Source of the DNA: an uncultured Clostridia bacterium
GTDB lineage: Bacteria; Bacillota; Clostridia; Christensenellales; UBA1242
NCBI GenBank assembly: GCA_945921465.1
Contig: CAMEKS010000002.1
Location: 189 to 64,188, forward strand
Length of the DNA stretch: 64,000 bases
Reading direction: 5' to 3'
This document shows, in pieces, positions 1-64,000 of this stretch. The notes under the pieces were generated by a model that saw only the letters and a program-made list of their open reading frames with translations, searched no databases and was not told where the DNA came from. The position numbers and the translations under genes are program-made. How positions within the stretch are numbered: the stretch's first letter is position 1; each line of letters starts with the position of its first letter.

Positions 1-76
1 TTATTTTTTAGGAAAAAACTATATTATTCTACAATAACTATATTAATAAAAAAATATTAAAATTTGTTTCAATATA

Positions 77-105
77 TTGACAAGGTTGAATATAAGTGCT
101 AGAAT
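77..105 (+). promoter_or_regulatory. sigma-A type promoter for the Rrf2-nifS-nifU operon
   Basis: TTGACA at 77-82, a 17-nt spacer, then extended -10 TGcTAGAAT ending at 105. It lies 28 nt upstream of the ATG at 133. Confidence 0.55.
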
Positions 106-132
106 AAACCAGACTAAAAAGGTAGGGATTGT

Positions 133-549
133 ATGAAATTATCCACAAAAGGTAGGTATGGGCTAAGGGTAATGTACTTCTTGGCAGTTGAGCCTGATAG
201 TGTAAATACGCTTAGCGAATTATCCAAAAAAACTGGCGTTAATGCACCATATATGGAGAAAATATTAGGAATATTAAAGCGTAAAAAATTGGTAAAAACT
301 GTTCGTGGGGCTAATGGTGGCTATACGGTCGCTAGAGATCCTAAAGAGATAACAATTGGTGAAATATTGCGTTCTCTAGAGGGTAATCTGTATCTAGCAG
401 ATTGTAATAGTGGCATATGTACCAAGAGTTGTCCTACAAAGCGGATATTTGAATATATTTATCGGGAGATAAACGACCTGCTTGACAAAAAGTCATTGTA
501 CGAAATGGTATTAGGGGAGAGTAATAATGAAGAAAGTATATCTAGATAA
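133..549 (+). CDS. iscR: Rrf2 family transcriptional regulator (IscR/CymR-like)
   Basis: N-terminal [14 protein letters not shown] wHTH signature and C-terminal Cys residues. Sits directly upstream of the cysteine desulfurase and scaffold genes. Confidence 0.85.
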
Positions 550-1699
550 TTCTGCAACTACGCAGGTTTATGGAGAAGTTGTAAACGAAATGTTGCCATA
601 CTTTACGGATATATATGGCAATGCAAATAGTTTGCACAAATTTGGTAGGGATGCTAATGCTGGCATTGACAAGGCAAGGGATATTATTGCTAAAGCTATT
701 AATGCCAATAGGGATGAAGTGTATTTTACCTCCGGCGGAACCGAATCTAACAACTGGGCTATTAGGGGTGTAGCGTACGCTAATCAAAAGAAAGGAAAAC
801 ACATAATTGTATCTTCTATCGAACATCATAGTATAATTGATACTTGCAAAGATCTAGAAAGGGAAGGTTTTGAGATAACATATTTGCCAGTTGATGAGAC
901 GGGTATGGTTTCATTATTTGACCTAATGCAGGCACTTAGAAAGGATACTATATTAGTATCAGTAATGAGTGTTAATAACGAAGTTGGTACTATTCAAAAC
1001 ATTAAGGCGATAGGTGAGACTTGCCATCAAAATGGCACGCTATTTCATACAGACGCAGTGCAAGCTATGAGTGTAATTGATTATGATGTCAAAGATATGT
1101 TTATAGACTTAATGTCTATGTCTTCACACAAAATTCACGGACCTAAAGGTATTGGCGCATTGTATGTTCGTAAAGGTGTTGCCATTAAAAAATTTATGAT
1201 GGGTGGGGAACAAGAATTTAATAGACGTGGCGGCACATCTAATGTACCTGCTATAGTTGGTTTTGGTAAAGCAATGGAAATGAACTTGCAGAATATGAAA
1301 GAGTATAACAAGGTAATTTCAAATACTGTTGAATATTTTGTAAAAAAATTAAAATATTCTATTGGAGATATTGAATTTAATGGCAATATGCAGCAAAAAG
1401 CTCCAAGCATAGTTAATGTTAGTTTTAAGTATATAGAAGGCGAAAGTGTTCTGATGTTGCTAGATTTTGAAGGCATTGCTGTATCTACTGGCTCAGCCTG
1501 TGCTTCTGGTAGTCTAGAGAAGAGTCATGTGTTAAAGGCTATGGGCAAGTCACATGAGGATATCAACGGTGCTATTAGATTTTCTTTTGGGGCTGATATA
1601 ACCAAAGATGATGTAGATTATGTTATAGACAAACTTGTGCCTATTGTTGCTAGATTAAGGGATATGAGCCCATTAAAGAAAAAGAAAACAAGGAGATAA
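527..1699 (+). CDS. nifS: cysteine desulfurase (NifS/IscS type, PLP-dependent)
   Basis: Class V aminotransferase motifs: SGGTESNN, the [10 protein letters not shown] lysine site and the active-site loop STGSACASG. In the Rrf2-nifS-nifU context. Confidence 0.9.
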
Positions 1700-1705
1700 T
1701 AATAT

Positions 1706-2080
1706 ATGTATAACGAAAAAGTTTTAGAGATATTTAAGAATCCAAAACATGTCGGTGCTATGGCAGATGCAAATGCTATTGGCAAAGTAGGCAATGTTGC
1801 TTGTGGTGATATAATGCAAATCTTTTTGAAAATAAATAACAAGGGTATTATAGAGGATGCTAGTTTTCAAACTTTTGGATGTGCTGCGGCAATTGTATCA
1901 TCATCCATTGCTTGTGATATGATAATCGGTAGAACTATTGAAGATGCATTGAAGTTGGAAAATCAAGAAATAATCGACATTCTTGGTGGTCTTCCTAATC
2001 ATAAAATTCATTGTTCGGTGCTAGCCAAAGAAGCAATAGAAGATGCAATTAATAATTATAGAAAGAATGAAAAAAAGTAA
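1706..2080 (+). CDS. nifU: Fe-S cluster assembly scaffold protein NifU/IscU
   Basis: Conserved scaffold cysteines (NVACGD, FGCAAAI, KIHCSVLA), 124 aa, with an AGGAG-type RBS just upstream. Confidence 0.9.
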   Translation: MYNEKVLEIFKNPKHVGAMADANAIGKVGNVACGDIMQIFLKINNKGIIEDASFQTFGCAAAIVSSSIACDMIIGRTIEDALKLENQEIIDILGGLPNHKIHCSVLAKEAIEDAINNYRKNEKK

Positions 2081-2090
2081 ATTGTTAATC

Positions 2091-2119
2091 AAAAGGTCGA
2101 GAATATCGACCTTTTTTGT
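2091..2119 (+). terminator. rho-independent terminator after nifU
   Basis: AAAAGGTCGA-GAATA-TCGACCTTTT stem-loop followed by a T-run. Confidence 0.75.
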
Positions 2120-2514
2120 TTGCAAAGATGTTATTTCAATAAAATTATTAATTGTTATTGCTAATGAATTAATTATTAATATTATTTATAAAATCAACAA
2201 AGTTGATATATGGACATTCAATAGGATTTAGAAGAAGTGTCAGTTAATGATTATAGGATTATAATAAGGAGATACAAGTAAAATTATTAGTATTATGTTA
2301 TATTTAAGTATGTGTTATAGATAAATAGTTAAATTGTTAATTTGATTAATTACTTAATTTTGAGAACATATTGTTAACTTAAAATTCGATATATTATTAA
2401 AAATTAATCACTATTCTCTGCATAAATAATTGTATATTTGACAATGTTTTATTTATTTCAATGGCGTATATTTTGTCGAATTTTGCAAACAATAAATGCA
2501 AGGAGGGATATATT

Positions 2515-2655
2515 ATGAAAGAATGTATTTTTGGTTTAGCATTAGGCGTTTTGGTAGGGGCATTAGTTGTCACTAGCAGTTCTAAAGCACAAGATATGGT
2601 GGAAAAAGGAAAAGAAATGATCAGCAAAAATATGAAGAAATTGGCAAAGAAATAA
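2515..2655 (+). CDS. small membrane or YtxH-like protein (46 aa)
   Basis: AGGAGGG RBS at 2501-2507, 7 nt before the ATG at 2515. One hydrophobic helix followed by a Lys-rich amphipathic tail. The upstream in-frame extension has no RBS. Confidence 0.45.
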   Translation: MKECIFGLALGVLVGALVVTSSSKAQDMVEKGKEMISKNMKKLAKK

Positions 2656-2715
2656 GATCAATTTATAAAAGTATTTATTATTTCTTTACTTATTATTGCG
2701 ATTTGATATACTTAG

Positions 2716-2746
2716 ATAGGTGTAATTGATACACCTATTTTTTTTT
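2716..2746 (+). terminator. rho-independent terminator
   Basis: ATAGGTGT-AATTGAT-ACACCTAT followed by T8. It overlaps the ORF-track start at 2726, which argues for the ATG at 2762 as the next gene start. Confidence 0.7.
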
Positions 2747-2761
2747 GAATTGAGAGAGTGT

Positions 2762-3610
2762 ATGAAGAAATTTAATTGGAAGAGATTTGGTTTAATTAAT
2801 GTTGGTGTACTGCTAATGACAGTAGGTATATACTTTTTTAAGATTCCTAATGGATTTTCTACAGGCGGCGTTAGTGGTTTGGCAATAATTTTGGGTAAAT
2901 TGTTAACATTTACAACGCCTGCAACAATAATGTTAGTTATTAATATGTTACTTCTAGTTGCTGCCTATTTTTTTGTTGGCAAAGACTTTTGTATTAAGAC
3001 AATTTATGCTAGTACACTATTCTCTTTGGCGACATGGTTACTAGAGTTTGTCGTTCCAATGGATTCACCATTTACAGATGAACCTTTACTTGAGCTTTGT
3101 TTTGCAATAATACTTACATCTATAGGTTCGGCTATACTCTTTAACTGTAGTTCATCATCGGGTGGAACTGATATTGTCGCAATGATGTTGAAGAAATATA
3201 CTAGACTAAATGTTGGTACTGCATTATTATTTGTAGATTTGTCTATAGCGTGTTCTACATTCTTTGTATTTGATATTAAGACAGGGTTATTCTCGCTATT
3301 GGGGCTATTTGCTAAGTCGTATCTGATTGATGGTGTAATAGAGCGTATGGCAATGTGCAAATATTTTACAATTGTAACAGTTAAGCCAGATGATATATGT
3401 GAATATATAATCAATGAGTTAAAGCGAGGCGTTACTAAACAAGAAGCAACAGGTGAATATACTCAGACTAAGAGATATGTTTTGTTAACAGCAGTTAAAA
3501 GAAGTGATGCAATTAAATTGAGAAACTATATCAAGATAACCGATCCAAGCAGTTTTATGATGATAACTAATACAAGCGAAATAATAGGCAAGGGCTTTAG
3601 GGGAATGTAA
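2762..3610 (+). CDS. YitT family membrane protein (DUF161/DUF2179)
   Basis: Multi-TM N-terminal part with GFSTGGVSGLA and SSGGTDIV motifs, plus a soluble C-terminal DUF2179-like domain. Confidence 0.75.
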   Translation: MKKFNWKRFGLINVGVLLMTVGIYFFKIPNGFSTGGVSGLAIILGKLLTFTTPATIMLVINMLLLVAAYFFVGKDFCIKTIYASTLFSLATWLLEFVVPMDSPFTDEPLLELCFAIILTSIGSAILFNCSSSSGGTDIVAMMLKKYTRLNVGTALLFVDLSIACSTFFVFDIKTGLFSLLGLFAKSYLIDGVIERMAMCKYFTIVTVKPDDICEYIINELKRGVTKQEATGEYTQTKRYVLLTAVKRSDAIKLRNYIKITDPSSFMMITNTSEIIGKGFRGM

Positions 3611-3625
3611 TATTCGACCAAATAG

Positions 3626-3657
3626 AAGTAAAATCGTTTTGATTTTACTTTTTTTTA
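3626..3657 (+). terminator. rho-independent terminator after yitT-like gene
   Basis: AAGTAAAATC-GTTTT-GATTTTACTT followed by T7. Confidence 0.75.
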
Positions 3658-3850
3658 TTGCCTTTAACTTAATATATATTGATATTATTAATTAAGAAGA
3701 TAGATTTGCAAACAGATTGTTTACTTATATATAGCAATGATTTTATATATTTTTATTGGTGTAATATGATTAGTGAATATTTATTGAACAAAAATATAGT
3801 TTTTGTATTTATTAAACTCTGTATTATAGTGATAAGATTAAGAGGTTAAG

Positions 3851-4696
3851 ATGGAAGTGTATATAGAATATGTTATATTAGATAATTTAATAATTAATTA
3901 TTTACTTATGAATACTACACTAAAAATTTGTAATAAAAAAGTGAATAAAACTAAAATAATATTCGCTGATTTATTGGCGGCAATACTTACAATTATTATG
4001 CCGCTAATTTCTAATAATAATTTAATTCAATTGGTTTACAAGTTAATTGTTGGTTTGATAATTATTGTATGTATATACAAGTACAATAACATTAAAGAAT
4101 ATTTTATTACATATCTAATTTTTCTAACTGTAACAATGCTATTTGGTGGATTGATAATTGCTACACTATCTGTATTTGATATTCAATATTCTACTAGTGG
4201 ATTACTATTCTTAAGTTTTGAGATTCCTATAAGTTCTATTGTGTTAGTAGTATATTTCTATTACAAAATATTTGCTGCTATATATAAATATTTAGCGGCA
4301 AAAAACAAAGTATCTAATTATTATTATGAATCAATAATACTTAATAATGGTAAAAAATATACAATATTAGGATACCTAGATACTGGCAATTGCTTATATG
4401 ATATTGACAACAATCCCATTGTTGTTGTCGATAAAAAAACTTTTTGTGACATTTTTCGCAATTTCCCATATCATAAATTAATACTAAAAAAAGTAGACAA
4501 TAATGATATAAGAGATGGACACTATATAGATATAGGTACAGTAAGTAGCAAAGACAAAATGCTTGTATTTAAGATAGACAATCTAATTATTAAACAAGAT
4601 AATAACTGCAGATGTTATAGTGATGTTAGTGTAGGATTATCTAATACTAATTTCAAAAATTATGATATGATATTACATAATGGATATTGCAAATAA
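3851..4696 (+). CDS. spoIIGA: sigma-E processing peptidase SpoIIGA
   Basis: Five N-terminal TM helices and the GYLDTGN aspartic-protease motif. Immediately upstream of pro-sigma-E. Confidence 0.9.
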   Translation: MEVYIEYVILDNLIINYLLMNTTLKICNKKVNKTKIIFADLLAAILTIIMPLISNNNLIQLVYKLIVGLIIIVCIYKYNNIKEYFITYLIFLTVTMLFGGLIIATLSVFDIQYSTSGLLFLSFEIPISSIVLVVYFYYKIFAAIYKYLAAKNKVSNYYYESIILNNGKKYTILGYLDTGNCLYDIDNNPIVVVDKKTFCDIFRNFPYHKLILKKVDNNDIRDGHYIDIGTVSSKDKMLVFKIDNLIIKQDNNCRCYSDVSVGLSNTNFKNYDMILHNGYCK

Positions 4697-4710
4697 TAAA
4701 GGAGTGTGTT

Positions 4711-5427
4711 ATGTTAAAATTTATTAAAAAAATAATTGACAAATTGTTCAACTGGAATGAAAATGACGGAGTTAATCTAGTACATTATTTTTGTGGTACA
4801 GATGCTTTGCCAACTGCTCTAAGTGAGGAAGAAGAGAGGGTGCTTATAGACAAAATGATGCAGGGTGATGTGTCTGCTAAGAATACTCTGATAGAACGCA
4901 ATATCAGGCTCGTGATATACATTGCTAAGAAATTTGAAAATAATGAAGTAGAGATGGAAGACATCGTGTCAATAGGTAGTATTGGCCTAATAAAGGCAAT
5001 CAATTCTTTTAAGGGTGATAAGAATATTAAGATAGCGACATATGCATCTAAGTGTATAGAAAATGAGATATTGATGTATCTACGTAAGATTAGTCGTCAG
5101 AAGAAAGAAATAAGCCTTGACGACCCAGTTAATATTGATGGTGATGGTAACGAATTGGGATTAGCTGACTTGATATATAGCGAAGACAATACACCACATT
5201 TCGAAGTTGAGAAGATGACCGAAAAGCAAATTCTGTGGCAAATACTAGATAAACTTAATGAAAGAGAGAAAGAAATAATGATATTAAGATTTGGTCTATT
5301 GGGAGAGGATGAAAAGACGCAAAAAGAGGTTGCTGATGATTTGGGCATCAGCCAAAGTTATATATCTAGATTAGAGAAGAAAATAGTTAATCAGATTAAA
5401 AAGGAAATATTAAAAGTAGCAAACTAG
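4711..5427 (+). CDS. sigE: sporulation sigma factor SigE (pro-sigma-E)
   Basis: Pro-sequence followed by the ALPTALSEEEE, IERNIRLVIYIAKKF and ATYASKCIENEILMYLRK motifs. GGAG RBS before the ATG at 4711. Confidence 0.92.
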   Translation: MLKFIKKIIDKLFNWNENDGVNLVHYFCGTDALPTALSEEEERVLIDKMMQGDVSAKNTLIERNIRLVIYIAKKFENNEVEMEDIVSIGSIGLIKAINSFKGDKNIKIATYASKCIENEILMYLRKISRQKKEISLDDPVNIDGDGNELGLADLIYSEDNTPHFEVEKMTEKQILWQILDKLNEREKEIMILRFGLLGEDEKTQKEVADDLGISQSYISRLEKKIVNQIKKEILKVAN

Positions 5428-5602
5428 TTGTTATTCTAATTAAAAATTATATCAAAAATTTTTTCAGTCAAATGGGAGGGACTTTCGCTAATATTAAATA
5501 ATAAATATATTGTATTTTATAAATATTGTCTTAATTAAATTTTGAATTTTTAATTATTGTGCTATACTTATAAGGTAATAAATTCTTGAGGCTGAGGTGC
5601 AT

Positions 5603-8593
5603 ATGCCAACATATCCCAACAGGAGAAATTCCATTAATGTCAAAAAGAGAAAAACTGAATCAAAATTGGGTATAATTTTGATTTGCGTTTTTTCTATTCT
5701 TTTACTTGAGTTGGTTTTTAATTTAATTCCATTCTTTAATCAATTTTTGTATGGAGTTATAGGGCTTACTATTTATCCAATTTGTTTATTTTTCATTGCG
5801 TTGGGCATAATGAAATTAAGGCGAGTGAAGATAAAATTAGTTAATACCGAGATTGTATATTTGATAGCAAGTTTTGTATGCTTGCTGGCACTTGTACATT
5901 TATTTACTTCTAGTGCAGCTATTAATAATAGTTATCAAGTGTATCTAGCCGATACATATCATTTAACTAACGGATATACTGCAGGAGGCGTAATATTTAG
6001 TTTCCTTGTTTATCCTATGTATTCTATGACACATTTAGCAGGTGCGTCTGTTTTCTTTGCAATCATTATGTTGGTGCTGATAACATTATTTGTAGATAGT
6101 TTGTACCGTAGAAAATCTACTAGGGTGTTTGTAGAAGAATCTAAAAACACTAACGAGCAAGAGGGCAAAACTGATGAGCAATCATTAGTTCAATCTAATA
6201 CAAGGGATTTGGCGTATGATGAAGACCTATTTATTGCCGACGAGAGCAATGAGCCAAAAGATGATCAAGCGAATAGGGACAAGGCGGCAGCATTAAAAAT
6301 TTTAGGTCTTGAAAAAAATAATGATGATGAGATATTAGAAGATGACGATGATATTTTTGAGGCTGATGATGTACCTACAACCGCAAAAAGGCCACAAATG
6401 GTTGTTCACGATGATGAGGTTGTAGACGCACCAGAGATGGATATAGATTATTCCAATTCTCAGTCTATAAGTGTTGCTAGGCCAAAGTCTGATGTAATAG
6501 ATGCCAAAGCAAAACAAAAAGCCGAGTTAGAGAAGCGTAATCGAGAGTATTTGGATGATATAATGGGCAAAAGCTCGGATATCAAGCAATCTGATACAAC
6601 ACTGCAATCGTCTAATAGCACTTTGACAGCAAAAGAAAAATTATTTGGTTCTGCGTCTAATTTTAATAATGGTACACAAAACAATTCATTTAATAACAAT
6701 TGGCAAACTAAAACATCCATAGATTCGAGTTCTTGGCAAAAAAACGAAAGTAAAGTTACCTGGGGCGAGAGTGAAGAAAAATCAAATAGTAGTTGGCAAA
6801 AATCTGATAGAACTACTAATTTCAACAAGTCTAACAACATTCAATCATCTGGCACTAGACCTAATAGTATCGACTTCAAATCGTCAGATAATACAGATAT
6901 ATATGATGCTAATTTGACTAGGAAATCATACGAGCGAAACAAGGCAGAATATATAGATAGACTTAACAAATTCGATACTGCTTCAGCCGGAATTGCCAAG
7001 GCTAAAGAAGTGTATACTATGGAAGAAAATACTACACGTAATGATGCAAAAGCATATACTTCTAATGTGGTTAATGTTAACGAAATTAATCATATAAAGC
7101 CTAAGAAGGAAATAAAGCGTCGACCTTATGTTCGCCCAACAATTGATTTGTTAGATCAATATGATAATTCAAATATTGAGGTAGAGGACAATGAGGAGAA
7201 GACTAGGAGACTAGAGGCAGTGCTAGATAGTTTTCGAATACCTGCTAAAGTTTGTTCAGTAGCGAGAGGTCCATCGTTCACTAGATTTGAATTAACAATG
7301 CCAGTGGGAATATCTGTCAAGAAGATTGACAATTTGGTTCCTGATATGCAAATGGCATTGGCGTGTAAAGGCGCCATCCGTACCGAGATACCAATCCCTG
7401 GCAAAAGTGCATTTGGTATAGAAATTCCTAATGAGGTTAAAGAAACGGTTGGATTGCGTGATATAATAGACTCGTATGAGTTTCAAAATTCAAAATATAT
7501 TACATCTTTTGGCTTAGGCAAAGATATATCTAATTCGCCAATTATAGGGAATATTGAGAAAATGCCACACTTGCTTGTAGCCGGTACTACAGGTAGTGGT
7601 AAATCAGTTTGTCTTAACTCTATGCTGGTTAGTTTACTATACAAAGCAAGCCCCGAAGATGTTAGATTAATATTGATTGATCCTAAGAGACTAGAGTTCT
7701 CATTATACAATGGATTGCCACATTTGTTGGTTCCAGAAGTAATTACCAATAAGGAAAAAGCTATGAATGCTTTTGATTGGTTGATAGACGAAATGAACCG
7801 AAGAATATCTTTCTTCGAGTCATTGAAAATGGGCATAAGGAATATTGAGGAATATAACAGCTGTTCTAAGGTTAAATCTGGAGAATTGCAGAAGATGCCG
7901 CTGATAGTAGTTATAGTAGATGAGTTAAATGAATTAATGATGCAGACTCGTAAAGAAATGGAGTCGAAGATTGTTCGTATTGCTCAATTATCCAGAGCGG
8001 TTGGAATACACCTAGTATTGGCAACCCAAAGGCCAAGTGTAGATGTAATTACAGGCTTAGTAAAGAGTAATTTGCCATCACGTATAGCATTTGCTGTGGC
8101 ATCGGCTAACGATAGTATTACTATTCTTAACCAAGGTGGAGCAGAGAGTTTGCTGGGCTATGGCGATATGCTTTATTCGCCTATAGGTACGAAGAAGCCG
8201 GTTAGATTGCAAGGTGCGTTCCTTAAGAATTCCGAAGTGGAGCGCGTAGTAAACTTTGTTAAAGACAACAATGATTGCATATTCGACGAAGAATTAGAAG
8301 AACAGATGTTTAACCGAGAACAGGAACTTATGGAAGGTGGCACTGGCGGTACTGCTTCTGATGGTAATAATTTAGATCCATTGATGAAAGATGTATTAAG
8401 GTTTGCCATCAAATCTGGCGGTATTTCTACTACTAAAGTTCAGAGATATCTAAGGATAGGATATCCTAGGGCGGCCAAAATAATAGATGATATGGAAGCT
8501 CTTAACTATATTTCTAAGAAAGACGACAAAAATAATAGGGTAATATTTATGACCCAGCAAGAATTTGAAGAGGTGTTTGGAGAAGATTTCTAA
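5603..8593 (+). CDS. ftsK: DNA translocase FtsK/SpoIIIE
   Basis: N-terminal TM helices, a long low-complexity linker, Walker A GTTGSGKS, the motor domain and a C-terminal gamma wHTH (TTKVQRYLRIGYPRAAKIID). Confidence 0.92.
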   Translation: MPTYPNRRNSINVKKRKTESKLGIILICVFSILLLELVFNLIPFFNQFLYGVIGLTIYPICLFFIALGIMKLRRVKIKLVNTEIVYLIASFVCLLALVHLFTSSAAINNSYQVYLADTYHLTNGYTAGGVIFSFLVYPMYSMTHLAGASVFFAIIMLVLITLFVDSLYRRKSTRVFVEESKNTNEQEGKTDEQSLVQSNTRDLAYDEDLFIADESNEPKDDQANRDKAAALKILGLEKNNDDEILEDDDDIFEADDVPTTAKRPQMVVHDDEVVDAPEMDIDYSNSQSISVARPKSDVIDAKAKQKAELEKRNREYLDDIMGKSSDIKQSDTTLQSSNSTLTAKEKLFGSASNFNNGTQNNSFNNNWQTKTSIDSSSWQKNESKVTWGESEEKSNSSWQKSDRTTNFNKSNNIQSSGTRPNSIDFKSSDNTDIYDANLTRKSYERNKAEYIDRLNKFDTASAGIAKAKEVYTMEENTTRNDAKAYTSNVVNVNEINHIKPKKEIKRRPYVRPTIDLLDQYDNSNIEVEDNEEKTRRLEAVLDSFRIPAKVCSVARGPSFTRFELTMPVGISVKKIDNLVPDMQMALACKGAIRTEIPIPGKSAFGIEIPNEVKETVGLRDIIDSYEFQNSKYITSFGLGKDISNSPIIGNIEKMPHLLVAGTTGSGKSVCLNSMLVSLLYKASPEDVRLILIDPKRLEFSLYNGLPHLLVPEVITNKEKAMNAFDWLIDEMNRRISFFESLKMGIRNIEEYNSCSKVKSGELQKMPLIVVIVDELNELMMQTRKEMESKIVRIAQLSRAVGIHLVLATQRPSVDVITGLVKSNLPSRIAFAVASANDSITILNQGGAESLLGYGDMLYSPIGTKKPVRLQGAFLKNSEVERVVNFVKDNNDCIFDEELEEQMFNREQELMEGGTGGTASDGNNLDPLMKDVLRFAIKSGGISTTKVQRYLRIGYPRAAKIIDDMEALNYISKKDDKNNRVIFMTQQEFEEVFGEDF

Positions 8594-9900
8594 TGAATAA
8601 TCTGAAGAAAAAAATTGGATTTGTTAGCCTTGGTTGTGACAAAAATCGAGTAGATTTAGAAAAGATGATGTACAAGATAGCCGAGGCAGGCCTAACCATA
8701 ACTAGCGATGCAAAACATGCCAATGTAGTGATAATTAATACGTGTTCGTTTATTAAATCGGCTAGGGTAGAGTCAATATCAGCTATATTGGATGCAGCTA
8801 ACTTGAAAAAAAATGGGGAAGTAGAAAAGATAATTGTAACTGGCTGTATTAATGAAATGCAATATAGCGATCTTGCAACCAGTATGCCCGAAGTGGATGC
8901 ATTTGTTAACATCAAAGATGATGACAAGATTGTAAGCATTATTTACAACTTGTTTGATTATAAAGGCGTAGCCAATCCTTGTACTAACATTGGCAGGATG
9001 TTGACAACACCTAAGCATTATGCTTTTCTTAAAATCGCAGATGGATGCAATAATTTTTGTTCTTATTGTATGATACCATATATCAGAGGTAGATATCGCA
9101 GCGAGTCTCAAGAAGATATGGTAAATGAGGCAAAACGTTTGGTGGATAAGGGCACAACAGAGATAATCTTGGTTGCTCAAGATGTTACAAAATACGGCAG
9201 TGACAGAAAAGATGGTACGTCAATTGTTACATTGATTAGAGAACTATCTAAGATAGACAATTTGCGTTGGATAAGGCTACTATATTGTTATCCAGAGAGC
9301 TTAAGTGATGAACTTATTGCTGAGATTAGGGACAACCCCAAAGTATGTAAATATCTAGATGTTCCAATGCAGCATATTGATGACGCAGTGCTTAAGAATA
9401 TGAATAGGCGCAATTCTTATGACAAAATTGTTAATCTGATTACTAAGTTGCGGCGAGAAATACCTGATATCGCAATTAGGACGACATTTATAATTGGGTT
9501 CCCTGGAGAAACAAGACAACAATTCAATAGATTGTGCCAGTTTGTAACGGACTACAAGTTAGATTATGTTGGTTTTTTTACTTATAGCAGAGAAGAAGGC
9601 AGTAGGGCGGCCACATTTGACCATCAAGTAAGTGAAGCGACAAAACAAAGAAGGCTACACACTATATCCGAATTACAATATCAAGTGGCTATTGACAATA
9701 ATCGTAAGCATATTGGCGATGTTTTGGATGTGGTAGTAGATGGATTTTGCGAAACTGGTGCAATATGCCGTAGCCAGTATCAAAATCCAGAGTCTGATAA
9801 TGTCATATTAGTCAAAGACACTTCATTAATTATTGGCAAACACTATAAAGTTAAGATAACTGATTATGAAGATTACGATTTAATAGGAGAAAGGTTATGA
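8593..9900 (+). CDS. rimO: ribosomal protein S12 methylthiotransferase RimO (radical SAM, MiaB family)
   Basis: UPF0004 N-domain (VSLGCDKNRVD), radical SAM CNNFCSYC and a TRAM C-terminus. In the conserved rimO-pgsA order. Confidence 0.8.
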   Translation: MNNLKKKIGFVSLGCDKNRVDLEKMMYKIAEAGLTITSDAKHANVVIINTCSFIKSARVESISAILDAANLKKNGEVEKIIVTGCINEMQYSDLATSMPEVDAFVNIKDDDKIVSIIYNLFDYKGVANPCTNIGRMLTTPKHYAFLKIADGCNNFCSYCMIPYIRGRYRSESQEDMVNEAKRLVDKGTTEIILVAQDVTKYGSDRKDGTSIVTLIRELSKIDNLRWIRLLYCYPESLSDELIAEIRDNPKVCKYLDVPMQHIDDAVLKNMNRRNSYDKIVNLITKLRREIPDIAIRTTFIIGFPGETRQQFNRLCQFVTDYKLDYVGFFTYSREEGSRAATFDHQVSEATKQRRLHTISELQYQVAIDNNRKHIGDVLDVVVDGFCETGAICRSQYQNPESDNVILVKDTSLIIGKHYKVKITDYEDYDLIGERL

Positions 9901-10751
9901 ATACACCAACCAAAATTACTTTTGTAAGAATTTTACTTACACCACTTATGTTTTTCTTTTATTTTGCTGATTTTATTCCTTATAATTTAGGCAAATTATT
10001 TGCTTTTGTTACTTTACTTATTGCTTGTACAACCGATTTTTTGGATGGATATATTGCAAGAAAATATAATATGGTTACAGATATGGGCAAATTTTTGGAT
10101 CCAATTGCAGACAAACTTCTTGCGACAACTGCTTTGTTACTACTAATTATCGGGTCTGATCCAGTAATTCCAACTATAATTGGTTCAATATATTTCTTTA
10201 TGAATTTGCAGCGAGATTATGTCATAACTGGCTTTAGACAAATAGCACAATTAAAAGGTTTGGTTATTGCTGCAGATAAGCCAGGCAAACTAAAGGCAAT
10301 ATTCCTATACTCATCCTTAAATGTTGCAATGTTCTATTCGTATATCCGAGTATTTGATTTTGCACAAGGATTATTTGGCCAAATATATATGGGGGTATTG
10401 TATGCCCTAATTGTATTAGCAGTTTTATTTATGATTATTTCTGAGATTAATTACTTTGTCAAAAATCCTACAGTCTTAAAAGAACGAGCTGTAACTGTCA
10501 CTAAAGAAGTTGATAATCAGCCAATTGTTGACAATAATAGTTCTATCGAAAAAATTACCAAAGATGAAACTGAAAAGAATGATATGGCAAAAATTTCTGA
10601 ACATTCAGTGGATGATAAAATCAACAAATCTAAAACAAGAAAGTCTGTAAGCAATAAGAAAACTACCGCGTCCAAATCGCATAATAATGCGACAACTAAA
10701 ACTACGAAGACATCACCTAAGAAATCTAGCATTACGAAAAAAACAAAATAA
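9897..10751 (+). CDS. pgsA: CDP-diacylglycerol--glycerol-3-phosphate 3-phosphatidyltransferase with a basic C-terminal tail
   Basis: CDP-alcohol phosphatidyltransferase motif DFLDGYIARKYNMVTDMGKFLDPIADK. An ATGA overlap couples it to rimO. It carries about 90 extra Lys/Thr/Ser-rich residues. Confidence 0.88.
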   Translation: MNTPTKITFVRILLTPLMFFFYFADFIPYNLGKLFAFVTLLIACTTDFLDGYIARKYNMVTDMGKFLDPIADKLLATTALLLLIIGSDPVIPTIIGSIYFFMNLQRDYVITGFRQIAQLKGLVIAADKPGKLKAIFLYSSLNVAMFYSYIRVFDFAQGLFGQIYMGVLYALIVLAVLFMIISEINYFVKNPTVLKERAVTVTKEVDNQPIVDNNSSIEKITKDETEKNDMAKISEHSVDDKINKSKTRKSVSNKKTTASKSHNNATTKTTKTSPKKSSITKKTK

Positions 10752-11019
10752 GATTAATTTATAGTTTTATTTGCTTTATAATTATTCAATTATGCTTAAT
10801 TGATAAACAATTTTATTATCTTTTTATTAAAAGGAATACATTATCGCAATGATTTGTATGTATTGTAATATCAGTTGTTATTAATTATTTGAATATATTA
10901 ATCTCAATAGGAAATGTAAATAATTTAACATTTTGAATTGATAACCATAATAATTAATTTACTGTCTCTTACTTAACAATTATCTAAATTAATTATGGCT
11001 GTAATTATTTTACTTAAGG

Positions 11020-12255
11020 GTGCAAATATATAATTGTATGAACTACTCGTTTTTGGATATTGATTATCAGGTTGCGACCAAATCGAAATTATCGGAATGG
11101 TTGCGTAATAATCTCAATAAATATAACCTGAATATGACTTATTATGCAGCCATAGATTTTTCTTGTGATACTATTAAGCAAGTGTTAAGTACAATACCTA
11201 ATGATTTGATTTTTATTCAATTAAGCAGTGATTATGCCAAGAATACCAAACTAAAAGAAACTTTATGCGAATGTTTTAATTCATTTTTGGTTAAGAACAC
11301 CGCTTGCAGTTTTGCGATAGAGAGCTATTTAAGATTACACAATGGCGATATTAGTGAGGATAATGGCTGGGAACAAGAGTCAATTATTCCAGATGGTGCC
11401 GAACCGCTAACGTCGGATTTGAATTTTGTTCAAGGTTATGCTATGCATTACAAAAATATTTATTTTTGTTTTTTGCCGCCTAAGATTGATAGTGTACAAG
11501 ACATTTTAGATAACAAATTGGGTAATATGTTGGCTAAATTATATTCTTTACCAACCGAATTTATTTACTTCAAGACTTATGGCGTTACAAAAGAATATCT
11601 AGATAATGCACTAGATATGTTCAGGAAAAATAGTATAGGGATTAACATTTGTGTAGAAACTAATAATTTAGATTCTCTTATATCTATAGGGTATTGTAAG
11701 AATGCTGACAAATCCGAAGTGGACGAGTATGTGTCGCACATTTGCGAGACGATTAATAAGCATATATATGCCACCGAGAATATAAGTGCTGAGAGGGCAC
11801 TTTTAGATTATATTAAATTAACTAACAAGACTATATCCATCTTAGAAACTATATCTTTAGGTACATTTTTTGCAGATTTGGCAGATTGCGATAGCGATAT
11901 TGTGTGCAAAAATATAGTCAAGCACTTTGCCACTGCAGATGTGGTCAAAAATCCAATAATAAATGTTGATGTTAACAAATTGGTAGCCAATAACGTTTTT
12001 TCGGTAGAGTCCGCATACGAATTGGCTGCATCTATGATAGAACAGAATGATAGCGATATTTCGGTTGTATCATTGGGATTATATGGTGGCGAGCATAATG
12101 ACACCAAATGCTATTTGGCAATCGGCGATGAGGATGGAATTCATATCTACAAGTCTACTTATCATGGGAATAAGGCAGAGGTTATAAGCACCATAAAAAA
12201 CAATATTTGTTTCTATTTAATTAGAAAATTAAAGCAAAATGAATTATACATTTAA
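11020..12255 (+). CDS. CinA-like protein, highly divergent (MoCF-like N-domain plus PncC-like C-domain, motifs degenerate)
   Basis: Collinear similarity to CinA. LIFIQLSSDYAKNTKLKETL corresponds to LVILTGGLGPTKDDLTK, IIPDGAEPLTS...YFCFLPP to LVPEGATVLPN...ILLPGPP, and ETISLG to ESCTGG. It occupies the cinA slot after pgsA. The start is uncertain (GTG 11020 or ATG 11038). Confidence 0.55.
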   Translation: MQIYNCMNYSFLDIDYQVATKSKLSEWLRNNLNKYNLNMTYYAAIDFSCDTIKQVLSTIPNDLIFIQLSSDYAKNTKLKETLCECFNSFLVKNTACSFAIESYLRLHNGDISEDNGWEQESIIPDGAEPLTSDLNFVQGYAMHYKNIYFCFLPPKIDSVQDILDNKLGNMLAKLYSLPTEFIYFKTYGVTKEYLDNALDMFRKNSIGINICVETNNLDSLISIGYCKNADKSEVDEYVSHICETINKHIYATENISAERALLDYIKLTNKTISILETISLGTFFADLADCDSDIVCKNIVKHFATADVVKNPIINVDVNKLVANNVFSVESAYELAASMIEQNDSDISVVSLGLYGGEHNDTKCYLAIGDEDGIHIYKSTYHGNKAEVISTIKNNICFYLIRKLKQNELYI

Positions 12256-12261
12256 TATTCT

Positions 12262-12313
12262 AAAATCAGCTAGGTTAGCGCAATCAAACCTCTTTATCTA
12301 GCTGATTTTTTTA
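12262..12313 (+). terminator. rho-independent terminator after the cinA-like gene
   Basis: AAAATCAGCTAG ... CTAGCTGATTTT 12-bp stem followed by a T-run. Confidence 0.7.
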
Positions 12314-12487
12314 TTATAAATAAATTATTTGTTTTGTAACCAACTATTTACATATAAATATATATTTGTATGTAATATAATAATTTTTATTCATATTTTT
12401 CAGAAAATTTATAAAAAAATTAAAGTGAATTGTTAATCGATTATTGTATATAATAATGGAGTTTTATAAAATAAAGGATTAATCGTA

Positions 12488-14266
12488 TTGGATAAGGGCG
12501 GAATATCTGCTGATTGGGTAAGCAACCTGAAGAATAATGTTAATATTGTTACCGTTGCCAACAAGTATATCAAGTTGGATCGACGTGGCAAACTGTATTG
12601 GGCCTGCTGTCCGTTTCATTTGGAGAAGACGGCTTCTTTTGCTATCAACGAGGTTGAGCAATTTTTTAAGTGTTATGGATGTGGTGTTAGCGGTGATGTT
12701 ATCAGTTTTGTGCAGAAGATAGAATCGTTAGATTTTATTGAAGCGTGCAAAATGCTTGCTGAGAGTTGTAATATGGAACTGCCTGTGTTCAAAGTTGACA
12801 ATTCGGTTGCTTTATTGAAAAAGAAAAAAGATACATATCTTAATATACTTAAGGCAGCAGCAAAACATTATTATTACAATCTTAATAATCCTCAGAGCAA
12901 ACCTGCCTTAGATTATATTGCCAAGCGTCAATTGGACAAGCAAACTGTTACTGATTTCGCTATAGGATATAGTCTGGGCTGGAATGAAGTAGTTAATTAC
13001 CTTAGTAGTTTGGGTTATTCTAAGGAAGATATGGTGGGCTCGGGCGTAGTAGAATGTAAGGGCAATAATTATTTTGATGCACAAGCCAAGCGATTAGTAT
13101 TCCCAATAATAAATAGTTATAACGAAGTTATAGGCTTTAGTGCAAGGATATTGGAGACCTCTGATTTTGCTAAATACAAGAACACCGCACAAACATTGCT
13201 TTTCGATAAATCTAAGACAGTATATAATATTAATAATATCAAAAAGTTGAAGAATACTGTAGGATTGAATGAAATTATTATAGTCGAAGGGCAGATGGAT
13301 GTAATATCTCTATATCGCAGTGGTGTAAGGAATGCTGTTGCTTGTATGGGTACTGCTTTGACACAATTTCATGCAAAAGAATTAAAAAGATTTACGGACA
13401 AAGTGGTTGTTTGTTTTGATGGCGATGGGGCGGGGATTAAAGCGACATTAAGGTCATTAGAAATATTAGTATCTGCTGGACTTAATGTGTATGTGGCTAG
13501 CCTGCCTGCAGGCGTTGATCCAGATGAATTTGTATTGAAATATGGCAAGGCAGAATATGACAAATTGATTACTAATGCGAGATATTGGGTAGAATATCTG
13601 ATATATTATAATTTAAGCAAGTATAATATCTCTAAATCTGAAGAAAAAAATAAGTTTATAAGAGAATGCCTTGGCATCATTAATACACTTAATTCAGCAG
13701 CCGAAAAAGATATATATCTAGCCAAAATTAGAGATATAACCAATATATCAATATCTGTACTTAAGGAAGATTTGAAGAATTTTGGTACCGATGAGACCAT
13801 AGACAAGATCGATTCACCTAAGGCTAATTCGGAGCCTAACTTAAGAGAAAATGCATATGTTAAGGCAGATAAGTTTGTTATAGCAGCATTGCTATATAAG
13901 AAGCCTTATGCCAAACTTCAACCAGAAATTAAAACAAATCTGAAGAATAATGATTATGTTAAGATATACGAATATATCGAAGAGCAACTTTCTATAGGGA
14001 ATGTTCCTAAGGTTAGTAGTGTATTTGATATGTTTAATGTTGATGATAATTCTGATGTGTATGATGTAGTTAATTTTGAATTTAATCCAATGGAGGATAA
14101 TGAGAAATATTATAACGATTGCGTTAGTACACTAGCAAGTTTTGGACTGCTTATGCAACAAGAAGAATTAACCAAGAGACTTAAAGAGACCAAAGATAAT
14201 AACGAAAGATTGCAACTGGCCAAAGAGTTGCAAGCCTTAATAATGAAAAGAAAAGGACAAAATTAG
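12488..14266 (+). CDS. dnaG: DNA primase DnaG
   Basis: CHC2 zinc finger ([11 protein letters not shown]...CYGCGVSGD) and TOPRIM domain ([17 protein letters not shown]). TTG start with an AAAGGA RBS. Confidence 0.92.
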
Positions 14267-14268
14267 AA

Positions 14269-15324
14269 ATGTTAAACGCTAATATACAAAAAGATTTGCA
14301 GACAATAGTAAAAAAATATGGCAGAGTAGGGTCAATTTCGCAAGAGGAGTTGTTTGACAAATTGACTCAGCACGACTTGACATCCGAAGAGTATAATGAA
14401 GTAACCGAATATTTGGCGAATGAGAATATTATAGTAGAGTCGCTAGATGAAGAAATTAAGGATAGTGACCTAAAGCAAATTATTAGTAATGTTAAGGTTG
14501 ATGACCCTGTAAAAATGTACCTCAAAGATATTGGTACTGTTCAATTACTTACAGCTGAACAAGAAGTGGAATTGGCAAAGAGAATATTAGAAGGCGATGA
14601 GCACGCCAAAGCAGAACTGAGTGAGAGAAATCTTAAGCTGGTTGTGTCTATAGCCAAAAAGTATGTTAATCGTAGCAGTATGCAGTTCTTAGACCTAATC
14701 CAAGAGGGCAATTTGGGCTTGTTAAAAGCTGTAGAAAAGTTTGATTATACCAAAGGTTTTAGATTTAGTACATATGCTACTTGGTGGATTAGGCAGGCAA
14801 TAACTAGAGCAATTGCTGACCAAGCAAGAACAATTAGAATACCAGTACATATGGTAGAGACTATTCATAGACTTAGTCGTGTAAGTAAACAGTTGATGCA
14901 AGAACTAGGCAGAGATCCATCCAATTCAGAGATAGCGGAGCGTATGGGTATTACCGAACAACGTGTATGCGAGATTCAGAAAATCGCCCAAGACCCAGTT
15001 TCTATAGAGAGTCCAGTAGGAGAGGAAGACGAGAGTAAAATAGGTGATTTCTTAGAGGATGAGAGCATTAAGTCGCCTACAGACGATGCGACACAGAGTT
15101 TGCTTAAGGTTCAGTTGATGTCTGTTATTGAGACTCTTACTCCTAGAGAGCAAAAAGTTATCAGACTTAGATACGGACTAGATGATAATCATCCTAGGAC
15201 GCTAGAAGAGGTCGGAAGAGACTTCAATGTTACAAGGGAACGTATTAGACAAATAGAAGCCAAGGCTTTGAGGAAGTTACGTAATCCTAACCGAAGTAAA
15301 AAATTAATGGATTATATGGAATAA
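14269..15324 (+). CDS. sigA: RNA polymerase primary sigma factor SigA/RpoD
   Basis: Regions 1.2-4.2 including [30 protein letters not shown] and [20 protein letters not shown]. In the dnaG-sigA order. Confidence 0.95.
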
Positions 15325-16007
15325 TGATAACTAACAAATTATCCAAACGAATGAAACAGATTTGCCAATTTGTAGATGGCGGAGTGGTGGCAGATATTGG
15401 CTGCGATCATGGAAAAATAATGAATAAACTACTGAAAGACGGCATCGTTAAATACGCAATTTGTAGTGATATTAGCCAACAGAGTGCTGAGAAAGCGAGA
15501 CAATTATTTGCTATTAACCTTATAGATCCATCAAGATATGAGATTATATATGGCGATGGGTTCGAAAATATAGATACTAGTAAGCTAGATTGTGCTATTA
15601 TAGCAGGGATGGGTGGTGAAGAAATTATTAAGATTATATCTGCCACTAAGTCATTGCCCAAAACTCTAATATTACAACCCCAAAAGCACGAGATAGATGT
15701 TAAGAAATATGTCTTGACTAGGGGATATGCTATAGTGGGTGATATTATTATATATGATGTAGGCAAATTCTACAACGTCATAAAATGTCAATATGTTGGC
15801 GATGTTCAGCAAATTGCAGAATTTGATATATTATTTGGCAAAGATAATTTTGCAAATAATGCTGATTTTGGTTTGTACATACAATATATGCGAAATAAAT
15901 GTTTGGCATTGGTCGGCAAAAATGCTACACTAAATGGGATGAAAGTGGAAGATTATCTGACATATATCGATTTGGCAGATAGTAAATGGAGGAAAAATAA
16001 TGAATAA
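15324..16007 (+). CDS. trmK: tRNA (adenine(22)-N(1))-methyltransferase TrmK
   Basis: LSKRMKQI...VADIGCDHG...IAGMGGEEI pattern as in B. subtilis YqfN. Sits downstream of sigA. Confidence 0.8.
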   Translation: MITNKLSKRMKQICQFVDGGVVADIGCDHGKIMNKLLKDGIVKYAICSDISQQSAEKARQLFAINLIDPSRYEIIYGDGFENIDTSKLDCAIIAGMGGEEIIKIISATKSLPKTLILQPQKHEIDVKKYVLTRGYAIVGDIIIYDVGKFYNVIKCQYVGDVQQIAEFDILFGKDNFANNADFGLYIQYMRNKCLALVGKNATLNGMKVEDYLTYIDLADSKWRKNNE

Positions 16008-16689
16008 AATAATAGAGTATCAGTCAATGGATCTAGAATTGGAGAGATTGAATAAACAAAAGGACAATCTAGAAGAATTGAAAGTAATTGACAAGATGCG
16101 TAATGTAGTCAAAGAAGCTCAAGGCAAGAGCATCAAAATGGAAAATGATGCGAAGTCCCTTCTTGATGAATACAACCAACTAAAAGCAAAATATGAGAAA
16201 CAACATAAAGAAATTCAGCGACTGACTAATCTAGATGTCAATTCTATGGACAAGAGTCAAATATATGATACATTGACCAAAATCAATTCAATTAGTTCTG
16301 AAATATTTATGATAGAACGAAATCTTAATATAATTATTAATAAGATTGGTAGAGCGCTGAAAGATTTTGAAACAAACAAAAATCAGGCTGTAATGGCAAG
16401 AAATAAGCATAAAGAAGCAAAAGATCAATATTCGGCTAAAGTTGCACAAATCGAGCCTAAAATTGCTAAACTGCAGGAAGAGTTAAAAGCAAAAGAAAAA
16501 GAATTAGATCAAACTTTATTTGCAAAATACAAAACGATGAAGAATGACGGAATTTTCCCTGTATTTGCTAAATTAACCAATGATGCTTGTGGTTATTGTC
16601 GCATAGAAGTTCCTAAGAACAAATTGGATAATCTAAAAGGCAACAATACAATTATTTGCGAGCATTGTAGGCGTATAATTTATCGCTAA
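16000..16689 (+). CDS. zinc-ribbon/coiled-coil protein (COG1579, DUF164 family)
   Basis: Long coiled coil with a C-terminal CGYC...CEHC zinc ribbon. Usual partner of trmK/nif3 loci. Confidence 0.75.
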   Translation: MNKIIEYQSMDLELERLNKQKDNLEELKVIDKMRNVVKEAQGKSIKMENDAKSLLDEYNQLKAKYEKQHKEIQRLTNLDVNSMDKSQIYDTLTKINSISSEIFMIERNLNIIINKIGRALKDFETNKNQAVMARNKHKEAKDQYSAKVAQIEPKIAKLQEELKAKEKELDQTLFAKYKTMKNDGIFPVFAKLTNDACGYCRIEVPKNKLDNLKGNNTIICEHCRRIIYR

Positions 16690-16711
16690 TTTCTTCACGG
16701 CTGATGTTGTG
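16684..16711. repeat. left copy of a 28-nt imperfect direct repeat (CGCTAATTTCTTCACGGCTGATGTTGTG)
   Basis: 24/28 identical to 17119-17146 in the same orientation. It starts in the last sense codon and stop codon of the zinc-ribbon gene. Confidence 0.85.
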
Positions 16712-17146
16712 CCGGCGTGTCTATAATTTTTGGTTAACGCAATTAATAAAATACCTATATTTCTCCACTGGCAACGGTAAAGTTGAGGTGTTCGAAATAT
16801 AGGTATTTATTTTTGCGTATATTATTGCTTTACCGACACGCTGGCAATCCACCTCAGGTGGTGCTCGAGGAGGGATAGTCAAAGTACCACGCAAGTGGAC
16901 CTTGAGATATCCCGAAGACGTAAACAATCTATATGTCAGGCGTCATTCTTGACGGCTGGGCGCACGATAATGTGCGTTGGGTGTTAACCCAACAACACAT
17001 AGATTTAATTATTTGCTCTTAGAATAATAAGGACGAGAGATAAGTATAGGGGAACAATCGCCGAGATGTGCCCGTAATGAGGGAGTGTGATTATATGCAA
17101 TATTGATAAGCTTAATGCCGCTTACTTCTTCAAGGCTGATGTAGTG
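16685..17146 (+). ncRNA. unclassified structured RNA candidate (G+C-enriched multi-helix element)
   Basis: Nested helices at 16711-16721/16835-16845, 16849-16861 and 16872-16877/16908-16913, the last enclosing a CCAC-GCAA-GUGG hairpin. Helix 16926-16936/16995-17005 closes three hairpins. Three G-U pairs favour the + strand and one favours the - strand. A TATAAT lies at 16674-16679 on +. No coding potential. Class unknown. Confidence 0.4.
17119..17146. repeat. right copy of the 28-nt imperfect direct repeat (CGCTTACTTCTTCAAGGCTGATGTAGTG)
   Basis: 24/28 identical to 16684-16711, offset 435 nt. Confidence 0.85.
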
Positions 17147-17251
17147 AATATAAAAATAGAGACAACGAGTGTGGTTATATTTTGGTTGTCGATATATTAA
17201 TTTTCTCACTATTAAAAATATTTTACATATTTTTAACTGATACAAAAATAT

Positions 17252-17280
17252 TTGACATATTTATGCCAATTTGATAGTTT
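17252..17280 (+). promoter_or_regulatory. sigma-A type promoter for the LRR surface protein gene
   Basis: TTGACA at 17252-17257, a 17-nt spacer, then extended -10 TGaTAGTTT. Confidence 0.4.
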
Positions 17281-17391
17281 AGGGGTGTATGATATTTTCT
17301 ATATATTTACCTAAATTTTTGGTTAAAAGTTAATTAAATTGTTGCTTGTATTATTCAACCTATTACTTGTTTTATTAAGGAGGAATTGGTT

Positions 17392-19047
17392 ATGTCGAAG
17401 AAAGAAAAAGTATTAATAATAGCGTTATTTGTGACTTTTTCTGTAATAATTGTTGCTTTGTCTATCACATTTGTATTAGTTTCTCGTATAGTTACTGTTG
17501 GCACCGCTATGAATATTACATTTACTTCTAAAGAAATTGCTTGTATTATTACTGGTAGCGCCAAATACAAATACTTGGGCACCGAAGATGAATATACCTA
17601 TGTAAATGTAGTAGGCACTAGTGAGACATCCATTATGTTGACATTTAAGGCTGGTGTAGAATACAATGACGTCTATACTATGGCTTTTGATAAAATAGAT
17701 ATAGGAGAGAATGGCGAGGCAGTATATGCCTTTAGTATAGAGAATACTGGCACTAAGACCATCTGCGCAAAAGTGTCTGTTGGTGAAGTCACTAATATGG
17801 TACGTAGTATAACAGCGGGTGAATATTATACTAGTACCGAGGGTGTGGGCGGATACATTATTAATGCTGGTCAGACCAGGGATTTTGAGATAAAACTGAC
17901 TGTAGACAACAAAGGGCAAAATGCCTTAGCCGCTGATGACATATCTATGGTTTTGGCAACAGAATTTGATGAATCAAATATTGCTGCAACAGTGGTTGAT
18001 CACGATGGTGCAGTGATTGCGGTAGCAGATAATACTAGCAATACTATTCAGTTGCCAGCCAACACCAAGACTACATCAATAGACGATAATGGCACAACCA
18101 AATATTTCCAAGGATATCTTAAGACTACCACTACCGCTATTAATTCTAACGATTATAACAATAATTATTCTGATTACAAATACACTGCTATAACAACATT
18201 ACCTAGCAACTTAATTCTGCCATTCCAAGAAGTAACAATTTCTGCAGGAGACATATTTACATCTTATTACGATGTAGACCCAAGCGAAATATCTAATTAC
18301 ACATTTCAAAATAACGCAACCAACAATGGCTGGTCAATAACAGGCTATTCTGGCTTTGATACAGAATTAATCTTACCAACTTTGTATCAAGGTAAATTAG
18401 TGACAGGGATAGGCAAATCTGCATTCAGGGGCTGTACCAGCTTAACCAATATAACCATCCCAAGCAGCTTAACCAGTATAGACTATAATGCATTCTCTGG
18501 CTGTACTAGCTTAACAGGAGTATATATATCTGATTTGTCTAAATGGTGCAACATATCTTTTGGTAATTATGCTGCGAATCCGTTATATTATGCACATAAT
18601 TTATATATTGATGGTGTGTTGTTGACTACGCTTACTATACCAAGCGATATCACAGAGATAAAAGACTATGCATTCAATTACTGTACCAGCTTAATCAGTA
18701 TAGAAATCCCCAATAGTGTAACCAGTATAGATGGATGGGCATTCGATGGCTGTAGCGGCTTAACCAGTATAACCATCCCAAGCAGTGTAACCAGTATAGG
18801 CGAATCTGCATTCTATGGCTGTACCAGCTTAACCAGTATATCTATCCCAAGCAGTGTAACCAGTATAGGCAGCTATGCATTCTATGGCTGCAGTAGTCTG
18901 AACGATGTTGCATTTAGTGATACTGCTTCAAAATGGTCAGTAACAAGTGGTTCAACCACTGTAGAACTGAGCGTAGGTAATAGTGGTACAAATGCTACTA
19001 ATTTGAAATCAACTTATAGTGATTATACTTGGACCAAAAAACAGTAA
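17392..19047 (+). CDS. membrane-anchored surface protein with BspA-type leucine-rich repeats
   Basis: AAGGAGG RBS 8 nt before the ATG at 17392 and an N-terminal TM anchor. The C-terminal half consists of 23-aa repeats of the form AFxGCTSLTSIxIPSSVTSIGxx. Confidence 0.8.
   Translation: MSKKEKVLIIALFVTFSVIIVALSITFVLVSRIVTVGTAMNITFTSKEIACIITGSAKYKYLGTEDEYTYVNVVGTSETSIMLTFKAGVEYNDVYTMAFDKIDIGENGEAVYAFSIENTGTKTICAKVSVGEVTNMVRSITAGEYYTSTEGVGGYIINAGQTRDFEIKLTVDNKGQNALAADDISMVLATEFDESNIAATVVDHDGAVIAVADNTSNTIQLPANTKTTSIDDNGTTKYFQGYLKTTTTAINSNDYNNNYSDYKYTAITTLPSNLILPFQEVTISAGDIFTSYYDVDPSEISNYTFQNNATNNGWSITGYSGFDTELILPTLYQGKLVTGIGKSAFRGCTSLTNITIPSSLTSIDYNAFSGCTSLTGVYISDLSKWCNISFGNYAANPLYYAHNLYIDGVLLTTLTIPSDITEIKDYAFNYCTSLISIEIPNSVTSIDGWAFDGCSGLTSITIPSSVTSIGESAFYGCTSLTSISIPSSVTSIGSYAFYGCSSLNDVAFSDTASKWSVTSGSTTVELSVGNSGTNATNLKSTYSDYTWTKKQ
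18421..18912 (+). repeat. tandem 69-bp coding repeats (LRR units)
   Basis: Units starting at 18739, 18808 and 18877 are exactly 69 nt apart and nearly identical. More diverged units lie upstream from about 18421. Confidence 0.85.
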
Positions 19048-19175
19048 TAGTTGGTATTATCAGAATTTTTGTCTGAATGCACACTAGCAAAGCGAGTGTA
19101 TATTCAAGCAAAAAAATATGTATAGACTAAGGTATTGTTGAAATTTGAATTATAGGCTACTTATTATATGAATAT

Positions 19176-19229
19176 AAAAAAACTAAGTTAAGTTAGGTCG
19201 CTATTGCCTAATTAATAACTTAGTTTTTT
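19176..19229. terminator. bidirectional rho-independent terminator between convergent genes
   Basis: A-run, then the long hairpin ACTAAGTTAAGTTAGG...CCTAATTAATAACTTAGT, then a T-run. Confidence 0.75.
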
Positions 19230-19303
19230 CTGTTATTTAAGTCGTTACAAAATAATGCTGTGAGTCCTAAGGAGTATACTTCATTTGTCTTGTTGATTGT
19301 ATA

Positions 19304-20167
19304 TTACAATTCTGGGGTAAAATGAGCAAAGACAATATTGTCAGAATAAGGGAGTATTCTCTTATATTCTTCTTGGCTATATACATTATATGCCAATATG
19401 CCTACTACTTTATTTTTCTTAATATATTTTGTAGGTAAATCCTTAGCGTTGTATGCTACAAAATCCGCTTGTGACGCTTTAAGATATTTTAATTTTTTCA
19501 ATTTTTTTGCTTTAATGTTAGCATAAGTTTTGTATCCATTGAATGCACAACTTCTAAGAATCCTTGTATACCATGGGGCATTGTCATAGAACCACATTAA
19601 TGACATTGGGTTGGCTGACATGATTGCTACCTTTCCGATCGCCTCAAATGCGTTGCAGTATTCTTCTAGTATTTTTTCTACAGCAGTTTCCACTCTGCCG
19701 GCATATGCTTCATTACATATTTCAATCACGACAGGTGTTCTGCCAGCAATAATATTTAAGACTTCTTGTAATGTTGGTATATGTTGTTTTGTGTTCTTAA
19801 CTGTTAGGTTACAGATATCCTCATACTTCAGGTTGGTTACATAGGCATTAAGGCCTGTCAATTCTCCTAATGCTTTGTGCTTAAAACAAAGAATTGTATC
19901 ATCTTTCATTGCTTGAGCGACCAAAGATATAGCATAACCTTGACTAATCAATTGCTCCAAAACTGCATTGTAATCATAATTGTGGTTTTCTAATGCTGCT
20001 ATGTCAAATTTAGCAATATACTTGTCTAACAACCATTCGTTATGCATTATGTCGAAATAGTCGTCGCTAAACTTAATATCAGACAAAGCATTTGCTTTTT
20101 TTAATGTATCAATATCTATTTTATAACTGTTCCATTTCTGATCTTCAGTCAATTGTTTGTTTGTCAT
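19304..20167 (-). CDS. glycerophosphodiester phosphodiesterase (GDPD)-like protein, divergent
   Basis: The central segment ILCFKHKALGELTG...IPTLQEVLNIIAGRTPVVIEI follows the GDPD pattern V.HD..L.R.T...IPTL.EVL....IE.K. The N-terminal HRG/E motif is not recognisable. Confidence 0.4.
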   Translation of the reverse strand: MTNKQLTEDQKWNSYKIDIDTLKKANALSDIKFSDDYFDIMHNEWLLDKYIAKFDIAALENHNYDYNAVLEQLISQGYAISLVAQAMKDDTILCFKHKALGELTGLNAYVTNLKYEDICNLTVKNTKQHIPTLQEVLNIIAGRTPVVIEICNEAYAGRVETAVEKILEEYCNAFEAIGKVAIMSANPMSLMWFYDNAPWYTRILRSCAFNGYKTYANIKAKKLKKLKYLKASQADFVAYNAKDLPTKYIKKNKVVGILAYNVYSQEEYKRILPYSDNIVFAHFTPEL

Positions 20168-20962
20168 ACTCTAACCCAAAATCCCTCAAATAGATTATGA
20201 TTATTGTCTATATCTATTGTGGGATACAATAATTCTAATTAATATCATTACCGTAGTTGTGTTGTTAAGCAGATGATTTTGGGGACAACTAGGTAATGAA
20301 ACAAAAGTGTATATATAATATAATATATATACAAGAATATATTTTATCAATATAATAATAACAAATATAACTAAAATATGCTACTTTTTTTGAGTACTTT
20401 TCTTAATTATTTATATTTTTTGCCAAATAATATGTAGATATGAGCAAATTTGTTGCTTAAATTGCCAGAAATTACCAATCATATACATTAACTAATTTGA
20501 CAGTATTAAGGTTAGTGTAATCATTTATATTCTATTTTTAGTTATTAACAAATTTGGCATACTTACTTGCCATTGGTAATTAGATAAAGTACAGTTGTAG
20601 TTGCACATATTTAATAATTTGATGTTAATAGCAAACAAAAAAATAAATTAATATTTGTTGGAGTGGATTTGTCTTTATATTTATGTCTAATATCGTTGAC
20701 AATAAGCAGTAATTAATTGTGTAATAATCAGATTAATATTTGCAAAAATAAACTCTTTGATATATACTAATCTAGTACTAAAGTGGCAATAAGATTTTTG
20801 CCACTATATAACATATATTTTTTTATCAATTGTATTATTATATTCTAAGATTGTATGTAGTAATCAGCGTTAGGGTATAATGTGGGGTAAACATTAACTT
20901 AATGTCAATTTATTTTTGATCTTAGAATTGAATAATTATAACAATAATTACATAGGTGACTA

Positions 20963-22762
20963 ATGAGTGATAGAAGTGACAAAATAAGGAATTTCTGCAT
21001 TGTAGCACATATCGACCACGGCAAAAGCACATTGGCGGATCGTTTGTTAGAATTGACTGGAACTGTGGCAAAAAGAGATATGACTGAGCAATTGCTAGAC
21101 AGTATGGAAATAGAGCGAGAGCGCGGAATTACAATCAAATTAACTCCTTCGACTATGAAATACAAATATAATGGAGAGGAATATACGCTTAATTTAATAG
21201 ACACACCAGGGCACGTTGACTTTACTTATGAGGTGTCTAGGTCTTTGGCGGCTTGTGAAGGAGCGATTCTGATAGTTGATGCTACTCAGGGGGTAGAGGC
21301 TCAGACGCTGGCGAATGTATACCTTGCATTGGATAATAATTTGGAGATTTTGCCTGTAATTAATAAGATAGATTTGCCTAGTGCAGATGTAGAGGGCACA
21401 CGCAAAGAGATAGAAGATGTTATTGGTATACCAGCGGATATTGCGCCAGCCATTAGTGCCAAAAATGGGATTAATTGCGAAGAAGTATTAAAACAAGTAA
21501 TTAAATATATCCCTGCCCCAAAAGGTAACGAGAATGAACCACTTAGGGCTTTGATATTCGATAGTTATTACGATAATTTCAAGGGAGCTGTATCTTTAGT
21601 AAGAATAGTTGACGGCAGTGTGAAGAAAGGTGATAAAATTAAATTTTTCCAAACTGGCAAGGTGTATGATGTGACCGAGGTGGGTATTTTTGAACCAAAG
21701 CCATCAGAGAAAGAATTGCTACAAATGGGTGATGTTGGTTATATTTGTGCTAGCATCAAGAATGTAAATGAGACCAAAGTTGGCGATACTATAACACTAG
21801 CAGATAGTCCAGCAAAAGAGGCATTACCTGGATACAAAGAGGCAAAACCAGTTGTATTTAGTGGCATATTCTGTGTAGATGGTGCCAAATATAATGATCT
21901 AAAGGATGCTTTGGAAAAACTAAAATTGAATGATGCTGCTCTAGAGTATGAGCCAGAGGTATCGCAAGCATTAGGATTTGGCTTTAGGTGTGGTTTTCTA
22001 GGATTGTTGCATATGGAGATAATACAAGAAAGACTAGAGCGAGAGTATAATCTAGATATTATAACGACTGCACCTACAGTTAACTACAAGATTCATAAGA
22101 CAAATGGTGAGACGATTATAGTCAGCAATCCAGCCGATTATCCATCGCCGCAATACATAGATTATGCCGAAGAACCTATGATAAGGGTGCATATGTTTAC
22201 TCCACCAGAGTATGTTGGCGAATTGATGAAGTTGTGTCAAGAAAGGCGGGGCGTGCACGAGGATTTGCAATATTTTGACGACAAGCGATGTCAATTGATA
22301 TATAAGTTGTCTCTTAATGAAATTCTATTTGATTTCTTTGATCAACTGAAATCTCGTTCGCATGGATATGCTAGCATGGATTACGAAGAAATTGGATATG
22401 AACCAAGTGAATTGGTTAAATTGGATATTTTGCTTAATGGCGAAGTCTGTGATGCTCTTAGTTTGATTGTACACAAAGACAAGGCTTATCAACGAGGACG
22501 GGCTATTGCTGAAAAGTTAAAAGAAGTTATCCCAAGGCAGTTATTCGAGATTCCTATTCAAGCTGCAGTTGGCTCCAAAGTAATTGCAAGAGAGACCGTA
22601 AAGGCATTAAGAAAGGATGTCTTAGCCAAGTGTTATGGCGGTGATGTTACTCGTAAGAAGAAACTTCTAGAGAAACAGAAAAAAGGAAAGAAGAGGATGA
22701 GACAAATTGGCTCGGTAGAAATTCCTAGTGAGGCATTTATGTCTATCCTTAAGATTGATTAA
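20963..22762 (+). CDS. lepA: translation elongation factor 4 (LepA)
   Basis: GTPase motifs [14 protein letters not shown] and NKID, plus the LepA C-terminal domain ([21 protein letters not shown]). Confidence 0.95.
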
Positions 22763-22763
22763 A

Positions 22764-23900
22764 ATGGAAACGGTAGGTATATATGTTCATTTGCCATTTT
22801 GCCTGTCTAAGTGTAAGTACTGCGATTTTAATTCCTATGCCAATATTGCCAATTTGCAACCTGCGTATATAAAAGCATTAGTTGAAGAAATCAGAACAAC
22901 TGCCATCAATTGTAAAAATGTTAATATTGATACTATATTTATAGGCGGTGGTACACCTAGTTGTATGCCATTGGGTACTATTAGTACTATACTTACAGCA
23001 ATTAGACAAAATTATAATGTTTTATCTAATGCAGAAATAACAATAGAATGTAATCCCAATTCGGTCTCATTTGACAAAGTATCAGAATGGAAAGAGTCTG
23101 GGGTTAATAGAATAAGTATTGGACTGCAGACTACTAATAAGAAATCATTGCAAGTAATTGGCAGAACTCATACTGTAGATGATTATGTTGCTGCTATCAA
23201 ATTAATACATTCTTTTGGTATTAATAATATAAACACAGATTTGATGATAGGTTTACCAAAACAACGCTCTTCTGATGTAAAATATGCTATTTTGCTTTGT
23301 AATAAGTTGATGTGTAAGCATATTAGTTGTTATTCTTTGATATTAGAAGAGAATACTCCATTATATGATATGGTACATAATGGAGAGGTAAGGTTACCAA
23401 AAGAAGAAAAGACTTTAGGAATGTATAATACCGCATACAATACACTATCGCACTTGGGATACAAAAGGTATGAAGTTAGTAATTTTGCTATTAGCGGATA
23501 CGAGTGTAAACATAACCTAAATTGTTGGTCTATGCACCAGTATTTAGGATTTGGTGCTGGCGCTCACAGTTTTTATAATAACATTAGATATAATAATATT
23601 GCTAATGTGCAAGATTATATTATGGCATCTTCTAATATTAGCGTATTAAGAGAGAATGTAGAGCCTCAAAGCCAAATTGACCTCTATAATGAGGCAATAA
23701 TGCTAGGATTGAGAAAAGCAGATGGCGTAGATATGAAGTTATTAAGTGAGTATTTGGGTGAAGATTTTGCTATAAAGATGAAAAAAGTGATTAACAAATA
23801 CATTGCATTGGGTTTGGTTGAGATAAGTCATAATTGTATTAGGGCAACGCAGAAGGGCGTTTATGTACTCAATCAAATAATTTTAGATTTTGCTATTTAG
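22764..23900 (+). CDS. hemW: radical SAM heme chaperone HemW (HemN-like)
   Basis: CLSKCKYCDF radical SAM motif, HemN C-domain and the conserved lepA-hemW order. The ATG at 22764 follows the lepA stop. Confidence 0.85.
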   Translation: METVGIYVHLPFCLSKCKYCDFNSYANIANLQPAYIKALVEEIRTTAINCKNVNIDTIFIGGGTPSCMPLGTISTILTAIRQNYNVLSNAEITIECNPNSVSFDKVSEWKESGVNRISIGLQTTNKKSLQVIGRTHTVDDYVAAIKLIHSFGINNINTDLMIGLPKQRSSDVKYAILLCNKLMCKHISCYSLILEENTPLYDMVHNGEVRLPKEEKTLGMYNTAYNTLSHLGYKRYEVSNFAISGYECKHNLNCWSMHQYLGFGAGAHSFYNNIRYNNIANVQDYIMASSNISVLRENVEPQSQIDLYNEAIMLGLRKADGVDMKLLSEYLGEDFAIKMKKVINKYIALGLVEISHNCIRATQKGVYVLNQIILDFAI

Positions 23901-24255
23901 AATTGTCGTTAATACAAAGGCAACCAAAAAAATATTCTAGGCTAGCCAAATAAATAGGAATGACCTTGTTGTTAAGTGGACTCAGTAATATAAGGCATAA
24001 TGTGAGGATATGTAATTAGAGTTGGTAAGAATCGTTATAATTTTTATTAATTATTTTAGTCGTGGATTATAACCAATATGCTTCTAATCTTTCAAGTTGG
24101 TTAAGCATTTTATCCTAAATTATTTATTATTGTTCCAACTACAGAATTATTGATACATTATGTAATTTATTTTATGATTTTTAGATTTAATATTTGATTA
24201 AATGCATAAGGTTTAATATTTTATAAATATTTGACCTTATTTTTTATTTTTAGTA

Positions 24256-24283
24256 ACATTACTTTTTTGTTTGTCATACATTA
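24256..24283 (+). promoter_or_regulatory. candidate mother-cell (sigma-K/sigma-E type) promoter
   Basis: AC at 24256-24257, a 17-nt spacer, then CATACATTA at 24275-24283. This matches AC-17-CATAnnnTA (sigma-K) and CATACA-T (sigma-E -10). It lies about 25 nt upstream of the AGGAGG RBS of the next gene. Confidence 0.4.
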
Positions 24284-24307
24284 CAATAAACAGGAGGTAA
24301 TAAGAAT

Positions 24308-24973
24308 ATGTCTTTTTATTCAGGGAACAGGCAGGGAAACTTCCCAGGACCAATTATGGGTAATCCGCTTAACGGACTGTGTGAGAAAGCAGTTATTCAG
24401 ACTAGAAAAGTATTTGATGCTTGTATGAAACAAATACAAGAGAATAGTGTACAGATAACTGTAACAGACTTTACTCCAGCCGATCCTACATATCCACTTA
24501 CATTTATTAGTTGCCAAAGCAATTCGGACGATGTTACTATCAGCAATGTCGTTGTAGATAGATTTGACGATAGACCATGTTTTGCAAGAGTATCGGGTGA
24601 TGTAGTGATACCAGTTACAGTTAGTTATACCGATGCTAATGGCGTTAGCGGTACAGGAACTGGAACATTTACGGTTAGCAATGATGTTGTATTGTATGTG
24701 CCACAACCTTCTATTGTGCCTTACAAGATAGAGGCATTTGCTTCAGCTATTTGTTCGGGTGGTACATTCAACGAGTCGAATTTATTGACTACAAATATGT
24801 GCGTCACTATTATTATCAAAGTTGTTGTAGATGCAGATATCCTAATTCCTACTTATGGCTATGCTCAGATTCCGCCTTGCCAAGAATTTACACAGGATAC
24901 TTGCACTGGTTTCTTCGATTTGCCGCTATTCCCAGCGCAACAGCAAATCTGCCCTAATAGTGCAAATAATTAA
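24308..24973 (+). CDS. hypothetical Cys-containing protein (possible spore coat or exosporium component)
   Basis: Strong AGGAGG RBS and an intact 221-aa ORF. No family recognised. The predicted mother-cell-type promoter is the only functional hint. Confidence 0.5.
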   Translation: MSFYSGNRQGNFPGPIMGNPLNGLCEKAVIQTRKVFDACMKQIQENSVQITVTDFTPADPTYPLTFISCQSNSDDVTISNVVVDRFDDRPCFARVSGDVVIPVTVSYTDANGVSGTGTGTFTVSNDVVLYVPQPSIVPYKIEAFASAICSGGTFNESNLLTTNMCVTIIIKVVVDADILIPTYGYAQIPPCQEFTQDTCTGFFDLPLFPAQQQICPNSANN

Positions 24974-25386
24974 TAAAGCAATATGTTAAAATAAAAGTTA
25001 ACTTAAGTAATAATTCATTATCATATTATATTTTAGAAAAGAATGCATTTATCTAAGGAGTTATTATGCCTTATTGTAAATTTGCGTTCTTTTTTTCTAA
25101 TTTAACTAAATGTTAGGAATTTTTTAAGCAAGCTTTAATTATTAATATCTATTATTTTATAGTTAATTAATACATAATAATCATTATTTTTTACTATAAT
25201 TAATATCGATAATACTGGCAATTATTTGCTATAATATAGATTATTTGGTATGATTATAGATAGAAATTATGCTTGAATTTTAATTTGTTAAGGTATTTAT
25301 ATAATGCAAATATGGCAGAAACAAATCAAGATATATTTATAAAAATATCAATTTGTTTCAAATTATGATTATTAGGAGAAAAAGTA

Positions 25387-26085
25387 TTGAAAGTATACGC
25401 AATTAGTGACTTGCATCTTAGTATTAATAATCCAAAACCAATGGATATATTTGGGGAGAATTGGGATAATTATGTAGATGTAATAGTCAAGAACTGGAAG
25501 AGAAAAATAAAAGATGATGATGTTGTTATAATCGCTGGAGATATTTCTTGGGCTATGAATTTGCAAGAGGTTGAGAGCGACATTGATTATATTGCTAATC
25601 TTCCTGGTAAAAAAATTATTATAAAAGGTAATCACGATTATTGGTGGCACAGCCTAACTGCGCTTAGAGGTATACTGCCTAGTGGTTTTTATGCAATTCA
25701 GAATGATGCAATTAGGATAGGTAATGTTGTATTCTGTGGTAGTCGAGGTTGGACAGCACCAGAGGATAACAAATTTAAGACACCCGAGGATGAAAAGTTA
25801 TATAAGCGAGAAGTTATAAGAATGGAATTGTCACTAAATGCTGCAAAAACAATTATGCAAGAGGGTGATTCCTTGGTAGTAATAACACACTATCCTCCAT
25901 ATAATAGCCGATTTCAATCAAACCCAATGACTGATTTATTCAAACGCTATAATGTTAATGTTGTGGTGTATGGGCATTTGCACAACGCAGCACACAAACA
26001 GAAAATGAAGTATAGTAAAAATAAGATAAAATACTTCTTAACATCATGTGATCATCTAGGTCATAACCCTGTACGTATTTTGTAA
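25387..26085 (+). CDS. metallophosphoesterase (calcineurin-like)
   Basis: Motifs ISDLHL, AGDISW, GNHDYWW and GHLH. TTG start with an AGGAG RBS. Confidence 0.8.
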   Translation: MKVYAISDLHLSINNPKPMDIFGENWDNYVDVIVKNWKRKIKDDDVVIIAGDISWAMNLQEVESDIDYIANLPGKKIIIKGNHDYWWHSLTALRGILPSGFYAIQNDAIRIGNVVFCGSRGWTAPEDNKFKTPEDEKLYKREVIRMELSLNAAKTIMQEGDSLVVITHYPPYNSRFQSNPMTDLFKRYNVNVVVYGHLHNAAHKQKMKYSKNKIKYFLTSCDHLGHNPVRIL

Positions 26086-26140
26086 TTATTGAAGCAATAA
26101 TAATTTAGTTGTGGTCATTGATTAAAATAATTTATTAGTA

Positions 26141-26175
26141 AAAACCATATCTTGTTGCTAGATATGGTTTTTTTG
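26141..26175 (+). terminator. rho-independent terminator
   Basis: AAAACCATATCT-TGTTGCT-AGATATGGTTTT followed by a T-run. Confidence 0.8.
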
Positions 26176-26317
26176 TTAAATTATTTGTATAATTAATTAA
26201 TAATTTGAATAAATATAATTTTTCTAAATTTATTATATAATAATAAATTCTAAGATTTTACTTAATTGTATATATATTCAATAAAAATATTTTAATAATT
26301 TTGATAAATTTACAAAA

Positions 26318-26343
26318 GTGGTTAAAAATGGTTGGAAGTGGTT
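26318..26343 (+). promoter_or_regulatory. putative MraZ operator: three direct (G/A)TGGTT boxes with 10-bp phasing
   Basis: GTGGTT at 26318, ATGGTT at 26328 and GTGGTT at 26338. They overlap the -35 region of the mraZ promoter candidate. Confidence 0.55.
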
Positions 26344-26360
26344 AATATTTATAGTATACT
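26332..26360 (+). promoter_or_regulatory. sigma-A type promoter of the mraZ operon
   Basis: TTGGAA at 26332-26337, a 17-nt spacer, then TATACT at 26355-26360. Confidence 0.5.
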
Positions 26361-26389
26361 TAGGGTGTAATTAGAGAAAGGAGTAGGTA

Positions 26390-26821
26390 ATGTTTTTTGG
26401 TGAATATAACTATCAGTTAGACGAAAAAAATAGAATTCGTATTCCAAGCAAACTAAGAAACGAGTTTGCTGGCTCTTATATTGTCACCAAAGGCACCAAT
26501 CATTCGCTGTTTGTTTTTGCTAAAGATTATTTTCAGACTCAATTTTTGGATAAGTTGAATAGTGTACCTACTTTTGACTCCGAGGCGCAGAGGCCAATTA
26601 GGGCTTTGCTTAGTTCTAGTTTTGAGGTAGAAGAAGACAAGCAAGGCAGATTTGTGCTTCCTACTAATTTGCGAAATTTTGCTGGAATATCTAAGAATAT
26701 TGTCTTTGTGGGTGTGGGCAATAGGCTAGAGATATGGAGCGAAGACAATTGGAACAATTATGTTGCAGACTCGAGTGATTTCGATAATGTAGTTACTAAA
26801 TTGTCCCAATATGATGTATAA
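26390..26821 (+). CDS. mraZ: transcriptional regulator MraZ
   Basis: Duplicated SpoVT/AbrB-like halves with DEKNRIRIPSKLR and DKQGRFVLPTNLR. First gene of the dcw cluster. Confidence 0.93.
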   Translation: MFFGEYNYQLDEKNRIRIPSKLRNEFAGSYIVTKGTNHSLFVFAKDYFQTQFLDKLNSVPTFDSEAQRPIRALLSSSFEVEEDKQGRFVLPTNLRNFAGISKNIVFVGVGNRLEIWSEDNWNNYVADSSDFDNVVTKLSQYDV

Positions 26822-27757
26822 ATGGAAAAACATACTATTAATTATAATCACACACCCATTATGGTTCAAGAGTGCATAGAAGGACTTAACATCAAGCCAG
26901 ACGGAATATATGTAGACGGCACATTTGGTGGTGGTGGACATTCGGGCAAAATACTAGAGCATTTAACTACTGGCAGGCTGATAGGAATAGACAAGGATGA
27001 TACTGCTTTGGCTGTAGGCAGAGAAAGATATGGCAACTGTAATAATCTAACTTTGGTAAAAAATGATTTTAAGAACATTGCCGATATTTTAGATGAATTG
27101 GGTATAGATCAAATAGACGGTGTGCTTCTCGACTTGGGTGTAAGCAGTTTTCAATTAGATACTGATTATAGAGGCTTCTCATATAGATTTGATGCAAAGT
27201 TAGATATGCGAATGGATACGACCAGCAGTTTTAGTGCATATGATGTGGTCAATTCATATTCCGAGAGCGAATTAAGCAATGTGATATTTAGATATGGCGA
27301 AGAACCTTTTGCCAAGAAGATAGCAAGAGAAATAGTAGAAGCAAGAAAAGTTAAACCTATAGAGACTACAGGTGAATTAGTTAAAATAATAGAAAAAGTT
27401 GTATTTAAGAAGAAAGGGTCTAATCCTTGTACCAAGACTTTTCAGGCAATTAGAATAGAAGTTAATTCAGAATTAGATAGATTAGATACCGCTATCAACA
27501 CTATGATTGATAGGTTACGACAAGGTGGGCGCATAGCAATAATTACATTTCATTCTTTGGAAGATAGAATCGTTAAGAATGTATTTAAGCTTCGATCTAC
27601 AGATTGTATATGTGATAAATCGTTACCAGTGTGTATATGCGGTCACAAAAAGGAAATTAATATATTAACTCGTAAGCCAATTGTTGCTAGTGCAGAGGAG
27701 CAAAAAATAAATACACGTAGTACTTGTGCTAAATTGCGAATAGCGGAGAAATTGTGA
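26822..27757 (+). CDS. rsmH: 16S rRNA (cytosine(1402)-N(4))-methyltransferase RsmH
   Basis: HTPIMVQE, DGTFGGGGHS, DLGVSSFQLD and FHSLEDRIVK motifs. Confidence 0.95.
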   Translation: MEKHTINYNHTPIMVQECIEGLNIKPDGIYVDGTFGGGGHSGKILEHLTTGRLIGIDKDDTALAVGRERYGNCNNLTLVKNDFKNIADILDELGIDQIDGVLLDLGVSSFQLDTDYRGFSYRFDAKLDMRMDTTSSFSAYDVVNSYSESELSNVIFRYGEEPFAKKIAREIVEARKVKPIETTGELVKIIEKVVFKKKGSNPCTKTFQAIRIEVNSELDRLDTAINTMIDRLRQGGRIAIITFHSLEDRIVKNVFKLRSTDCICDKSLPVCICGHKKEINILTRKPIVASAEEQKINTRSTCAKLRIAEKL

Positions 27758-27770
27758 GGAGGCAGGATAG

Positions 27771-28355
27771 ATGAGCGATTATTCTATCAAGACATTAGAG
27801 AAAGATAATATCATTACTCAAAACGTCGACAGGGATACTATCGACGAGCCTATTTTGGACCAAATATCAAAATTTGACACTAATTATAGTGATACGAAGA
27901 TTAAAGAATTAACCAATGAATTTGATAGCATTACTATAGATGAAGATGTTATTAAAGGAGTCACAACTACCCAAAACAATGTTGTTGAGGCAACTAAATT
28001 ATCTTTTAGAACCAAATTGTTTTTTGGTTTGTCAATTGCGATTACTGCATTATTAATGTTCTTGGCAATATATAATATTTTTAGCATAAATAGTGTATCT
28101 GGCAGCATACAAATATTAGAGAATAATATTGCAACTGAGTCTACAATTCTTAATTCTTTAACTAACGATGTTGAAGCTATGAAAGGTAGCACTAGTATAG
28201 AAAAAGAATTGAGTGATATGGGCTATATCAAGATGGACGACTCTGATATGATATATGTAGATATTCCAGAAGGTACAGTTGTCAACGATTTGACTGGTTC
28301 TACCAATTGGTTTGATTCGATTTGCAATTTTATTTCACATGTTTTTGGGGGATAA
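27771..28355 (+). CDS. FtsL-like cell division protein (single-pass membrane, coiled coil)
   Basis: Occupies the position between rsmH and the PBP gene. One TM helix (LFFGLSIAITALLMFLAIY) followed by a short extracytoplasmic coiled region. No strong sequence motif. Confidence 0.5.
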   Translation: MSDYSIKTLEKDNIITQNVDRDTIDEPILDQISKFDTNYSDTKIKELTNEFDSITIDEDVIKGVTTTQNNVVEATKLSFRTKLFFGLSIAITALLMFLAIYNIFSINSVSGSIQILENNIATESTILNSLTNDVEAMKGSTSIEKELSDMGYIKMDDSDMIYVDIPEGTVVNDLTGSTNWFDSICNFISHVFGG

Positions 28356-30267
28356 AATTTTGAATAACTCAGCTTATAATTTGCAAAAGAAGTTACTAGG
28401 GATTTTCTTGCTAGTAACTTTTATTTTTGTTCTTATACTATTAAGATTAGCTTATTTGCAGTTAATCAAAAGCGGATGGTTACGTGCAAAAGTGAGCACT
28501 CAATGGACAAGAAGCCTGCCTATAGAGTCGGTTAGAGGTAAAATTATGGACCGCAATAATGTAGAGTTGGCAACTAGCTATTCTTCTTATGATGTATATG
28601 TTAGACCAAGTATGGTCACCGATTTTGCGGCAGTTGCCTTAGCGTTGTCCGAAAGTATTGGATTGGATTATGATGCTGTATACAACAAAATAACTAATAA
28701 TAAAGTTAGTGAAATATTAATTAAAAAGCAAGCGACAGATACAATGATCCAAAAACTTACTCTATATAAGTTAAGTGGAATTTACTATAGCGAAAATACT
28801 ACTAGATATTATCCTTATGGTGATTTGGCATCTCAAGTAATAGGTATAACCAATATTGATAATGTAGGACAATCGGGTTTAGAAATGTACTACGATGAAT
28901 ATTTGCAGGGTATTGATGGACATTATATGGTTGATAGCGATGTTAGGGGCGTAGAAATAGACAATTCGCTATATACATTTGTTGATAGTGTTGATGGTTT
29001 AAGTGTATCATTAACATTAGATGTTAATATTCAGAAGTCGTTAGAGAAGGCATTGCTTAAATTAATGGACGAGCAAAAGCCCAAAACTGCTACTGGGATT
29101 GTTATGGGAGCAAAGACAGGTGAAATTGTCGCAATGTCTAGTAAACCGAGTTTTGACCTAAATAATCCTGACAGAAATAACATAACAGAACTAATGCAGA
29201 CAATGAAAAATTTAAGCATAGTTGATGTGTACGAACCAGGTTCTACATTCAAAGTATTAACAATGGCGGCTGCATTAGATTCTGGCAAAGCACATCTTAC
29301 TGATAGATTCTATGATCCGGGGTATGTTATTATAGATGGAGAGCGAATTAAATGTTGGAAGCACACCGGGCATGGTAGTCAAAATCTAACTGAGGGGTTA
29401 TGCAATAGTTGTAATGCCGTATTTACCGAATTGGCTTTAAGACTTGGATTAACACAGTTTTATGAATATTGCAACAGGTTTGGTTTGGGAAATCAGTTAG
29501 GAATTGATTTCTTCGGTGAAGCAAGTGGAATTATTATGGATAGTACTAGGGTCAAAAATGTCGACTTGGCTCGTATGGGTTTTGGTCAAGCAATTGCAGT
29601 CTCACCTTTGCAATTAATCACAGCGATTTGTAGTGTTCTTAATGGCGGAAATTTAATGAAACCTTATTTCTTAAAATCTATATTTGATTCAGAAGGTAAT
29701 CTAATCAAAGAGAACAGCCCTACTGTACTTAATAGGACGGTAAGTGAGGATACTAGTAGCAAAATACGAGTAATGTTTGAAGAAGTTGTAAAGCATTATA
29801 CAGGTATAGGGTCGTTTATAGAAGGGTATAGGGTCGGTGGAAAGACAGGCACTAGCCAGAAATACGATGCTAATGGAATTAGCGGACTATACATATCTAG
29901 TTTTGTGGGATGTTATCCGGCTGACGACCCAGAATATGTAGTGTTAATAGTGGCTGACGAGCCAAGTATGGGCAATTATTATGGTAGTGTGGTTGCCACA
30001 CCATACGCCAAATTAGTTTTTGAAGATATTATTAATTATAAAGGTGATGAACCAGGGGACACACTAGAGGCTGATAAGAAAAAAATGGAACTAAATATCG
30101 AGTTGCCTAACCTTGTGGGGATGTCTCTGACAGAAGCGGTTGAATTGCTTCAGTCATTGGGTCTACAGTTTCAGATAGCGGGTGCTGGAGATAGAGTGTT
30201 GTCTCAGACTCCTACACCCAAATATATGTGTCACTCCGAAGCAATGATAATACTTACTACAGAATAA
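28339..30267 (+). CDS. class B penicillin-binding protein (PBP2B/SpoVD/FtsI family) with one PASTA domain
   Basis: N-terminal TM and dimerisation domain. Transpeptidase motifs STFK, SCN and KTGT, plus a C-terminal PASTA domain. The start is ambiguous (ATG 28339 or TTG 28360 with a GGGGGA RBS). Confidence 0.88.
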   Translation: MFLGDKILNNSAYNLQKKLLGIFLLVTFIFVLILLRLAYLQLIKSGWLRAKVSTQWTRSLPIESVRGKIMDRNNVELATSYSSYDVYVRPSMVTDFAAVALALSESIGLDYDAVYNKITNNKVSEILIKKQATDTMIQKLTLYKLSGIYYSENTTRYYPYGDLASQVIGITNIDNVGQSGLEMYYDEYLQGIDGHYMVDSDVRGVEIDNSLYTFVDSVDGLSVSLTLDVNIQKSLEKALLKLMDEQKPKTATGIVMGAKTGEIVAMSSKPSFDLNNPDRNNITELMQTMKNLSIVDVYEPGSTFKVLTMAAALDSGKAHLTDRFYDPGYVIIDGERIKCWKHTGHGSQNLTEGLCNSCNAVFTELALRLGLTQFYEYCNRFGLGNQLGIDFFGEASGIIMDSTRVKNVDLARMGFGQAIAVSPLQLITAICSVLNGGNLMKPYFLKSIFDSEGNLIKENSPTVLNRTVSEDTSSKIRVMFEEVVKHYTGIGSFIEGYRVGGKTGTSQKYDANGISGLYISSFVGCYPADDPEYVVLIVADEPSMGNYYGSVVATPYAKLVFEDIINYKGDEPGDTLEADKKKMELNIELPNLVGMSLTEAVELLQSLGLQFQIAGAGDRVLSQTPTPKYMCHSEAMIILTTE

Positions 30268-30457
30268 TTTCTTAATAATTAGGCTGTTAGGATACGGAGT
30301 TCTATTAATAACATATTAAATATTATAAAATTTATTTTAGAGTTAATCTATAATATTGTTATACATTAATAACTAATGACGCTTTGTTGTTATTTTAGTT
30401 ATGTTAGAAAATATTCACAAATATCAATTATTTTTCATAATTATCAATAGATTAATA

Positions 30458-30506
30458 GGGTAATAGCGATAATAGATAATCTTTCGCCATTACCCTTTGT
30501 TGTATT
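30458..30506 (+). terminator. rho-independent terminator about 190 nt downstream of the PBP gene
   Basis: GGGTAATAGCGA-14 nt-TCGCCATTACCC followed by TTTGTTGTATT. Confidence 0.65.
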
Positions 30507-30637
30507 GGCTATATGTATATTAGGATATTTATTAATTCTTAATATTTTATAGAATAATTAAATGAACATAATATTTTTTTAATATACAAATTTTTAGTTT
30601 TGTTTAGATTGTTGTACAACTTAATTGGAGGTATGAA

Positions 30638-31981
30638 ATGAGATATTTTGGCACTGACGGTATAAGAGGACAAATAGACAATGGTCTGAATAGCGAACTG
30701 GCTTATTCAATAGGTAGGGCAATTGGTAGTATTATAATTGATAACAATATGACGCCCAAAGTTGTAGTAGGCAAAGATACTAGATATAGCGGAGATGTGA
30801 TATCTTATTCTCTTTGCTGCGGATTGATGGAATATGGAGTAGAATGTATGATGCTAGGGATTGTGCCTACTGCGTGTGTTTCTTACATAACTACTAGGAC
30901 GCCAGCAGCATATGGCATTATGATTACCGCCTCACACAATTCGTGGGATATGAATGGTATTAAAATTTTTAATAAACTCGGTTATAAATGTGATGAGGCA
31001 GAAGAAAAATTAATAGAAAATTTGATAGATAATCCAATGACACCTAAAAGCGATATTAAGGGCAAAATATCTAATAGGCGAGATCTGGTGGAAAAATACA
31101 TTACAGGAATAATTAAATTAATTGATACAGACTTAAGCAATTATAGCATTGCTTTAGACTTGGCTAATGGCGCTAATTATAGCATAGCACCCCAAATATT
31201 TCGCAAATTAAATGCCAATATTGTCCCAATATCAACGGAGTCGGATGGCTACAGTATTAATAAAGATTGTGGGGCTCAATATATTGACAGAATAGTCGAA
31301 GAGACAATTAAGCACAAGTGCGATTTTGGTTTTGCGTTTGACGGTGATGCGGATAGATTAAGAGTAGTGACAAGAGATGGAACTGCATTAGATGGAGACG
31401 ATATATTGTATTTATTAGCGTTATATCTCAAGTCAGAAGACAGGCTTAATTCACTTACTGTTGTTGGCACAATTTTATCTAATAGCGGTCTAGAAGCATC
31501 ATTAAATAATCAAGGAATCAACTTTGTTCGGACAGATGTGGGGGATAAGAATGTAATAGAAGCATTAAGAGATTATAGATATTGTTTAGGCGGAGAAAGC
31601 AGTGGGCATATTTGTCTACACGATTATAACACCACTTGTGATGCTTTATTCAACAGCTTATTCTTGCTTAAAATAGTCGCTGAGGGCAAAATAGATATTA
31701 AGGAAAGCCTTGCTCAATTGATTAAAAAACCAAGTATAGCGATCAATATCCCTACTTCTCAGTTATTTCGTGATAATTATTATAATAATGACTTTGCATT
31801 AGTATTACAGAAAAAAGTATCTCAAATATGTAAAGGCAGCAAGTCGATAATTAGACCATCTGGGACAGAGGCAGTCTTTAGAGTTAATATAGAGGGTGAT
31901 AGTATTGACAAAATCAAATCCCAGAGCGAGAAAGTAAAAAAATATATAATTACTCTCGATCGAAAAATTAATAATAGATAA
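30638..31981 (+). CDS. glmM: phosphoglucosamine mutase GlmM
   Basis: MRYFGTDGIRG start, phosphoserine loop TASHNSWDMNGIKIF, metal loop FDGDADR and GGESSGH. Confidence 0.9.
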   Translation: MRYFGTDGIRGQIDNGLNSELAYSIGRAIGSIIIDNNMTPKVVVGKDTRYSGDVISYSLCCGLMEYGVECMMLGIVPTACVSYITTRTPAAYGIMITASHNSWDMNGIKIFNKLGYKCDEAEEKLIENLIDNPMTPKSDIKGKISNRRDLVEKYITGIIKLIDTDLSNYSIALDLANGANYSIAPQIFRKLNANIVPISTESDGYSINKDCGAQYIDRIVEETIKHKCDFGFAFDGDADRLRVVTRDGTALDGDDILYLLALYLKSEDRLNSLTVVGTILSNSGLEASLNNQGINFVRTDVGDKNVIEALRDYRYCLGGESSGHICLHDYNTTCDALFNSLFLLKIVAEGKIDIKESLAQLIKKPSIAINIPTSQLFRDNYYNNDFALVLQKKVSQICKGSKSIIRPSGTEAVFRVNIEGDSIDKIKSQSEKVKKYIITLDRKINNR

Positions 31982-32125
31982 AATCTATATTGATGCATAA
32001 GAGCAATCTCGTAACTTAATAATAATATATGCATATCACATATATCTAAGATTATTATTAGTATCTATAATAACTTATTATATTCTATATTAAATGTTGA
32101 GATATTACGCAAATAATTTAATATA

Positions 32126-32184
32126 TAAAAAATAGACAACTGTGAATTAATATTTGTTATAATATTTTCACAGTTGCCTTTTTA
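32126..32184. terminator. bidirectional terminator between glmM and the DUF2726 gene
   Basis: A-run, then GACAACTGTGAA ... TTCACAGTTGCC, then a T-run. The T-run overlaps the stop codon of the minus-strand gene. Confidence 0.7.
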
Positions 32185-32730
32185 AGAATTTTTAATGTTT
32201 TCTTTTATTTGAACAAATACTTTTTCATTCATAGAATTAAATAGATCAGCCCTTAGCGTATCTAAGTCATATTGTTCTTGCAATCTAACTTGAATAATAG
32301 GCAGTTTGACTTTTTTTAATAATTTAATTACTTCTTCATCAATTTTTTTCAAACTTTGGTTAAGGGGGCTAGGAGTAAACAAATCTATGACTAACACTGG
32401 CTCCATAGTTTTTTGCAAAAATATGCATATATCTACTACCTTGCTTTGCGCTATATTGAAATCAACTTTATCCCCATTGGGTAATAATAATTTCTCTAAA
32501 GGTACAAAGGGGAAAGCGATAAAGTCTTTTGGCAGTGTCTGAAATAATACTTCCATAAAATGCATCTCTGCTGGTGAGCAATATGACTTAACTAATTTTA
32601 CATTATTATCCGACAATGCTTTTGGTTTTGCTATTTCATATTTGTTGTTTTTCTTGATAGAATAATACGCAATTATTGCAATAATAATAGCGACACCAAT
32701 GATTATACTGCATATTAGTAATATATTCAT
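32182..32730 (-). CDS. membrane-anchored DUF2726 domain protein
   Basis: N-terminal TM helix, then the DUF2726-like pattern SPAEMHFMEVL...FPFVPLEKLL...IAQSKVVDICIF...PVLVIDL. Confidence 0.55.
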   Translation of the reverse strand: MNILLICSIIIGVAIIIAIIAYYSIKKNNKYEIAKPKALSDNNVKLVKSYCSPAEMHFMEVLFQTLPKDFIAFPFVPLEKLLLPNGDKVDFNIAQSKVVDICIFLQKTMEPVLVIDLFTPSPLNQSLKKIDEEVIKLLKKVKLPIIQVRLQEQYDLDTLRADLFNSMNEKVFVQIKENIKNS

Positions 32731-32744
32731 TTATATCCTCCATT

Positions 32745-33422
32745 TTATACGTTTTCAATTTGCCAATCGATTGGTGTTTTGCCTAATTTAATTAATAGGT
32801 CATTAGTTTTGCTGAAATGTTTTGTTCCAAACCAGCCGCCTTGATTGGCGCTTAGTGGACTAGGATGTGCGGCTTCTAATACATAATGCTTATTTCGGTC
32901 TATATTTCTACCCAATTGTTTGGCACTATTGCCCCATAGTAAGAATATTATTGGGTCATCTCTATCATTAAGCAATTTTATTATTGCTGAGGTTATCTTT
33001 TCCCACCCTTTGCCTTTGTGGCTATTGGCAAGGCCTGCTTGAACGGTTAATACACTATTTAGAAGCAAAACCCCTTGTTTTGCCCATTTGGTTAGATTGC
33101 CATTGTTGGGCATATAACAACCCAAGTCTGATTGCAATTCCTTGAATATATTTATCAAAGACGGTGGTAGGTTGATATCTTTTTCTACCGAAAAACTTAG
33201 TCCATGTGCTTGGTTAGGATTGTGATACGGGTCTTGACCAATTATTACTACTTTAACATCCGTATACTTTACTAAGTTTAGTGCGTTAAATACATTCTCT
33301 GCCTTTGGATAAATAGTTTTTGTATTATACTCTTGAGTTAAAAATTTTTCTAAATTTTTGTATGTATCGGATTCAAATTCATTTTTCAATAATTTGTACC
33401 AGTTATCTTTTATTAGAAACAT
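32745..33422 (-). CDS. ung: uracil-DNA glycosylase
   Basis: GQDPYHNPNQAHGLSFSV water-activating loop and the HPSPLSA motif. Confidence 0.95.
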   Translation of the reverse strand: MFLIKDNWYKLLKNEFESDTYKNLEKFLTQEYNTKTIYPKAENVFNALNLVKYTDVKVVIIGQDPYHNPNQAHGLSFSVEKDINLPPSLINIFKELQSDLGCYMPNNGNLTKWAKQGVLLLNSVLTVQAGLANSHKGKGWEKITSAIIKLLNDRDDPIIFLLWGNSAKQLGRNIDRNKHYVLEAAHPSPLSANQGGWFGTKHFSKTNDLLIKLGKTPIDWQIENV

Positions 33423-33807
33423 TATTGTCTTCCTTTATTATTGCTAAATCTAAATAGTATTTATTTAATCGGATTTTACTATTAGTTTATTTTATGTTAG
33501 TGTTCAAAATTTAATTTAATAAATTAGTAAAGATATACAATGTTATTGTAGCACAAACTGATTATATTTTGAAATATATTTTGCGAATTTTGGTATAAAG
33601 TGCTATATTATATTCAATAGAATAATAAGGCTATAATATTATTTAATATATTTGGTTAACTAAATTAAATGTTATTATAATTGAATGTAAATCATAATTT
33701 ACATTAGATTATTTTAGCAAATTTATAAAATATACTTTGTATTAGTTATAAATATATATTATCTTACATTTAGTTAAGAAATTATTAATGCATTACATAG
33801 ATTAAAA

Positions 33808-34977
33808 ATGATTTTTAATATTAAAAATAATATAACTAGAAGAAATATTAATAAATTAACTAAGCAATACAGATATCAAATCATAATGTATAGTATTTTG
33901 GTGGCAGTAATAATTGCATTGCTATCCATCGGTTCGACAGTTAATTGGTTTTTTCGTCTATATCCTAACCTTGATAATATTGCAAATAATTCTTTTGAAT
34001 TTCATTTAATAGATGTAGGCGAATCGAATGCTTCCGCTATAGTGTTTCCTAACAATGATGTCTTATTATATGATACAGGTGATGAGAAACATAATATAGA
34101 GGTGATGACATATATAGATAATGTACTTCTTCGTCGAGGAGGAAGTGTAAAATATTTGGTAATATCTCATACAGACCTGGATCACATTGGCAATGTTGAC
34201 ACTATTTGGGATAGATATAAGCCTCAGTATTTATATTTACCCGATACTAGAGAATATGCTAATTACAAGTATCAATATTTGCTTAATAGCGTAGAACAAT
34301 CTAATTCGAATGTGATATTTAATTATGAAGGCGTTAGCCTAGAGATATCGGGGGTCAAACTTACCTGGTTATCTCCCAACAGACCATCTTATAGTGAGAC
34401 TAATGATTATAGTCCAATAATCTTAGTAGAATACAATGACTACAAAATGTTACTAACAGGCGATTCAGGACATAATATTGGCAAAGATAATGGTATCAAC
34501 GTGGAAGCAGAAGCTATATCTTATGCTACAAGTGTTGATATTGACATAGATGTGGATGTATTAGTGGCTGGTCACCATGGGAGTAAATATAGTACAAGCA
34601 CGTTGCTATTAGATTATGTCAAGCCGGAGAAACTGCTTATCTCTGTAGGGGATAATACTTATGGCCACCCTGCGAATGAATTATATGAGAGAATACTTAC
34701 TTATGATCAAGGTAACAGTTCAAATTTGTTGCAAAATATCTACACCACAGAGCATAATGGCAATATAATTATAGACACTATTGGCATCAACAATGAATAT
34801 AGAATTTCTACTATAAATAATATTAATTCGTATTTGTTTATTCCATATTTTGTAATTATTTTATTGGCCTTGATTCCTACATTATATCTTTTAGTACGAA
34901 GTATTTGCATACATAATTATTTAATAAATTATTATTCGCAAAAGCATACTAGCACCAAAGAAATAGAAGTGAATTAA
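33808..34977 (+). CDS. ComEC-family metallo-beta-lactamase domain membrane protein
   Basis: N-terminal TM. MBL motifs IDVGESNA, SHTDLDHIGN and GHHGSKYS, as in the ComEC/Rec2 C-terminal domain. Also a C-terminal TM helix. Confidence 0.65.
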   Translation: MIFNIKNNITRRNINKLTKQYRYQIIMYSILVAVIIALLSIGSTVNWFFRLYPNLDNIANNSFEFHLIDVGESNASAIVFPNNDVLLYDTGDEKHNIEVMTYIDNVLLRRGGSVKYLVISHTDLDHIGNVDTIWDRYKPQYLYLPDTREYANYKYQYLLNSVEQSNSNVIFNYEGVSLEISGVKLTWLSPNRPSYSETNDYSPIILVEYNDYKMLLTGDSGHNIGKDNGINVEAEAISYATSVDIDIDVDVLVAGHHGSKYSTSTLLLDYVKPEKLLISVGDNTYGHPANELYERILTYDQGNSSNLLQNIYTTEHNGNIIIDTIGINNEYRISTINNINSYLFIPYFVIILLALIPTLYLLVRSICIHNYLINYYSQKHTSTKEIEVN

Positions 34978-35254
34978 GCGGTGTAGCAAAATTTGCAAAT
35001 ATTAATTACTAGTGTTGTAGGGTATAATTATATTTGCATATCGTAATTATTGCGAAAAATAGTATTTTATATTAACAATATCATTGGAATTTAGAGATCG
35101 TACGCGTTAGTGTCGCTTTTATATAATTAATATTTCAATCAGGATACCGCTAATAATAGTGGAATTGCGGTAGCAAACTGAGTTATGAGCGATAGCATAA
35201 GCAAGTCTACATTACATAGATATATTATCGCAATTCTTTAATATTTATAACTCA

Positions 35255-35303
35255 AGAAAAAACAGACTAGGAAAGTAATTATATTCCTAGTCTATTTCTT
35301 TTG
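35255..35303. terminator. bidirectional terminator between convergent genes
   Basis: A-run, then AGACTAGGAA-10 nt-TTCCTAGTCT, then a T-rich tract. Confidence 0.7.
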
Positions 35304-35376
35304 TTTATTCAAATATTTTACCAAACGTATTAAAACGATTGTATTAATAATAATATTTTATTAGTTAGTCACAAGA

Positions 35377-38300
35377 TTACTTAGTATCTACTTTATTAAT
35401 CATAGCGTTAAGACTATCATTAATATCTTTAATTTCTTGTTTGATTAGTCTAATTTCTTTTCTAATTTCTTCTTGACGAGTATCTGATCTCTTAATCAAG
35501 TCATCATATTTCGCCATTTCTTTGTTATAATTACGCTCTATATGTTTTATCTTGATGCTTATTTGTTTTTCTTGTTTCTCAATTTCGTAAATTTGTAGAT
35601 TATATTCGGCATCTTTTTCTTTGGATGCGCTCATTTTGTTTTCTGCTATATCTTTGTTATGAACCTTACTAATTTCTACCTTTTGATTATATAAGTCCTT
35701 TAACTTAGTGCGTAAATCTGCAGTGTCCTTATCTGCAATGTCTTGTAATGCATCTAGTTTTGCCTTCTCTGCTTCTTTGTATGCATCAGTCTGAGCTTTA
35801 ATTTCATTTAATTCTGTAGTTAGATTAGCAATCAATTCTTTTCTATACGCAATCTTTTCTTTAGCATCGAATTGTTTGTCAAGAGTTTGTCTTCTATCAT
35901 AACTAGTGTCAACTTTCTTCTTGCGAGGGTGTATCTTAATCTTTTTGATAAAGTATGCAAGTATTGCCAAAATCATTGCTGCACTAGTAACTAAACTGCT
36001 GATTAGCAACCAGGCTGGGGTGGCCGAATATGGCTCGGTCTCTTCAGTGTCAGTATTGTCTTCTGTAGTATCGGCAATAGTAGTAATTGACTTAACAATG
36101 GCATCTAAATTTGCTTCTTTGTCATTGGTCATTTCAGATTCGGAACCTAACTTGACTATTTCTAATTTAGTGAAATATGCCTCACCAATAACTTTGTTAT
36201 CGTCTGTTCCTAGACCTAAATTAATCTTAACCGATGTCTCAGATGTTGGCTTAATGTATAAAATATACTTAACCAATTCATCGGCGTTAGTGTTGATATT
36301 GTAATGGCCGTCTATATGATCGCCATAAGTTATAGTGAAATACGCGCCATACTCTGTTATGTTATCTGGATTTACTAGTTTTGCTATATCTTTAGTATTG
36401 ATATACAGTGATATTTTGTACCAAGATTCAGATGCTAATGTTATGGAGTTAGTGCTACTAATACCATATTTGACATCATTAGTGTCAGCCATTACGTATC
36501 CAATATCTTCGCCATCTGTTGACATTGCAAATTCATTGCTCTTTAAAAATCCATTATATGCATATTCTATATTAGTATCAACAGTCCAGTTGGCAGAGTT
36601 GCCAAAATAGTTTTTGTTAAGATCTACTATATTTAGGTCTGTGTGATTTGCGATAAGGTTATTATATAGTTCCGAACTAATACTAGTAATACTAATATTA
36701 TCAAAATATGCATATGCATCTACATTACTTAGCGCTAACTCGATATTGCATTTATTAGAATTTAGGTTAGTGGCTATATAATAAGTGTAATGCTGCCATT
36801 CATTGTTAGTTCGGATGTCTTTAACTGCAACTATTTCACCATTATTAGAATCTAATAATTTAACCGACGCACCATTATTGTTATCTGTGCTAAAATTCTG
36901 TGTGTAGCAGTCAAATTCGAACTTGTAATAAGAATTTGCTGATAGTGAAATTGTATTAGAAGTAGTGTATTTAATATTTTGTTGTTTGCTGGTTGTACCC
37001 ATCATTAATACATTGTTACTATTGGTTACAGCATCTCCTATTTTGCCTGGGTTGCGCAAAATAGTACTATTAGTGTAATTACTATAATTATTGTTAAATA
37101 TTCTCTCGTTAGTATTAATCACGCCAGCATATACACTATTTGTTTTGCCAGTGATTGTCCAGGAAGCAGGTGATATAGGCTTGTTAGTAGATAAGCTGTC
37201 ATTTTCTATAGAGTCAAATGTACCATTACTTACCAGATTACTAGTTGATGGCACTGCAGTAAGATTAAGTGTGTTATCTGCAGATTTACCAGATGAAAAT
37301 TGGCTATAAGTGACTTCTTGCATTCTTACATCATCAAAGAATACATAATTTTCTCCACTAGCCTTGTTGTCATTGTCTTTACCTATACTAAATATTAATT
37401 GTAGGTTACTATCTCTTAGAGTGTTGCCGCTAATGTAAATGCTGTATTGTTTCCAATTGTTTGTTAGATTGCTACTTCCAGTAGGGGTGTTAGATATTGC
37501 CATAGATAGTTTAGTTGACTCTTTGTCAGAATCTAACAAAGTAGCATAACCAACAGTACTATTGCTGCAGTCCGAATATGCCCAAAAACTTAGTCTATAT
37601 AATCCATACTGCTTTATAGTAAATTTGTTGCTCTTTACACCATAATAAGTAGCGTTATTTTCGTCTGCATTGCTATACAACAATAATGCGGAGTTGTTAC
37701 TAGTGCTAGAATTATTATTTTCTGGGATATTAGGATATTTTTGGTTGCCTTTTACATATCCGCCTGCAGTTTGTGTATCAACAATGTTAACAAATACGTC
37801 ACCAGTATTTGCAGAACCTACAGTCTGCCAATCGACGAGATTGTTATCAAACGAAGCATTATCAACAATGTCGTATATATAGGAGTTGTTAAGAGAAATT
37901 AAATGTTCATTGGATTTTAATGATTCAGCCGCAGGGACATTATTATTGTACTCTGCCTCGGAATATTCTTCTATTTTAACTTGATTAAAGAATACAGCAC
38001 CTTGACACTTGGTATCTTTACTGCCCAGATATAATTTAATAGTTAAATTCTTTTCATCACTAAATGAACTGGTGTTGATGTAGAAGTTATATGTCTGCCA
38101 AGTATTTTTTGTATTAATGTTTTCAAAACTAGTTGTTGCTTCTGTATCTGATATTCCATCAATATAAATAGAAGCAAATGCATCAGACTTTCTTGTTTCA
38201 GTCTCTAATGTATCGTCATCTTCAGATTTAACATAACCAGTCGCAGTATCGTTGATTGTTTTCAGACTAACAGAGATTTTGTAGTAAGATGACTTGTTAA

Positions 38301-38802
38301 GCGTAAATTCCTTACTCTTGTACCCCATATGCCCACTGAAGTTATATGCATTAATCATTAAGTAATTATTAACGCCTTCGGTATTTTCGTCATCTATTGT
38401 AAGATTACTTGTTCTGCCAGGTGACTTAAATAATCCATAGTTTTTCCATAGATTATCCTGCAACTTGTTGTCAACAATATCAGTCTCTTCTGCATCTGAT
38501 TCGATAGTTTTTTCTATCTTATTGATATTGACAATTCCTTTTTTGTAGTTGCTAGCATTGTCACTCTCGTCGTCTGGAGTGATTGTTGTCCAACTGCTAG
38601 TAGTAGAAATGTAATTGCCACTAGTTGAATAGAAATTAGGATTAGACAATTTGTCTTCACTAATATCTTCTTTGTTAGTAGCAAATACATTCTGCACATT
38701 CTTAACAATACCAAATTTGCCAATTAGTGCGAATAGTATTATGCCTAATACTAGTGCAATTTTACACATAATTTGTTTTAATTTATCTAAACTTTTTGAC
38801 AT
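35377..38802 (-). CDS. large type-I membrane protein: signal peptide, four CBM-like beta-sandwich modules, TM helix, cytoplasmic K/E-rich coiled coil
   Basis: Signal or anchor at aa 14-40. Four roughly 170-230-aa modules each carry a N(T/N)W(Q/K)xYxxYI-type motif and end in an aromatic FFxxV/YFxxI motif. TM at about aa 929-952 (nt 35947-36018), then a heptad-rich tail of about 190 aa. Confidence 0.7.
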   Translation of the reverse strand: MSKSLDKLKQIMCKIALVLGIILFALIGKFGIVKNVQNVFATNKEDISEDKLSNPNFYSTSGNYISTTSSWTTITPDDESDNASNYKKGIVNINKIEKTIESDAEETDIVDNKLQDNLWKNYGLFKSPGRTSNLTIDDENTEGVNNYLMINAYNFSGHMGYKSKEFTLNKSSYYKISVSLKTINDTATGYVKSEDDDTLETETRKSDAFASIYIDGISDTEATTSFENINTKNTWQTYNFYINTSSFSDEKNLTIKLYLGSKDTKCQGAVFFNQVKIEEYSEAEYNNNVPAAESLKSNEHLISLNNSYIYDIVDNASFDNNLVDWQTVGSANTGDVFVNIVDTQTAGGYVKGNQKYPNIPENNNSSTSNNSALLLYSNADENNATYYGVKSNKFTIKQYGLYRLSFWAYSDCSNSTVGYATLLDSDKESTKLSMAISNTPTGSSNLTNNWKQYSIYISGNTLRDSNLQLIFSIGKDNDNKASGENYVFFDDVRMQEVTYSQFSSGKSADNTLNLTAVPSTSNLVSNGTFDSIENDSLSTNKPISPASWTITGKTNSVYAGVINTNERIFNNNYSNYTNSTILRNPGKIGDAVTNSNNVLMMGTTSKQQNIKYTTSNTISLSANSYYKFEFDCYTQNFSTDNNNGASVKLLDSNNGEIVAVKDIRTNNEWQHYTYYIATNLNSNKCNIELALSNVDAYAYFDNISITSISSELYNNLIANHTDLNIVDLNKNYFGNSANWTVDTNIEYAYNGFLKSNEFAMSTDGEDIGYVMADTNDVKYGISSTNSITLASESWYKISLYINTKDIAKLVNPDNITEYGAYFTITYGDHIDGHYNINTNADELVKYILYIKPTSETSVKINLGLGTDDNKVIGEAYFTKLEIVKLGSESEMTNDKEANLDAIVKSITTIADTTEDNTDTEETEPYSATPAWLLISSLVTSAAMILAILAYFIKKIKIHPRKKKVDTSYDRRQTLDKQFDAKEKIAYRKELIANLTTELNEIKAQTDAYKEAEKAKLDALQDIADKDTADLRTKLKDLYNQKVEISKVHNKDIAENKMSASKEKDAEYNLQIYEIEKQEKQISIKIKHIERNYNKEMAKYDDLIKRSDTRQEEIRKEIRLIKQEIKDINDSLNAMINKVDTK

Positions 38803-39066
38803 AGTAAGCCTACCTTATATAAATATATTAACTGGGATATTATATATTAATCTTGATTTTTAGACAAGCAAATAATATCACTTTCGGTCAATTTTTACAA
38901 AAAAGCCTATAATACTATAATTTCTCATCAAAATAATGTAATATCGATCACTTAATCTGATTTTTAGTTTTGGAAAATTTTCCCAATTTCTAATAGTGTG
39001 CCGAATTATATCAATATTATTCTTTAGTGGCACATATTTTCAAATAATTTTTCACAAAGTATATGT

Positions 39067-39489
39067 ATGAGAAATAATATAGTCGTGTATTACAAAACAT
39101 ATCATAATAAAAAATATGATATATATAATTTGAGAAAAAAATCTCCTTTTGTATTACTATTATTGGGGTCAATAATTGGCTTTGTTAATGGCTTTTGGGG
39201 AGGTGGAGGAGGTATGCTATGCGTGCCTACTCTTAGCTATATTGTTGGTCTAGAAGAAAAAAATGCTCATGCTACTGCCATTCTAGTTATGTTGCCTTTA
39301 TCTATAGCCAGTTTTATTATATACGCCATCAATGGGTATTTACAATTTGACCAAATAGCATTTACTGGGATAGGGTTTGTTGTAGGAGGTTTAGTTGGAT
39401 CATATATATTGAAATCTATTAACAACATTGTATTAAAAATGATATTTAGTTTTGTTATTATAGCAGGAGGAGTGTGGTTGATAATATAA
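39067..39489 (+). CDS. TauE/SafE (TSUP, DUF81) family membrane protein, half-size (N-half paralogue)
   Basis: GGGGGMLCVPTLSYIVG motif and four predicted TM helices. No clear RBS. Confidence 0.65.
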   Translation: MRNNIVVYYKTYHNKKYDIYNLRKKSPFVLLLLGSIIGFVNGFWGGGGGMLCVPTLSYIVGLEEKNAHATAILVMLPLSIASFIIYAINGYLQFDQIAFTGIGFVVGGLVGSYILKSINNIVLKMIFSFVIIAGGVWLII

Positions 39490-39920
39490 TGTGGTATTGG
39501 TTAATAATAGCAGGATTGTTTAGTGGTGTAATAGCGGGGATGGGAATGGGTGGTGGTACGCTTCTAATCCCAGTCCTTACTCTTTTTTTGGGGATTGAAC
39601 AAAAGATTGCACAAAGTATTAATTTGGTAGTATTTATTCCTACGGCTATTGTAGCACTAATTATTCATTTCAAAAATAAACTGGTTAATGTTAAAGTTGG
39701 TTTAATTATAATCATTAGTGGAGTGGTATTATCTATATTAGGTGCTTTGCTTGCCGTTAATTTAAGAAATGATGTGTTAAAAATTTGTTTTGGGATTTTT
39801 TTGCTAGCAATAGGTTTGTTTCAATTCTTTGAATCGCTGTATAGTGTTGGTAGCAAGACTAAATTACCAAAGAATGTGTTGGTAATAACCAAATTTAATA
39901 AATATAAAATAAATAAATAA
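39489..39920 (+). CDS. TauE/SafE (TSUP, DUF81) family membrane protein, half-size (second half)
   Basis: GMGMGGGTLLIPVLTLFLG motif and four TM helices. A TAATG overlap couples it to the upstream half. Confidence 0.65.
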   Translation: MWYWLIIAGLFSGVIAGMGMGGGTLLIPVLTLFLGIEQKIAQSINLVVFIPTAIVALIIHFKNKLVNVKVGLIIIISGVVLSILGALLAVNLRNDVLKICFGIFLLAIGLFQFFESLYSVGSKTKLPKNVLVITKFNKYKINK

Positions 39921-40129
39921 TATGTCAAACAATTGCCTTGAATGTAAAATTTGTGCTATTCTAATATTGTAATTAATGTATCATCTCTACAAGCGATTTA
40001 TATTTTGCAATTGGCAAAGTAATGCCCCATTAATATAATAAACTTGCAGCGTAATGATATTTTATTTGCAGATAGTAATTATGGCCATTATAATAGTTAG
40101 TACATAATTACATAATTATGGAGGGAACA

Positions 40130-40297
40130 ATGAGAGTTAATCAAGACAAATGTATTGGCTGCGGTACATGTGCTGGTGTGTGCCCAGTAGGTGCAATTTC
40201 TTTGGATACTGGCAAGGCATTCATTAACAAAGATATTTGTATTAGTTGTGGCGCTTGTGCTAGTGTATGTCCAGTAGAGGCAATTGATGCAGAATAA
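40130..40297 (+). CDS. fdx: 2[4Fe-4S] clostridial-type ferredoxin (55 aa, absent from the ORF track)
   Basis: My translation is MRVNQDKCIGCGTCAGVCPVGAISLDTGKAFINKDICISCGACASVCPVEAIDAE. It has two CxxCxxCxxxCP motifs. GGAGGG RBS at 40120-40125 and a terminator directly after. Confidence 0.9.
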   Translation: MRVNQDKCIGCGTCAGVCPVGAISLDTGKAFINKDICISCGACASVCPVEAIDAE

Positions 40298-40300
40298 TAT

Positions 40301-40327
40301 ATAGCCCTAATTATGGGGCTATTTTTA
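40301..40327 (+). terminator. rho-independent terminator after ferredoxin
   Basis: ATAGCCC-loop-GGGCTAT followed by a T-run. Confidence 0.7.
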
Positions 40328-40622
40328 TTGTACACTAACATAATAATTAACATTTTAATTTGATAATGATTAGATATTCATATTGCTTGCAATAATAATA
40401 TTTGTCAAGACAATCTATTACTATTTAATCTTCAATGCCTTATAATAGAGTGAACGCAATAAATTCTGTTTGATTAACTATTATAAAAATTTGAAAAAAT
40501 CGAAAAAAGTATGAATTCTAGTATACAAAAAGATTTTTGTATGATATAATTTGCTTAGTTAAATGGAGAAGTATGCAATTAAGTGCAAAAATACTTTTTA
40601 TTAGATTTTAGGAGATAAACTT

Positions 40623-42140
40623 TTGGAAAAAATTGCAGTAATAGAATTAAACTATAATTATTTGAAAATGCAGCAAGTAGATGTGTATCCTAATAAGTCA
40701 TTCACCATTAGAGATAGTTTGCTACTACCAATTGACTTGATGAAAGATTTTGACAAGGATCAGGTTATTAAGTCTTCAGTAATTTCAGAGATTACCGAAC
40801 TATTGTCTATATTTAAGGAAATCTTGAATAAGAATGAGATAAAAGATACTTTCTGCTATGTAACGGATGCTATTAAGCAAGCCAAGAATTGTAACGGATT
40901 TATTAATGAGGTTGCTAACATATCTACTTTTAAGTTTGAGATTTTGACACCAGAGATAACTATTAATAATATTTATACGGCAGTAATTAATACTATGAAT
41001 AAGCCCAAAGGCGTAATTATAGATATTTCTGACAATTGTACTAATTTATTGTATTACAACCGTAGAACGATATTGTCCACTATGGTTGTTCCTTATGGCA
41101 AAATTAATTTAGAGAAGGAATTTGCTGATTTTGAAGGAACTTCAGAAGCCAGATGTGAGGCAATGAAGCAGTTTTTCTCTAAGCAATTGGATATGGTAGA
41201 GAATTGGATTTTTGACCAATTGCCAGAGGAATGGGAAATTATTGGCTCAGGTAGTGTATTCCGCAACATCGGCGTAATTGCTAGAAAAGCAAAGAAATAT
41301 CCTCTAGATTTAGAGCACAATTTTGTAATGTCGAAGGAAGACTTAGATAAGGTATATAATGCAATTAAGGGCGTAGATGTTGGTTCGACAAAATTAAAAG
41401 GATTGTCTGTTATTGACACAAAATATATTCAGGCTGGTACTGTTATTGCTGAGGCTATATTTGATAGAATTAACAAGACAGATATGTATATTTGTAAATA
41501 TGGATTTGAATATGGTGTATTATTTAACTATGTATTGCCATTAACTATAGAAAAACCTATAACTGATAATATCGGATATTCTTTGCAGGCCATAACTGAG
41601 GCATATGACAACAAAGAAGATGTATTCTCTCAAGTATATAACTTAAGTATAATTCTGTTCAAACAATTAAAAGTTATTCACAAACTTCCTAGGTCATATA
41701 TTAAGGTTCTAAGAGTAGCAAGTTATTTGTCAGAATGTGGAAGACGAATTAATGGTATTGAGAATATCAAGTCATCATTTAATGTTGTACTTAATAGTGA
41801 TTTGTTTGGTCTGACCCATAGTGAAATATTGCTTGCAGCATTTGTATTAAAACTGCGTGATCCTGATAATTTCAATTTGGCAGAATGGGTTAAGTACAAA
41901 GATTTGATTAATGACGAAGATTTGGCTGCAGTTAAGAAATTAGCAATCATTGTAAGGTTAGCAGAATGTCTTGATGTTACAGGCAAGGCTTCAATTACCG
42001 ATATCAATTGTGATATTTTGGGTGATAGCGTAATTGTCAAAACTATATGTACAGATGACGCTAGACTAGAGATAAAATACGCTATGCTTCTAGCAAGTGA
42101 ATTTAAGAAAATATTTGGTAAAAATCTTGAAATTCTTTAA
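40623..42140 (+). CDS. Ppx/GppA-like (ASKHA fold plus HD-like C-domain) protein with degenerate phosphate-binding loops
   Basis: Length and collinear architecture match exopolyphosphatase. IAVIELNYNYLKM sits where DIGSNSxRL is expected, and IIDISDNCTNLL where DIGGGSTEL is expected. Confidence 0.45.
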   Translation: MEKIAVIELNYNYLKMQQVDVYPNKSFTIRDSLLLPIDLMKDFDKDQVIKSSVISEITELLSIFKEILNKNEIKDTFCYVTDAIKQAKNCNGFINEVANISTFKFEILTPEITINNIYTAVINTMNKPKGVIIDISDNCTNLLYYNRRTILSTMVVPYGKINLEKEFADFEGTSEARCEAMKQFFSKQLDMVENWIFDQLPEEWEIIGSGSVFRNIGVIARKAKKYPLDLEHNFVMSKEDLDKVYNAIKGVDVGSTKLKGLSVIDTKYIQAGTVIAEAIFDRINKTDMYICKYGFEYGVLFNYVLPLTIEKPITDNIGYSLQAITEAYDNKEDVFSQVYNLSIILFKQLKVIHKLPRSYIKVLRVASYLSECGRRINGIENIKSSFNVVLNSDLFGLTHSEILLAAFVLKLRDPDNFNLAEWVKYKDLINDEDLAAVKKLAIIVRLAECLDVTGKASITDINCDILGDSVIVKTICTDDARLEIKYAMLLASEFKKIFGKNLEIL

Positions 42141-42309
42141 TAATTATCAATAATCTAACTTTAGTAGCATTTTAGTAGGGAGATATATGTGTCTATAGAA
42201 TTGCTTAATCATTGATATTAATTTTTAATTTGACATTATTTTTATGGATTTTTGATTTCCTAAATAATTCGCGACTATAGATTGATTTGTTAAAATTATA
42301 ATAATAATT

Positions 42310-42355
42310 AAGACTTCCATACTCAACATAAGTTGTAGTGGGGGTCTTATTTTTC
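42310..42355 (+). terminator. rho-independent terminator
   Basis: AAGACTTCC ... GGGGGTCTT (9 bp, including two G-U pairs) followed by ATTTTT. Confidence 0.5.
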
Positions 42356-42547
42356 AATAATAAATATTTAACAAATAGTATGCACCGAATTATAAAAGTA
42401 GCAAAAAGTATAAATTGTCATACATAAATTATTTAATACAATTTTTATTTCGACAAAACTAGACCTAATGCAATGACTGGCTTGTTCTAGTTATATATAT
42501 TATTCTCATACAATTAATTAGATAATTAATTATATTGGAGGAATTAT

Positions 42548-42940
42548 ATGGAACGAACCAAATCTGCAAGACAGTCAAATGCAATATTAGAAATTGTAAA
42601 GGGTGTAGTGTTTGCTATACTAATATCTATGATTTTGATTATTGTATTGGCAGTAATTATTAGATTTACTAATATACCGGACAAGGCTATTATGCCAATT
42701 AATCAAATAGTTAAAGTGATTAGTATATTTTTGGGAACGCTAATTGCGCTAAAGGGTAGTAGTAAAGGCTTAATAAAAGGGTTAATTATAGGGGCATTAT
42801 TTTCAATTTTGTCTTATTTTATATTTTCTATTCTTAGCAAAACGCTTACAGTGGGTGTTACTACAATTACAGACCTATTATTTAGTAGTATTATAGGTAT
42901 GCTGTCTGGCCTCATAGTTGTTAACGTTACTAAGAAATAA
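42548..42940 (+). CDS. small integral membrane protein (TIGR04086/YrzE-like)
   Basis: GGAGG RBS. Four hydrophobic helices with Gly-rich GLIKGLIIGALF segments typical of this Firmicute family. Confidence 0.45.
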   Translation: MERTKSARQSNAILEIVKGVVFAILISMILIIVLAVIIRFTNIPDKAIMPINQIVKVISIFLGTLIALKGSSKGLIKGLIIGALFSILSYFIFSILSKTLTVGVTTITDLLFSSIIGMLSGLIVVNVTKK

Positions 42941-43182
42941 TAATTATTATTGGAATTAGAGACAGGTAACTTCGAAATTGAGGTAATCGTAATTTTGAGC
43001 CCAAACAATACATTTAGCATACTTTTGGTGGCGAGCAGGTTACATAATCTACTTATTATTAGTATATTGTCGATAATATATCTAAAAATTATTTTGCTGT
43101 CGGCTTATTAGCATATAAGTTAAATTATTCATTTTGCGAATCATAGAAATTATATAAGACATCTAATATTATTAAAAACAAT

Positions 43183-43218
43183 AAAAAGGCGTAGTGATTT
43201 ATTATACTATGCCTTTTT
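43183..43218. terminator. bidirectional terminator
   Basis: AAAAAGGCGTAGT-10 nt-ACTATGCCTTTTT. Confidence 0.7.
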
Positions 43219-43332
43219 GCTTTATTTTGTAAAATTTATTATTATAGTTGTTTATATTTTTAGAATATCAGTATTTGGTGGAATATACTATATTAATGCA
43301 AAATACACTATTTTTTATATACAAATAATTTG

Positions 43333-43728
43333 TTATAGAATATTTTGTAGTGTAAAGCCCATATTGCAAGAATTTTTTTCTGTGATTCCACGCAAGACTT
43401 CAACTTCTGCAATTGCATTATCATAATCATTATTCTTAGTATATGCCAATAGTCTATTAAGACTATCAGTAACGGCGCTTAAATCCTTGTGGTTAAACAT
43501 TAAGCACAACCACCATTCTTTACTAGCCCAATATTCATCTATTTCGTCTAATTTAGGGTATAATACCGTTATATCATTTTTATTTAATTCATATTCTTGA
43601 TAAATTTTGTTCACTTCATCATCTACATAATTAATAATATTGCTTACAGTAATTGCTTCGAATGTCGCTAGCATAATCAGTAATGCAGCGATTATTGCTA
43701 CTGTTAGTTGTTTTTTCATTATTACCAA
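43333..43728 (-). CDS. DUF4363 family protein
   Basis: N-terminal TM followed by a helical domain with the W-rich motif (EYWASKEWWLCLMFNHKDL). Overlaps and follows a DUF421 gene, the usual pairing. Confidence 0.55.
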   Translation of the reverse strand: MVIMKKQLTVAIIAALLIMLATFEAITVSNIINYVDDEVNKIYQEYELNKNDITVLYPKLDEIDEYWASKEWWLCLMFNHKDLSAVTDSLNRLLAYTKNNDYDNAIAEVEVLRGITEKNSCNMGFTLQNIL

Positions 43729-44438
43729 TCTCCCTTTTTACCGCTATCAAAACTAACAAAACTACTATTATATTTCTGAGCATAAATTTTACCATCGGAA
43801 TTAATGGTCATAAGCAATATATCCTTAATACTTTTGAAGCCGTATGGTTTTAATTGCGTGATAATAAATATCTCGTCGATATTGGCACGCTTAATATTTT
43901 CTAAGTTAATTTTGCCTTCCGAAGCTACAATAATAGGAAGACTACTATTGTCTACAGTTATTTTCATCGCATTTGCGGTTAGTGGTGCGTATTGTGCACG
44001 AGGCAATACTGACATCATCCCATTGGTCTGTATAATTACATATAACAATTCTTCTAGGTTGAAGTAGCCTTGATTACGAAGACCCTCTTGCAAGTCATTA
44101 AAAGTCATATTGCATAATTTTAGATTTGTATAATTTATGCCATCTGGGTCAACTAGTATAACTGGCTTACCATTTAATACTTTTCTAGCCCAATCAGACT
44201 TTTGCTCCAAGAATGTAAATATAAAATGAATACAAACCAGTGTAAACAGTGGGATAATTCCGTGTGCTAGCGGTAGTGCAGTCTCAGCCATAGGCACAGT
44301 TGCTAAATCTGCAATAATTAATGTAATTACAAATTCATAAGGTTGCATTTGTCCAATTTGTCGTTTTCCCATGATACGCAAAAGGAATAGCACCAAAATA
44401 TAAATAATAATACTTCTTAAAATCAATGTATATGTCAT
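43722..44438 (-). CDS. DUF421 (YetF-like) membrane protein
   Basis: RIMGKRQIGQMQPYEFVITLIIADLA signature and a C-terminal soluble domain. Confidence 0.75.
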   Translation of the reverse strand: MTYTLILRSIIIYILVLFLLRIMGKRQIGQMQPYEFVITLIIADLATVPMAETALPLAHGIIPLFTLVCIHFIFTFLEQKSDWARKVLNGKPVILVDPDGINYTNLKLCNMTFNDLQEGLRNQGYFNLEELLYVIIQTNGMMSVLPRAQYAPLTANAMKITVDNSSLPIIVASEGKINLENIKRANIDEIFIITQLKPYGFKSIKDILLMTINSDGKIYAQKYNSSFVSFDSGKKGDW

Positions 44439-44667
44439 ATGTAGATTATTGTCTATTAGGATTAATTATATACATTTACGTTTATATTGTTTTCATATTA
44501 CTATTGATTATTTTTATGTTGTTGTGTTTGAAGATATTGCACTTGTAATTTAATTTATTTGATGTTTGTTTGATTTATTATAATAAATAATTTTTAACAA
44601 AATTATCAAATCTATAGTAATTAATATTGGAGTAAATAATTATTGTATAGACTAATTGAAACTAAAA

Positions 44668-46158
44668 TTAAGCTTGTTTTTTCTTTTTTGAAAATTTAGA
44701 AAATTTAGTTGTGATATACTCATATTCTATTAAGCCGAAAGCGATTGCAAGTGATATATATGATATCACTCCTATAGCACCAGACACTATTATATTTATA
44801 AATAGTGGAGCTATGCTACCTATAAGATTGGATAAATATTTTACAAGATAATATACAGATACTGTTAGGAAAATTGAAGAGATAAGTAGTGTGATTATAT
44901 GATAGTTGCCCTTTGTAATAGATTTAATCTTAATCATATTTAGTATAGAAACTATTGAACTGCTGACACCAAGTGCCCATATCACAGACTCTACACCCAT
45001 ATATTTTGGCAAAATATATATACTTGCTAACAAAAAGACACTACTTGCAATATAGTAACGAAACGATGATTTCTCGTATCCCATTGAATTAATAATTGTA
45101 GTTGTTAATTGACTTATACCCATAGGCAACATTACCCAACTTGCGGTTTTGAGCAATATACCTGCATCTGCATTATTAAATAAAAATTTGCAAATTGGTT
45201 CACCAAGGGCCATAAATATAGGAATACACATACATGTTAGAACAATAGTAAATTTGTATGAAGAAGATACTTGTTTGAATATCTTTTCATTTTCTTTGCA
45301 CTCATATAATGTTGTTATTTGTGGGATCAGTGCTGTAGATAGTGATCCTATTATAGTGCCTGGGATACTTAGTAGTGGTAGGACCATACCCGTAGCTATT
45401 CCTAGTAATGACAATGCCATACTAGAAGACATTCCATATTTTGTTAGTCTAAGTGGCAATACTATTGCTATTACTGGCATAAGTAGTGTAGACAAGACTT
45501 TTACTAGCGTAATTGGTGTACTCTTTTTTATTAGTGGTTTTAATATAATTTTTTGGGTACTTAATTTTCCACCTTTGCGAAAGTATATAATAATTCCTAT
45601 TATAGTACTAATAATAGATGCAACGCATATAGCAATAGTTGGAGCATAAATTATTGATATACTTTTGCAAAGAATATAAACACCGATGCACACTAATACT
45701 CTTAGAATTTGTTCTATTAGTTCTACTAAGTTAAGTTCTAGATAATATTCTCTACCAAATAAATATGATTTGAATGGAGTATAGATAGCACAAAATATAA
45801 TAGCCGGGATTAGAGAAATTAATAATAAGTAACTATCTAGACTGGTCATTATTCTAGCGAATAATCCTCGACTTAAGAAAATAAATGCAGACAAACCCAA
45901 TCCTACAATAATACATAAAATAAGACTAGAAAACATAAGGCTGTCATTACATTTATTGTCTTTGTTGCAATAGTTAATTGATACAAATCTCGCTATTGTT
46001 ATGGATATTCCGCTGCAGAGTATAGTGACAAATACACCGAACAAACTAAGTGTAATATTATATATTCCTAACATTTCGGTTGTAAGAATTCTCGACAAAA
46101 ATATTTTATATAAGAATCCTACGCTTCTTGTTATAACGCTAAATATAGTAATAACCAT
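44668..46158 (-). CDS. MOP-superfamily polysaccharide/lipid II flippase (SpoVB/MurJ-like)
   Basis: About 14 TM helices. N-terminal pattern RSVGFLYKIFLSRILTTEMLGIYN as in SpoVB. The annotated ATG may truncate the N-terminus. Confidence 0.7.
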   Translation of the reverse strand: MVITIFSVITRSVGFLYKIFLSRILTTEMLGIYNITLSLFGVFVTILCSGISITIARFVSINYCNKDNKCNDSLMFSSLILCIIVGLGLSAFIFLSRGLFARIMTSLDSYLLLISLIPAIIFCAIYTPFKSYLFGREYYLELNLVELIEQILRVLVCIGVYILCKSISIIYAPTIAICVASIISTIIGIIIYFRKGGKLSTQKIILKPLIKKSTPITLVKVLSTLLMPVIAIVLPLRLTKYGMSSSMALSLLGIATGMVLPLLSIPGTIIGSLSTALIPQITTLYECKENEKIFKQVSSSYKFTIVLTCMCIPIFMALGEPICKFLFNNADAGILLKTASWVMLPMGISQLTTTIINSMGYEKSSFRYYIASSVFLLASIYILPKYMGVESVIWALGVSSSIVSILNMIKIKSITKGNYHIITLLISSIFLTVSVYYLVKYLSNLIGSIAPLFINIIVSGAIGVISYISLAIAFGLIEYEYITTKFSKFSKKKKQA

Positions 46159-46636
46159 TACTGATTTGACTAAAGATTTGATGATATCACCTCTATTATA
46201 TTGATTAAAAATGTTTATTTACTTAAATAATATATTAAATAATATCTTGCATTAGAACTCATTATATTTGACTTACTAGCATACAATATAACAGTTGCTA
46301 TTTTGTTTTGCTAAAAAAATTATCGGATAAGACTGGGGAAACAATTACAATAATTGAATTTACTATTCTCAAATTTATACAAAGAATATAAACAAATTAT
46401 TAGGTCAAATTAAAACGCAATAATACAATTTATAGTTTAATTATGAATATATTATGCTATTTAATATTATAGTCTGTGAGATAAGAACTCAATAATAATG
46501 ATTAGTGTATTTGTGGTATAGAGGCATCAAATATAGATGTCACTAATTAATAGTGTTTTGCAATTAGCAGACTGAGGTGCAAGCAATTTTGTGGCAATTC
46601 GAATATATTATAATTTGTAATTATGGGGGAGGGCAG

Positions 46637-47041
46637 ATGTATAGAATAAATCTTGACTACAAGACAAATCCAAAAATAATGAAAAACGGAAAGAAAGTGG
46701 AGTGTATATACAATCAATTAGATGGAGAGATTGTGTATGAGAGTGAAAATAACGGCGTATATCATATCCTAAATGCTCGTAAAGATCATATTAAGGTCCT
46801 TAATAGTAAAGATAAGTTGGATGAATTATTGGCTAAAGGCTATAATGTCTGCGAGAAAGATATGAGCGTCAATAATGTTGTTATTGCACCAGCACCATTA
46901 GGGAGATTATATACAGTCAAACCTGCTGACACATTAGATAGTATTGCAAACGATTTTGAAATATCCAAAAATATGATAATAAAACTAAACAATTTGAAAA
47001 CTGATAAATTATTTATTGGCCAAAAATTGCATATTGAATAA
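46637..47041 (+). CDS. LysM domain protein
   Basis: GGGGGAGGG RBS before the ATG at 46637. C-terminal LysM domain (YTVKPADTLDSIANDFEISKNMIIKLNNL...IGQKLHI). Confidence 0.65.
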   Translation: MYRINLDYKTNPKIMKNGKKVECIYNQLDGEIVYESENNGVYHILNARKDHIKVLNSKDKLDELLAKGYNVCEKDMSVNNVVIAPAPLGRLYTVKPADTLDSIANDFEISKNMIIKLNNLKTDKLFIGQKLHIE

Positions 47042-47170
47042 AATATATTTGACAATATTTAAGAATAGGAATAAAATTAAAATGTTGATTTAGTATCAAT
47101 TTGTTGATATTATCATTCAGTAAATAGGGCATATTGCCATAAAATAGTATCATAGTAAGGAAATAACTAT

Positions 47171-48478
47171 ATGGTAGACATAGTAGAAGTAAAAAGCAAG
47201 AAACAACAGAAGTTGTTTGTAAATTTTCAATTAGAGTTGTATAAGGATTGTCCATATTTTGTCCCACCAATGATTGCAGACGAGTTGGCAATTTTTAACA
47301 AAAAGAAAAATGCTAATTATGAAAATTGCGAAGCAGTATTCTATCTTGCGTACAAGGATAATGTACTTGCAGGCAGAGTAGCAGCCATATTGCAACACGC
47401 CTATAATGATAAGACTGGCAAGAAGATTGTTAGATTTTCTCGTATAGATTTTATTGATGATTTTGAGGTATCAAAGGCTTTGATAGCGGCTGTAGAGAAT
47501 TGGGCAAAATCAAAAGGGATGACACATGTACATGGTCCTCTTGGATTTAATGATTTGGAGAGAGAGGGTCTGCTTATCGATGGTTTTGACCAGATGTCAT
47601 GTTTTGAGGAAAACTATTATTATAGTTATTACAAAGACCATTTTGACAAATTGGGCTATATTAAAGATGTTGATTGGATTGAATATAAAATCTATGTCCC
47701 TGATCATATTGATGAGCGAACAACTCGCTTAGTTAATAAAATATCTGAAAAGTATGGGTTTAGAGAGGTTAAGATTAAAAGTTTAAGATCTATTGTTAAA
47801 AAATACAAAGATCAAATTTTTGACTTACTTAACAGATGTTATGACAAACTATATGGTGTGGTGCCTATTAATAAGAGGTTAGAGGAACAATTTGCTTCAC
47901 AATTTATTATGGCGATTAATCCTAGATACTTGTGCCTTGTTATTAATAAGGAAGATAAATTAATAGGTTTTGGGCTTGCATTTCCTAGTTTGGCGGAAGC
48001 AATGCGAAAATCTAAAGGAAAGATTATTACTCCACACATTTTCAAATTACTTCACGACCTAAAACATCCCAAAGTTGTAGACCTAGCACTATTTGCTGTA
48101 GATGAAGAATATCGTACTAAGGGTGTTACAGCGTTTATCTTTAACAAAATTCTTAATAATTTTATTGAAGATAAAGTAGTTTATCTAGAGTCATTGCTGC
48201 AACTAGAAGATAATATAGCAATTCAAAATCAATTTGATGATTTTAAGAGAGAATTTCATAAACGTAGAAGATGCTATATCAAAGATTTGACTGCATCAAA
48301 CAAACCTGCTAAGAAACCTACTACAAAGAGTAAAACAAGCAAGAAATCAATAAAGTCTTCAAATGCTAAGAAAACTACAAAAAAATCAGTAGATAAGCCT
48401 GTAAAATCGACTAAAACTACAAACGCATATACTCGTAAATCTACCCCAAAAACAACCAAATCTGATTCAAAGAAATAA
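47171..48478 (+). CDS. GNAT-fold acyltransferase-like protein with a Lys/Thr/Ser-rich C-terminal tail
   Basis: Pattern ...AGRVAAIL...RFSRIDFIDD...KGMTHVHGPLGFNDLEREGLLIDGF... and a second acyl-CoA N-acyltransferase-like half (FAVDEEYRTKGV). About 65-aa basic tail. Confidence 0.45.
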   Translation: MVDIVEVKSKKQQKLFVNFQLELYKDCPYFVPPMIADELAIFNKKKNANYENCEAVFYLAYKDNVLAGRVAAILQHAYNDKTGKKIVRFSRIDFIDDFEVSKALIAAVENWAKSKGMTHVHGPLGFNDLEREGLLIDGFDQMSCFEENYYYSYYKDHFDKLGYIKDVDWIEYKIYVPDHIDERTTRLVNKISEKYGFREVKIKSLRSIVKKYKDQIFDLLNRCYDKLYGVVPINKRLEEQFASQFIMAINPRYLCLVINKEDKLIGFGLAFPSLAEAMRKSKGKIITPHIFKLLHDLKHPKVVDLALFAVDEEYRTKGVTAFIFNKILNNFIEDKVVYLESLLQLEDNIAIQNQFDDFKREFHKRRRCYIKDLTASNKPAKKPTTKSKTSKKSIKSSNAKKTTKKSVDKPVKSTKTTNAYTRKSTPKTTKSDSKK

Positions 48479-48526
48479 TTGAGTTGATTATATATTTGTA
48501 TAGTGATATAGACTATGCTAAATCTA

Positions 48527-48558
48527 AGAGAGTATGAAGTATCATACTCTCTATTTTG
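48527..48558 (+). terminator. rho-independent terminator
   Basis: AGAGAGTATGA-AGTA-TCATACTCTCT followed by ATTTTGT. Confidence 0.75.
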
Positions 48559-48711
48559 TACTAATTAATCATTACATAATTAAGTGTTCCTAGTAAATGC
48601 AAGCGACAATTGCGGGTTCGTTTGTCTTTTACTTCCGATAACACTAATTATATAGACATATCTAATAATTTACTTGCATCTGCACATTCTATTACTACAG
48701 AGGTTACATAT

Positions 48712-49920
48712 ATGGCAAGTTGTAAAAGTGTTAGAATTTGGCTATTTGTAGTGTTATCGATTTTGATAACAACTTTTTTATTGGCTCTTCCATTTGATAT
48801 TTTATTATTGCCTAATGTAGTAACTTTGACCGATCAGGAATTTCAGCATCTAGTAAAGTCTGGTAATTTTTGTTTTGACCCAGAATATACTGTTTGTTAT
48901 ACTGATTCTGAGGAGCAAGAAGTAACAGAATATGCCGTAAAGTATAAACTTTTTGATATATTTACAATAAAAAAATTAAAGGTTAACGTAGTCAATAATC
49001 GAGTATTTGTAGGCGGTAAATCTTTGGGATTTAGTGTCAATACTAATGGAGTAATTGTTGTTGGAAGTAATTATATTATTACAAATTATGGCAAAGTTAA
49101 TCCAATTGCATTTAGCGATATCAAAGTGGGTGATATAATTGTAGAGTTATCTGGTCGCAAAATTCTTTCAATTAGTGATATTATGGATATTTTATCCGAT
49201 TATACTATTGACGAACCACTGGAAGTAAAATATATTAGAGATGGTAGGGAGGGTATAACATATATTACGCCTGCTTTTGACGCACAGACCCTAAGTTACA
49301 AACTGGGCTTGTGGCTAAAAGAAGATGCAATGGGCGTAGGGACTCTGACCTATGTGGATTCTGACTCAAAATTTGGCGCATTAGGACATGCAATTAGCCT
49401 GGACTCGTCTGGTACGCCTCTAGACATTTCGGGTGGTAAAATATATGACTCTAAAGTAATTGGTGTAAAAATTGGTTCTCAGGGACATGCGGGGCAATTG
49501 CTAGGTTATTTCAATCCCACAGATACCCAAGTAGGAGAAATTAATGCAAACACTTGCAATGGAGTGTTTGGAGAGGTAGATAACCTATTAGAATATGCAA
49601 GTGATATGCAAGAAATAGTAATAGGTGGTAGAGCAACGGTTAGGCCAGGTAACGCAAAAATATTGTCCTGTATTGATGGGAAAACCGTCAAAGCATATGA
49701 CATAGAAATAATCAAAACTAATTATCAATCTAGATCTAATGACAAAAGTATGGTAATTAGGGTGACTGACGAAGATTTGCTTAATAGAACTGGTGGAATT
49801 GTGCAAGGGATGAGCGGCAGTCCTATTATACAAGATGGCAAATTAGTAGGTGCGGTTACTCATGTATTTGTTAATGATGCATCCAAAGGGTTTGGGTTAT
49901 ATATAGATTGGATGCTATAA
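48712..49920 (+). CDS. spoIVB: SpoIVB peptidase (S55 family, PDZ domain)
   Basis: TM anchor, PDZ segment (GDIIVELSGRKI) and S55 catalytic region (GTLTYVD...FGALGHAI...GMSGSPII). GAGG RBS 9 nt before the ATG at 48712. Confidence 0.9.
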   Translation: MASCKSVRIWLFVVLSILITTFLLALPFDILLLPNVVTLTDQEFQHLVKSGNFCFDPEYTVCYTDSEEQEVTEYAVKYKLFDIFTIKKLKVNVVNNRVFVGGKSLGFSVNTNGVIVVGSNYIITNYGKVNPIAFSDIKVGDIIVELSGRKILSISDIMDILSDYTIDEPLEVKYIRDGREGITYITPAFDAQTLSYKLGLWLKEDAMGVGTLTYVDSDSKFGALGHAISLDSSGTPLDISGGKIYDSKVIGVKIGSQGHAGQLLGYFNPTDTQVGEINANTCNGVFGEVDNLLEYASDMQEIVIGGRATVRPGNAKILSCIDGKTVKAYDIEIIKTNYQSRSNDKSMVIRVTDEDLLNRTGGIVQGMSGSPIIQDGKLVGAVTHVFVNDASKGFGLYIDWML

Positions 49921-49961
49921 TATATTAATTCTACATTTTTGAAAATAAATCAAAAAATATG

Positions 49962-49990
49962 TTGACAATGGCGGCTGCAAGTGTTAATAT
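49962..49990 (+). promoter_or_regulatory. sigma-A type promoter of the infC-rpmI-rplT operon
   Basis: TTGACA at 49962-49967, a 17-nt spacer, then extended -10 TGtTAATAT ending at 49990. Confidence 0.6.
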
Positions 49991-50123
49991 CTATATGTTT
50001 GAAAAAGTAGAAGTTCACTTCTCACCCTGCAGAGCCCCTTGGCATCTAGTAGTGGTTTATTAAAAAACATTCTTTTGGTTTTTTTAATAAAATGAGTAAG
50101 TGGGCTATTAAGTCCACTTTTTT
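49991..50123 (+). promoter_or_regulatory. infC operon leader with intrinsic attenuator (L20-leader-like)
   Basis: Leader of about 130 nt ending in AGTGGGCT-ATTA-AGTCCACT followed by a T-run at 50099-50123, just before the infC RBS. Firmicute infC-rpmI-rplT operons are attenuated by L20. Confidence 0.5.
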
Positions 50124-50147
50124 AATTTGTATTGGAGGTACACGGTT

Positions 50148-50663
50148 ATTAAAAATTTACTTATTAATGAGCAAATTAATGCTAAGACGGTTAGACTGAT
50201 TGGGTCTGACGGTTCGCAATTGGGGGTCGTAAGCATAGAGGAGGCCCTTCACCAAGCGGAAATGGACGAATTAGACTTAGTACTTATTTCGCCAGATGCA
50301 AATCCACCTGTTTGTCGTGTTATGGACTATGGTAAGCATAAGTTCGATATGATGAAAAAGGAAAAGGAAGCAAAGAAAAAACAAAAAGTCGCTGAAGTAA
50401 AAGGTATGCAGTTGAGTATGAATATTGCAGATAATGACCTTGCGTTTAAGGCTAAGAATGTAAGGAAATTTTTAGAAGCAGGCGACAAAGTAAAGGTTAG
50501 TCTAAGGATGTTCGGTAGACAATTGGCAAATCCTCAAATGGGAATGCCAATTATGGAGAAGTTCTATGAAATGTTGCAAGACGTATGTATTATGACCAAC
50601 AAACCAGAAATTAATGGTAGACAAATTATAATGATACTGGCACCTATTAATACTAAGAAATAA
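50148..50663 (+). CDS. infC: translation initiation factor IF-3 (probable AUU start)
   Basis: IKNLLINEQINAKTVRLIGSDGSQLGV N-terminus. GGAGG at 50134-50138 lies 9 nt before the ATT at 50148. The TTG at 50127 overlaps the terminator and has no RBS. Confidence 0.85.
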   Translation: MKNLLINEQINAKTVRLIGSDGSQLGVVSIEEALHQAEMDELDLVLISPDANPPVCRVMDYGKHKFDMMKKEKEAKKKQKVAEVKGMQLSMNIADNDLAFKAKNVRKFLEAGDKVKVSLRMFGRQLANPQMGMPIMEKFYEMLQDVCIMTNKPEINGRQIIMILAPINTKK

Positions 50664-50705
50664 TTTTTCAATTAATTAAATTTACTTAAAAAGGAGAAAA
50701 AAAGA

Positions 50706-50900
50706 ATGCCTAAGCAAAAAACACATTCAGGCGCTAAAAAGAGATTTACTCTTAAGAAGTCTGGAGTAATCAAGAGAAACAAACAGAACAGGAGACACAT
50801 CTTGACAAAGAAGTCTCAAGACAGAAAACGAGGACTTAGAAAGGCAACTTATGTATCTAAGGCTGACTCTAAGAACGTAAAAGGACTATTAGTTGGTTAA
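50706..50900 (+). CDS. rpmI: 50S ribosomal protein L35
   Basis: [14 protein letters not shown] signature, 64 aa. Confidence 0.95.
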
Positions 50901-50933
50901 AAAATTAACCAAGTAAAAGAGGAGGAATAGATA

Positions 50934-51293
50934 ATGAGAATTAAAAGAGCTGTTAATGCATTAAAGAAGAGAAGAAAAGTATTAAAATCTGCCAAAGGTT
51001 ATTGGGGCGCTCGTAGCAAATTATACAGAGTTGCTAATCAAGCAGTTATGAAGAGTGGTCAATATGCTTATACTGGCCGTAGATTGAAGAAAAGAGACTT
51101 CCGTCAATTATGGATTGCCAGAATTAATGCTGGTTGCAGAATGAATGATATGTCTTATAGTCAATTTATGCATGGTCTAAAGATTGCTAATATTAATCTT
51201 AACCGTAAGGTTTTAGCTGATTTGGCCGCTACTGACGAGAAGGCTTTTGCAGAGTTAGTAGCTACTGCTAAGGCTGCATTGAAGAATGCGTAA
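50934..51293 (+). CDS. rplT: 50S ribosomal protein L20
   Basis: [18 protein letters not shown]...[19 protein letters not shown] signature. Confidence 0.95.
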
Positions 51294-51309
51294 GTAACAA
51301 GCAACAATG

Positions 51310-51341
51310 ACAACATATAATTTGTTATATGTTGTTTTTTG
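51310..51341 (+). terminator. rho-independent terminator after rplT
   Basis: ACAACATATAA-TTTG-TTATATGTTGT followed by T6. Confidence 0.8.
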
Positions 51342-51519
51342 TATTAATTATAGCAATATATTTGTTCAATAATAGTTATCTAAAGATGTTTGAGAAATAT
51401 AATTTATTATACAAGTAAGTGTTTTATTTGGATAAGTACATCATATATTAATTATTGCAGTTAATTATTCGCATTCAACAATATGTCATAATCTAGATAA
51501 TCTATCCTAAGGAGTATAA

Positions 51520-52272
51520 ATGTTAGAAAGTAAGGATAATAAGTTAATCAAACTTGCTAAAGCAGTCCAGACTAGAAAATATTCAGAACAAGAGAAGTTG
51601 GCTTTTGTCGAGAGCCCTAAGATTATAAATGAATTAATTAATTGCGGATTTGTAATTAAGTATCTATTTGTTACTAATGAAGCGAGAGAGAAATACAGTA
51701 ACATCTGTGATAGAGTATCTAATGTCAATTGTATTAGTAATTTCCTTGCTAAAAATATTAAGGATACTGAGACATCCACTAATATTTTTGCCCTTGTGGA
51801 TATATCCAATATGCCCAAAACAATTGGTGCTGCCAACGATAAATGGCTGATACTTGATAATATACAAGATCCTAATAATATGGGTGCTATTATAAGATCG
51901 GCGGTTGCTTTTGGCTATACTAATATAATTAATATTGATAGTACATATATTTATTCACCCAAAGTTACTAGATGTAGTATGGGTTATAATTATAAAGTTA
52001 ATATTAAATCTATGGACTATAATTCTACAATTGCATGGGCAAAATCAAATAACATAGAATTAATAACTTGTGATATGAATGGAAAGAATATAAAAAATAG
52101 TAGACCTACTAGTAATAAATTTGCTATAATTATAGGTAATGAGGGCAATGGTGTGTCTAATTGTCTTCGAGAAGCTGCTGATAATTGTGTAAGTATACCT
52201 ATGCTTAATGGTGTAGAGAGCCTTAATGCAAGTGTATCGGCTAGTATAGTAATGTTTAATTTGGTTAAATAA
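51520..52272 (+). CDS. TrmH/SpoU family RNA 2'-O-methyltransferase
   Basis: SpoU motifs DPNNMGAIIRSAVAFG, IIIGNEGNGVS and IPMLNGVESLNASVSASI. Confidence 0.85.
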   Translation: MLESKDNKLIKLAKAVQTRKYSEQEKLAFVESPKIINELINCGFVIKYLFVTNEAREKYSNICDRVSNVNCISNFLAKNIKDTETSTNIFALVDISNMPKTIGAANDKWLILDNIQDPNNMGAIIRSAVAFGYTNIINIDSTYIYSPKVTRCSMGYNYKVNIKSMDYNSTIAWAKSNNIELITCDMNGKNIKNSRPTSNKFAIIIGNEGNGVSNCLREAADNCVSIPMLNGVESLNASVSASIVMFNLVK

Positions 52273-52293
52273 AAAAGGAAGTGAAATAATAAA

Positions 52294-53037
52294 ATGTCAG
52301 GTCATAATAAATGGAGCACCATTAAGCACACCAAGGCTAAAAATGATGCTGCTAATGCAAAGGTATTTACTAAGATTGGTAGGGAAATAATTGTTGCCGT
52401 TAAATTGGGCGGTGGAGATCCTAACTCAAACCCAAGATTAAAAAATTTGATTCAAAAAGCAAAGGCTGCTAATATGCCAGGTGAAAATATCACAAGGGTT
52501 ATTAAGAAAGCCTCTGGCGAATTGGGTGCAGTTAACTATGAGGCTATTACATACGAGGGTTATGGCCCAGCTGGCAGTGCAATAATTGTTAGATGTCTAA
52601 CTGATAATAAGAATAGAACTGCATCAGATGTTCGTCATTATTTTGATAAATTTGGTGGAAGTTTAGGTTCTACTGGTTGTGTATCTTATTTGTTTACTAA
52701 GAAAGGTGTAATCATTGTTGCCAAGGGTAAAGGTATAACTGATGACGATATGATGATGTTTGCTCTTGATGCAGGTGCTGATGATGTAGAGATTATGGAT
52801 GATTGTTTCCAGATTTACACAGCACCCGAATCGCTTGACCAGGTCAAAGATAGTTTGGTTGGCAACGGAATAGAAATTGAGCAAGCAGAAGTGGATATGA
52901 TTCCTTCTAATTATGTTTCAATACCAGAAGATAAAATTGGTAGTTTTGGTAAATTGATAGAAGCATTAGAAGATAATGATGATGTACAAGAAGTATTCCA
53001 TAATGTTGACAATTATAATTCTGATGAAGAAGAATAA
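52294..53037 (+). CDS. YebC/PmpR family DNA-binding regulatory protein
   Basis: MSGHNKWSTIKHTKAKNDAANAK signature. Full-length at 247 aa. Confidence 0.92.
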   Translation: MSGHNKWSTIKHTKAKNDAANAKVFTKIGREIIVAVKLGGGDPNSNPRLKNLIQKAKAANMPGENITRVIKKASGELGAVNYEAITYEGYGPAGSAIIVRCLTDNKNRTASDVRHYFDKFGGSLGSTGCVSYLFTKKGVIIVAKGKGITDDDMMMFALDAGADDVEIMDDCFQIYTAPESLDQVKDSLVGNGIEIEQAEVDMIPSNYVSIPEDKIGSFGKLIEALEDNDDVQEVFHNVDNYNSDEEE

Positions 53038-53176
53038 TATTGATAGACTGAGACGGATATACGAATATAGTAAATCAGAACTATCTTATGCTAATTCAAT
53101 ATATTGATTTAGTTTTATTTATAAATATCAAAGATTATAAAAATATTATCAAAATTTAATTAAATTGGAATTATTG

Positions 53177-53202
53177 AAGGCAAATTATTATTTGCCTTTT
53201 TC
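53177..53202 (+). terminator. rho-independent terminator after the yebC-like gene
   Basis: AAGGCAAAT-TATT-ATTTGCCTT followed by a T-run. Confidence 0.7.
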
Positions 53203-53223
53203 CAAATATGAGGAGAGCGAATA

Positions 53224-54456
53224 ATGAAAAATAATTGTGTTCCTATTACTTTGGTAACGGGGTATCTCGGAAGTGGTAAAACTACTTTGCTTAATAACAT
53301 ATTGAAGAATAAAAAAGGATATAAAATTGCTGTCATAGTTAATGATATTGGAGAAATTAATATCGATGCTACGCTAATTGAAAAAGGCGGTGTTGTTAAT
53401 AAAAAGGAAGAAAGTCTAGTAGCACTACAAAATGGTTGTATATGCTGTACTTTGAAAAAAGACTTAATAGAACAAATTGCAGAAATTATTAAACAACAGA
53501 AATTTGACCATATTGTAATTGAGGCAAGCGGAATATGTGAGCCTATTCCTATCGCTCAAACATTAGAATTCTTGCACGATAATTTGCTACAATTATTTCA
53601 TAGAGAAGTATGTAAGTTAGATGCAGTTGTGTCCGTGGTAGATGCGATTAGAATGGTCAAGGAATTTGGCTGTGGTGATGAATTAACCAAAGAAGATATT
53701 GACGAAGAAGATATAGAGAATTTAGTTATTCAGCAAATTGAATTTTGTGACATCTTAGTATTAAATAAAGTAAGTGATGTATCAGAAGAAGAATTAAATA
53801 AGTTAAAAGCAGTAATTAGAAAATTACAGCCTACAGCCAAGATAATTGAATGTGATTACAGCAATGTCGATATTGATCAAATATTGGATACTAATAGTTT
53901 TGATTTTGAAAAAGCATTAACTTCTGCTGGGTGGATACAAGAGTTAGAAAAAGATATTGACGAAGAAGATGAACATCATATACATCACGACGAAGAAGAT
54001 GATGAGCATGATCATCATGAACATCATCAAGACGAAGATCATAGTCATCATCATCACGAACATCATCATGATCACGAGGGTGGAGAGGTTGAAGAATATG
54101 GAATAGGAACATATGTATATTACAGACGCAAGCCATTCGATAGATTGGCATTTGATGATTTTTGTGCCAAAAATTTTGGTAGAATGATAATAAGGACAAA
54201 AGGTATAGTATACTTTACTGATGATACTGATATGTCATATTTGTATGAGCAAGCAGGAACATCAAAAAGTTTGTCTGAGAATGGACCTTGGTACGCAGTA
54301 ATGCTAACTGAGGATGAACGTAATCAATTACTTGCCACTGACGAAACATTCCGCAAAGATTGGGATGAGGAATATGGCGACAGGATGATTAGATTGGTAT
54401 TTATTGGACAGAATCTTGACAAAGAATTAATCAAAAGAGAATTGGACAAAGCATAA
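53224..54456 (+). CDS. COG0523 (CobW/YjiA/ZigA-like) metallochaperone GTPase with a His-rich insert
   Basis: Walker A GYLGSGKTT, metal-binding NGCICCT, and an H/D/E-rich stretch of about 40 aa (HHIHHDEEDDEHDHHEHHQDEDHSHHHHEHHHDHE) before the C-domain. Confidence 0.88.
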   Translation: MKNNCVPITLVTGYLGSGKTTLLNNILKNKKGYKIAVIVNDIGEINIDATLIEKGGVVNKKEESLVALQNGCICCTLKKDLIEQIAEIIKQQKFDHIVIEASGICEPIPIAQTLEFLHDNLLQLFHREVCKLDAVVSVVDAIRMVKEFGCGDELTKEDIDEEDIENLVIQQIEFCDILVLNKVSDVSEEELNKLKAVIRKLQPTAKIIECDYSNVDIDQILDTNSFDFEKALTSAGWIQELEKDIDEEDEHHIHHDEEDDEHDHHEHHQDEDHSHHHHEHHHDHEGGEVEEYGIGTYVYYRRKPFDRLAFDDFCAKNFGRMIIRTKGIVYFTDDTDMSYLYEQAGTSKSLSENGPWYAVMLTEDERNQLLATDETFRKDWDEEYGDRMIRLVFIGQNLDKELIKRELDKA

Positions 54457-54463
54457 AAAATAA

Positions 54464-54513
54464 GGCAGTCTGACTAGTGTAGAATGATACATTAAATCAG
54501 ACTGTCTTTTTTT
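54464..54513 (+). terminator. rho-independent terminator
   Basis: GGCAGTCTGA ... TCAGACTGTC followed by T7. Confidence 0.75.
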
Positions 54514-54930
54514 AAGTATATTAAGGAATAAAATTACTATTATAATATAAGAAAGTATTTACAATTTTAACTCAAAAAAGAATTTGTAATAGTAATGCAT
54601 AAAATAAAACTAATTTATTAGTTATAATCAAATATACTAATAGCAGCAGACACCAATATATTTTTTAGTTTACTTATTTTAACATCGAATGTATTAATTT
54701 AATACTTAAGGGTACACTTGTCTTTAATAATATTGTTGATTAATTGTTAATAACTATCTGGTCATATAATTATATTGATGTGGTTGAATAAATATTAATT
54801 ATTGGCATCATCCCTCATATATGTGGTAATTATATACAAGTATATGACAATAACATATAATGATATGACAAATAATAAATAATTAGAATATTAGCAAAAT
54901 TGCAGCTATTTTATAATTTGCGATAGTTGA

Positions 54931-55971
54931 CTAATATTGTAGTAATTCTTTTGCTATAATTTTTGCACCGTTAAAATCTTTACAATTTTGCATATTTGTT
55001 TTGTATTTTGTTTTATTTTTCAAAGTTGCATTTATTGTTTTTAATAAAATTTCTGGAGTAGTTTTAGTCTGGTCTAGACTAATTGCATATCCTTTATTCT
55101 GAAATATTTCTGCATTAATTATCTGATCGCCTCTAGACTCTGATTTTGGTAGGGGGATTAATATCATAGGAGTTTTGGTTGCTAATATTTCGAATATTGT
55201 ATTACTGCCTGCGCGGCTAATTATTATGTCTGCTGTTTTGAAATAATCAGAAATATTTTCAACATATTCTAATTGAAAATAATTTTTGTATTTAACATCC
55301 TTTTTATTTCCTTTTCCAACCAAGTTTATAACATTGAAATCTGTCAATTTGGGCAGGGTTTCTATAATTAAATTGTTTAGTGCTTTAGCTCCAAGGCTTC
55401 CACCAGCAACAAGTATCGTTGGTTTACTTGAGTTTGGTAATATATTTATTTTAGAATAAGATGTTGTCAAAAATTCTGGTCTTACTGGAGACCCAGAAAA
55501 CTTTCCTTTTTTCTCATATCCATGCATTGCTTCTCGAAAACTGAAATACATTGTTTTACATTTTCGATAAATAATTTTATTTGCCAGTCCTATGCTAGAG
55601 TCGCTCTCGTGTGCAATTATAGGAATATGCAAACTTGATGCAGCTAATACTACTGGTACTGCGACAAATCCTCCCTTAGAGAATACAACATCTGGTTTTA
55701 ATTTTTTTAATATGTCTTTTGCTTGTTTTATTGCTTTTATTAATTTGAATGGAATTAACAAATTTTTCAAAGTTAACCTTCGAATTAATTTGACGGTATC
55801 TATTTCGTAATAATCTATATTTGATTGTTTTTTGATTATATTTTTTTCTATTCCATTGTGACTACCTATGTAACATATTTTATCAAAGTGTTTTTCTATA
55901 TCTGGAATTATAGCAATATTTGGCATAACATGTCCTGCTGTGCCTCCACCTGTTAATACTATTGTTTTCAT
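54931..55971 (-). CDS. murG: undecaprenyldiphospho-muramoylpentapeptide beta-N-acetylglucosaminyltransferase MurG
   Basis: MKTIVLTGGGTAGHVMPNIAI N-terminus and a GT28 C-domain (AGGSLGA, RAGSNTIFE). AAGGAG RBS before the ATG at 55971. Confidence 0.88.
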   Translation of the reverse strand: MKTIVLTGGGTAGHVMPNIAIIPDIEKHFDKICYIGSHNGIEKNIIKKQSNIDYYEIDTVKLIRRLTLKNLLIPFKLIKAIKQAKDILKKLKPDVVFSKGGFVAVPVVLAASSLHIPIIAHESDSSIGLANKIIYRKCKTMYFSFREAMHGYEKKGKFSGSPVRPEFLTTSYSKINILPNSSKPTILVAGGSLGAKALNNLIIETLPKLTDFNVINLVGKGNKKDVKYKNYFQLEYVENISDYFKTADIIISRAGSNTIFEILATKTPMILIPLPKSESRGDQIINAEIFQNKGYAISLDQTKTTPEILLKTINATLKNKTKYKTNMQNCKDFNGAKIIAKELLQY

Positions 55972-56183
55972 ATATTCTCCTTGCAATTTTTTAATAATTC
56001 TTGATAAATAAATTCATATATTTACATTCCTTTAATGATATTCTATGCATTAGTATTGTAATTATTACTATACATATTATTTTGCAAAATTTATCGCAAA
56101 TTGGGGTAAAATTGTTTTGGAAATATTGATTAATTTGATAAAATTTTATTTGGTTATATATTTTATTAAGAGGTGAAGGATTA

Positions 56184-58139
56184 ATGGCAAGTACATACAA
56201 GAGTTCTAATATCGTGGTACTGGAAGGTTTGGATGCCGTTAGATTAAGGCCAGGTATGTATATTGGAACTACTGGGAGTAAAGGATTGCACCATATCTTG
56301 TGGGAGATTGTAGACAACTCGATAGATGAGATATCTAATGGATATGGTCACAAAGTAATTGTAACGATGAATGTAGATGGATCGGTATCTGTAGAAGATG
56401 ATGGCAGAGGTATACCAGTAGACAAACATCCAACAATGAATATGAGTGGTGTCGAAGTAGTATTTACGCAACTTCATGCTGGGGGCAAATTTAACAATGA
56501 CAACTACAAATATTCGGGTGGTTTGCACGGAGTTGGCGCCAGTGTAACAAATGCTCTGTCTGAATGGCTTAATGTGGTCGTGTGGAAAGATGGATACGAG
56601 TACACTATGGATTTTAAGACTATTAAGAAGTCAAATGGCAAGTATGCTGGTGGCGTACCACAAGGGCCATTGAAGAGAGTCTGTACCACTAGCAAAACTG
56701 GAACTAAGGTAACATTTAAGCCTGATGCTAAAATATTTGAAACTGTTCAATTCGAGTATGATATTATAGCAAAGAGATTAAAGGAATTGGCTTTTCTTAA
56801 TCAAGGGATTGAATTAGTGTTGGTGGATAATTCTTATAGTGAGGAAGAGACACATCGAGAGGTTACTTATAAGTACAATAATGGCCTGATTGACTTTATG
56901 AAATACCTTAACAAAGAGAAAACTACACTCTACAAAGAGCCAATTTATTTTGCCGATTCTAGTGATTTGGTAACGATAGAATGTGCTATTCATTATACTG
57001 ATGGATATGCTGAGAATGTATTTAGTTATGTTAATAATATCCCTACTAGTGAGGGTGGCACACATGAGACTGGTTTTAGATCTGGATTTACTAGGTCTAT
57101 TAATGAACTTGGAAGGAAATTCGGTATCATCAAAGAAAAAGAGTCTAACTTGACTGGTGATGACTTCAAAGAGGGCTTGGCAGTTGTATTATCTATTAAG
57201 ATGAAGAGCGTGCAATTTGAGGGACAAACTAAGAGCAAATTAGGCAATCCTGAGGCAAAAACTGAAGTTGATAGTCTGGTATATAAAAATATTATGCATT
57301 ATGGCAATGAGAAAAATAGCAAAGATGTTATTGCCGCTATTATTGCCAAAGCAAGACTGGCCCAAAAAGCAAGAGAGGCCGCAAAAAAGGCCAAAGATTT
57401 AACCAGGCAAGCTCATAGTGTAGACAAGTATAGCTTGGTTGGTAAATTGGCTAGTTGCTCTGGCAGAAACCCATTGCTTAACGAAGTATTTATTGTTGAG
57501 GGCGATAGTGCGGGTGGTAGTGCAAAACAAGCTAGAGATAGAAGATTTCAGGCAATTTTGCCACTACGTGGGAAACCACTTAATGTAGAGAAAAAACGTC
57601 TTAATCAGATTTTAGACAATGAGGAAATAAGAACAATAATTAGTGCTTTGGGTACGGGTATTGGCGATACATTTAACATTAACAACCTAAAGTATAACAA
57701 AGTAATAATTTTGGCAGATGCCGATCAAGATGGTGCTCATATAAGGTCTATATTGGTAACATTCTTCTATAGATATATGAAAGAACTAATATTGGACGGG
57801 CATGTATTTATAGGCATTGCGCCTCTATACAAAATAACTAAACGCAATGAGACCAAATACATTTATACTGATGACGATTATGTCAAAGCGACAAAAGGTT
57901 CTGCGTCATATACTGTGCAGCGTTTCAAAGGCTTGGGCGAGATGAATGCTGAACAATTGTGGGAGACCACTATGGATCCTGAACATAGAGTTCTGGTTCA
58001 AGTTACCTTAGATGATGTTGCTGAGGCTGAAAAAATGATAAATACTCTCATGGGTGACAATATTGAGGCAAGGAAGAAATATATAATAGAAAATGCCAAT
58101 TTTAATAAAGTATCAGTATTCGAAAAGGATAAAAAATAA
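56184..58139 (+). CDS. parE: type IIA topoisomerase subunit B, assigned to topoisomerase IV ParE
   Basis: GHKL ATPase ([25 protein letters not shown]) and TOPRIM ([19 protein letters not shown]). Assigned to topo IV through the partner A subunit. Confidence 0.65.
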
Positions 58140-58141
58140 TT

Positions 58142-60718
58142 ATGCCAAAGAAAACAGATAGTAAGAAAATAGATATTACCGAAATTTCAAATAATCAAGA
58201 TCTAGAGGTTGCTGCTAAATCAAATACAGAGTCAAAAACAAAGCGTACAAAAAATCCTACTGTTGATGAAGTAAGTTCTAATTCAGTTGCTTCTAATGGG
58301 GGTAGTGAGGAATATATAACTAAGCCTATTGATGTGGTTATTCACGAGAGTATGTTACCTTATAGTGAGCATGTAATTATGGATAGAGCTTTGCCTAGAG
58401 TAGAAGATGGATTGAAGCCTGTTCAGCGTAGAGTATTATATAGTATGCTAGAAGTAGGTGTGTTACCAGATAGACCTTATCGAAAATCAGCACGTATAGT
58501 GGGAGACTGTATGGGTAGATATCACCCTCATGGAGACTCTAGTATATACGAGACAATGGTACGTATGGCACAACCATTTAATATGGGCGAGATATTGGTA
58601 GATGGTCATGGCAATTACGGAAGTGTTGACGGCGATGGTGCTGCTGCAATGCGTTATACCGAAGCACGACTTACTCCATTATCACTCGAACTTTTGCGTG
58701 ATATTGACAAAGATACTGTTAGTTGGAGTCTTAACTTCGATGATTCTTGCAAAGAACCAGATATGTTGCCTGGTAGATTCCCTAATCTATTAGTTAATGG
58801 CAGTATGGGTATTGCAGTAGGATTGGCTACAAATATCCCAACCCATAACTTAAAAGAATGTTGCGAAGCGGTATGTGCATATATAGACAACAAGAATATC
58901 ACATTAAAACAATTAATGAAAGTAATCCCTGGTCCAGATTTTCCTACAGGTGCATATATTCTTAAATCTAGCGAACTAGAACAAGTATATGCTTCTGGCA
59001 AAGGCAAAATTGTAATAAGGTCAAAATTCCATATCGAAAATGCAGATGGAGATAAGAAGAATATTGTCTTTACAGAAATACCTTATCAGGTAAATAAGGC
59101 AACATTATTGCAAAAAATAGCATCGCTAAAGGAAGCTGATGAGAAAGGTGATTTGTCTTATATACAAGATATAGTAGATGAATCTGATCGTAACGGAACT
59201 CGAGCAGTAATAAAATTGAAAAAAGATGCAAAAGTTCAAAATATACTTAATATTCTATTCAAACAAACCAATCTAGAAACTACATTCAATGCAAATATTG
59301 TAGCAATTGCGGATGGCAAGCCAAAGCAATTAAGCCTAATAGAAATATTGCAATATTATGTAGATTATCAGCAAAAAATCATTTATAACAGAACAAAATT
59401 TGATCTAGAGGCTTGTCTGAAAAAGGAACATATATTAGAAGGTCTACTGATAGCAATAAAAAATATTGATGAAGTAGTTAAAATAATTAAAACCAGCAAA
59501 AATGTAACTGATGCCAAGATTAATTTAATGCAAAAATTTACGCTGACTGATGTTCAGGCACAGGCTATATTAGATATGCGTTTGGCTAGACTTACTAGTC
59601 TAGAGGTTGATAAATTAGTTACAGAACTAAAGAGATTGAAAGATCTAATTGCTAGATATACTGCTATTCTTAAGAGTCCGGCTTTGCAGTTGAAGATAGT
59701 TAAACAAGAGATTATGGAAATTGCTAAGAAATATGGATCTCCTAGAAAGACCGAGTTTATTGCTGCAGAAGAATTTAATATAGTAGAGACAAATGGAAGT
59801 TCGGCAATACAAGAAGAATTAAATATTATATCTACTCCGCTAGGAACTATTAAGAGTGTTAATAAGAAAAGTTATAATATGGCAACAAAAGAGTTGGGTA
59901 GCAATCCGACAATTGCTGAAATTCCAGAAAACAATATTTTGTTAAGTAATTCTAGTACTCTAGGCATATTTACTAATGTCGGTAATTATATTCAACTAAA
60001 AGTATCTAACATTAATCAATGTAAATTCAAAGACAAAGGTGCCTATGTTAGTTCTTATGTCAAGAATGTATCCAACAAAGAGAAAGTTGTGTCTTTGTTC
60101 GAATTTAATGAAAGCAATTCTGACCAGAAACTGGTATTTGTTACTAGAAAAGGTATGGTCAAGGTGTCTAAAGTATCGGAGTATATATGTGCAAAAAGCG
60201 TTGTTGCTGGTATTAAAATGAAAGATGATGATGAACTGATCGGCGTTGAATTAATGAAAACAGGCGCGGAACTTGGTGTATTTACCAAATCCGGAATTGG
60301 TATGATTGTTCCTATCCAGGATATCGCATCGTCTGGTCGAGTAAGTATGGGTGTAAAAGCAATTTCTTTATCCAAGGACGATAGTGTAATTGGCTCTATG
60401 CAGTTAACCGAAGAGGATGCTGTGTGTCTATTTACTAATAACGGAATAATGCGAACAGTAAAGTATAAGTATATCCCTAAATCTCTAAGAAACAAAAAGG
60501 GTAGCCGACTAATCACTGTTAAGAATGGTGTGCCAAGCCTAGTGTACGCTAGTTTGCTATTGCCTAATATCGATTATGTTTTAGAGCAGAAAGATGGAAA
60601 ATTATCAATGATTAAGAACAAAGATATTGCTGTTGTAAAACCAACAGAAAAAGTTGCTCCGTTGAAATATGTTAAAGATTCTAATCCAGTAATCAATGTA
60701 TATAAGTATACATTATAA
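58142..60718 (+). CDS. parC: type IIA topoisomerase subunit A, assigned to topoisomerase IV ParC, with an N-terminal extension
   Basis: [14 protein letters not shown] (Q as in ParC, whereas GyrA has KPVHRR), catalytic AAMRYTE, and no GyrA-box QRRGGKG in the C-terminal domain. About 55 extra low-complexity N-terminal residues. Confidence 0.65.
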
Positions 60719-60907
60719 ATAGGTATTTTACTTAAATATAGCAAATTTTTGTCTATTGTTCGAGAATTATAAAAAAATATATTAATTAAAAAGAATTTGT
60801 ATTAAGTGTTAAGATAATTATATATATTGATATAGAAATAATAAATTTACTCTGCTTAAGTAGAAATGAACTTTTGATTAGATTACTATCTTATATTTAA
60901 TATCAAT

Positions 60908-60951
60908 AAAAATAATCATACCTCTAAGGGATTAAGGTATGATTATTTTTG
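60908..60951. terminator. bidirectional-looking terminator downstream of parC
   Basis: AATAATCATACC-13 nt-GGTATGATTATT flanked by an A-run and a T-run. Confidence 0.6.
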
Positions 60952-61064
60952 TTAAAAATATTGTAAAGTATTGCCAAATAATAAAAAATAATTTATTATA
61001 TTTTGCTAGTAATTGTTTCTTATAAAAGAATATATGTGTTACAATATAATAAGAGGTATTATAT

Positions 61065-62399
61065 ATGGAAAAACCATTGGTAGCGATAGTGGGTAGGCCT
61101 AATGTAGGTAAAAGTACACTATTTAATAGATTGTGCGGCAAAAGAATAAGTATTGTAGAAGATATGCCTGGTGTGACTAGGGATAGAATATATGGAGACG
61201 CAACATGGTGCGGCTATGCTTTTTCTTTGGTTGATACTGGCGGATTGGATATATTAAACAAGTCTAGTTTTCAACAAAATATAACTAGGCAAGCAGAAAT
61301 TGCTGTTGATCTGGCAGATGTTGTCATTTTGGTTGTCGATGGCAAAGAAGGGTTGGTTCCGGCAGACTATGATGCCGTTAATTTTCTAAGGAAATATAAT
61401 GTTCCAGTTGTTCTATGTGTTAACAAATTAGATAATTATGATGAGCAAAAATTGTATGAATTTTATAATCTAGGTATGGGAGAGCCAGTGGGTGTGTCGT
61501 CTGTACAAGGTATGGGTATTGGCGATTTGCTTGATGAGGTTGTGTCTAGATTCAAGTATAAATATAGCGAAGAAGCTGATAAGGATAAGATTAAGATAGC
61601 TATAGTGGGCAAGCCAAACGCAGGTAAATCTAGTTTGCTTAATAAGCTGGTAGGCGAGGAACGTGTAATGGTGTCGGATGTTGCAGGAACTACAAGAGAT
61701 GCAATTGATACTCCATTCCGATATAATAACAAAGATTATATGCTAATAGATACCGCGGGTATTAGGCGTAAACGTGCGATTGAACCGGAAAGTGTAGAAC
61801 TATATAGTATTCTTAGATCATTTGAATCAATTAAACGTGCTGATGTGGTTATAATAGTAGTGGATTCTAGCGAGGGTTTAAGTGAGCAAGATGTTAGAAT
61901 AGCGGGGTATGTTCACGAGGCGGGTAAGCCAAGTATAATATTGATGAATAAGTGGGATCTGATAGACAAAGATACTCAGACTATGGTTGAATTTAATAAA
62001 AAATTGGCTGAGGATTTGAAATTTATGGATTATTATATTCCGCTATACGTTTCTACTCTTACTGGACAACGTATTAACAAAATTATGGAGACGGTAGAGC
62101 GAGTGTATAACAATGCACATAATCGAATTGGTACAAGCGTTCTTAATGAAATTTTACAGTCTGCGATTTTGGTTAATGAGCCACCAGCAAGGTCTGGTAG
62201 ACGATGCAAAATATATTATATTACTCAGGCTGAAGTTGCTCCACCTACATTTGTTGTATTCTGCAATGATGCGAAATTGATGCATTTTTCTTATGTAAGA
62301 TATCTAGAGAATTGTATTAGGAAGAGTGTAGATTATTCTGGTACTCCGATTCGATTAATTATTAAGAGTAAGGTAGATAAAGATGATAACAATAATTAA
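61065..62399 (+). CDS. der: ribosome biogenesis GTPase Der (EngA)
   Basis: Two tandem GTPase domains (GRPNVGKST, GKPNAGKSS) and a KH-like C-domain. Confidence 0.95.
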   Translation: MEKPLVAIVGRPNVGKSTLFNRLCGKRISIVEDMPGVTRDRIYGDATWCGYAFSLVDTGGLDILNKSSFQQNITRQAEIAVDLADVVILVVDGKEGLVPADYDAVNFLRKYNVPVVLCVNKLDNYDEQKLYEFYNLGMGEPVGVSSVQGMGIGDLLDEVVSRFKYKYSEEADKDKIKIAIVGKPNAGKSSLLNKLVGEERVMVSDVAGTTRDAIDTPFRYNNKDYMLIDTAGIRRKRAIEPESVELYSILRSFESIKRADVVIIVVDSSEGLSEQDVRIAGYVHEAGKPSIILMNKWDLIDKDTQTMVEFNKKLAEDLKFMDYYIPLYVSTLTGQRINKIMETVERVYNNAHNRIGTSVLNEILQSAILVNEPPARSGRRCKIYYITQAEVAPPTFVVFCNDAKLMHFSYVRYLENCIRKSVDYSGTPIRLIIKSKVDKDDNNN

Positions 62400-63468
62400 G
62401 TTTATTCTTCTAGTTATTGCAGGCTATTTGCTTGGCAGTCTAAGTGTAGCTAGAATTATAACAAAACACAAAGATAGCGATATTACGTCAAAAGGTAGCG
62501 GCAATCCCGGCACTATGAATATGTTACGTAACTATGGGGCTAAATTAGGTTTTCTTACTTTGTTCTGTGATGCATTAAAGGCTGCAATTCCTGCTCTGAT
62601 TGGTAATTTTTTGCTATTTCCTGGTGATCCCAGTATGTCTTGTATTGCACTATATGTAGGTGGACTAAGTGCTGTATTGGGTCATATGTTTCCAATTTTT
62701 TATGGGTTTAAGGGTGGCAAAGGTATTGCCTGCACTGTTGGTGTATTTACAGTCGCTAATCCATTATTATCTCTAATAATTTTTGTGGCCGATTTTATAT
62801 TCTTTTATTTTATTAAAATTGGCAGCCTGGCAAGTATGATTTATATAATTTTATTTGCCATAATTAATAACTTCTTGACTACTGTAGACAATATGTTTGT
62901 CGCAATGATAATTATGTGGGTTATTGTTATTTTGGATGTTTTGGCACACAAAAGTAATTTTATTAGGCTATTCGCTAATGAGGAAAGGCTTACTTCTTTT
63001 AAGGAAGGGGTGCAAAAAGACTTAGACAGAATACAAGAGCGCAAATTAGAGAAATTGGGCGAGTTGGAAGAAAAAGAAGCATCTTTGGCAGAGATATATG
63101 AAGAGAAGTTGGTTAAGAATGAGAATAAGATTAATCAACAATTGGAGAAAGATACTATTCGTGTATCTAAACAAAAAGAACGATTGCAACATAAATATGC
63201 TAAGATTATAGAAGAAAAAAAGACTCATTCTAATGAAATTATTGAGGGTATGCAGGCTAGAATAGAAGAAAAGAAACAAAAAGAGACTAAGAAGGCTAGC
63301 AAAGCTGCTAGTAGAACTGCCAGAACTAAGTCTTCTAAGTCTAAAAGTTCTAATTCGTTAACTCTAAGGAAAAAGAATAACAATACTTCGAAATCAAAAT
63401 CAAATACTAAATCGACCAAGAACTATAATAAAAAAATTCTAAATAACACAACGAATATTACTGAATAA
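62383..63468 (+). CDS. plsY: glycerol-3-phosphate acyltransferase PlsY fused to a coiled-coil and basic C-terminal extension of about 160 aa
   Basis: PlsY motifs GSGNPGTMN and HMFPIFYGFKGGKG in aa 1-200. It follows der as usual. Residues 200-361 are K/E-rich heptads followed by a SKSKSS/KKxT tail. Confidence 0.88.
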   Translation: MITIIKFILLVIAGYLLGSLSVARIITKHKDSDITSKGSGNPGTMNMLRNYGAKLGFLTLFCDALKAAIPALIGNFLLFPGDPSMSCIALYVGGLSAVLGHMFPIFYGFKGGKGIACTVGVFTVANPLLSLIIFVADFIFFYFIKIGSLASMIYIILFAIINNFLTTVDNMFVAMIIMWVIVILDVLAHKSNFIRLFANEERLTSFKEGVQKDLDRIQERKLEKLGELEEKEASLAEIYEEKLVKNENKINQQLEKDTIRVSKQKERLQHKYAKIIEEKKTHSNEIIEGMQARIEEKKQKETKKASKAASRTARTKSSKSKSSNSLTLRKKNNNTSKSKSNTKSTKNYNKKILNNTTNITE

Positions 63469-63481
63469 AAATATATCAAAT

Positions 63482-63505
63482 AACGGCTTTAATTAGCCGT
63501 TTTTG
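63482..63505 (+). terminator. rho-independent terminator after plsY
   Basis: AACGGCT-TTAATT-AGCCGTT followed by a T-run. Confidence 0.7.
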
Positions 63506-63528
63506 ATTATATGAGGAGACTATATACA

Positions 63529-63981
63529 ATGACAAAAATAATAGTATGTTCTGATTCTCATGGCAAAAAAGACAGAATTAATAGACTGGCAAAAGAATAT
63601 GACTATAACTATTTTTTCTTTCTAGGTGATGGGATGAGTGATATTGGCGATTGGGACTTGTTAGATAATGTTGAGTGTGTTAGAGGCAATTGTGACTATT
63701 TTAGTACTGAACAATATGATAGAATATTAGAAATAGAAGACAAACGAGTGCTGCTAACACATGGCAATAATTATGGAGTTAAAGGCGGAATTGGGGCTTT
63801 GGCAAAATATGCAAAGGCTAACAAAATTGACATAGCCTTATTTGGTCATACACATCGATTTACGAAAGAGGAAGTAGATGGTGTAATGCTATTTAATCCG
63901 GGTTCTGTCAAGAACGGCTCTGCGGCAATTTTAACAATAGATAAGAGTGGTGTTAATTTTGAACAAATTGTAGCTGATTAA
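63529..63981 (+). CDS. YfcE/MJ0936 family metallophosphoesterase
   Basis: CSDSHG, LGDG, GNCD, THGN and GHTH motifs. GAGGAG RBS 9 nt before the ATG at 63529. Confidence 0.85.
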   Translation: MTKIIVCSDSHGKKDRINRLAKEYDYNYFFFLGDGMSDIGDWDLLDNVECVRGNCDYFSTEQYDRILEIEDKRVLLTHGNNYGVKGGIGALAKYAKANKIDIALFGHTHRFTKEEVDGVMLFNPGSVKNGSAAILTIDKSGVNFEQIVAD

Positions 63982-64000
63982 GATATAAGATATTTTCAGA

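Follow-up and report, generated by a model that had tools for sequence, protein, structure and literature searches.

In the window, that is, the whole stretch of 64,000 nucleotides analysed here, a non-coding block of 435 bases, flanked by two direct repeats of 28 bases, directly follows the COG1579 zinc-ribbon gene. Among the collections searched, the block is seen in one uncultured Clostridia organism only. The best explanation, to which we give about an even chance, is that the block is a lineage-specific, repeat-bounded insertion of ~435 bp, which carries a structured module of ~300 nt and is probably read through from the sigA operon. What we observe is the anatomy of the block, its direct repeat, the empty sites in relatives, and the absence of a coding signal and of an Rfam match. 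From these we infer how the DNA may have been inserted, whether and on which strand it would be transcribed, and what function, if any, it may have.

Location, composition and bounding repeats

The COG1579 gene is the last of the dnaG-sigA-trmK-COG1579 operon. Its ORF is complete upstream of the block, its C-terminus matches that of relatives, and its stop codon is at 16687–16689. Within the gap that follows (16690–17385), the G+C content reaches 0.47 in a 200-nt window, compared with 0.15–0.36 in the other gaps and a genome average of 0.32. The block (G+C 0.42–0.47) is the sole non-coding spacer block above 0.36 within the window; the next-nearest gap block, with 0.41 at 40100–40300, is a 59-aa ferredoxin ORF. 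The original prediction had singled out this spacer as the G+C-richest of an A+T-rich window, and these values bear it out.

On either side of the block lies one copy of an imperfect 28-nt direct repeat, which was overlooked in the original prediction; the two copies are identical at 24 of 28 positions. Copy 1 (CGCTAATTTCTTCACGGCTGATGTTGTG, 16684–16711, + strand) takes in the final sense codon of COG1579 together with its stop codon (CGC-TAA). Copy 2 (CGCTTACTTCTTCAAGGCTGATGTAGTG, 17119–17146, + strand) was recovered by the repeat search, the blastn self-match and the core-pattern count. The self-match of the two copies has an E value of 0.002, and the 21-nt core of the repeat matches twice in the window, a count reached in 0 of 100 shuffles. 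A partial third copy of the motif, TTCTTGACGGCTG, is located at 16946–16958 inside the structure referred to below as junction D. Beyond the downstream LRR gene, a third copy of the 28-nt repeat was not found, and only a 12-nt A+T-rich match appeared there.

Several extensions of this repeat pattern were tried and rejected. Lengthening the repeat to ~100 nt, as a duplicated gene end plus terminator, gave a suggestive alignment, which was not significant against shuffles (283 of 2000 upstream, 162 of 2000 downstream). An internal tandem duplication of modules starting with TTCTTSAMGGCTG was not significant beyond the 13-mer, with 55 of 500 shuffles scoring equally. The hammerhead-like reading of CUGAUGU in the repeats was dropped, as there is no helix II, no GAAA and no Rfam ribozyme match. 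When a pairing partner for the repeats was sought with RNAduplex, many weak alternatives and no outstanding one were obtained.

Meanwhile, local alignment revealed that TGAATATAAAAA at 17144–17155 (+ strand) has an exact second copy at 19168–19179, just 5' of a bidirectional terminator; a rough chance estimate for the pair is ~0.01. This pair may mark the boundaries of another insertion, one that carries the BspA-type LRR gene (17386–19047).

Predicted fold of the block

All the helices that the original prediction had listed up to 17005 were reproduced by ViennaRNA on both strands: 16710–16721/16835–16846, the tip at 16766–16790, 16849–16861, 16872–16877/16908–16913 (with the GCAA loop), and 16926–16936/16995–17005 around three hairpins. 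Region 16706–17005 is predicted to fold, as a single strand, into four independent units with almost perfect Watson-Crick pairing. They are a hairpin of 137 nt, a pair of smaller hairpins, one of which has a GNRA loop, and a four-way junction.

Hairpin A (16710–16846, + strand) is the near-perfect 137-nt hairpin, with an MFE of −57.2 kcal/mol and a z of −8.61; equal stability was reached in 0 of 200 shuffles. It is closed by a G+C-rich helix of 12 bp, continues in an A+T-rich arm that contains a perfect 15-bp helix (16749–16763/16794–16808), and ends in the tip; its pairs are identical on both strands. Hairpin B (CCACC-UCA-GGUGG, 16849–16861, + strand) is present in the MFE and centroid structures of both strands. 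Among the predicted pairs of hairpin C (16872–16913, + strand), GGGAUA/UAUCCC closes an irregular stem with the cap CCAC-GCAA-GUGG. Junction D (16926–17005, + strand) has, in the predicted pair list, an 11-position closing helix of 10 Watson-Crick pairs and one A.C, which surrounds the hairpins 16937–16958, 16960–16977 and 16978–16991. Region 16847–17010 gave an MFE of −63.0 and a centroid energy of −62.6 kcal/mol, with a z of −5.69.

Compared with shuffled sequences, the fold is stable at each scale: z is −6.1 (+) and −7.8 (−) for 16685–17200, −8.6 for 16706–16850, and −5.7 to −8.6 for 16706–17005. The segment 16700–16999 reaches −8.5, against a background of 106 windows of 300 nt with a mean z of −0.38 (sd 1.1, minimum −4.1). 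The structured tail that had been proposed to run on to 17146 is not borne out. Region 17006–17146 has a z of +0.75 (+) and +0.40 (−), without significant structure, so the structured part is ~300 nt, not 450. By composition and shuffle z, region E (17006–17118, + strand) has a G+C content of ~0.35–0.43, no ORF and no significant structure; it holds the strings UAUAGGGGAAC and GCUUAA plus the start of GCCGCUUAC. On the 3' side of the insertion, hairpin T (17156–17195, + strand), with the core GACAAC/GUUGUC (pairs 17161–17166/17185–17190) followed by AUAUAUUAAUUUUCUC, is weakly terminator-like, and the terminator scan made no call on it.

The wobble pairs give no indication of strand. Watson-Crick pairs account for 97 of the 104 opposed positions in the 15 helices; of the others, three are G.U on the + strand, three are A.C on the + strand (equal to G.U on the − strand), and one is of another kind. 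The earlier claim that G-U pairs favour the + strand therefore fails, the three G.U and three A.C pairs being strand-symmetric; such a tally would fit a young element without strand-specific wear. The predicted loop of hairpin C reads GCAA on the + strand and UUGC on the − strand, thus forming a GNRA tetraloop only on the former, which may be a weak hint at the + strand. On the other hand, the TATAAT at 16674 can hardly be taken as the promoter it was suggested to be: this hexamer occurs 115 times (+) and 144 times (−) in the 64 kb, and the promoter scan found no site. The terminator scan of 16400–17500 gave 0 terminator-like sites, and none was found by it from the COG1579 stop codon to the LRR gene.

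Empty sites in relatives and a possible insertion

The comparison set comprised 28 GTDB loci and four extra contigs of COG1579 relatives. The site is empty in 14 relatives with readable flanks, namely 12 syntenic GTDB loci (L001–L012, 39–66% aa identity) and the contigs L077 and L078. These empty sites consist of COG1579, terminator hairpins only, and the next gene, with a gap of 38–219 nt in L001–L012 and ~95 nt in L077 and L078. In most of them, the next gene is a convergent homologue (284–348 aa) of window 19304–20167, followed by lepA. Contig L076 ends 162 nt past the COG1579 gene. Contig L075, from another assembly of this organism, is 100% identical, and because it is the sole other instance of the block, there is no covariation signal.

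Collecting homologous spacers from relatives by nhmmer and blastn had been suggested as a check; among the 28 loci, these searches found no sequence similarity to the block, and cmsearch with a model of it (R1) found no structural match. The phage and plasmid collections gave no blastn match to the block. Viral pattern scans returned nothing, or one chance match within a giant phage ORF, and the metagenome pattern scan with the twice-repeated 13-mer gave 45 chance matches with no wider similarity. There is no second copy of the block in the 64-kb window. None of the relatives examined has the LRR gene, and its homologue search returned only the LRR gene itself; since the LRR protein lacks homologues for its N-terminal domain, no second locus is available for comparison.

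An insertion is pointed to because the block is repeat-bounded and lacking in relatives. We propose that it occurred by recombination at the 3' end of COG1579, in which the incoming DNA brought or created the second target copy, and the imperfect 28-nt direct repeat would be the signature of such recombination. The insert would carry the folded module of ~300 nt (16706–17005) and, behind it, ~110 nt without structure. In relatives, an intrinsic terminator directly follows the stop codon, while here none precedes the insert, which suggests + strand transcription of the module through read-through from the sigA operon. Under such an arrangement, the module may serve either as a 3' extension with a stable structure or as a processed RNA; it would be carried along by the insertion and would not be a housekeeping RNA. 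The event is not recent, as the four mismatches between the repeat copies show. Judging from the sequence, the near-intact helices in spite of this age could reflect selection on the structure, which would count against the insertion reading and in favour of a functional RNA.

As for the traces expected of an integrase-type insertion, we find flanking direct repeats, one of them over the 3' end of the target gene, and the empty site in relatives. No recombinase, transposase, reverse transcriptase or TnpB/IscB is found in the element, nor among the ~45 ORFs of at least 100 aa scanned with Pfam in the 64-kb window, which all look housekeeping. Against an insertion count the lack of a recombinase-type gene, the lack of a second copy in the window, and the lack of a related phage, plasmid, viral or metagenome sequence. 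The length of the repeat also counts against it, as 28 nt is far longer than the usual transposase target duplications.

The cis-mobilisable elements related to ICESt1/ICESt3 have direct repeats of roughly 27 bp at the 3' end of fda. By analogy with such ICE-derived 3'-end insertions, the ~28-bp imperfect repeat here would include the coding end of its target and flank DNA lacking in relatives, with the target gene left intact. In contrast to them, the block has only 435 bp and holds no recombinase, relaxase or other gene, and no recombinase gene was found within 64 kb. It is also a compact folded module instead of typical att-flanking DNA, and no related element was found. The block resembles MITEs, REP/BIME and IS200/IS605-derived palindromic elements in being small, non-coding, hairpin-rich and located after a gene, and hairpin A has 17-nt inverted arms. 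We nevertheless rejected a MITE or repeated palindromic element: the termini of the block are direct and not inverted repeats, hairpin A lacks a flanking short target duplication, and the 64 kb hold the block only once, while elements of this kind normally occur in several copies per genome.

Alternative readings and known RNA families

A possible, if somewhat unlikely, alternative is that the block encodes a large structured ncRNA of an undescribed class that benefits the host, either as an independent gene or as a processed 3'-UTR RNA. The repeats would then be processing or protein-binding sites and not insertion scars. In A+T-rich genomes, G+C-rich blocks serve as a signature in searches for structured RNAs (PMC6429828, PMC8632094, PMC11109978), and this block is the only G+C-rich non-coding one in an A+T-rich window. 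The well-defined multi-helix fold with its GNRA loop and four-way junction, the helices that stay nearly intact against 14% divergence of the flanking repeat, and the absence of a match to any Rfam 15 family all agree with this possibility. However, the block is an orphan, missing from each relative examined and from all collections searched. Its only other instance is 100% identical and shows zero covariation, its wobble pairs are strand-symmetric, its 3' third is unstructured, and the scans gave no credible promoter or terminator.

We compared the block with the large-ncRNA families ROOL, GOLLD, OLE, HEARO and raiA, which were discovered in A+T-rich Firmicutes as G+C-rich blocks between genes. 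Like them, it is long, G+C-rich, ORF-free and intergenic; it has numerous short hairpins rich in G+C, as well as junctions, and belongs to a Clostridia genome of low G+C content. It may likewise be tied to acquired DNA. Those classes, however, have many homologues with covariation, whereas the block has none in the collections searched and only ~300 nt of supported structure; no covariance model of the five families matched. Combining both ideas, the block might be the first known member of a new class of compact structured RNAs with a ~300-nt core, a mobile RNA gene moving as a self-contained, gene-less, repeat-bounded insertion into operon 3' ends, whose relatives are too rare or divergent for the searches. 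We consider this rather unlikely.

The cmsearch comparison with the Rfam models, which had been proposed as a test of the original prediction, gave no Rfam 15 match to the block even at E≤10, apart from chance-level microRNA, snoRNA and DUF3800-VI fragments (E 0.3–7.6), far under gathering scores. Group I introns (RF00028 and subtypes) and c-di-GMP-I/II riboswitches were rejected, with no match at E≤10 and a block that lies 3' of a complete COG1579 ORF. A tRNA or tmRNA was also rejected, as ARAGORN found none in the window.

It is improbable, in our view, that the block is a long cis-regulatory leader (riboswitch-like or for processing) of the downstream BspA-type LRR surface-protein gene, reached by read-through and acquired together with it. 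The block and the LRR gene are both missing from all relatives, and no terminator was called between them. Surface-protein genes of Clostridia can have long structured leaders, as in C. difficile, where a c-di-GMP-II riboswitch is coupled to a group I ribozyme; this also speaks for a leader. On the other hand, an A+T-rich spacer of ~240 nt (0.22 G+C, with promoter-like repeats) lies before the ribosome-binding site at ~17378. The 28-nt repeat bounds the block alone and not the gene, for which the 12-nt repeat may be a separate boundary. None of the riboswitch or group I models matched, and the N-terminal domain of the LRR protein lacks homologues.

It is very improbable that the block derives from a foreign protein-coding gene that has decayed, with incidental hairpins. 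Such an origin could draw on frame 0 of the − strand, which has only 3 stop codons in ~200 codons, and on a G+C content within or above the coding range of the genome. Yet, among the most open frames, the − strand frame 0 translation has no homologue among 5.8 billion proteins, and the stretch in + strand frame 1 has none among 1.84 billion representatives. The longest ORFs in the block are of 68–78 aa, on the − strand, and the G+C content of its codon positions is flat (0.44/0.39/0.43), without periodicity. The view that the block has no credible ORF is thereby confirmed, and folding z values of −5.7 to −8.6 would be unexpected for a pseudogene.

We reject the reading of the block as an RNase P RNA (rnpB), however aberrant or rearranged, placed after COG1579 as in some bacteria. 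The block is like RNase P RNA in that it has several hundred nt of multi-helix sequence with a G+C content above its surroundings, a four-way junction and a GNRA-capped hairpin at a post-COG1579 position; its size class and G+C enrichment agree. Four short strings in the block, presumably similar to type-B RNase P RNA and in the same order, count in favour. No defining feature stands behind this resemblance, and two of the four strings (UAUAGGGGAAC and GCUUAC) are in the part without significant structure, so half of the evidence from strings falls within unstructured sequence. The suggested position of rnpB after COG1579 does hold in some bacteria, as rnpB of Borrelia burgdorferi is downstream of the COG1579 homologue (PMC3372290), which is in line with an rnpB at this position; it does not hold in this clade. 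As an essential and conserved gene, rnpB would be expected at this locus in relatives too. In the 28 COG1579 loci, there is no RNase P match at gathering score up to 3 kb from the gene and no Rfam match, and the 14 syntenic relatives carry only terminator-like hairpins in the matching gap; the block is lacking from their locus.

The RNase P models (RF00010/RF00011) likewise gave no match in the whole window at gathering score, nor in 16550–17400 (851 nt) and 16843–17150 (308 nt) with permissive filters at E≤10. As the original prediction itself had stated, the CR-I motif and a complementary P1 are absent. With up to 2 mismatches, CR-I (GAGGAAAGUCC, the 5' strand of P4) occurs 3 times in the window, where 6.0 are expected by chance, and not in 16600–17300. 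Within the element, CR-V (ACAGAA..CGGCUUA) is not found even when 3 mismatches are allowed; a CR-V-like match with 1 mismatch at 63894–63908 (−) was rejected as chance, as it lies inside the coding sequence of a metallophosphoesterase and has no RNase P match. The string GCCGCUUAC (17117–17125) has no AAGCGGC partner for the P4 pseudoknot, the only near match, AGGCGUC, being buried in hairpin D1. There is no P1, because the ends of the block are direct repeats and not complementary. Unlike RNase P RNA, moreover, the block is unstructured in its 3' third.

The main value of these findings at present is negative and practical, in that the block is no hidden RNase P RNA. A single sequence does not warrant the claim of a new RNA class. 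The source is a gut or rumen-type Clostridia lineage that has been little sampled, and nothing in its 64 kb is recognised by Rfam. If the module is a transcribed and selected RNA, it would add a new, apparently mobile structured RNA from this lineage, and it would also illustrate cleanly how an insertion can bring an RNA gene to the end of the sigA operon.

A G+C-rich block with an extensive predicted fold

The window (G+C 0.32) is core chromosome of a spore-forming member of Clostridia. It carries iscR-nifS-nifU, spoIIGA-sigE, ftsK, dnaG-sigA-trmK-COG1579 and lepA-hemW, together with mraZ-rsmH-PBP, infC-rplT, topoisomerase subunits and der, and no tRNA/tmRNA was detected in it by ARAGORN. Long spacers (200–800 nt) with a G+C of 0.16–0.24 are unusually numerous between the housekeeping genes, as at 2081–2725, 20168–20962 and 24974–25386. 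We also notice a 1141-aa ORF (35377–38802, −) with no Pfam domain at E≤0.001.

The block locates in a gap of 696 nt, between the COG1579 stop codon (16687–16689) and a BspA-type LRR gene (17386–19047). Consistent with the original prediction, the G+C of this gap peaks at 0.47 (200-nt window), against 0.15–0.36 in all other non-coding gaps, and no credible ORF was found in the block. The sole other gap block near such a G+C (0.41) is accounted for by an unlisted 59-aa ORF (40118–40297, +), alone in a 702-nt gap, whose two CxxCxxCxxxCP motifs identify a 2x[4Fe-4S] ferredoxin.

All helices proposed up to 17005 were recovered, on both strands. Compared with shuffled controls, the hairpin at 16706–16850 gave a z of −8.61 and region 16847–17010 a z of −5.69 (MFE −63.0, centroid −62.6 kcal/mol). 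The z of 16700–16999 was −8.5, as against a mean of −0.38 (sd 1.1, minimum −4.1) in 106 background 300-nt windows. The structured tail claimed up to 17146 did not survive, as 17006–17146 gave +0.75 (+) and +0.40 (−); the supported predicted structure is about 300 nt long (16706–17005). Across 15 helices, 97 of 104 helix positions are Watson-Crick, three are G.U on the + strand, three are A.C on the + strand (G.U on the −) and one is other. The wobble pairs, originally taken as evidence for the + strand, thus do not indicate a strand. Strand symmetry and near-perfect pairing in the modeled helices fit a young element.

Bounding repeats and relatives

At the block edges lies an imperfect 28-nt direct repeat, unremarked in the original prediction, with 24 of 28 positions matching (copy 1, 16684–16711, CGCTAATTTCTTCACGGCTGATGTTGTG; copy 2, 17119–17146, CGCTTACTTCTTCAAGGCTGATGTAGTG). 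Its 21-nt core has only two sites in 64 kb, and two matches arose in none of 100 shuffles. Copy 1 takes in the final sense codon of COG1579 together with its stop codon. Inside hairpin D1 (16937–16958), the first hairpin enclosed by junction D (16926–17005), 13 nt form a third, partial copy that matches at 12 of 13 positions (rough chance probability ~0.06).

The closest relatives of the COG1579 protein (59–66% identity) come from uncultured ‘Christensenella’ or Clostridiales genomes of gut and rumen samples. The comparison covered 28 GTDB genome loci with a COG1579 homologue, plus four further contigs. In 12 syntenic GTDB relatives (L001–L012, 39–66% aa identity) and in loci L077 and L078, the 38–219 nt between COG1579 and the following gene hold intrinsic-terminator hairpins. 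That following gene is mostly a convergent 284–348 aa homologue of window 19304–20167, with lepA and hemW after it. The block and the LRR gene are both absent from these loci, and from the 162 nt readable in L076, where the contig stops that far past the COG1579 homologue. Neither blastn nor nhmmer found similarity to the block in the COG1579 loci compared, Rfam gave no match in them, and a covariance model of 16847–17010 matched only itself. Given its absence from relatives, the block is lineage-specific and occupies a site that is empty elsewhere.

Blastn against phages and plasmids returned nothing. Five viral-contig pattern scans gave one chance match, inside a 2867-aa phage ORF, and one metagenome scan with a repeated 13-mer gave 45 chance matches with no wider similarity; these collection scans used exact patterns only, so the missing homologues there are weak evidence of absence. 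The sole other public instance, contig JAIFIH010000523.1 of NCBI GCA_019973165.1 (L075), is 100% identical over window 15505–24047 and offers no variation. The feature is real and unusual, yet a single-genome orphan.

Upstream of 15505, inside trmK, L075 diverges completely from the window. Its TrmK (270 aa) has a different N-terminus, and where the window has sigA and dnaG, L075 has genes for a PucR-type regulator and an EF-G-like protein. One of the two assemblies may contain a chimeric join; otherwise the difference is a real rearrangement or duplication.

Origin of the block

The most likely origin, to which we give about even odds, is the insertion of a ~435 bp non-coding segment behind the COG1579 stop codon. 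A recombination event would have duplicated 28 nt of the target, in the manner of integrase-type insertions at gene 3' ends; removing the segment and one repeat copy would bring back the arrangement of the relatives, in which a short spacer comes after the stop codon. Against insertion, no recombinase or other mobility gene was found in the block or among the ORFs scanned in 64 kb, no second copy of the block was found in 64 kb, and a 28-nt repeat is unusually long.

The strongest competing reading, that the block represents a genuine new class of host RNA, is clearly less probable, though it merits consideration and is not mutually exclusive with insertion. The best argument for selection on the fold is that the helices are intact while the repeat has diverged by 14%, and the block may yet be the undescribed large RNA offered as a fallback in the original prediction.

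A role as leader of the LRR gene is improbable. In the LRR protein, the 345 N-terminal aa (17386–18420, +) comprise a signal or transmembrane segment and an unknown domain; among 5.8 billion proteins they matched only themselves, and hence gave no second locus.

Within the favored insertion reading, the LRR gene may have a similar origin. An exact 12-nt repeat, TGAATATAAAAA, at 17144–17155 and 19168–19179 (rough chance estimate ~0.01) brackets the LRR gene with its promoter region, the second copy standing directly before a bidirectional terminator (~19180–19230). This repeat suggests that the LRR gene is a second insertion adjoining the first, and the terminator now at ~19180–19230 appears to be that of the original operon. 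Upstream of the LRR gene, the A+T-rich 17214–17312 contains three ATATTT(T/G)ACATATTT-like 19–21-nt repeats with overlapping inverted repeats, which may be promoter or operator repeats.

A decayed pseudogene is very unlikely. The most open frame across the element (16660–17260), minus-strand frame 0, has three stops in ~200 codons where composition predicts ~12, which may be a by-product of palindromic composition. A search of 5.8 billion proteins found no homologue of its translation, a search of 1.84 billion representatives found none for a + frame stretch, and codon-position periodicity is absent from the block (G+C 0.44/0.39/0.43).

An aberrant RNase P RNA, as first proposed, is the least credible reading and was refuted on every defining feature tested: neither CR-I nor CR-V occurs in the element, GCCGCUUAC lacks a P4 partner, the block termini are direct rather than complementary, and of four ‘RNase P-like strings’ two fall in the unstructured part. 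Membership is therefore rejected. The suggested position of rnpB after COG1579 was a fair lead, being on record for Borrelia burgdorferi, downstream of a COG1579 homologue (PMC3372290), but is inapplicable to this clade. A 14/15 match to the CR-V consensus, ACAGAACCCGGATTA (63894–63908, −), is a chance match inside a metallophosphoesterase-like coding sequence, in a region with no RNase P match. Rfam 15 gave no match at gathering score anywhere in window 1–64000, and searching slices of 851 and 308 nt at E≤10 brought up microRNA, snoRNA and DUF3800-VI fragments at chance level and nothing else.

In many Firmicutes an L20 leader precedes the infC-rplT operon. The operon here (50127–51293) has no Rfam match, and the gap before it (49921–50126) is slightly G+C-enriched (0.30). 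In this lineage, models of known RNAs may lack sensitivity.

Strand and transcription

The TATAAT at 16674, formerly put forward as a possible promoter, loses its force, as the window has 115 copies of the hexamer on the + strand and 144 on the −, and this copy was not called by the promoter scan. Only three hints favor the + strand: the GCAA loop (UUGC on the −), the lower fold energy (−168.8 versus −147.2 kcal/mol) and co-orientation with the flanking genes. Since a terminator scan called no terminator between the COG1579 stop codon and the LRR gene, transcripts reading through from the sigA operon probably include the folded module, whose RNA could survive as a stable structured domain at the 3' end or as a processed RNA.
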